A program made the position numbers and the translations under genes. DNA of 34,643 nucleotides from Brachybacterium sp. (GTDB lineage Bacteria; Actinomycetota; Actinomycetes; Actinomycetales; Dermabacteraceae): the NCBI GenBank assembly GCA_030451965.1, contig JAKDNE010000001.1, positions 1 to 34,643 on the forward strand. The letters run 5' to 3'. How positions within the stretch are numbered: position 1 is the stretch's first letter; every line of letters starts with the position of its first letter. Of this stretch, positions 1 through 34,643 are shown one piece after another. The notes below the pieces were generated by a model, which worked only from the letters and a program-made list of their open reading frames with translations, made no database searches and was not told the origin of the DNA.

Positions 1-364
1 TCAGCACGGCGGAGGGGCCGGGGATCACGGTCACCCGGTGCCCGGCCGCGGTGGCGGCCCGCACCGCACGGAAACCCGGATCGGAGACGACGGGCATACC
101 GGCGTCGGTGATGATCAGGACCCGCTGGTCCTCCGCCAGCGCCTCGAGCAGCGTCCCGGTGCGCTCGGCCTCGTTGTGCTCGTGGTACGAGAGGATCGTG
201 CCGACGGTCTCCACCTGGAGCTCGCGCACCAGGCGATGGAGCCGCCGGGTGTCCTCGGCGGCGATCAGATCCGCCTCGCCGAGCGCCCGCATCAGACGCA
301 CCGAGGCATCCAGCGGGTTCCCGATCGGGGTGGCGGCAAGGGTGAGGACTCCGGGCTCGAGCAT
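1..364 (-). CDS. rsmI: 16S rRNA (cytidine1402-2'-O)-methyltransferase, 5' part (runs off window start)
   Basis: Not in ORF track. Manual minus-strand translation from ATG at 364 gives [21 protein letters not shown]...AAEDTR...SYHEHNE...[13 protein letters not shown]...IPGPSAVL, the RsmI motifs. Divergent from pmt, as in other actinobacteria. Confidence 0.93.
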
Positions 365-370
365 CCCGCC

Positions 371-376
371 ATGCTA
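371..376 (-). promoter_or_regulatory. -10 hexamer TAGCAT, 6 nt upstream of rsmI ATG (leaderless promoter)
   Basis: Minus strand reads TAGCAT-ggcggg-ATG; no Shine-Dalgarno. Confidence 0.6.
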
Positions 377-432
377 GCGATACCCGCCCACCCGGCCGAG
401 CGCATCTCCCGGACCGGCCCCGGGCGATGACC

Positions 433-438
433 TAGCAT
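433..438 (+). promoter_or_regulatory. -10 hexamer TAGCAT, 6 nt upstream of in-frame GTG 445 of pmt (leaderless promoter)
   Basis: TAGCAT-gtgcgg-GTG, mirroring the divergent rsmI promoter. Confidence 0.55.
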
Positions 439-444
439 GTGCGG

Positions 445-2055
445 GTGCCCACGGAGGAGGAAGCGACACCCCGCGTCCACCGCGCCGCCGTCGATGACGA
501 GCCACGCGCAGTGCTCGCCTCATATCGCCGACGGCTGCGGACATTCGACCTGCCCCTCTCCCGGCTGGCCTGGGCCGGTGCGATGGCCGTGTTCGGGCTC
601 GCCCTGGTGCTGCGACTGTGGGGCCTGGGGTCGATCGGCGAACTGATCTTCGACGAGACCTACTACGTCAAGGACGCCTTCACCCTCACCCAGCAGGGCG
701 TGGAGATGTCCTGGCCCGACGAGCCGGATGCCGCCTTCGAGGCCGGGGACGTGGACACCTACGAGCCCGAGGGCGCCTACGTGGTCCATCCGCCGCTGGG
801 CAAGTGGCTGATCGGCGGCGGCATGATGCTGCTGGGGGCGGACACGCCCTGGGGCTGGCGCATCTCCTCGGCGGTGCTGGGTTCGATCGCGGTGCTGCTG
901 CTCGCCCGGATCGGGAGGCGGCTGTTCCGCTCGACCACCGCGGGCCTGATCGCCGGCCTGCTCCTCGCGGTCGACGGCGTGCATCTGGTGCACTCCCGCA
1001 CCAGCCTGCTGGACCCCTTCTTGATGTTCTTCGCGCTGGCGGCGTTCGGTGCGCTCCTCATCGACCGGGACAGGTTCCGGGAGCGGCTCGCCCTGGCGAG
1101 CGCGAGCATGCACGCCGACTCCGAGGCGTCGGTCCCGCTGGGGATCTCCGGAGGGATGCGTCCGTGGCGACTGTTGGCGGGCCTGCTGCTGGGCATGGCC
1201 TGTTCGGTCAAATGGTCGGGGCTGTACTTCGTGGCGGTCTTCGGGATCATGACGGTGCTGTGGGACTGGTGGGCCCGTCGCACCGCCGCGCAGCGCGACT
1301 GGTTCGTCGGCTCTCTGGTGAGAGATGCGATCCCCGCCTTCTTCGCGATGGTGGGCACGGCGCTGGTGACCTACGTGGCCTCCTGGACCGGCTGGTTCGT
1401 CTCCGCGGTCGGATACAACCGCCACCTCGCGGCGGAGGAGGGCATGGCCACCGGCAACGGCGTCCTGGACTCACTGCTGTCGCTGTGGCTCTACCACGTC
1501 CAGGCCTACAGCTTCCACGTGGGCCTCGATACCGAGCACCCCTATGAGGCGAACCCGTGGGGCTGGCTGCTGCAGCTGCGGCCCACGAACTTCTACTACC
1601 GCTCCTACGACTACGGCGAGCATGGATGCGAGGCCGCCAAGTGCGGGGCGCACATCCTCTCGGTCGGCAACCCGCTGATCTGGTGGCTGGGCACCCTCGC
1701 GGTCCTGATGACGCTGGTGATCGCGGTGGTGCGTCGGGACGGCCGCGCCTGGGCGGCACTGGCGGGGATCCTCGCCGGCTACGTGCCGTGGCTGTTCTTC
1801 AGCGAGCGGACGATCTTCACGTTCTACACCGTCGCCTTCGCACCGTGGCTGATCCTGTGCCTGGCGTACGTGATGGCGCTGGCGATCGGCTCCGCCGACG
1901 CCGAGCGGGAGCGACGGCTCGCCGGAGGGCTGTTCGTCGGCTCGATGCTGGTGCTGATCCTGCTCGTCTCGGCATTCTTCTGGCCCATCTGGACCGGCCA
2001 GGTGCTCGACCTCGAGCAATGGCACTATCGCATGTGGCTGCCGTCCTGGACCTGA
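445..2055 (+). CDS. pmt: Polyprenol-phosphate-mannose:protein O-mannosyltransferase (GT39/PMT family)
   Basis: Multi-TM protein with IFDETYY, VVHPPLGKW, GWR, SRTSLLD, KWSG, HPY...W and GNPLIWW motifs; adjacent to rsmI. Start is 439 or 445 (445 fits the -10 spacing). Confidence 0.92.
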   Translation: MPTEEEATPRVHRAAVDDEPRAVLASYRRRLRTFDLPLSRLAWAGAMAVFGLALVLRLWGLGSIGELIFDETYYVKDAFTLTQQGVEMSWPDEPDAAFEAGDVDTYEPEGAYVVHPPLGKWLIGGGMMLLGADTPWGWRISSAVLGSIAVLLLARIGRRLFRSTTAGLIAGLLLAVDGVHLVHSRTSLLDPFLMFFALAAFGALLIDRDRFRERLALASASMHADSEASVPLGISGGMRPWRLLAGLLLGMACSVKWSGLYFVAVFGIMTVLWDWWARRTAAQRDWFVGSLVRDAIPAFFAMVGTALVTYVASWTGWFVSAVGYNRHLAAEEGMATGNGVLDSLLSLWLYHVQAYSFHVGLDTEHPYEANPWGWLLQLRPTNFYYRSYDYGEHGCEAAKCGAHILSVGNPLIWWLGTLAVLMTLVIAVVRRDGRAWAALAGILAGYVPWLFFSERTIFTFYTVAFAPWLILCLAYVMALAIGSADAERERRLAGGLFVGSMLVLILLVSAFFWPIWTGQVLDLEQWHYRMWLPSWT

Positions 2056-2106
2056 GGGCACGCAGCACGGTCGATGGCCTGGTCCCGCGGCCGACGGTAC
2101 GGCCGC

Positions 2107-2928
2107 TCAGTCCTCGGTTCCGCGCGTGCTGCGATCCAGCACCTCGCCCAGCAGCTCCCGCAGATCCGTCGCGGACTGCTCGCTCACGGTCGCCTCGGAC
2201 TCGCCCTCCTCAGGCGTGTCCATCGCGTACACGGCGCCGGAGGTCGCGAAGATCGTGGCCTGGCTCGCCTCGGTCGCGCTGACGGCGGTGAGGACCGAGA
2301 GGGTGCGGGTGTCCGCAAGCGTCTCGGCGAGCTCCCCCTCGGCCGAGTCCAGCTCGGCGATCGGGGCGGTCACGGACTGCCCGCCCTCGTCCCCGGCGAG
2401 GCCGTCGGGGTCGATGAAGCGTGCCAGCCGCTCGAGGGCAGCGGTGCGCGTCGGCACCGAGAACCGGTGGAAGCCGTCAGCGGAGACGAACTCCTCCAGC
2501 ACTCCCCCGTCGTCCTCCACATGCAGCACCAGGCGAGTCATCTGTTCGGCGACCTGACGGGTCACGTGCACGACCGCGCTCGCGGTGGATCGCAGCATGA
2601 ACAGCCCGGCGATCGGGCGGTCGATCTGCATCGCCCGGTCCTGCGCATCACCGATGACGACCTCTCCCTCGTTCTCCATCGCCTCGTCCACGGTCACGAC
2701 CAGTCCTCGGGCGATGAGCGAACGCAGCGCCGCCGAGGCGTGCGCGGACTCGTCGACGCCCTCCTGGTCGAGGTAGGGGCTGCCGGTGAGGGAGAGCGTG
2801 TCGCGACCGGCGAGCGCGACGATCTCCTCATCGGTGAGGACGATCAGCAGCTCCGGCTCGTCGGAGGCGGAGGCGAGGAGCTCCATGGCTCCTGCGGCAT
2901 CCCGCTCGGTCACGGTAGGGGTGGTCAT
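2107..2928 (-). CDS. Hypothetical acidic protein (273 aa), possible EspG-like partner/chaperone of the upstream WXG100 protein
   Basis: GAGGAG RBS before ATG 2928; coding-like composition; LTDEEIVAL / PYL / ALRSLIARGLV segments; directly downstream of the WXG100-domain gene. EspG likeness is an inference. Confidence 0.7.
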   Translation of the reverse strand: MTTPTVTERDAAGAMELLASASDEPELLIVLTDEEIVALAGRDTLSLTGSPYLDQEGVDESAHASAALRSLIARGLVVTVDEAMENEGEVVIGDAQDRAMQIDRPIAGLFMLRSTASAVVHVTRQVAEQMTRLVLHVEDDGGVLEEFVSADGFHRFSVPTRTAALERLARFIDPDGLAGDEGGQSVTAPIAELDSAEGELAETLADTRTLSVLTAVSATEASQATIFATSGAVYAMDTPEEGESEATVSEQSATDLRELLGEVLDRSTRGTED

Positions 2929-3030
2929 CGAGAGCTCCTCGGGCCTGCGGGCTGGATGGTCATGAAGCGCTCACCGCATGCACGGGGCGGCGCCCAGGCT
3001 AGTCGACGGCGGCATGTCCACGGGACCGGG

Positions 3031-4086
3031 TCACCACCCGAAGCCGAGGGCGTCGCCGATCGCACCGCCGACGTCCTTGATGGCGTCCCCGGCGGACTCC
3101 ATCCCGTCCCCGATCGACTCCGCGGCGCTCGAGGCGGCATCCGAGACGGTGTCCGTGACCGTGCTCGCCACGTTCGAGATGCCCTGGCCCACGTCGCCCG
3201 CGAAGTCCGCGATCGCCTCACGGTTGTCCCAGGCCATCTTGCCCAGGTCCATGCCGATGGACACCACGCCGGCTGCGAGCCCGACCCCGGCCACGATCGG
3301 CGCGGCCGGGCCGAACAGCGGAGCCGCGAGGACCAGACCACCGCCGACGGCGGACAGGCCACCGCTGGCCTTGTCGAAGGTCGTCTCGCCGTTCATCATC
3401 TGATGCACGCCCAGCCCGATGTCCAGTCCGGGGACCAGCTTCCCGCCGAGCTTGCCGAGCTTCCCGAGCTTCGGTGCGGCATTGTCGAGCCACGAGGGGA
3501 ACTTCCCTTCGTCGAGGTGCTTCTTCAGCGGATCCCAATTCCCGAGGGAGTCCGGGAGCCCGGCCTTGTCCAGGAGCTGCTTCGCGATGGAGGAGTACTC
3601 CTCGCCGCCGTTCAGGCCCTTACCCAACCCCCTGGCCAGCTCGTCCTTGTAGTGGCTCCAGAGCTTGCCCGGACCCCCCTGGAACGCGGCCTTCCATTCC
3701 TTCATGTGCTGGGGGAAGTCGTCGATGAGCTTCTTGAACTTCTTGAACGACGTGAAGATGTCCTGCCCCGCCTTGGCCAGACCGAAGGTGTTCTCAAGTG
3801 GCCCCGGCCCCTGCTCCACCTCCGAGGCCGTGTCCTGCTGCTCGGCCTCCTCGTCGAGCGACGTCCCCTGGGCCTCGATCGTGCTGATCTGCTCGTCGAG
3901 CCTCGGCGCCAGATCGCTGCGCCAGCGTTCCCGGAAGGTCTCGGCGTCCTCGCCCTCCCACTCCGCGCCGTAGGCGACCAGCATCGAGATCCGGGTCCGG
4001 ATGCCGTCCAGGGTGTTCGCGCGATCGCGCATCAGCTCCGCGTGCTCGCGGAGCTGCTCCGTATCCGCTCCCTGAAATCCGGTCAT
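3031..4086 (-). CDS. WXG100-domain protein (type VII secretion substrate-like) with Gly-rich hydrophobic C-terminal region
   Basis: N-terminal ~90 aa helical hairpin (GADTEQLR...W43-E-G45-DAETFRERW...AEQQDTAS); GGGAGA RBS; C-terminal Gly/Ala hydrophobic hairpin and 11-residue repeats. Confidence 0.82.
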   Translation of the reverse strand: MTGFQGADTEQLREHAELMRDRANTLDGIRTRISMLVAYGAEWEGEDAETFRERWRSDLAPRLDEQISTIEAQGTSLDEEAEQQDTASEVEQGPGPLENTFGLAKAGQDIFTSFKKFKKLIDDFPQHMKEWKAAFQGGPGKLWSHYKDELARGLGKGLNGGEEYSSIAKQLLDKAGLPDSLGNWDPLKKHLDEGKFPSWLDNAAPKLGKLGKLGGKLVPGLDIGLGVHQMMNGETTFDKASGGLSAVGGGLVLAAPLFGPAAPIVAGVGLAAGVVSIGMDLGKMAWDNREAIADFAGDVGQGISNVASTVTDTVSDAASSAAESIGDGMESAGDAIKDVGGAIGDALGFGW

Positions 4087-4190
4087 CGTTCTTCTCCCCC
4101 GTGGTCTTCCGCCCCGTGCCGCGTCCTCAGCGGACCGAGGGGCGCTCGTCGTCTGCGACGCTCACGCTATGCGGATGCACCCGACAAGGC

Positions 4191-4210
4191 GATGGGGACA
4201 ACTCCCCATC
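4191..4210. promoter_or_regulatory. Perfect 8-4-8 inverted repeat GATGGGGA-caac-TCCCCATC in the divergent WXG100/PH intergenic region (candidate operator)
   Basis: Read directly; lies between a minus-strand TAGCGT (4164-4169) and a plus-strand TACGAT (4215-4220). Confidence 0.5.
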
Positions 4211-4226
4211 CCCCTACGATGGCGAC

Positions 4227-5132
4227 ATGCCATACGGAACGAGCCTTGCCCAAAAGAGCCTCGCTCGGGCTCTGGCCACCACCACGACCCATCGCCGGCT
4301 GATGATGCCCGAGGACCTCGCCGACCACCTCCTCGCCCCCGACGACGAGGTTCTCATCGCCCTGCCCAGCATCCCGGACAACAAGCCACGGATCGTCATG
4401 GTCACGCGCGAGGAGGTGATCCTCGGACAGTGGAGTGCAGCAGGGTACTCGCCGAAGGACATCACACAGAAGCGCGCGATCCCAGGCCGCGACGTGCGCG
4501 GAGCCTCGTACAGTCCTGGGCTCTACCACGATGTAGAGATCAAAGTGCGTTCCGCCCGGGACCTGTCGATCCAGCCGTGCACGGTCGAGGACGGGATCCG
4601 CTTCGCGCACGCGCTCCAGGCCCTCGCCACGACCGGACGGGTCCCTCCACCGCTACCACCTGCGGACGTGGTCGCAGCACGGCATGCGCAGGGGAACTAC
4701 TCCCCGGACTCCCTCGAGAACCGGATGCGCGCCGTGTGGGATCGGGCGCTCCTGGCCACCACTGCTCTGTGGAACTGCGAAGAGGTCCATTCGGGGCCCG
4801 CGCTCGGCTGGCTGTACCCCGGGGAGCAGGCGCTGCTGGTCCTCCTCGGTCAGACAGGCGTCAGCACCGAGTACCTCGCGGTCACCGATCGAAGGGTCCT
4901 GCGGGGCAGCGCCCCGGGAGCGCGGGTGAAGGAGCGGCCCGCCGCCGACGTGCGCGACGCAGTGTTCGACGAAGGACGCTTCAAGGACGCGGTGAGGATC
5001 GAGATGCATGACGGCTCGTCCCTGAAGCTCGACGGCGGCATCCACCCGCTCGAGGGTCGGGAGTTCGTCGATGCCCTGAACGCCCTCATCGCGACCGGTT
5101 CGCTCCCGACGGAGCTGCTGCCCTTCCGCTGA
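4227..5132 (+). CDS. Hypothetical protein with two tandem bacterial PH-like domains
   Basis: ATG 4227 follows TACGAT-N6. The halves align: LAPDDEVL/LYPGEQAL, VMVTREEVILG/LAVTDRRVLRG, DVRGASYSPG/DVRDAVFDEG, FAHALQALATTG/FVDALNALIATG. The LxxxExxL...L.vTd.Rv pattern is typical of bPH domains. Confidence 0.72.
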   Translation: MPYGTSLAQKSLARALATTTTHRRLMMPEDLADHLLAPDDEVLIALPSIPDNKPRIVMVTREEVILGQWSAAGYSPKDITQKRAIPGRDVRGASYSPGLYHDVEIKVRSARDLSIQPCTVEDGIRFAHALQALATTGRVPPPLPPADVVAARHAQGNYSPDSLENRMRAVWDRALLATTALWNCEEVHSGPALGWLYPGEQALLVLLGQTGVSTEYLAVTDRRVLRGSAPGARVKERPAADVRDAVFDEGRFKDAVRIEMHDGSSLKLDGGIHPLEGREFVDALNALIATGSLPTELLPFR

Positions 5133-5227
5133 GGTCCCGGGAGCGCTGCCCGGGTCGGGGCGCGCGCATGTCCAGCACCCGGCGGACGGACAGGCTCGGC
5201 CGGTCCCCGGACCGTTACGATTGCCGC

Positions 5228-7363
5228 ATGCCCCCAGATTCCTCAGCGCTGCGAGATCTTGCCCGCGACCTCGGCGTCAGCACCCAGTACTGGGGGTGGG
5301 ACGGTGCGCTCAAGGACGTCGCCGATGACACCCTCCACGCGATCCTCGCCGCGCTCGGTGCGCCGGTGACCTCCGAGCAGGACATCACGGCAGTGCGGCG
5401 CGAGCGCGAACGGGCTCCCTGGGCCCGCACGCTGCCACCGGTGACGGTGCTGCGCGAGGACGCCGCCACCACGGTGCCCGTCCATGTCGACCACGGCACC
5501 ACGGTCCGGGCCCACCTGCTGTTCGAGGACGGCGACCGCCGGGACCTCGCGCAGGCCGAGGACCACACCGCCCCGTTCGATCTGGACGGCACCCTGCGCG
5601 GCCGGGCCCGCTTCCACCTGCCCGCCGGACTGCCGCTGGGCTGGCACCGGCTGATCGCGGAGACCGCACAGGGTCAGTCCGAGGCAGACGTGGTGGTGAC
5701 CCCGGCGCGGGTGAGAGTCCACGAGGAGTACGCCGCGAAGCGGGCCTTCGGGCTCCAGGCGCAGCTCTATTCGGTCCGCTCACAGCGCTCCTGGGGCATC
5801 GGCGACCTCGCCGACATGCGCGATCTCGCCGCCATCAGCGGTGCTCGTCACGGCGCGGACTTCCTGCTGGTCAACCCACTGCACGCTTCCTACCCGACAC
5901 CACCGGTGGAGCCCTCCCCGTATCTCCCGGTCACGCGCCGCTTCACCAGTGCGCTGTACCTGCGCATCGAGGACGTGCCCGAGTACCGCGAACTCGCCGA
6001 CTGCTCCCGCCAGCGGGTGGGGCTCCTGCGCGCGCGGGTGTCCGGCTGGAACGACCGTGTGGACCGCCTCGAGCGCGACGAGGTGCTGGCGGCGAAGCTC
6101 CAGGCTCTCGAGGAGCTGTTCGCGGTGCCGCTGACCGCGGGGCGCAGGGCGCTGCTGGACGCCTACCGCGCCCGTGAGGGACAGGGCCTGGAGGACTTCG
6201 CCCTGTGGTCCGCGATCGCGGAGTCGGTGCGCGGCACGGCCGATGAGGCCTGCCTGCAGGACCTCGACCAGGCCACCCTCGAGCAGGCCCGTCGCGAGCT
6301 GGCCTCGCGGATCGACTTCCAGATCTGGACGCAGTGGCTGCTCGACGAGCAGATGAGTGCCGCCCAGGCCGCGGCCCGCGATGCCGGGATGCGGATCGGG
6401 ATCATGCACGACCTCGCCGTCGGGGTGGAGCAGATCGGTGCGGATTCCTGGCGGCTGCGTGAGGTCCTCGCCGACGGTGTCGCCGTCGGTGCTCCGGCCG
6501 ATCAGTACAACCAGCAGGGCCAGAACTGGCACCAGCCACCGTGGCATCCCGACCATCTGCGCGAGGCCTCCTACCGGCCCTGGCGGGACATGCTGCGCAC
6601 GCTCATGCGCCATGCCGGAGCGCTGCGCATCGACCATGTGCTGGGGCTGTTCCGGCTGTGGTGGATCCCGGAGGGTCACGAGGCGGCCGACGGCGCCTAC
6701 GTCTCCTACGACCACGAGGCGATGATCGGCATCCTCGTCCTGGAGGCGCAGCGCTCGGGCACCCTGGTGGTCGGCGAGGACCTCGGCACCTTCGAGCCGT
6801 GGGTGCGCGACTACCTCGTGGATCGCGGGATACTGGGCACCTCGATCCTCTGGTTCGAGTACGACGGCGAGGGTGACCCGCTGCCGGCGGAGGACTACCG
6901 GGCTCTGTGCATGGCCTCGGTCAACACCCATGACCTGCCGCCCACGGCGGGCTACCTGGCAGGTGACCACGTGGCTCTGCGCCACGAGCTGGGTCTGCTG
7001 GAGCGGGACCTCGACGAGGAGCTCGAGGCCGATGCCGCCGGGCGCGAGCTGGTGCTCGACGGGCGGCGCCGCGAAGGCCTGCTGGCCGCCCGCGGCGAGG
7101 GCGGGTCGGACATCGAGCAGACGGTGCTCGCCCTGCACCGCCACCTGGCGCGCACCCCGTCGATGCTGCTGGGCGTCTCCCTCGTGGACTGCGTGGGCGA
7201 GCGGCGCATCCAGAACCAGCCGGGCACTGACGAGGAGTACCCGAACTGGCGGATCCCGCTGGCGGATGCCGCCGGCGCCCCGGTCTCGATCGACGACATC
7301 GCGACCGACGAACGCACCGCGCGCCTGCTGGCCGCGGTGCGCGAGGGCATGAGCCGGGGCTGA
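5228..7363 (+). CDS. malQ: 4-alpha-glucanotransferase (amylomaltase, GH77)
   Basis: QLYSVRS..SWGIGD, NPLH, PSPY.P.TRRF, HDLAVG, LRIDH, GEDLG, THDLP and NQPGT..YPNW motifs. ATG 5228 follows TACGAT-N6. Confidence 0.95.
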   Translation: MPPDSSALRDLARDLGVSTQYWGWDGALKDVADDTLHAILAALGAPVTSEQDITAVRRERERAPWARTLPPVTVLREDAATTVPVHVDHGTTVRAHLLFEDGDRRDLAQAEDHTAPFDLDGTLRGRARFHLPAGLPLGWHRLIAETAQGQSEADVVVTPARVRVHEEYAAKRAFGLQAQLYSVRSQRSWGIGDLADMRDLAAISGARHGADFLLVNPLHASYPTPPVEPSPYLPVTRRFTSALYLRIEDVPEYRELADCSRQRVGLLRARVSGWNDRVDRLERDEVLAAKLQALEELFAVPLTAGRRALLDAYRAREGQGLEDFALWSAIAESVRGTADEACLQDLDQATLEQARRELASRIDFQIWTQWLLDEQMSAAQAAARDAGMRIGIMHDLAVGVEQIGADSWRLREVLADGVAVGAPADQYNQQGQNWHQPPWHPDHLREASYRPWRDMLRTLMRHAGALRIDHVLGLFRLWWIPEGHEAADGAYVSYDHEAMIGILVLEAQRSGTLVVGEDLGTFEPWVRDYLVDRGILGTSILWFEYDGEGDPLPAEDYRALCMASVNTHDLPPTAGYLAGDHVALRHELGLLERDLDEELEADAAGRELVLDGRRREGLLAARGEGGSDIEQTVLALHRHLARTPSMLLGVSLVDCVGERRIQNQPGTDEEYPNWRIPLADAAGAPVSIDDIATDERTARLLAAVREGMSRG

Positions 7364-7391
7364 CGCGCGAGCTGCCGGCCCGTGTCCGCAG

Positions 7392-7865
7392 TCAGTCCGC
7401 CGTGACCTGGTCCCACACCGAGCGCTGGTCGAGGAACTCGCGGGCGGCGGTCTGCGCACCCTCGAGGCTGTGGTGGGCTCCCCAGCCGCACTGGACCTCG
7501 TTGGCCGCGGGCACCTCGTCGGCCGCCAGCAGATCGCGCAGGGTGGCCTCGAGGACGGGGGCGAAGTCCTCGACGGTGCGGTCACCGACCAGCAGCACGT
7601 AGAAGCCGGTGCGGCAGCCCATCGGCGAGACGTCCAGGACGTCGCCGGAGTGGTTGCGCATGTGCTCGGCCATCATGTGCTCGAGCGAGTGGACGGTCTC
7701 GGTGTCCAGGTGCTCGACGTTGGGCTGGGTGAAGCGCACGTCGAACTTCGTCAGGACGTCGCCGCCGGGCAGCTCCTTGCGATCGGCGATGCGCAGGTAG
7801 GGCGCGGCGACGGTGCGGTGGTCGAGGTTGAAGCTCTCGACGTTCATGCGGGGCTGGTCGGTCAT
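7392..7865 (-). CDS. luxS: S-ribosylhomocysteine lyase (AI-2 synthase)
   Basis: VESFNLDH, HSLEH (HxxEH), SPMGCRTGFY, QCG and HSL motifs; GAGGAG RBS before ATG 7865. Confidence 0.96.
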   Translation of the reverse strand: MTDQPRMNVESFNLDHRTVAAPYLRIADRKELPGGDVLTKFDVRFTQPNVEHLDTETVHSLEHMMAEHMRNHSGDVLDVSPMGCRTGFYVLLVGDRTVEDFAPVLEATLRDLLAADEVPAANEVQCGWGAHHSLEGAQTAAREFLDQRSVWDQVTAD

Positions 7866-7948
7866 CGGTGATGCTCCTCGGATCGGTGGTCTATCGGTGG
7901 TGTGTCGGTGGTGCAAGGAACGGGAGGCCGGTGGGGCGGCGGGGATGC

Positions 7949-8494
7949 TCAGCGGCTGGAGCGGGCAGTGCGTCCGCGCACGACGCCGACGAACTCCTGG
8001 CGCAGCGGATCGTCCGCATCCCGCGGCCAGGCCAGGGCGATGCGGGTGGGCTCGCCCTCTGCCAGCGGGCGTGAGACGGCGTCCTTGCGGTGGTGGAGCC
8101 GGGCGAGCGAGAGCGGCACCCGGGTGAAGCCGGCGCCGGTGGCGGCGACCGCGATCCGCTCGGCGGCGTCATCGGCATGGGTGGCGGGGATCTCGGTCTC
8201 CCCCTCCAGATCGTCCGGGTCGATCTCGTCGAGCAGGCTCAGCGCATTCTCGGTGCCCACCACGATCGCGGCCCGTTCCTGCCACAGCGGCACCAGGTGC
8301 AGTTCGTCGGAGGTCAGCGGCAGGCGCACGAAGCACATGTCGACCTCTCCGGCGCTCAGCGCCTCGTGCTGGCGCGAGAGCGGGATCGGGATCAGCTCGA
8401 GCCAGGCCCCGCGACGACCCGACTTCCAGCGGCGCAGGAAGCGATCAGGCTCGACGCCGGGGACGAAGCCGACGCGCAACGTGGTGGGATGCAT
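7949..8494 (-). CDS. Stand-alone LysR-type substrate-binding domain protein (no HTH)
   Basis: LRVGFVPGV...W...D.CFVRLP...VAATGAG...VPLSLAR...IALAW...FVGVVRGRTARSSR; begins directly at the effector domain; TAGGCT-N6-ATG. Confidence 0.85.
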   Translation of the reverse strand: MHPTTLRVGFVPGVEPDRFLRRWKSGRRGAWLELIPIPLSRQHEALSAGEVDMCFVRLPLTSDELHLVPLWQERAAIVVGTENALSLLDEIDPDDLEGETEIPATHADDAAERIAVAATGAGFTRVPLSLARLHHRKDAVSRPLAEGEPTRIALAWPRDADDPLRQEFVGVVRGRTARSSR

Positions 8495-8550
8495 GCCCCC
8501 AGCCTACGACCTGCGTGCGGCGCCGTCGGGAGCTGCTCTACCCTTCCTCC

Positions 8551-8898
8551 ATGCCCAGCTATCGCCTGCACGTGCCGATCAGCACGCTCCGCCCCGGATG
8601 CTCCCCCGTCGACGTGATGGAGCAGGCCGTGCTCGCCCTCGGCACCCTGCACGTGGTCGAGCAGCGCGAGGTGGAGGCCCCGCTGGTGGCGGGTCGCCGG
8701 GTGGGGAGGGTGGCGCTGCGCTTCGCGGTCGATGCGACCACCCGTGCGGCGGAGGATGCCGCCGCGCGCCACGGCCTCGCCGTGGTCATCGAGCACCTGG
8801 AGGACACCGTGGCGAGCATCGGCCCGGACAGCGCCGTGGTGCTCACCCGGGGCGAGGGCGGACGGTTCCGTCCGCTCCCCGCGACGACCGGTCGGTGA
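8551..8898 (+). CDS. Hypothetical protein (115 aa)
   Basis: MPSYRL...LRPG start preceded by TACCCT-N6-ATG; GC3-rich codon usage. Confidence 0.7.
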   Translation: MPSYRLHVPISTLRPGCSPVDVMEQAVLALGTLHVVEQREVEAPLVAGRRVGRVALRFAVDATTRAAEDAAARHGLAVVIEHLEDTVASIGPDSAVVLTRGEGGRFRPLPATTGR

Positions 8899-8939
8899 AC
8901 CGGGTGCCGGGGCGAATCACCTCACGCGGCCCGTCGCTC

Positions 8940-9482
8940 TCACACGGTGCTGCGAGCCGTGAGCTCCTGCTCGAGCCAGGAGCACAGTGCGGGCTTCGAG
9001 ACCGCGAGCCCGTTCGGGGCCCACAGCACGTGCTGTCGGGTTCCGTCCTCCAGCTCCTGCTCCGCCACGGTGTGGCCGGCGGCGGCCTGGCGCTCGGCCT
9101 CCTGCTCCGAGACGACGATCTCGATGAACACGTTCGAGTTCTGCTTCACCGCATGCACGTCGATGATCTCGGTCCACGGGACCGTGCCGGCCTTCGCCGT
9201 CGACATCGCGATGCCCTCGGTGGAGATCTCCAGCGCCGCGGTGCGCCGGAAGAGTCGACGGACCATTGCGATCGCGCCGCCCAGGAACAGGAGGACCGCG
9301 AGGACCCCGACGAGCGCCGTCAGGATGCCCCCAGCGGCGATCATCAGCAGCCCGATGAGTGCGAAGACCACGAAGAGGAAGATGAACAGGACGGTCTTGC
9401 CGCGCGAGAAGCGGAAGGGGACGGTCCAGCCGTGCCGGAGAGCCTCGGCCCATGCGTCGACATCGTTCTTCGGGGTATTCAT
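8940..9482 (-). CDS. Membrane protein with two N-terminal TM helices and a PH-like cytoplasmic domain (STM3941-family-like)
   Basis: GAGGAGGA RBS before ATG 9482; two hydrophobic stretches, then ALEISTEGI...GTVPWTEI. Confidence 0.7.
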   Translation of the reverse strand: MNTPKNDVDAWAEALRHGWTVPFRFSRGKTVLFIFLFVVFALIGLLMIAAGGILTALVGVLAVLLFLGGAIAMVRRLFRRTAALEISTEGIAMSTAKAGTVPWTEIIDVHAVKQNSNVFIEIVVSEQEAERQAAAGHTVAEQELEDGTRQHVLWAPNGLAVSKPALCSWLEQELTARSTV

Positions 9483-9532
9483 GCTGGTCCTCCTCGGGGA
9501 TGCGCAGACGTGACCCGCACGGGCCCCGACAT

Positions 9533-9567
9533 GGAAGAACCCCCTGATCGTGAAGCTGACCAGGGGG
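9533..9567 (-). terminator. Intrinsic terminator-like hairpin downstream of tRNA-Ala
   Basis: Minus strand CCCCCTGGTC-agcttcac-GATCAGGGGG followed by TTCTT. Confidence 0.6.
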
Positions 9568-9575
9568 AACTGAAG

Positions 9576-9648
9576 TGGAGCTACGGGGATTCGAACCCCG
9601 GACCTTCTCATTGCGAACGAGACGCGCTACCAACTGCGCCATAGCCCC
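9576..9648 (-). tRNA. tRNA-Ala (anticodon CGC), CCA not encoded
   Basis: GGGGCTATGGCGCAGTTGGTAGCGCGTCTCGTTCGCAATGAGAAGGTCCGGGGTTCGAATCCCCGTAGCTCCA: cloverleaf, G3:U70, GTTCGAAT T-loop, CGC anticodon. Confidence 0.97.
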
Positions 9649-9669
9649 ATGCCGCGGTGCGACCTGAAC

Positions 9670-9678
9670 AGATTAGCA
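9670..9678 (-). promoter_or_regulatory. Extended -10 (TGcTAATCT) for tRNA-Ala
   Basis: Minus strand TGCTAATCT about 20 nt upstream of the mature tRNA 5' end. Confidence 0.5.
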
Positions 9679-9758
9679 TCGCCGTCGCAGTGCTGTCGCC
9701 TCGGGGACGGGGCCTTGACGAAGGTCACAGCGACGGCGCCCCGTCGTGCGGGACGGGA

Positions 9759-10652
9759 TCAGCCCTGCGCGGTGCGCAGCTCCTGCAGCTCCTGCTGCAG
9801 CTCGTCCAGCATGCTCAGCCGCTCCTGCCCGGTGCAGGCCACGTAGGCGGGCTGCAGGTGGTCGGGGCGCTCCATGAACTCGGTCCCCGGCCAGGTGCGC
9901 AGCGAGCCGCCGGCCCGGCGCAGGATATGGAATCCCGCGGCCACGTCCCAGGAGTTGATCGCGGTCAGCGCCGTCGCATCGGCCCAGCCGGCGGCGACGT
10001 AGGCGAGTTCGAGCGCGGCCGAGCCGAGGTGCCGCACCGCGGAGACCGAGTCCTCGAGCGCGCGCAGCGAGCTCGCGGCGTAGTCCGGGAACTGTGCACC
10101 GACGCGCTGGCCGGGGAAGCCGGAGAGCACCAGGGCGTCGGCCGGGGCCTTGGTGGGGCGCGGACGCATCACCCGGCCGTTGAGGGTGGCGTCGCCGTCG
10201 GCCGCGGCGAACACCTGATCCAGGACGGGCGCGTCGATGACGCCGGCGACCAGCTCGTCGTCGACCGTCACCCCGATCGAGATGCAGAACAGCGGCAGTC
10301 CGGCGGCGAAGTTGCTGGTGCCGTCGATGGGATCGACATAGAAGCTCACCACAGGATCGTCACTCGCGGCACCGGAGGGGGGCTCCTCGGCGGGACGCTC
10401 CCCGCCCTCTTCGCCGACGATGCGGGCGGTCGGCAGCAGTCGACGCAGCTCGGAGACGATGATCTCCTCGCTGGCGCGGTCGTGCTCGGTGACGATGTCG
10501 TGGCTGGAGGTCTTGTATTCGCGGGCCAGGCCGTCACGGTCCAGGCCGCGGATGTACTCCGACGCAGCATGGGCGGCGGCGCGCGCGATGTCCCGCAGCT
10601 GCGAGGGCGAGGGGACGTCGGCGGGCGGGGTACGGGGAGCGGTGGTGTTCAT
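9759..10652 (-). CDS. Inositol monophosphatase family protein
   Basis: DIVTEHD, GEE, VDPIDGTSNF, GSAALELAYVAAG and WDVAAG motifs; ATG 10652 follows TAGCCT-N7. Confidence 0.92.
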   Translation of the reverse strand: MNTTAPRTPPADVPSPSQLRDIARAAAHAASEYIRGLDRDGLAREYKTSSHDIVTEHDRASEEIIVSELRRLLPTARIVGEEGGERPAEEPPSGAASDDPVVSFYVDPIDGTSNFAAGLPLFCISIGVTVDDELVAGVIDAPVLDQVFAAADGDATLNGRVMRPRPTKAPADALVLSGFPGQRVGAQFPDYAASSLRALEDSVSAVRHLGSAALELAYVAAGWADATALTAINSWDVAAGFHILRRAGGSLRTWPGTEFMERPDHLQPAYVACTGQERLSMLDELQQELQELRTAQG

Positions 10653-10748
10653 CCGTCTGAGGCTAGTCCGCGCCGGTCGGCTCCGGGCGGGCGGACAGTG
10701 CGCGGACGGTGCGCGCACAGGCTGCTGGGCCGACTGCACTTCCTGCGG

Positions 10749-12059
10749 TCAGCCCAGCAGGTGTCGCAGGTACGGACTCATCAGCAGTCCGTCGGGGTCG
10801 GCGGCCTGGCGCACGGCGCGGAAGTCCTCGAGACGCGGGTAGAGCTTCGTGAGCTCACGGGCGCCCAGCCAGTGCATCTTCCCCCAGTGCGGGCGGGCCC
10901 CGAAAGCGGCCAGAGTCCGCTGCACCAGCAGCAGGTATGGTCCCGCCTCCTCCGTGAAGTGGCGGTGGGCCGCGATGTAGACCGTGTCCCGCTCGTGAGC
11001 GGTGGACAGCCATACGTCGTCGGCCGCGGCGCGGCGGACCTCGAGCGGGAAGGTGACGCGCACGTCCTCGGCCTCGAAACGGTGCCGCAGCGCCGCGAAG
11101 GCTTCTTCGAAGCGGTCGGCGGGCAGCGCCCATTCCGACTCGTGGAAGCGCACCCGTCGCGGCGCGGCGAAGACGGCGGCGGAGTCGTCGACCACTCGGG
11201 GGCCGGCGAACACGTGCGAGGCGATCTCGGCGACGGGACGGCTGAGCGGCGGGACCAGCGCCGCACTGCGGCACAGCAGCTCCCAGACGCCGTTGCCGAG
11301 CACCTCCTGCTGCAGCACCTCGACGGCACGGGCGGGTCGGTGTCGCACAGCGGTGACGGGCAGCCGTCGCATGGTGCGCACGGTCGCCCGGTCGGTGTGG
11401 GGGAACCAGAAGAACTCGTGGTGGTCCGCATGGGAGGAGTCTGCGAGGAAGGAGCGCACCGTCGGCTCGAGCGGCTCGGTGCTCTCGACGAGCTCGAGGC
11501 GATATTCGGGCACGCACTGCAGGGTGACCTCGAGGACCACTCCGATGCTGCCGAGCCCCAGCCGGGCGGCCTCGACGAGGTCGGGGTCCTGGGTGGGCGA
11601 GGTGTCCACGACAGAGCCGTCGGCCAGCGCCAGCCGCAGTGCGCGCACCATGCCGGCGAAGCCGGTGAAGGCGCCGCCGGTGCCGGGGGTGCCGGTCTGG
11701 ATCGCGCCGGCTATCGACTGCCGGTCGATGTCCCCCATCACCGACAGCGCGAGACCGTAGGGCGCCAGCAGCTCGGCGACCGCCCACAGCCGGGTGCCGC
11801 CGCGCAGGGTGACCAGGCCGGTGACGGGATCCGCGGCGACCAGACCCTGGTAGCCGTCCAGCGACAGCGTGATCCCGTCGGTCGCGGCGACGGCGGAGAA
11901 GGAGTGTCCGCCGCCGATCACCCGCAGCGTGCACCCGCGGGAGCGGGCCGCCTGTATGGCAGCGACCACCGCTTCCTGCGAGGTGGGACGCAGCACCTGC
12001 TGCGGTGTCCAGCGCACGGCTCTGCTCCAGTTGCGAAGGGTCTTGGTGCTCGCCGGCAT
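10749..12059 (-). CDS. FAD-linked sugar-lactone oxidase (D-arabinono-1,4-lactone oxidase / L-gulonolactone dehydrogenase family)
   Basis: NWS, GGGHSFS (covalent-FAD His), GDIDRQSIAGA, LGLGSIG, EFFWFPHT, FPLEVR and RPHWGK motifs; AAGGAG RBS. Confidence 0.9.
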   Translation of the reverse strand: MPASTKTLRNWSRAVRWTPQQVLRPTSQEAVVAAIQAARSRGCTLRVIGGGHSFSAVAATDGITLSLDGYQGLVAADPVTGLVTLRGGTRLWAVAELLAPYGLALSVMGDIDRQSIAGAIQTGTPGTGGAFTGFAGMVRALRLALADGSVVDTSPTQDPDLVEAARLGLGSIGVVLEVTLQCVPEYRLELVESTEPLEPTVRSFLADSSHADHHEFFWFPHTDRATVRTMRRLPVTAVRHRPARAVEVLQQEVLGNGVWELLCRSAALVPPLSRPVAEIASHVFAGPRVVDDSAAVFAAPRRVRFHESEWALPADRFEEAFAALRHRFEAEDVRVTFPLEVRRAAADDVWLSTAHERDTVYIAAHRHFTEEAGPYLLLVQRTLAAFGARPHWGKMHWLGARELTKLYPRLEDFRAVRQAADPDGLLMSPYLRHLLG

Positions 12060-12125
12060 CGGCCGCTCCTTCGAGGCTCGGTGGTGGGGATCATGGTCCT
12101 GGGCTCCCCTGCGGGAGAGGACTGC

Positions 12126-13337
12126 TCAGAGGAAGACTGCACCCTCGCCGCGGTACGTGGGGTGGGATCCGACGATCTCGTCGCCGCGGACCAGCAGATA
12201 GCTCGCGAAGTGCTCTGCGGGCTCACCGGCCTTGGCATGCCGCAGCCAGACAGTATCGCCCACCCGCAGCGCGTCGGCGGCGGACCCGACGACGGGGGTC
12301 TGCACCTCTCCCGCCGCCTCCTGCGGGGCGAAGGCGAGTCCAGCAGGATGGGCGATGGTGGGCAGGCGGTCCTCCGCCGGCACACCGCTGGCGATCCACC
12401 CGCCGCCGAGCAGTGTCGCCACGCCCGGGGCCGGTCGGCGCACCACGCTCACCCCGAGCAGCAGGGCGGGATGCGGGGCGAAGTCCCGGTAGCGGTCGAA
12501 CAGCCCCGGTCCGATCAGTCCGGAGCCGGCGGCGATCTCGGTGACGGCCTCCTCGGCCGCGGTGGACTCGATCGACCCGGTGCCTCCGCCATTGACGAAT
12601 TCGAGGTCGGCGATCTCCCGCACCGCGGCGACCACCTCTGCACGGCGGGCGGCGATGTCCGGGCGGGAGAGGCGCTTCATGGCGCGCACCGCTGCGCCGT
12701 ACGGCGTGGGCGCCGCATCGGTCACCCCGGCGATGTGGCCCTCGTAGGCCATCAGCCCCACCAGGTCGAGACCAGGACGGGCCAGCACCTGCCGAGCGAG
12801 CATGACGGCCTGATCGGTGCTGCGGACCGGTGAGCGCAGCGCCCCGAAGCGCACCCCGGGCAGAGGCGCATAGGAGACGTCGAGCTCGAGGGCGACCCGG
12901 ATCCGGCGACCGCCGGGGCGTGCGCCGAGGTCGGCCACGGCGTCGAGGATCAGATCCAGCTGCGCGGTCTCGTCGACCATCAGGGTGATGGACTCCAGCG
13001 CTTCGGGGCGCGTCACGAGCCGACGCAGCGCCCCGCGTTCAGCGGTCGGGTAGGCGACGACGACATCGCGGGCACCGTGCTCGACCAGCCACAGCGCCTC
13101 GGGCAGGGTGAAGGCGAGGATGCCGGCGTACCCAGGACGGGCCAGCACCCGCTCGAGCAGGCCCCGCACCCGCAGGGATTTCGAGGCGACCCGCAGCGGG
13201 GTGCCGGCGGCGCGGCGGGCGAGGTCCCCCGCGTTGGCGTCGAAGGCGTCGAGGTCGAGCACCGCGAGCGGGCGCTGGTGGTATCCCTCCCGGGCGAGCA
13301 GCGACTCGAGGGCGCCGATGTCAGAACGGGTACCCAT
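12126..13337 (-). CDS. PLP-dependent fold-III enzyme (alanine racemase N-terminal / D-amino acid deaminase-aldolase family)
   Basis: RVASKSLR (PLP Lys), GLMAYEGHIAG, NGGGTGS, EIAAGSG, GEVQTP, RHAKAGE and TYRGEG motifs. True start is ATG 13337, 1 nt after the upstream stop; the longer track ORF is a spurious extension. Confidence 0.88.
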   Translation of the reverse strand: MGTRSDIGALESLLAREGYHQRPLAVLDLDAFDANAGDLARRAAGTPLRVASKSLRVRGLLERVLARPGYAGILAFTLPEALWLVEHGARDVVVAYPTAERGALRRLVTRPEALESITLMVDETAQLDLILDAVADLGARPGGRRIRVALELDVSYAPLPGVRFGALRSPVRSTDQAVMLARQVLARPGLDLVGLMAYEGHIAGVTDAAPTPYGAAVRAMKRLSRPDIAARRAEVVAAVREIADLEFVNGGGTGSIESTAAEEAVTEIAAGSGLIGPGLFDRYRDFAPHPALLLGVSVVRRPAPGVATLLGGGWIASGVPAEDRLPTIAHPAGLAFAPQEAAGEVQTPVVGSAADALRVGDTVWLRHAKAGEPAEHFASYLLVRGDEIVGSHPTYRGEGAVFL

Positions 13338-13338
13338 C

Positions 13339-14226
13339 TCAGGCCCGACGACGCGCGAGGATCTCGTCGAGCTGGAGGTCCTGCGCCGGAGCGAAGTCCT
13401 CGTCGACGGCTTCGAGCTCCTCGACGCGTCCGTTCTCCAGCGGGACGGAGGTGGCGAGCATGCTCTGACGGTGGGCGGCGTGGCGGCTGGCGAGATCGTC
13501 GACCTCCCCGCGCAGAGCGTACGTGGGGCGGGGCACGGGCCGCGGGGTCCACTCGCCGGGCCGGGAGACCTGCTCCGCCGCGCGCCGAGACGAGGCGTCG
13601 AGGTCGGTGTGCGGGGCCTGCTCGATCGCGGCGGACGGCGCGGCGCCCGTGTCCTGTGCCGGAGTGTGCGCGCGCTCATCGGACTGCCGGCGCCGTGCGG
13701 TCTCCGCCTCGGCACGCTGACGGCGCAGGGGGGTGGGGGCCCGGGTCGCCCGGGCGCGGCGCTCCAGCTCCACCCGGCGCAGCCCCACCAGATACGCGGC
13801 GACGCCGACGCCGGCGAGCACCGGCACCCACCACGCCAGCACCTGCAGGGCGGCGAGGAGGACGAGGGCGGTGGTGGCCACGAGCAGGGTGCCGAGCACG
13901 CCGCCGAGGAACCGGCGGGAGCGGGCACGTTCCTGAGCGGGGTCGATGCGGGTGCCGGGTTCGGCGTCGAAGCGGGGGCGGCTGGTGGGATCTGCGGGGC
14001 GCAGCAGCAGGCGGTCCTGGGACATGGGCGGGTTCACCTCGGTGGACGTGCGGCGGGCGTGGACGGCCGCGGAGAGGTCCCGCGCCTGGGAGGACATCTC
14101 GGCCTCGTCGGCCGCACGAGCGCGGCCCATCACGTCACGACGGCTTGCGGTGCGCGGCAGGGCGTATGCCAGCCACAGCAGCAGCAGGATGCCGAAGAGG
14201 ACGGCTCCGAGATTGATCGACTCCAC
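13339..14226 (-). CDS. Membrane protein, GlpR/SepX (Rv0996-like) family
   Basis: N-terminal TM ending WLAYALP, central TM pair after RARSRR, C-terminal WTPRPVPRPTY motif; lies between a rimJ-like GNAT and tRNA-Ala; TAAGCT-N6-GTG. Confidence 0.72.
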   Translation of the reverse strand: MESINLGAVLFGILLLLWLAYALPRTASRRDVMGRARAADEAEMSSQARDLSAAVHARRTSTEVNPPMSQDRLLLRPADPTSRPRFDAEPGTRIDPAQERARSRRFLGGVLGTLLVATTALVLLAALQVLAWWVPVLAGVGVAAYLVGLRRVELERRARATRAPTPLRRQRAEAETARRRQSDERAHTPAQDTGAAPSAAIEQAPHTDLDASSRRAAEQVSRPGEWTPRPVPRPTYALRGEVDDLASRHAAHRQSMLATSVPLENGRVEELEAVDEDFAPAQDLQLDEILARRRA

Positions 14227-14262
14227 ATGGACAGCTTAATGACACCACTGTGATTCCCCTGG

Positions 14263-14889
14263 TCACGTTGCGGGCGTGTCGCCAGGAAACTCGTGCCGGA
14301 GTCGTCTCAGCACTCCACGGCCGTCATCCCCGGTGGCGACCTCGTCCGCGGTGAGTGCGAAGACCTGATGGTCGCGCCAGGCCCCGTCGACGTGGATCGC
14401 CGACCGCCGCAGCCCCTCCGGGCGCAGGTGCAGCTTCTCCACGACGCGCAGGCTCGCCATGTTCTCGGGCCGCACGGTGACCTCGATGCGGTGCAGCCCG
14501 AGCTCGGCGAAGAGATGGTCGATCAGCAGCGCCGCCGCGCGGGGCACGACTCCGCGGCCGGCCTCGTCATGGCCGATCCAGTACCCGAGCACCGCGGAGC
14601 GCAGCGCCCCGTACTGGATGGGGCCGGCGGTGATCTGACCTGCCAGCCGCCCGTGGACCGTGATCACCAGCGGCAGCGCGAGCCCCAGTCGCGCCTGCTC
14701 CTGGTTCCAGCGGCGCAGGGTGCGGAAGTCCACCGGCCGTGCACCGTGCTCGGGATCGGTCGCGTCCCAGGGGCGCAGCCACCGCGCATTGCGCTCCCGC
14801 AGTCGTTCGAAGGCCCCGCGGTCGCGTCGCCGCAGGGGACGCAGCGTCAGCTCCCCGTCCTGCAATGCCAGCGGCCACACGTGAACCAT
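14263..14889 (-). CDS. rimJ: RimJ/RimL-family GNAT N-acetyltransferase
   Basis: WP..L..GELTLRPL, NARWLRPW, SAVLGYWI, LHRIE..VRPEN.ASLRVVEKL and HVDGAWRDH motifs; ATG 14889 follows TACGAT-N6. Confidence 0.85.
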   Translation of the reverse strand: MVHVWPLALQDGELTLRPLRRRDRGAFERLRERNARWLRPWDATDPEHGARPVDFRTLRRWNQEQARLGLALPLVITVHGRLAGQITAGPIQYGALRSAVLGYWIGHDEAGRGVVPRAAALLIDHLFAELGLHRIEVTVRPENMASLRVVEKLHLRPEGLRRSAIHVDGAWRDHQVFALTADEVATGDDGRGVLRRLRHEFPGDTPAT

Positions 14890-14967
14890 CGCGTCATCGT
14901 AGTCGGCGCCGACCCGGTTGCTTCGCTCCGCGCCCCGGGCAGTGGCGCGCTGTGCGAGCCTGGGGCC

Positions 14968-15630
14968 ATGGACCAGGAGACGATGAGGACACGCAAGCAG
15001 GAGCTGCGCCGTCAGCTGAGGTCTCGCAGGGCCGCCACCTACGCCGGCGAGGACGGTGCCGCCCGACGGGCGCTGGAGGCGGAGCAGCTCCTCGCGCACG
15101 CCGCACCGCTGATCGCCGAGGTGGAGCGAGCGGTGGTCACCACTTCTGCCGCGGGCATCCCGGCCCCGCTGGTCGCGGCCTTCCACCCCACTCCCTCCGA
15201 GGCGGATGTGCTGCCGCTCGCCGGCCGGCTCGCGCACGCCGGCGCCCGGGTGGTGTTCCCGGCCGCGGCCGGGAGGGAGCTCGAGTGGATCATCTGGGAC
15301 GGCCAGTCCGCCTTCGAGGACTCCCCCGGTCGCGGTTTCGGGAAGGAGCCGACCGGTGACGGGCTCGGTACCCGCGCGCTCGAGGAGGCAACGCTCGTGC
15401 TGGCGCCCGCGCTGGCGGTGGACCGCTCCCGCACCCGGATCGGGCACGGGGCCGGCTACTACGACCGGGCCCTGCGCACCCTGCCCGAGGGGGCGCGGAT
15501 CGTCGCGGTGATCAATCCCGACGAGCTGCTGCCGAAGGATTCGCTGCCGTGCGAGGAGCACGACGTGCCGATCCCCGCCGTGCTCACGGCCGACGGGCTC
15601 GTCTCGCTGGTCACGTCCGCGGGCGCCTGA
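14968..15630 (+). CDS. 5-formyltetrahydrofolate cyclo-ligase
   Basis: KQELRR, KEP, PALAVDRS.TRIGHGAGYYDR and LP.EEHD.P motifs; upstream of the FmdB-family gene. Confidence 0.92.
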   Translation: MDQETMRTRKQELRRQLRSRRAATYAGEDGAARRALEAEQLLAHAAPLIAEVERAVVTTSAAGIPAPLVAAFHPTPSEADVLPLAGRLAHAGARVVFPAAAGRELEWIIWDGQSAFEDSPGRGFGKEPTGDGLGTRALEEATLVLAPALAVDRSRTRIGHGAGYYDRALRTLPEGARIVAVINPDELLPKDSLPCEEHDVPIPAVLTADGLVSLVTSAGA

Positions 15631-15704
15631 GCGCAGCGCAGTCGTACACTCGTCTCGGTCGCCTGCGCGCGACCGAGCACTTCGACCATCCCGGAGGATC
15701 CCGC

Positions 15705-16025
15705 GTGCCCACGTACGTCTACGCCTGCAAGAACTGCGAACATCGTTTCGAGCAGTACCAGAGCTTCAGCGAGGACTCGCTGCAGACCTGCCCCGAGTGC
15801 ACCCAGGACGCGCTGCGCAAGGTCTTCGATTCCGTGGGCATCGTCTTCAAGGGGCCCGGTTTCTACTCCACCGACTCCACGACCTCGCGCTCCTCCTCTG
15901 CCTCCGCAGAGTCGTCCGGCGCCAGCACCGGCGACTCCGCGAGCACCGCTGCCGCCACGAGCACCTCCTCCGAGTCCTCCTCCTCGAGCACGCCGAGCAC
16001 GCAGCCCGCCCCTGCGGCCTCCTGA
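15705..16025 (+). CDS. FmdB-family zinc-ribbon protein (Rv0991c-like) with Ser/Thr-rich tail
   Basis: MPTYVYACKNC...CPEC...LRKVF...FKGPGFY.TD; GGAGG RBS before GTG 15705; candidate -10 TACACT at 15645-15650. Confidence 0.92.
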   Translation: MPTYVYACKNCEHRFEQYQSFSEDSLQTCPECTQDALRKVFDSVGIVFKGPGFYSTDSTTSRSSSASAESSGASTGDSASTAAATSTSSESSSSSTPSTQPAPAAS

Positions 16026-16135
16026 ACCACGCGGGAGCGGACGCCCACGCGGCGACCTCTCCTCCCCAGTGCGTCGTCGTCCACCGTCGCCGCGCACCGA
16101 CCCGACGGGGCGGCTGTCGCGCCTAGCGTCGAGGC

Positions 16136-16768
16136 ATGCTCCCCCGTCTCCGCGCTCACCTGCCCGTCTGGCGTCGTGCCCTGCGACGACGGCGGCGGCT
16201 CCTCGTCGCCCTGGCCGTCACGGCGCTCGTGGCAGCCCTGCTGCCCTCGATGCTGCCGCCGTCGGCCCGCGGGGTCGAGGTGGTCGTCGTCGATGTCGCG
16301 CTCGCGCCCGGCACCGTGCTGACCCCCACGCACCTGAGCACCGCCCGCATCGCAGAGGACCTGGTCCCCGCGGGGGCCGTGCTCGGGATCGAGCAGGTGC
16401 TGGGCCGCACCACGCGGATCCCGCTGGGCGCCGGGGCACCGCTGCTGCCCGGCATGCTCGAGGCCTCCGGCGCCGCCGCGGTCCCCGAGGGCTCCGTGCT
16501 GATGACGGTGCCCGTCCCCCAGTCGCTGGTGCCGCATCTGCCGCCCGGCGCCCGGATCGAGCTGGTCCCGATGGATCCGACCGCGTCCGGGAGCTCGGGG
16601 ATCCCGGCCCGGGTCCTCGAGGTGGTCGCCTCCGATTCCCTCTCGCCCGCGCTGGGGAGTGGGGGCACGGGCACGGCCGAGGTGCTCGTCACCGTCGAGC
16701 AGGGGCAGGCGCGAGAACTCGCTCACGCGCTGGGGTTCGGAGCTGTCGTCGTGACCGTGATCGGCTAA
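16136..16768 (+). CDS. SAF-domain / CpaB-like membrane-anchored protein
   Basis: RRRRRLL plus TM, then VVV...LAPGTVLT...L...VP.GA...LGR (SAF pattern); between fmdB-like and mscL; TAGCGT-N6-ATG. Confidence 0.82.
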   Translation: MLPRLRAHLPVWRRALRRRRRLLVALAVTALVAALLPSMLPPSARGVEVVVVDVALAPGTVLTPTHLSTARIAEDLVPAGAVLGIEQVLGRTTRIPLGAGAPLLPGMLEASGAAAVPEGSVLMTVPVPQSLVPHLPPGARIELVPMDPTASGSSGIPARVLEVVASDSLSPALGSGGTGTAEVLVTVEQGQARELAHALGFGAVVVTVIG

Positions 16769-16831
16769 TATCCGTCACGGACCGTGCAACGGCTCCTTCC
16801 CCCTTATCCCTCTCCTCGTAAGGATGACCCC

Positions 16832-17269
16832 ATGAAGGGTTTCAAGAACTTCGTCATGCAGGGCAGCGTCATCGACCTCGCCGTCGGTGTCGTCATCGGC
16901 GGGGCATTCACCGCGCTGATCGGCGCGTTCGTGGACAACCTGATCCAGCCTGTGATCAACGTCTTCGGTGGGCAGAACCCCGCCGGTCTCGCGTTCACGA
17001 TCATCGAGGGCAATGACGGCACCCTGGTCAACATCGGCGCCGTGATCTCGGCGATCATCGCGTTCCTGATCACCGCGGCCGTCGTCTACTTCGTCTTCGT
17101 GCTCCCGATCTCGTCCGCGCGCAGGCTCGATCGCAAGCGCCGCGGCCTCCCCGTGGAGGAGGAGACCCCCATCTCCGAGGACATCATCCTGCTCACCGAG
17201 ATCCGCGACGCTCTGACCGCGCGGCACGACGGCGCGGCCCAGCCCGGCGGGACCACCCCGCAGGTCTGA
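16832..17269 (+). CDS. mscL: Large-conductance mechanosensitive channel
   Basis: MKGFKNF...VIDLAVGVVIGGAF, FLITAAVVYF and LLTEIRD motifs; TAAGGA RBS. Confidence 0.96.
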   Translation: MKGFKNFVMQGSVIDLAVGVVIGGAFTALIGAFVDNLIQPVINVFGGQNPAGLAFTIIEGNDGTLVNIGAVISAIIAFLITAAVVYFVFVLPISSARRLDRKRRGLPVEEETPISEDIILLTEIRDALTARHDGAAQPGGTTPQV

Positions 17270-17303
17270 GCCTCATGAACGGTGCCTGGGCACCCGATTC
17301 CAC

Positions 17304-17345
17304 CGGCGCGGGCCGGGGCCACGAGGCTCCGGTCCGCGCCGTTCA
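17304..17345 (+). terminator. Long GC hairpin after mscL (probable terminator)
   Basis: CGGCGCGGGCCGGGGCC-acga-GGCTCCGGTCCGCGCCG (17-bp stem, two G-U pairs), then TTCAT. Confidence 0.55.
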
Positions 17346-17388
17346 TGCTCCCTCCCCCACCAGCGAGGGCACGACCGACGGGATCGCT

Positions 17389-18258
17389 GTGGACGGGGAG
17401 TCCATCGAGGCAGTGATCGCCTGGTTCGCCGAAGCAGGCCGTGACCTGCCCTGGCGGCACGAAGGGGTGTCCACCTGGGCGATCCTGGTCTCCGAGGTGA
17501 TGCTGCAGCAGACCCCGGTGGTGCGGGTCCTGCCGCGCTGGCAGGAATGGATGCGGCGGTGGCCCGCACCGTCAGACCTGGCCGATGCCCCGACCGCCGA
17601 AGTGCTGCGCTGCTGGGACCGGCTCGGCTATCCGCGACGGGCGCTGCGGCTGCAGGAGTGTGCGCGCGTCATCGTGCGCGAGCACGGCGGGAGCGTCCCC
17701 CGGGGCGAGCAGGCCCTGCGGGCACTGCCGGGGATCGGCGAGTACACGGCCGCTGCGATCACCGCCTTCTCCCACGGCGAGCGAGCGGTGGTGGTCGATA
17801 CCAACATCCGTCGCGTGCTCGCACGGAGCGTGCGCGGCCGTGCTCTGCCGGACCGCTCCTACAGCGCTGCGGAGCGCGCTGTGGCCACGGCCAGCCTGCC
17901 GGTCTCCCGCGAGCGGTCGACGGCCTGGAACCAGGCCGTGATGGAGCTGGGTGCGCTGGTGTGCACCGCCCGGGCCCCGCGCTGCGAGCAGTGCCCGCTG
18001 GCCGACCGCGGCTGTGCATGGTTCGCCGCCGGCCGTCCGGCCGCGACGGAGGACACCCGCCGCCGCCAGGCCTTCGAAGGCACGGACCGGCAGATGCGCG
18101 GCACGATCATGGCGGTGCTGCGCCGAGACGGCTCCGCGGCGCAGCACCAGCTGATGGCGCTCGATGCAGAGGACGCTGAACGGGTGCAGCGGGGTATGCG
18201 CACACTGGTCGCCGACGGGCTCGCGGTCCGGGACGGGACGAGCCTGCGTCTGCCCTGA
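17389..18258 (+). CDS. mutY: A/G-specific adenine DNA glycosylase (HhH-GPD, 4Fe-4S; short form without NUDIX-like domain)
   Basis: RDLPWR, LVSEVMLQQT, LGYPRRA, LPGIGEYTA, VDTNIRRV and MELGALVC...C..C...C motifs. Start is uncertain (ATG 17275 overlaps the mscL hairpin, so GTG 17389 is preferred). Confidence 0.92.
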   Translation: MDGESIEAVIAWFAEAGRDLPWRHEGVSTWAILVSEVMLQQTPVVRVLPRWQEWMRRWPAPSDLADAPTAEVLRCWDRLGYPRRALRLQECARVIVREHGGSVPRGEQALRALPGIGEYTAAAITAFSHGERAVVVDTNIRRVLARSVRGRALPDRSYSAAERAVATASLPVSRERSTAWNQAVMELGALVCTARAPRCEQCPLADRGCAWFAAGRPAATEDTRRRQAFEGTDRQMRGTIMAVLRRDGSAAQHQLMALDAEDAERVQRGMRTLVADGLAVRDGTSLRLP

Positions 18259-18328
18259 ACGGCTGCGTGGAGCTCTCCACCGCACGGGGTTCCCGTCAGT
18301 GCGGAGTTCTCGACAGCGCCGAGCCCCG

Positions 18329-18838
18329 TCAGTCGGAGGCGGCCAGCGCCTTGATCATGCGGGTGTTGCCGAGGGTGTTGGGCTTGACCCGCGCGAGATC
18401 GAGGAACTCCGCGATCCCCTCGTCCGGGGAGCGCAGCAGCTGGTTGTAGATGTCGGGGTCCACGGCCTCGCTCATCACCTCGAATCCGTGCCGGACGAAG
18501 AAGTCCACCTCGAAGGTCAGGCAGAACACACGCTGCAGGCCGAGCTGGAGCGCCCGCGCGAGCAGAGCGTCGAGCATCCGGTGGCCCAGACCCGTGCCGC
18601 GCTGGTCCTCGTGCACCGCGAGGGTGCGCACCTCTGCGAGGTCCTCCCACATCACATGGAGCGCGCCGCAGCCGACCACCTCGCCGGCCTCATCGGTCGC
18701 CACCAGGAACTCCTGGACCGCCTCGTAATAGGACACCAGGTCCTTGCCGAGCAGGACCCCGGTGTGGGTCATCGGCTCGACGAGACGGTTGATGCCCCGC
18801 ACGTCGGCGGGCAACGCAGGGCGGATGGTGGTGCTCAT
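18329..18838 (-). CDS. argA: Short amino-acid N-acetyltransferase (ArgA-like GNAT)
   Basis: GCGALHVMWEDLAEVRTLAV, VFCLTFEVDFF and EFLDLARVKPNTLGNTRM motifs; ATGA overlap with the dedA stop. Confidence 0.85.
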   Translation of the reverse strand: MSTTIRPALPADVRGINRLVEPMTHTGVLLGKDLVSYYEAVQEFLVATDEAGEVVGCGALHVMWEDLAEVRTLAVHEDQRGTGLGHRMLDALLARALQLGLQRVFCLTFEVDFFVRHGFEVMSEAVDPDIYNQLLRSPDEGIAEFLDLARVKPNTLGNTRMIKALAASD

Positions 18839-19671
18839 ACGGGGCTGTCCTCTCCACGCGACGGACTGAGCGGTGACTCGGCGCTGGAACCGAAGGCCTG
18901 CGGACTCTGGGCGGGTCCCTCGCCGCTCGGATCGGCCGCGGCGTTCGCGCCGGCCGACGGGGTGGTCTCCCGCGGCTCCGCTTCGGCGGCAACGTCCTCC
19001 GCCTCGGGAGCCGCTGCTGCCTCGAGTCGCTCCGCCCGGCGGTCCAGGGCCCGATGCATCGCGGTGATCAGCCTTTCGATGACCAGAGCCATCACCAGAG
19101 CGGCGAACAGCGCGACCGTGATCGCCAGCAGGTTGTGATCCTCGAACCAGGCGCCCGCGATCGCACCGATCGCGCACGAGTAGACGGCCCACACGAAGGT
19201 GGACAGCAACGAGCGGGGCCAGAAGTGGCGGTGGGGATAGTGCACGGCACCGGCGACCAGGTTCACCGCGGTGCGACCGAAGGGGATGTAGCGAGCGGTC
19301 ATCAAGAAGACCAGGGCCCGCTTCTGCAGTCCGCGATCCGCGGCCTCGACAGCTCTGCGGCCACGCCCTTCGCGCAGAAATCGGAAGCGCTCCCAGCCGA
19401 CCTTGCTGCCGATCAGATATCCCAGATTGTCTCCGGTCCAAGCACCCATCCACGCCGCCAGCGCGACGAAGATGATCGAGGGCCGTCCCGAGCTCGACCA
19501 CAGGGAGGAGAGGGTCACGATCGTCGACTCGCTCGGCACGGACGGGAAGAAGCCGTCGAGCGCGGCGAACAGGTACACCATGAGATGGACCCACCAGGCA
19601 TCGGCGATGCCGAGGATCCACTCCTCCATCTGCCCCGTCAGTGACAGCAGCCAGTCGATGGTGTCGCCCAT
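18835..19671 (-). CDS. dedA: DedA/VTT-family membrane protein
   Basis: LDGFFPSVPSE, GDNLGY.IG and ARYIPFGRTAVNLVAG motifs; GGAGAGGA RBS. Confidence 0.9.
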   Translation of the reverse strand: MGDTIDWLLSLTGQMEEWILGIADAWWVHLMVYLFAALDGFFPSVPSESTIVTLSSLWSSSGRPSIIFVALAAWMGAWTGDNLGYLIGSKVGWERFRFLREGRGRRAVEAADRGLQKRALVFLMTARYIPFGRTAVNLVAGAVHYPHRHFWPRSLLSTFVWAVYSCAIGAIAGAWFEDHNLLAITVALFAALVMALVIERLITAMHRALDRRAERLEAAAAPEAEDVAAEAEPRETTPSAGANAAADPSGEGPAQSPQAFGSSAESPLSPSRGEDSPV

Positions 19672-19736
19672 GCGTCCTCTCCATCGAAGGCCCCGGCGGG
19701 TGCCCCCGGGCCTCCCGGGCTCGTCGAAGCAGGTGC

Positions 19737-19761
19737 CCGGGCCTGATCAGATCAGGCCCGG
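19737..19761. promoter_or_regulatory. Perfect 12-1-12 palindrome CCGGGCCTGATC-a-GATCAGGCCCGG upstream of dedA
   Basis: Read directly; role (operator or RNA hairpin) unknown. Confidence 0.4.
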
Positions 19762-19803
19762 TGGTGCTCGCGCCCCGGCAGTCGTACCGAGGCGGGCGGT
19801 GGC

Positions 19804-19830
19804 GCCGGCCCCGCACGGGGCGGGGCCGGC
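19804..19830 (-). terminator. GC-rich hairpin immediately downstream of clpC
   Basis: GCCGGCCCCGC-5 nt-GCGGGGCCGGC, a perfect 11-bp stem 8 nt after the clpC stop; no U-tract. Confidence 0.55.
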
Positions 19831-19838
19831 CACACCGG

Positions 19839-22421
<2,583 letters not shown>

Positions 22422-22454
22422 GGTCCTCCCCCGTCCGGTGGTGGTGATGAATCG

Positions 22455-22523
22455 AGCGTACGCGCCGCTCCCGGCGAAGCGGAGCCTGTTCGCCGCAGGC
22501 GTGACGGCTGTTCGCCGTGGGCA
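22455..22523 (-). promoter_or_regulatory. clpC promoter: -10 TACGCT plus tandem ClgR-type boxes
   Basis: Minus-strand TACGCT at 22455-22460. GTTCGC-N5-GCG at 22488-22501, GTTCGC-N5-GCA at 22510-22523 and CGC-N5-GCG at 22466-22476. Matches the actinobacterial ClgR motif known for clpC. Confidence 0.7.
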
Positions 22524-22655
22524 TGATGGTGCGCTCTGTCGACGGTCGCGGCTTCCCGACCCGCGTCGCCGACCCACCGGTCGGATACCGCAGGGGGGAA
22601 CTGGAGCGGCCCGTATCATGGTCCGGGCCACATCCCCTTCCTCAAGGAGCACCTC

Positions 22656-22898
22656 ATGGGCGCCATCGTCGGTGGAATCATCCTCTTCGTCCTCGGAGCC
22701 ATCGCGCGCTTCGCGCTGGAGTTCGACCTGCCGGGGGTGGATTCCGCCACGCTCGGCACCATCTTGATGGGCGCGGGAGCCGTCCTGTTCGTCGTGGGCC
22801 TGCTGCTGATGCTGCGCTCGCGCAAGACCGTCGTGAACACCCAGGAAGCACCGGGGCACCGCGTCTCCGAGCGTCGGGATCCTCCGCCCACCGCGTGA
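22656..22898 (+). CDS. Small two-TM membrane protein (DUF6458-like)
   Basis: GIILFVLGAIARFA...GVD..TLG.ILM.AG pattern; AAGGAG RBS; candidate -10 TATCAT at 22614-22619. Confidence 0.8.
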   Translation: MGAIVGGIILFVLGAIARFALEFDLPGVDSATLGTILMGAGAVLFVVGLLLMLRSRKTVVNTQEAPGHRVSERRDPPPTA

Positions 22899-23023
22899 GC
22901 GCTGCGACCCTCACGACGCAGCACTGATCGACGAGAGGACCGCCGACGCACCATGTGCGGCGATGCTCCTCGAGCTCGGTCCGAGCCGCGGGATGCCGTT
23001 GCCGCACGCCCGCAGCAGATCTG

Positions 23024-24301
23024 TCACACGGTCGCGGTCTCCCGCTCCAGCCTGATCTCCAGCACGGGCAGGGCGACGTCCGGCCTGCGCACGGGGAGGG
23101 TGAAGGTGACGACGTCGCGCCCCAGGGAGCCGAGCGTCATCTGCGATGCCTTCTGCTCCGGATCGATCACCCTGTGGGCGACCTCTGAACCATCGTGCAG
23201 CAGCCGCGCGAAGCGGACGCGGCCGGCGGCCCCGGCGAGATGCACGTGCTGCATCGGCCAGGTGGTCAGGTGCACGTACAGGCGGTCACCGCGCTGGGTG
23301 AGGACGGTGCCCCGAGGGGCGGTGAACCCGTGCGCCGGGCCGGCGCCGCGGACGGAGTCCTCGTGCAGCTCCATCCATTCGCCGATCTCGGCCAGGGCGG
23401 CGGTGTCGTCGCGGCGCAGGCCCCCGCGTCCGTCGGGCCCGATGTTCAGCAGCATGTTCCCACCCGTCGACACCGAATCCACGAGCATCCGCACCAGCAG
23501 GTCGGGGCTCTTGAACTCGAGGTTGTCCCGGTCGTAGCCCCAGGACCCGTTGAGGGTCTGGCAGGCCTCCCACCGGATCGGCGTGCCGTCCGGGCCGGTC
23601 ATGGGCCGGGCCGGCTGATACTGCTCCGGCGTGACCAGGTCCCCGGGGATCCCGAGCCGGTCGTTCACCAGAGCGTTCGGCTGCAGCTCTCGCACCATCG
23701 CCAGCAGTGACCGGGAGTCCCAGTCCTCTGCGCCCTTCCCCTCCGGCCCCGGGTACGTGAAGTCGAAGAAGAGATAGTCGATCTGCCCGTACCGCGTGAG
23801 CAGCTCACGCACCTGGCCATGCAGATAGGTGCGATACCTGGACATGTCGCGACCGGCATTGAGCTCATTGCGGTCGGGGTGGTCCCGCAGCGGGTGGTTC
23901 TGGTCGATCGTGAAGTCGGGATGGGACCAGTCGATCAGAGAATGGTAGAGACCGACGCGGAGCCCCTCGTCGCGCAGCGCCCGAACCCATTCATCCACCA
24001 GATCGCGGCCGCACGCCTCCTGCGTCGTGTGCTCGGTGAGGTCGCTCCCCCACAGGCAGAATCCGTCGTGGTGCTTGGTGGTCAGCACCGCATACCGCAT
24101 CCCGGCCTCCCGCGCGCGGCGTGCGATGTCGCGGGCGTCGAATCTATCGGGGTCGAACTCCTGCGCGTACCGCGCGTATTCCTCGGGATCACGATGCTCC
24201 CGGCTCATCACCCATTCGTGACGGGCCGGGACGGCGTAGATCCCGAAGTGCACGAACAGTCCGAAGCGGGCCTCGTCGAACCAGTGGGCATCGTTCGTCA
24301 T
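23024..24301 (-). CDS. Alpha-L-fucosidase (GH29), cytoplasmic
   Basis: WFDEARFGLFVHFG, EW, TTKHHDGFCLW, YHSLIDW, YLFFD (nucleophile region), NDRLG, SWGY and GGNMLLNIGP motifs; AAGGAG RBS; no signal peptide. Confidence 0.93.
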   Translation of the reverse strand: MTNDAHWFDEARFGLFVHFGIYAVPARHEWVMSREHRDPEEYARYAQEFDPDRFDARDIARRAREAGMRYAVLTTKHHDGFCLWGSDLTEHTTQEACGRDLVDEWVRALRDEGLRVGLYHSLIDWSHPDFTIDQNHPLRDHPDRNELNAGRDMSRYRTYLHGQVRELLTRYGQIDYLFFDFTYPGPEGKGAEDWDSRSLLAMVRELQPNALVNDRLGIPGDLVTPEQYQPARPMTGPDGTPIRWEACQTLNGSWGYDRDNLEFKSPDLLVRMLVDSVSTGGNMLLNIGPDGRGGLRRDDTAALAEIGEWMELHEDSVRGAGPAHGFTAPRGTVLTQRGDRLYVHLTTWPMQHVHLAGAAGRVRFARLLHDGSEVAHRVIDPEQKASQMTLGSLGRDVVTFTLPVRRPDVALPVLEIRLERETATV

Positions 24302-24489
24302 GGTGCTCTCCTTCAGCTGTGGGACGGCGGCCATCCGCTCAGGAACGTCGGGGTCGAGGTGCTGGTCGACCCGGGCGGACTTCGTCGCGGCACCACTGCC
24401 GCAGACTCCCAGCTTCCCACGCCGCCAGCGTCGTGAAAGCCCGGATCCGGACGTCCTCGCTCGCAGCCCGTGGCAGATGCGGTCGCCGA

Positions 24490-24687
24490 CCCCGTCCCTC
24501 CGATTCGCGCTGATCGTCGCCGGCGGGGTGCTACTTTCTGATCATCGTCCTGCTCCCCTGGCTCGTGCTCTGCACCGTGATCCCGCCGCTGGGGATCCTC
24601 GCGGGCCCGGGAGCCGCCGTCCAGGCCGCCTCCACGCTGGTGGGTCGCCGGGTCGAGACGCTTCTGGACACGCCCGATGACGCGTGA
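24490..24687 (+). pseudogene. Frameshifted 3' remnant of a membrane-protein gene (YesL/DUF624-like)
   Basis: LRFALIVAGGVLL in one frame continues after a shift near 24530 as FLIIVLLPWLVLCTVIPPLGILAGPGAAVQAASTLVGRRVETLLDTPDDA-stop; no credible start. The family call is tentative. Confidence 0.4.
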
Positions 24688-24796
24688 GCGTCGATGCGAT
24701 GGCATGCCGGAATCGCCGAGACCCCGTCGTGAGGGCTAGGCTTCACGGAACCGATCGAGGGACCTGCGCCAGTGCGGGGACGAGGGACGGAGAGAC

Positions 24797-26287
24797 ATGG
24801 CAGACCTCAGGGTGGATGTCGAGCGCGCCGATGCGGTGATGATCGGGGGCGGGATCGCCAGTGCGACCCTTGCGGCCCTCCTCAGCGAGCTCGAGCCGAC
24901 GTGGGACATCCGCGTGCTCGAGAAGCTCGACACCGTGGGTCAGGAGTCCAGCGACGGCTGGAACAACGCCGGCACGGGCCACAGCGCCTTGTGCGAGATG
25001 AACTACACCCCACAGGACGTGGACGGCTCCGTCAGCCCTGCCAAGGCGATCACGATCAACGAGCAGTTCCAGATCTCCCGGCAGTTCTGGGCGCATCTGG
25101 TGGAGAACGACCGGATCGGTGACCCGGGCGAGTTCATCCACACCGTGCCGCACATGAGCTTCGTGCACGGCATGGAGAGCGTCGACTACCTGCGCCGCCG
25201 GCATGAGGCACTCACCTCGAACCCGCTCTTCGACCGCATGGAGTTCACGACCGAGCATGCCCAGCTGGCGGACTGGGCACCGCTGGTCGCCGAAGGGCGA
25301 CCAGTCACAGAGACCATCGCTGCGACCCGCTCCATGGACGGCACCGACGTCGACTTCGGCGCGCTGACCGGTCAGATGCTTGGCTTCGCCACCCGCACCG
25401 GCACCACCGTCTCCACCGGGTCCGAGGTCGTGGATCTGCGGCGCATGGGGACGGACTGGGGGGTGATGGTCCGCTCCACCGAGGATGGCTCGATGAGCGT
25501 GGTGCGCACTCCGTTCGTCTTCGTCGGCGCGGGCGGCTACGCGCTGCCCCTGCTGCAGAAGTCCGGGATCGATGAGATCCGCGGCTTCGGCGGGTTCCCG
25601 ATCTCGGGTCAGTGGCTGCGCTGCACCGATCCGGAGACCATCGCCCGCCACGATGCGAAGGTGTACGGCAAGGCCGCCGTCGGCGCACCGCCGATGAGCG
25701 TCCCGCATCTCGACACGCGCTATGTGGGCGGGAAGCGGTCGCTCATGTTCGGCCCGTACGCCGGCTGGTCACCGAAGTTCCTGAAGTCCGGTCGCTACAC
25801 CGACCTCCTCGAATCGATGAAGCCCTCGAACATCACCCAGATGATGGCCGTCGCCCCGCCGAACCTCGACCTCATGGTCTACCTCGGCTCGCAGCTGGCG
25901 GCGACCCATCACCAGCGTTTCGAGGCGCTGCTCGAGTACATGCCGGCGGCGCGAGCGTCCGACTGGGAAGAGGTCACTGCCGGTCAGCGCGTACAGGTCA
26001 TCGCCCCGAACAAGGCCAAGCACGGTGTGCTGCAGTTCGGTACCCAGGTGATCACCGCCGCGGACGGCTCCATCGGCGGCATGCTCGGTGCCTCCCCGGG
26101 AGCCTCGACCGCCACCAGCATCATGCTCGGCCTGCTCGAGAAGATGTTCCCGCAGCGCATCGATGCCTGGCGGCCCTCGCTGACCCAGATGGTGCCGAGC
26201 TGGGGACGGTCTCTCTCGGAGGAACCGGACGAGGCGCACCGGCTGCTCGACCACACGGCCGAGGCACTGGGCCTGACGCTCTCCTGA
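24797..26287 (+). CDS. mqo: Malate:quinone oxidoreductase
   Basis: IGGGIASATL, ESSDGWNNAGTGHSALCE.NYT, GTDVDFG, FVGAGG, GAPPMSVPHLD, AGQRVQ, LQFGT and GASPGAST motifs; GGAG RBS. Confidence 0.97.
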   Translation: MADLRVDVERADAVMIGGGIASATLAALLSELEPTWDIRVLEKLDTVGQESSDGWNNAGTGHSALCEMNYTPQDVDGSVSPAKAITINEQFQISRQFWAHLVENDRIGDPGEFIHTVPHMSFVHGMESVDYLRRRHEALTSNPLFDRMEFTTEHAQLADWAPLVAEGRPVTETIAATRSMDGTDVDFGALTGQMLGFATRTGTTVSTGSEVVDLRRMGTDWGVMVRSTEDGSMSVVRTPFVFVGAGGYALPLLQKSGIDEIRGFGGFPISGQWLRCTDPETIARHDAKVYGKAAVGAPPMSVPHLDTRYVGGKRSLMFGPYAGWSPKFLKSGRYTDLLESMKPSNITQMMAVAPPNLDLMVYLGSQLAATHHQRFEALLEYMPAARASDWEEVTAGQRVQVIAPNKAKHGVLQFGTQVITAADGSIGGMLGASPGASTATSIMLGLLEKMFPQRIDAWRPSLTQMVPSWGRSLSEEPDEAHRLLDHTAEALGLTLS

Positions 26288-26370
26288 GGACATCTCAGGG
26301 CCCGCCATTCCTCGGCAGAGGTGGGAGGGCACGATCGGAGCGAGACCGCGGCGAGGAGGAAGGTCAGCGG

Positions 26371-27156
26371 ATGCGCATCTCTTTGATGACCACGTGTCTG
26401 GTGGACGTGATGGCCCCGGATGTGGCTCGGGCGACGGTGATCCTGCTGGAGCGGCTCGGCCACGAGGTGGTGTTCGACAAGCGGCAGACCTGCTGCGGCC
26501 AGATGCACACCAACTCCGGGTACTACACCGAGGCGGCACCGATCGTGCGCTCCTTCGTCGACACCTTCGAGCCGGCGCTGGACTCCGTCGACGCGATCGT
26601 GATGCCGTCGGGCTCCTGCACCGGATGCGTGCGGGACCAGCACGAGCTGGTGGCACGGCACGAGGGCGACAGCGAGCTCGAGCAGCGTGCGGCGGCGGTC
26701 GCGGCGAAGACCTATGAGCTCTCGGAGCTGCTGGCGGACGTGCTCAAGGTGACCGATGTCGGGGCGTACTTCCCGCACTCGGTGACCTACCATCCCACCT
26801 GCCACTCGATGCGCTTCCTGAAGGTGGGGGCGCGGCCGCTGAAGCTGCTGCGCGCGGTCGAGGGCCTCGAGATGAAGAACCTGCCCGAGTCCGACACCTG
26901 CTGCGGATTCGGCGGCACCTTCTCGGTGAAGAACGACGCCACCAGTGATGCGATGGTGACCGACAAGGCCGAGAACGTGGTGCGCAGCGGTGCCGAGTTC
27001 GTCGTCGCGGGCGATGCCTCATGCCTGATGAACATCGGCGGCAAACTGCGCCGCACGGGCGCCTCACCACGCTCTGTACATCTCGCGCAGATCCTCGCGT
27101 CGACCAGGGAGGACCCCTTCGTCCCGGCGGAGACCATCCTGGGGAGGGCACCGTGA
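26371..27156 (+). CDS. lutA: Lactate utilization protein A (CCG Fe-S subunit)
   Basis: TCLVD, QTCCGQ, PSGSC, YHPTCHS, CCGFGGTF and SCLMNI motifs; GAGGAGG RBS before ATG 26371. Confidence 0.93.
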   Translation: MRISLMTTCLVDVMAPDVARATVILLERLGHEVVFDKRQTCCGQMHTNSGYYTEAAPIVRSFVDTFEPALDSVDAIVMPSGSCTGCVRDQHELVARHEGDSELEQRAAAVAAKTYELSELLADVLKVTDVGAYFPHSVTYHPTCHSMRFLKVGARPLKLLRAVEGLEMKNLPESDTCCGFGGTFSVKNDATSDAMVTDKAENVVRSGAEFVVAGDASCLMNIGGKLRRTGASPRSVHLAQILASTREDPFVPAETILGRAP

Positions 27157-27208
27157 GCACCAGCGCCGGTCGACGAACGGCGAGGAACGAGCAGGAGGAG
27201 AACGCGCT

Positions 27209-28807
27209 GTGAGCACCGTCCATCTCGGTTTCCCTGCCGTGCGACCGCAGCATGCCTCGCCCAGCTCGCGGCTGCGCGGTGAGCGCGGTTTCCCCGAGGC
27301 GGCGCGGGAGGAGCTCGGTGATGGGACGTTGCGCGAGAACCTTCGCCGCGCCACCTCGTCGATCCAGTCCAAACGCGCCTCGGCGGTGCGCGAGGTGCGT
27401 GACTGGCAGAAGCTGCGCAATGCCGGCAGCGCGTTGAAGTGGCAGGTCACCGATCACCTCCCGGAACTGCTGGAGCAGCTCGAGGCCTCCGTGGCCGCGG
27501 CCGGCGGAGTGGTGCACTGGGCGCGTGATGCCGAAGAGGCCGGGGAGATCGTCACCCGTCTGGCGCTTGAGCGCGGTGCCCAGGAGGTGCTGAAGGTCAC
27601 GTCGTCAGCGACTCAAGAGATCGGGCTCGACGAGGTGCTCGGCCACGCCGGGATCCGGGCGATCGAGTCCGATCTCGCCGAGCTCATCGTGCAGCTCGCC
27701 AGGGACGCCCCGTCCCCTCTCCTGCTTCCCGCGATCCACCGCAACCGGTCCGAGATCCGGGAGATCTTCCTGGCGACCATGCCGGATCTGGACCCGTCGA
27801 TCACCGATGAGCCGGCTGAGCTGGCCGCGGCCGCGCGCCGTCTCCTGCGCGAGAAGTTCCTGGACATGCCCGGCTCGGTGGCGATCTCCGGGGCAGACTT
27901 CGCGGTGGCCGACACCGGCACCATGGTGGTCGTCGAGTCCGAGGGCAACGGACGCATGTGCCTGACCCTGCCGAGAACCCTCATCTCCGTGGTCGGCATC
28001 GAGGCGATCGTGCCGAGCTTCCAGGATCTGGAGGTGTTCCTGCAGCTGCTCCCCCGCTCCTCCACCGGAGAGCGGATGAGCCCGTGCACGACCCTGTTCA
28101 CCGGCGTCCATGAGGGGGACGGACCCGAGGAGTTCCATCTCGTGCTGCTGGACAACGGTCGCTCCGCGGTGCTCGAGGACCCGGAGGGACGCAGCGCTCT
28201 GCACTGCATCCAATGCTCTGCGTGCCTGAACGTCTGCCCGGTCTACCAACGCACGGGTGGTCAGGCTTACGGCTCCACCTATCCCGGTCCGATCGGCGCG
28301 ATCCTCTCGCCGCAGATGACGGGGATGCACGGGAGCGATGATCCGAACTCGACGTTGCCGTATGCCTCGAGCCTGTGCGGCGCCTGCTACGACGTGTGCC
28401 CCGTCAAGATCAACATCCCCGAGGTCCTCGTGCATCTGCGGGCGAAGGACGTCGACCGGCGGCGGGAGACCCGCGGCGACTTCCACGGCACCTGGGACGT
28501 GGCGCTGCAGGGCGCGAGCAAGCTGATGGCCTCGCCTCGCGCCTACGACCTCGCGGTGCGCTCGGCCGGTCCGCTCAGCTCGGTGCTGCCCGGGAAGAAC
28601 ATCGGCAAGCTGCCCGGTGTGCTGCCGTTGATGACGGGGTGGACCGATCATCGTGATCTGCCCAAGCCCGGTGCCTCGTTCCGCACCTGGTGGGACCAGC
28701 ATGAGAAGGACCGCGCTGCGCAGGAGCCGGCGCATGGACCGGAGGGCGGCAGCGCCGCTGCCACCACGGACGATGATCCTGGCTCCACGGACGAGGAGCG
28801 CTCATGA
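27209..28807 (+). CDS. lutB: Lactate utilization protein B (Fe-S subunit), divergent at several usually conserved residues
   Basis: DLAELIVQL, PAIH, ESEGNGR, LLPRSSTG, GPEEFHLVLLDNGR, CxxCxxCxxxCP, YPGPIG and CGACYDVCPVKI motifs; GGAGGAG RBS. Confidence 0.92.
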   Translation: MSTVHLGFPAVRPQHASPSSRLRGERGFPEAAREELGDGTLRENLRRATSSIQSKRASAVREVRDWQKLRNAGSALKWQVTDHLPELLEQLEASVAAAGGVVHWARDAEEAGEIVTRLALERGAQEVLKVTSSATQEIGLDEVLGHAGIRAIESDLAELIVQLARDAPSPLLLPAIHRNRSEIREIFLATMPDLDPSITDEPAELAAAARRLLREKFLDMPGSVAISGADFAVADTGTMVVVESEGNGRMCLTLPRTLISVVGIEAIVPSFQDLEVFLQLLPRSSTGERMSPCTTLFTGVHEGDGPEEFHLVLLDNGRSAVLEDPEGRSALHCIQCSACLNVCPVYQRTGGQAYGSTYPGPIGAILSPQMTGMHGSDDPNSTLPYASSLCGACYDVCPVKINIPEVLVHLRAKDVDRRRETRGDFHGTWDVALQGASKLMASPRAYDLAVRSAGPLSSVLPGKNIGKLPGVLPLMTGWTDHRDLPKPGASFRTWWDQHEKDRAAQEPAHGPEGGSAAATTDDDPGSTDEERS

Positions 28808-29613
28808 GCGAGTGGACGGATGCCCGCCCCGCACGCACCCCGGGGATGACCGCGAAGGAGGAGATCCTCGCCCGCGTACGGGCCGCGCTGGCGGTCCCGC
28901 GCCGCGATGAGGTCACCGAGGCCGCCGACGTGCCTCGCGCCTACCAGCGGGCCGATGACAAGCAGGAGGTCCGCACCGCGCCCGAGAAGATGCGCCGCGT
29001 GCTGGTCCGGCGCCTCGAGGACTGCACCGCGACAGTCCATCGCGCCACCGCGGCCACCGCCCCGGCGATGATCTCCGCCGCGCTGGGCGAGGCACGCAGT
29101 GCGGTGGTCCCCTCCGGTCTGCCCGCGTCCTGGCTCACGCAGGTCGACGCCTCGCTGGTGGTCGACGACGGCACCGCTGCTGCACATGAGCTCGACGAGT
29201 TCGACGCGGTGCTCACCGGCTGCCATACGGCGATCGCCCTGACCGGAACGCTCGTGCTGCGCAGCGATGACCTGGGCGGACGTCGCGCGATCAGTCACGT
29301 GCCCGACTGCCACGTGATCGTCGTCGAGGCCGACCAGGTGGTGCTCGGCGTCCCCAAGGCGATAGAACGCATGGCGACGGATCCCTGCGCGGCCTGGACC
29401 ATGATCTCCGGCCCCAGCGCGACCAGCGACATCGAACTCGAACGGGTCGAGGGCATGCACGGCCCCCGACGCCTCGAGGTGGTCCTGATCGAGCCGGAGC
29501 CTGACCCCACCCCCGAGCCGGAGACGGCGTCCGCACCAAAGGCCGCACCAGAGCCTGTCCCGGATCCCGCACCGCCGGCCGCACCGGCCACCACCCAGGA
29601 GAAGACCTCATGA
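28804..29613 (+). CDS. lutC: Lactate utilization protein C (LUD domain) with Pro-rich tail
   Basis: AKEEILARVR, GRRA and ISGPSATSDIEL.RVEG.HGPR motifs; ATGA overlap with lutB. Confidence 0.9.
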   Translation: MSEWTDARPARTPGMTAKEEILARVRAALAVPRRDEVTEAADVPRAYQRADDKQEVRTAPEKMRRVLVRRLEDCTATVHRATAATAPAMISAALGEARSAVVPSGLPASWLTQVDASLVVDDGTAAAHELDEFDAVLTGCHTAIALTGTLVLRSDDLGGRRAISHVPDCHVIVVEADQVVLGVPKAIERMATDPCAAWTMISGPSATSDIELERVEGMHGPRRLEVVLIEPEPDPTPEPETASAPKAAPEPVPDPAPPAAPATTQEKTS

Positions 29614-30575
29614 ACGATGCCACAGAGACCATGGGCCTCGATCTGTCCGCCGACGGCGCAGCCCGTGACCGCGGCGAGCTGTTCACCCTCGATGCCGGGA
29701 CCTACCGAGCGGAGATCTCCTCGGTGGGAGCAACCCTCGAATCCCTCACCGTCGACGGTCGCGACCTGCTGGTGCGCAACCCCGAGACCGGTCCCATGCA
29801 GTTCCACCGCGGGGCGATCGTCGCGCCATGGCCGAATCGGATCGGCGACGGCACATACACCTGGGACGGCCAGGAGATCCGCACCGCGCTCACCGAGCCC
29901 GAGCGGGGCAACGCGCTCCACGGCCTGATCTCCTTCCAGGCCTTCACCCCGGCGACCCTCTCGGAGGACGAGCTGGTCCTGCGCACCGAGCTCTTCCCCT
30001 CCACCGGGTACCCCTTCCACCTGCTGCTGACGGTGCACTACGCGCTGGATCCGCAGGAGGGCCTCAGCACCACGATGACCGCCCGCAACCTCGGTGCACA
30101 GGACGCTCCCTACGGGGCGTGCCCGCATCCGTACCTGGTCGCCGGGACGGAGCCTCTGGATACGTGGTCGCTGCAGGTCGAGGCCGGGACCGTGCTCACC
30201 GTCACCGAGGATCGACTGCTGCCCACCGGCACAGCCCCGGTCGCCCCCGGCAGCGACGTCGACTTCCGGACCGCGAAGCCGCTCGGCCCGCTGTTCCTCG
30301 ACCACGCCTTCACCGATCTGGGCCGCGACGCCCAGGACCGCGTGGTGGTGACCGTCTCCGCGCCCGGCGGCACCGGGGTGGAGCTGAGCGCCGGCCCGGA
30401 GTGCCCGTGGTTGCAGATCCACACCGGTGACCGCCCGGAACCGGAGAACAACCGGCTCGGGCTCGCCGTGGAACCGATGACCTGCCCGCCCGATGCCTTT
30501 CGCAGCGGCACCGACGTGGTGCGCCTGGTCCCGGGCGCGGAGCATGCCGCGGCCTGGACCCTGCGGGGCTGGTGA
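29610..30575 (+). CDS. Aldose 1-epimerase (mutarotase) family protein
   Basis: APWPNRIGDG.Y, ALHGL, GYPF, HPY, LDHAF, WLQ and AVEPMTCPPDAF motifs; ATGA overlap with lutC. Confidence 0.92.
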   Translation: MNDATETMGLDLSADGAARDRGELFTLDAGTYRAEISSVGATLESLTVDGRDLLVRNPETGPMQFHRGAIVAPWPNRIGDGTYTWDGQEIRTALTEPERGNALHGLISFQAFTPATLSEDELVLRTELFPSTGYPFHLLLTVHYALDPQEGLSTTMTARNLGAQDAPYGACPHPYLVAGTEPLDTWSLQVEAGTVLTVTEDRLLPTGTAPVAPGSDVDFRTAKPLGPLFLDHAFTDLGRDAQDRVVVTVSAPGGTGVELSAGPECPWLQIHTGDRPEPENNRLGLAVEPMTCPPDAFRSGTDVVRLVPGAEHAAAWTLRGW

Positions 30576-30602
30576 ACGGCGAGCCCCTCCCGCCCCGGCA
30601 TG

Positions 30603-30640
30603 AGCACAGGCCCGTCACCGATCGGTGACGGGCCTGTGCT
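30603..30640. terminator. Perfect 38-bp palindrome between convergent aldose epimerase and lsr2 genes (bidirectional terminator)
   Basis: AGCACAGGCCCGTCACCGA|TCGGTGACGGGCCTGTGCT is an exact reverse complement. Confidence 0.7.
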
Positions 30641-30688
30641 GTGCTCGATGCGCTCCCCTGCCGCGCCGCGGCCGGGATGCGCACGAGA

Positions 30689-31018
30689 TCACTCCGCGTG
30701 GGCCTCTTCGTACGCCTTGCGGATGGTGCCGGAGATGCGGCCGCGATCCGGGACCTCGTAGCCGGCGCCGCGAGCCCACTCCCGGATCTTGGCGGAATCG
30801 TTCGAGCTGCTGCGGCCGGAAGCGGTCCCGCGAGAACGACGACCGCCCACCCGGCGCGCCTTCTCCACCCAGCTGCCGAGCTCCTCACGGAGCTTCGAGG
30901 CATTCGCCTCCGACAGGTCGATCTCGTAGGCGACTCCGTCCAGGGCGAAGTTCACCGTCTCGTCGGCCTTGTCGCCACTGAGATCGTCGATGAGCTCCAC
31001 GTAGGTCTTCCGTGCCAT
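30689..31018 (-). CDS. lsr2: Nucleoid-associated protein Lsr2
   Basis: MARK..V.LIDDL.G, F.LDG..YEIDLS, IREWAR..GY.V.DRGRI (RGR AT-hook); downstream of lysS. Confidence 0.96.
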   Translation of the reverse strand: MARKTYVELIDDLSGDKADETVNFALDGVAYEIDLSEANASKLREELGSWVEKARRVGGRRSRGTASGRSSSNDSAKIREWARGAGYEVPDRGRISGTIRKAYEEAHAE

Positions 31019-31134
31019 AGGGGTTCTCCCTTGCTGGTCTGATGACATCTTCTCGTGCGAACCCTGGTGAGTTCGCCATCCGTCCCCAGTATCGGTCGAA
31101 AACCCCAAGATTTCAATCCACTACCGATATCGGC

Positions 31135-31317
31135 TCAGGCGGAGTGATTCTGTTCATCGCCGTCGCGCCGTTCACGGTATTCCCGTTCGGCCTCGCGTTC
31201 GATCTCTCGTTCATGCCGGTCCACGCGCATCACCGCACGCATCACGAACCAGAAAAGCAGTCCCACCCCGAGGGAAGGGAGCAGCGCGCCGGCTTCGAAC
31301 CAGAACCCGGAACCCAT
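31135..31317 (-). CDS. Small single-TM membrane protein coupled to lysS
   Basis: ALLPSLGVGLLFWFVMRAVMRVDR.ER; ATG 1 nt after the lysS stop, with GGAGG just upstream. Confidence 0.75.
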   Translation of the reverse strand: MGSGFWFEAGALLPSLGVGLLFWFVMRAVMRVDRHEREIEREAEREYRERRDGDEQNHSA

Positions 31318-31318
31318 C

Positions 31319-32827
31319 TCAGGCCTCCGGCTTCACGAGCGGGAACAGAATGGTCTCGCGGATTCCCAGGCCCGTCAGCGCCATGAGAAGTCGGTCCACA
31401 CCCATGCCCATCCCTCCGGTCGGCGGCAGTGCGTACTCCATCGCCTCGAGGAAATCCTCGTCCAGACGCATCGCCTCGTCATCCCCCTGTGCGGCGAGCT
31501 GTGCCTGCTGGGCGAACCGCTCACGCTGGATCACCGGATCGACCAGCTCCGAATATCCGGTGCCGAGCTCGAACCCGCGCACGTAGAGGTCCCACTTCTC
31601 GACCACACCGGGCTGCGTACGATGGGCACGCACCAGCGGACTCGTCTCGACCGGGAAGTCACGCACGAAGGTCGGCTCGTAGAGATGATCGCCGACGCGA
31701 TTCTCGAACAGCTCCTCGACGAGCTTTCCGTGGCCGAACTTCGGGTGATCAAGATCAAGATCGAGGGAACGGGCGATCTCGCGAAGCCGCTCGGGCGAGG
31801 TCTCGGGGGTGATCTCCTCCCCGAGGGATTCCGAGAGCGATCCGTAGATCGTGATCTGCGCCCATTCTCCCGAGAAGTCGTACTCCGATCCGTCGGTGAG
31901 TGTGACGATCTGGGAACCGGTGGCGTGCTCGGCCGCTTCCTGCACCAGCCGCTGGGTGAGATCACCGATCGTGTCGTAATCCCCGTACGCCTGATAGGCC
32001 TCGAGCATCGCGAACTCGGGGGAATGCGTGGAATCCGCACCCTCATTGCGGAAATTGCGGTTGATCTCGAAGACCTTCTCGAGACCGCCCACGGCGGCCC
32101 GCTTCAGGAACAGTTCCGGGGCGATGCGCAGGTAGAGGTCCAGGTCGAAGGCGTTCATATGGGTGACGAACGGCCGGGCCGCGGCGCCGGACGGGATCAC
32201 CTGCAGCATCGGCGTCTCGACCTCGACGAAGTCACGGTCGTGGAAGGAGGTGCGCAACGAGTGCATGACCTCGGCCCGCTGGCGCACGGTGTCGCGGGAC
32301 TCCTGGCGCACGATGAGGTCGACGTAGCGGTGCCGGACCCGCGACTCCTCGGAGAGACCGGCATGGAGGACCGGGAGCGGTCGCACGGCCTTCGCCGCCA
32401 TCTGCCAGGTGTCGGCGAAGATGCTCAGCTCGCCGCGGCGAGAGGTGCCCACCCGGCCGTGGAAGAAGACGTGGTCGCCGAGATCGACGTCGGCCTTGAG
32501 ATCGTTCAGCCGCTCCTCACCGATGACCGCCTGCGAGGCCATGATCTGCAGGCGCTGACCGGCTCCGTCCTGGAGGGTGATGAAGGCCAGCTTTCCCTTG
32601 TTGCGCTGGAAGACGACGCGGCCGGCGACGCCGACGACGTCCTGCGTCTCCTCACCGGCCTCGAGATCGCCGTACTGTGCACGCACCTCGGCGATGGTGG
32701 CGGTCACCGGCACCGCGACGGGATAGGCCTCCTCGCCGCGCGCCAGCAGCCGTTCCCGCTTGGACTTGCGGACCGCGACCTGGTCGGAGGTGTCCGTCGT
32801 GTCGAGGGCAGGGAGATTCTCGCTCAT
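31319..32827 (-). CDS. lysS: Lysine--tRNA ligase (class II)
   Basis: OB-fold AGRV..R..GKL.F, EVETPML, GAAARPF.TH, LRIAPEL.LKR, FRNEG.D.THSPEF and [13 protein letters not shown] motifs. Confidence 0.98.
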
Positions 32828-32869
32828 GGCGCGATTGTCTCATCACTGCCGTCGGGAATGCCTGTCGGA

Positions 32870-33745
32870 TCAGGGTGCTGTCGCGACCGCCACAGCGGCG
32901 TCCAGCAGACGGGTGCCCTCGACGATGCCGGCGAGCACCACCAGGACCTCCCCGCGGTGCTCGGTCCCGATCGGCTCGAGGGTGGCAGGGTCCAGGGCAT
33001 GGGCGTAGTCCCAGTCGATCTCGGCGCGCTCGAGCGCCTCGATGAGCACGGTCCGGATCGCTCCCGCCGAGGGCGCGGCGGCGCGTGCGGCGGCGATCGT
33101 GCGGGACAGGGCGAGCGCCTGCTCCCGGCCCGCCTCGCCCAGGTACGCGTTGCGGCTGGAGCGGGCCAGGCCCGTCGGCTCGCGCTGGATCTCGACAGGT
33201 TCGATCCTCACCGGCAGGTCGAGGTCGCCGACCAGACGCTGGATGATCGCCAGCTGCTGGGCGTCCTTGCGGCCGAACACGCTCAGATGCGGGGTGGTCA
33301 GCTGCAGCAGCTTGGCCACCACGGTCACCACGCCGTCGAAATGGCCGGGGCGGGCCGCTCCTTCCAGGATCGTGCCCGCAGGGCCGGCGGTGACCGAGAC
33401 CATCGGGGGCAGCACCGGATACATCTCCTGGACCGACGGCGCGAAGACCACGTCGACCAGCCCGTCGACCAGAGTCAGGTCGTCCTCGAGGACGCGCGGA
33501 TACGCCTCGTAGTCCTCACCGGGGCCGAACTGGAGGGGGTTGACGAAGTCGGTGAGGATCACGTGATCGGCGAGCTCTCGGGCTCGTTCGACCAGCGCCA
33601 GGTGACCGGTGTGGAGCGCCCCCATGGTGAGCACCGCGGCGACGGTGCCGTCCATCGCCGCGCGCCGCTCTCGCAGCTCGGCCTTGGTGGTGACGAGCCT
33701 CGTGCGTACGCGGCGTGCGCCGCCGCGCGGCGGGTCCTGGGTCAT
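32870..33745 (-). CDS. panC: Pantoate--beta-alanine ligase
   Basis: TMGALHTGH, FVNPLQF, RPGHFDGV.TVV.KL, FGRKDAQQ, GLARSSRN and RLLD motifs. Confidence 0.95.
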   Translation of the reverse strand: MTQDPPRGGARRVRTRLVTTKAELRERRAAMDGTVAAVLTMGALHTGHLALVERARELADHVILTDFVNPLQFGPGEDYEAYPRVLEDDLTLVDGLVDVVFAPSVQEMYPVLPPMVSVTAGPAGTILEGAARPGHFDGVVTVVAKLLQLTTPHLSVFGRKDAQQLAIIQRLVGDLDLPVRIEPVEIQREPTGLARSSRNAYLGEAGREQALALSRTIAAARAAAPSAGAIRTVLIEALERAEIDWDYAHALDPATLEPIGTEHRGEVLVVLAGIVEGTRLLDAAVAVATAP

Positions 33746-34643
33746 GCGTCGTCCTCCCCGGGCGGCTGATCCTCCAGCAGCACCCGGATGCTCTCCCGGG
33801 TGTCCTCCGGGAGTCTCGCACGGGACAGGGCCGCCAGCGCCAGCGCACGGTAGGTGTCGGAGACGTCGCCTCGCTCACCCGGCGTCCCGGTGGCGTCGAG
33901 GTCCGACAGCGCGTCGAGGTGCGCCTGGACGGTGCCGGCGTCCCCGCGCACGACAGGCCCGGTCAGCGCCTTCGCCCCGTGGCGGAGCGACTCGTCCAGG
34001 GCCGCCTCCAGCAGCGGGCGCAGATAGGCGCCGGGATCGTCGATCCCCAGTCGGGACAGGGCCTCGCGCGCCTGGTCCACGAGGACGACGAGGTGGTTGG
34101 CCGCGTGCGCGAGACCGGCGTGGTACAGCGGCCGGTCGCCCTCGGCGATCACGACGGACTCCCCGCCGAGCTCGACTGCGAGGGCCGCGGCGACGGGCAG
34201 CAGATCGGGCGGAGCGGTGATCCCCATCGGGCAGCCGATCAGACGAGCGAGGTCGGACCGGGTGCCGGTGAAGGTCATCGCGGGGTGCAGGGCGAGGGTC
34301 GCGCTGCCCGCCCGGGCCAGCGGCGCCAGCACCTCGGTGCCGTAGCGCCCGGAGGTGTGCACGACCAGCTGCCCGCCGGGGACCATGCCGGTCGCTGCGA
34401 TGCCGGCCGCCAGCGGCGCCAGCTGATCGTCGGGCACGGCCAGCAGCAGCATCTCGCTGCGTTCGACGAGGGCCGGGACGTCCAGCAGCGGCACGTCCGG
34501 CAGCAGCGCTGCGGCGCGGTCTCGGGAGGAATCGGAGACGGCGTAGGCGCCGGTGATCGCGTGGCCCTCGGCGCGCAGTGCGGCGCCGAGCACAGCACCC
34601 ACCCGGCCCGCACCGATCACGCCGATGCCCAGGCGCGGCGGGG
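33742..34643 (-). CDS. Rossmann-like / DUF2520 domain oxidoreductase (PanG-like), 5' end beyond window
   Basis: LGIGVIGAGRVG, LAVPDD, HTSG, LHPAMTFTG, YHAGLAHAANH and LTGPVVRGD motifs; ATGA overlap with panC. Confidence 0.88.
   Translation of the reverse strand, partial: PPRLGIGVIGAGRVGAVLGAALRAEGHAITGAYAVSDSSRDRAAALLPDVPLLDVPALVERSEMLLLAVPDDQLAPLAAGIAATGMVPGGQLVVHTSGRYGTEVLAPLARAGSATLALHPAMTFTGTRSDLARLIGCPMGITAPPDLLPVAAALAVELGGESVVIAEGDRPLYHAGLAHAANHLVVLVDQAREALSRLGIDDPGAYLRPLLEAALDESLRHGAKALTGPVVRGDAGTVQAHLDALSDLDATGTPGERGDVSDTYRALALAALSRARLPEDTRESIRVLLEDQPPGEDDA

Follow-up and report, generated by a model that had tools for sequence, protein, structure and literature searches.

The three genes between pmt and malQ in this Brachybacterium genome raise the question of how a putative type VII secretion effector can be exported, guarded and controlled where no secretion machine is encoded beside it. 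The window, i.e., the whole analyzed stretch of 34,643 nt, had been described as carrying an orphan three-gene module there, and the open reading frames (ORFs) were present as claimed, i.e., genes for proteins of 351 aa and 273 aa, with a divergent gene whose end is at 5132. The following features were assigned.

3031..4086, minus strand: putative effector gene (351 aa), a WXG100-led ORF with W43-E-G45
3814..4062, minus strand: WXG100 hairpin of the effector (residues 9-91), from the structure model and aligned rows
3238..3381, minus strand: hydrophobic small-residue helical hairpin of the effector (residues 236-283), max KD19 1.92
2107..2928, minus strand: gene of the acidic EspG-fold protein (273 aa), predicted EspG fold
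4227..5132, plus strand: PH-like gene (301 aa), a tandem duplication of a bPH_3-like domain of about 140 aa, soluble
4192..4209, no strand: 18-bp palindrome ATGGGGA-CAAC-TCCCCAT, where an activator of an Esx regulon likely binds
4164..4169, minus strand: TAGCGT, a -10-like hexamer oriented toward the effector-chaperone genes, at exactly 22 nt from the palindrome
4215..4220, plus strand: TACGAT, a -10-like hexamer 6 nt before the ATG of the PH gene

This gene anatomy was observed directly. The co-oriented 273-aa protein was acidic as stated (pI 4.1), and the two halves of the PH-like protein were 29% identical (E 1e-6), in agreement with two PH-like domains. The shared intergenic region, given before as about 140 bp, measures exactly 140 bp from start to start when the PH gene begins at ATG 4227, the likely start, where its homologs begin. 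GC3 was coding-type in all three genes (0.84-0.92). A 742-aa plus-strand ORF overlying them was rejected as a shadow (GC3 0.69, not coding-type). No EccC/FtsK, mycosin or small Esx protein was found among the 37 other window ORFs scanned, as the preliminary description had it, and genome-wide FtsK and WXG100 searches placed no further match inside the window. In a comparison of four DNA runs, one weak pmt-malQ joint was seen; otherwise only coverage was obtained.

The effector is laid out as a hairpin (residues 9-91), an acidic linker, amphipathic helices (100-175), a Gly/Ala-rich hydrophobic hairpin (236-283) and an acidic amphipathic tail. The N-terminus was confidently modeled as the anticipated WXG100 hairpin, with helices at 9-39 and 46-91 (pLDDT 85-97), and superposed on EsxA (TM(target) 0.78, rmsd 2.0, E 0.2). 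Homology links the leader to Esx proteins encoded in the host genome itself (E 3e-9 to 2e-8). W43 and G45 were each conserved in 76 of 77 aligned effector rows, and D/E85 in all 77. The C-terminal YxxxD/E is the export signal motif of WXG100 proteins; A81-x3-D85 is conserved where this motif would stand in the leader, and the Tyr is absent. The WXG100 profile PF06013 scored 19.2 bits, under the Pfam gathering score of 27.3, and a precomputed match existed for 9/52 homologs. No small WXG100 partner gene adjoins the effector at this locus.

A hydrophobic segment of membrane length (KD19 of at least 1.6) was found in 73/77 effector rows. Canonical GxxxGxxxG was absent from this segment in the present effector and occurred in 6 of the 77 rows; 72/77 agree with a less strict G/A/S pattern, but the segment itself is 47% G/A/S. 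The C-terminal half modeled poorly (pLDDT<50), which, like the missing canonical motif and the missing WXG100 partner gene, counts against the explanation preferred below.

The 273-aa protein had been guessed to be an EspG-like partner, and at the level of the predicted fold the guess was borne out. The model was of high confidence (pLDDT 93.8), and among the Foldseek matches listed, every one with E<=1e-3 was an EspG structure. Structural superposition on EspG gave Z 15.2/14.3/13.2 over 212-222 residues (rmsd 4.1-5.3), whereas the next match reached Z 5.4. Identity to mycobacterial EspG was 9-16%. The EspG profile PF14011 matched nothing in the host genome and 0/44 family members, and a Pfam search of the chaperone family found nothing. 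From its model, the protein is likely a dedicated chaperone of the effector; complex prediction for the two scored 0.00 and gave no answer either way. In the Brachybacterium sample, the profile test found no co-oriented effector for 25 EspG-like copies, and 16 EspG-like loci had no WXG gene, so the chaperone can persist alone.

The three genes were widely found together in other genomes, as expected of a module. A co-oriented EspG-like gene lay within 400 bp of 61/63 full-length effector matches, a count that is partly circular, i.e., 39/77 profile rows came from loci retrieved around EspG-like genes. Among the other WXG-led matches listed, 6/70 had an EspG-like gene within 1.8 kb, all convergent. 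Identities of the effector C-terminal half, the EspG-like and the PH proteins correlated with one another (rho 0.80-0.89) and not with those of host genes (rho -0.10 to 0.11); the EspG-like protein tracks the C-terminal half (rho 0.80-0.84) and the leader only at 0.30, in a sample where kin are not independent and where co-inheritance yields tree congruence without binding. The cassette is multi-copy, with one chaperone copy per effector, and patchy; it sits at several sites and was lost cleanly or left a relic. The three genes are real and, by these comparisons, move as one unit, likely encoding an exported membrane-damaging toxin, a chaperone and an antidote.

The secretion machine is encoded elsewhere. 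The genome has the EccC-like ATPase on which the first proposal depended, i.e., an EccC-type gene with several FtsK domains and, after it, small WXG100 genes (C471 + C122 + C296), and in two other genomes (G088 and G189) eccC lies directly upstream of an effector-chaperone pair. The EccC-type protein fell under the NCBIfam cut-offs, which counts against the preferred explanation, and EccB and EccD of the mycobacterial T7SSa core were over the cut-off for either in 0/5 genomes. The eccC locus of a close relative, G003, encodes a 2084-aa Ig/fn3 protein, MoxR, DUF58, a phosphatase, a kinase and FHA proteins, so that the Esr-type set (EsrA, MoxR, kinase, phosphatase, FHA) is complete there. In the fragmented host assembly, only the kinase, phosphatase and FHA genes of this set were found with eccC, and no orthologs of esrA, moxR or DUF58 were found.

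A link between cassette and machine is suggested by the palindrome ATGGGGA-N4-TCCCCAT, which lies 22 nt upstream of the -10 box of the effector-chaperone genes. It preceded 6/9 WXG-led genes of the host genome, which holds 17 sites against 0-1 in simulated genomes, and through it a WXG-led gene, absent from the protein search lists, was recognized on C251. A fixed geometry was observed directly, with TAnnnT exactly 22 nt from the palindrome at 9/18 own sites and at 55/67 sites in other genomes. Many related bacteria carry the palindrome before type VII secretion genes, and of the sites that a genome scan by pattern alone gave, 48/80 preceded WXG100/T7SS-signal (Esx-type) genes. From its position and recurrence, it likely switches on Esx genes, the cassette included. 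A sigma-70 scan found no promoter, as would be expected if an activator takes the place of the -35.

The candidate for this activator is a conserved FHA-like protein whose gene was found beside eccC, and its binding to the palindrome is the weakest step of the proposal. The gene was present in all 50/50 sampled palindrome-carrying genomes, and 12/35 genomes with the EspG-like family had no such gene. Domain matches were faint (FHA E 0.15 in 1/5 fragments; HTH_50 E 0.012 in 1/7 fragments), and a PDB sequence search with the candidate gave no match. A LuxR-type helix-turn-helix gained no support over shuffled sequences (hhalign 15.1 vs shuffled maximum 18.8). The palindrome could instead be an RNA hairpin or repeat, or be bound by another regulator, a reading that is doubtful but deserves weight. 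It can form a 7-bp stem, the helix-turn-helix of the candidate found no confirmation, and the co-occurrence may merely follow the whole Esx locus, the exact pattern being absent from 64/114 genomes with the FHA-like gene. However, the palindrome lies upstream of the inferred transcript, and both its fixed 22-nt spacing from TAnnnT and the tolerance of unpaired variants fit DNA binding.

The PH protein is likely the cytoplasmic immunity protein of the cassette. The bPH_3 profile (PF14470) gave E 0.02 for this protein, under the cut-off, and matched 7/20 family rows (best 6.9e-8); Atlas similarity to bPH clusters was 0.91-0.93, and a PDB sequence search with the family gave no match. PH loci lay within 3 kb of an EspG-like gene in 44/60 cases, always on the opposite strand, and TACGAT would give the gene a separate, leaderless transcript. 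At 38 Brachybacterium effector loci, a PH gene alone was found at 23, a 2-TM gene alone at 13, both at 0 and neither at 2. This alternation and the occurrence of PH genes as arrays and as orphans are immunity-gene-like behavior. The PH and 2-TM families showed no detectable relation (probability 0.04). No membrane immunity gene occurs at this locus. A soluble PH protein is an odd defense against a pore-former that comes from outside.

It is somewhat unlikely that the effector and chaperone are as described but that the PH gene, co-inherited with them, encodes a receptor or regulator or is a passenger, with the chaperone alone protecting the producer. No membrane segment was seen in the PH protein (max KD19 1.22), its gene always lies on the opposite strand with a putative promoter of its own, and linkage alone can give congruence. 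Against this, no locus has both the PH and the 2-TM gene, PH copies flank the effector-chaperone pair on either side, and the PH protein diverges as fast as the variable part of the effector (mean identity 0.35 vs 0.34; chaperone 0.48).

On balance, the locus is probably a mobile three-gene cassette stored apart from its secretion machine, with an Esx-exported membrane-damaging effector, an EspG-fold chaperone, a cytoplasmic antidote and co-activation through the palindrome. An activator dimer would bind the palindrome, centered near -43.5, and drive the effector-chaperone operon. The EspG-fold protein would shield the hydrophobic C-terminal half of the effector in the cytoplasm and direct it to EccC, and the WXG leader would find its partner in a small Esx protein encoded at the core locus. 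Once outside, the effector would insert its amphipathic helices and its hydrophobic hairpin into the membrane of a neighboring cell and depolarize that membrane. On the cytoplasmic side, the toxic part would be bound by the PH protein, expressed from a separate promoter, and the FHA-like candidate, if it is the activator, would connect the cassette to Esr threat sensing.

Defense against Saccharibacteria-type epibionts, in the manner of AesB, is an improbable role for the exported effector in place of a weapon against competing relatives. Esr-type genes adjoin eccC in the close relative, and Schaalia Esr is described as inducing Esx and dispersed substrates, and AesB as having a Gly-rich region and charged tail (PMC13622651). 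However, the AesB tail is described there as disordered and AesA-dependent, whereas a hydrophobic helical hairpin and an EspG-fold partner are found here; the immunity-like behavior of the PH gene points to kin targets, and no esrA, moxR or DUF58 orthologs were found in the fragmented host assembly. A non-toxic PE/PPE-like envelope or translocation component, with the PH protein as adaptor, is quite unlikely: known EspG clients are PE/PPE proteins (PMC10765036) and the hydrophobic hairpin is kept across families, not swapped as a toxin domain would be, but the cassette is patchy with clean losses or relics, its history is uncoupled from that of its host, and its partner genes occur in arrays and as orphans.

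How Esr signaling alters transcription is listed as an open question in a 2026 preprint (PMC13622651). An operator of fixed geometry with a candidate binder makes this question testable. It is possible, if speculative, that Esr threat sensing acts on transcription through the palindrome, as its missing output, that the FHA-like protein binds the site and activates an order-wide conflict regulon (Esx core, dispersed effectors and immunity proteins), and that in Brachybacterium the commonest payload of this regulon is the cassette. Its effectors would then form a new class of membrane toxins, with a single hairpin and an EspG-fold chaperone, that are neutralized by PH domains. If true, this would be the first antitoxin role for bacterial PH domains. 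In these monoderm actinobacteria, Esx effectors have, to our knowledge, hardly been characterized, and the palindrome offers a sequence-only finder of Esx substrates and immunity genes that escape Pfam. With the cassette, EspG-fold chaperones would be known from a third setting, and bacterial PH domains would gain a proposed function.

EspM of mycobacteria is a repressor of whiB6. It is described as an FHA + HTH regulator whose gene lies beside ESX-1, and the candidate activator likewise has an FHA-like N-terminus and a gene beside the Esx locus (PMC7002343). Unlike EspM, the candidate had no match to the NCBIfam EspM model, and the geometry of the sites points to a protein that activates many promoters. 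The Esr-Esx system of Schaalia odontolytica is alike in its Ig-repeat surface protein, MoxR, kinase, phosphatase, FHA and EccC core locus, and in substrates that are dispersed and induced together; the available text names no operator or transcription factor and has EspG in its references only (PMC13622651). Mycobacterial EspG1/3/5 share the predicted fold over most of the chain. They differ in sequence, as given above, and in that the protein here tracks the C-terminal half of its effector, with one copy per effector vs one per machine.

The glycine-zipper LXG toxins EsxX and TelE have a similar small-residue hydrophobic C-terminal segment (PMC12744356; PMC10434224), whereas the leader here is WXG100, not LXG, and canonical GxxxGxxxG is mostly missing. 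EsxX is reported to require a soluble cytoplasmic immunity pair; it also has membrane immunity, whose genes occur as orphans, a parallel to the PH/2-TM alternation, and the term PH is absent from the available text (PMC12744356). By description, the closest known system is YfjA-YfjB-YfjC-YfjD of B. subtilis. There, too, a T7SS-linked protein without an enzymatic domain carries a Gly-rich hydrophobic hairpin (10.1101/2023.08.02.551746; PMC10765036), and the toxin gene is directly followed by that of an EspG-fold protein without EspG sequence similarity. The toxicity of YfjB is reported to depend on EspG-like YfjC (10.1101/2023.08.02.551746). In the Atlas, a YfjC cluster stood at 0.86-0.88 for the EspG-like protein, a lead only. 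Unlike in Yfj, the leader here is a single WXG100 hairpin with no adjoining WXG partner, the third gene runs divergently and encodes a soluble PH protein in place of a membrane antitoxin, and the cassette is mobile and multi-copy; an adjoining WXG100 partner and a membrane antitoxin both occur at loci of other families. The literature searched, with most subscription journals and supplements outside it, held no paper on the cassette or palindrome; related loci may appear in the supplements of PMC13622651 and PMC13444075. The novelty first proposed for the cassette is reduced by the described YfjB/YfjC analog, whereas the shared palindrome, missed in the preliminary description, is a new element and more novel than the cassette itself.

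Three genes had been proposed between pmt and malQ, and all three were located there. The window is one contig of a fragmented 3.27-Mb assembly and carries the following features:

439-2055: pmt, flanking the cassette
2107-2928, minus strand: 273-aa gene, the putative chaperone
3031-4086, minus strand: 351-aa gene, the putative effector
4192-4209: 18-bp palindrome
From ATG 4227, divergent to the other two: PH-like gene
5168-7363: malQ, flanking the cassette

The three frames are regarded as real because of their codon bias, and by codon bias a long plus-strand ORF across the cassette was rejected as a shadow. Every effector or chaperone homologue with a named source came from Brachybacterium. 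Elsewhere in the window (7949-8494, minus strand), a LysR substrate-binding domain that stands alone, with no DNA-binding domain, is conserved beside luxS.

The WXG100-type N-terminus of the preliminary description was borne out by modelling. Residues 9-91 of the effector form a confident two-helix hairpin, which superposes on EsxA with a weak E-value. This leader is similar to four other WXG-type ORFs of the same genome (E 3e-9 to 2e-8), core Esx genes among them. The model is poor beyond the hairpin. By sequence, residues 100-175 are basic amphipathic helices, residues 236-283 are a G/A/S-rich hydrophobic hairpin (hydrophobicity score KD19, 1.92), and the tail is amphipathic and acidic. No enzyme domain was found in the effector, and its hydrophobic part has no canonical GxxxGxxxG, a motif present in 6 of 77 aligned rows. 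The effector is probably a membrane-active toxin.

The 273-aa protein had no Pfam match. Its model (pLDDT 93.8) agreed with the suggested EspG-like partner, i.e., EspG1, 3 and 5 were the sole matches of any strength in structure comparison. The EspG-like family comprises 482 representatives at 50% identity and is present in 50 of 55 genus genomes, with 1-5 copies each, and in 35 of 301 genomes of the order. In the first survey, an effector homologue lay directly upstream of the EspG-like gene at 28 of the 29 best non-self loci. Co-occurrence also held genus-wide: an EspG-like gene followed within 400 bp in 61 of 63 full-length effector matches, a count that is partly circular because the effector profile was built partly from such loci. 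Of the two exceptions, one is at a contig end and the other has a gap of 402 bp. Among the 70 other WXG-led matches listed (144 further rows are outside this count), just 6 had an EspG-like gene nearby, all convergent. In other families, the gene upstream of the EspG-like gene retains a hydrophobic C-terminus; its leader is sometimes longer, and a small partner gene is sometimes present. In two other genomes, G088 and G189, the pair sits directly behind eccC. The effector is very probably a T7SS substrate with a dedicated chaperone.

Further EspG-like arrangements were observed. A solo paralogue, without effector or palindrome, occurs in many Brachybacterium genomes (loci L077, L079, L081, L083 and others) near pxpA-like, NUDIX and thiamine genes. 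A subfamily with convergent effector and EspG-like gene has a different effector C-terminus (L100, L103, L104, L105). A second family of about 270 aa (L229:2102-2995 and L240:3139-3960), placed behind a palindrome and directly before WXG-led proteins and then lipoproteins, may be another EspG-like chaperone class.

A T7SS outside the window had been suspected, and eccC was found on other contigs of the genome:

C471 and C122: FHA/RDD gene, phosphatase, kinase, 236-aa FHA-like gene, eccC, WXG100 gene and DcrB-like gene
C296: WXG pair

In the complete relative G003, the same machine genes are contiguous with Ig/fn3 surface protein, MoxR and DUF58 genes, which were not found in the fragmented assembly. 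EccB and EccD gave no match over the cut-off in five genomes (G003, G019, G006, G200 and the own genome, G000). Further WXG-led genes on contigs C56, C251, C67, C423 and C201 have other C-termini and lipoprotein or membrane gene neighbours; by eye, the C56 protein resembles the calpain-like type of L148.

The palindrome, ATGGGGA-N4-TCCCCAT, is conserved across ten aligned intergenic regions whose proteins share only 30-40%. A scoring matrix made from these regions gave 17 genome sites at a score of at least 18; two simulated genomes yielded 0 and 1. A -10-like TAnnnT box stands exactly 22 nt downstream of 9 of the genome's 18 sites and of 55 of 67 sites in relatives, with the runner-up offset counted 6 times. 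The near edge of the palindrome would lie at about -35, where class II activators sit. Sites lie within 400 bp of 6 of 9 WXG-led ORFs in the genome; for two others the contig stops short of where G003 carries a site, and one has none. Among 38 paralogue loci, the palindrome was present at 22/22 with a WXG gene and 0/16 without. When nothing but the DNA pattern was used for scanning, at least 124 stretches were retrieved. Of those fetched, 79/80 were from Actinomycetota. At 48 of 80 distinct sites, and at 35 of the 59 that lie outside Brachybacterium, the first or second ORF downstream matched a WXG100 or T7SS-signal profile. By eye, many sites directly follow eccC-like genes. The pattern was found in 50 of 301 order genomes, where control matches were zero; outside the order, the palindrome alone occurred in 5 of 186 genomes versus 3 for the control. 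In all likelihood it is an Esx regulatory site, and no account of this operator was found in the literature searched.

Some sites stand ahead of genes for lipoproteins or small membrane proteins. Non-WXG sites (C509:4358, C192:1636, C282:3967, C22:827 and C84:1217) precede a conserved protein of about 165 aa, a membrane protein of about 87 aa, both recurring in relatives, and several lipoproteins.

The FHA-like gene seen ahead of eccC is present in 114 of 301 order genomes. All 50 motif-bearing genomes are among these 114, and the motif is absent from the remaining 187. This co-occurrence may reflect the whole locus. The C-terminus of the FHA-like protein is nearly invariant and by eye resembles a helix-turn-helix, which tests did not confirm. 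As a candidate activator, the protein might bind the palindrome, a tentative assignment.

The reported tandem-PH gene is indeed a two-domain duplication, and its product is soluble. The tandem form occurs in 7 of 55 genomes, and a single domain of about 135 aa is found elsewhere. Of 60 PH loci, 44 have an EspG-like gene no more than 3 kb away, in every case on the other strand. The remaining 16 comprise four close to contig ends and 12 orphans, one of them a four-domain array. Several loci carry 2-4 PH copies. Among 38 Brachybacterium effector loci chosen by hand, 23 had PH and 13 a 2-TM family (profile built from 9 such genes), and none had both. This distribution and exclusion are, indirectly, immunity-gene-like, and an immunity function of the PH protein is modestly favoured.

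A 223-aa protein (8940-9611, minus strand) has an N-terminal hydrophobic stretch and matches DUF6585 weakly (E 0.014), as does one 2-TM partner (L155). Its gene is beside tRNA-Ala (9575-9648); this may be an orphan immunity gene that sits at a tRNA site.

The cassette occupies the pmt-malQ gap in its own genome and four relatives. In a selection of 19 other genomes, drawn from 58 pmt rows, pmt and malQ are adjacent and cassette-free in 18, and one has a fused relic. In the deletion relic of G065 (L186:1995-2342), the chaperone 3' end meets the PH gene 3' end between pmt and malQ. In eight more genomes the gap is empty and a paralogous cassette lies three genes off; in still others the cassette is elsewhere. 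Effector, chaperone and PH trees of 23 cassettes show the same clades. Over 228 non-independent pairs, identities of effector C-half, chaperone and PH correlate at 0.80-0.89, those with the effector leader at about 0.3, and those with host genes at about 0.

The G003 core layout matches the Esr-Esx locus of PMC13622651. Actinomycete T7SS toxins with tap-like partners were surveyed in PMC13444075, the consulted passages of which do not describe the present cassette. In strict membership, the cassette differs in sequence or gene content from the EspG, glycine-zipper and Yfj families. In Bacillus subtilis, YfjB is a hydrophobic T7SS protein toxic only together with its EspG-like neighbour YfjC, according to 10.1101/2023.08.02.551746. 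By analogy, the cassette may work like YfjB/YfjC.
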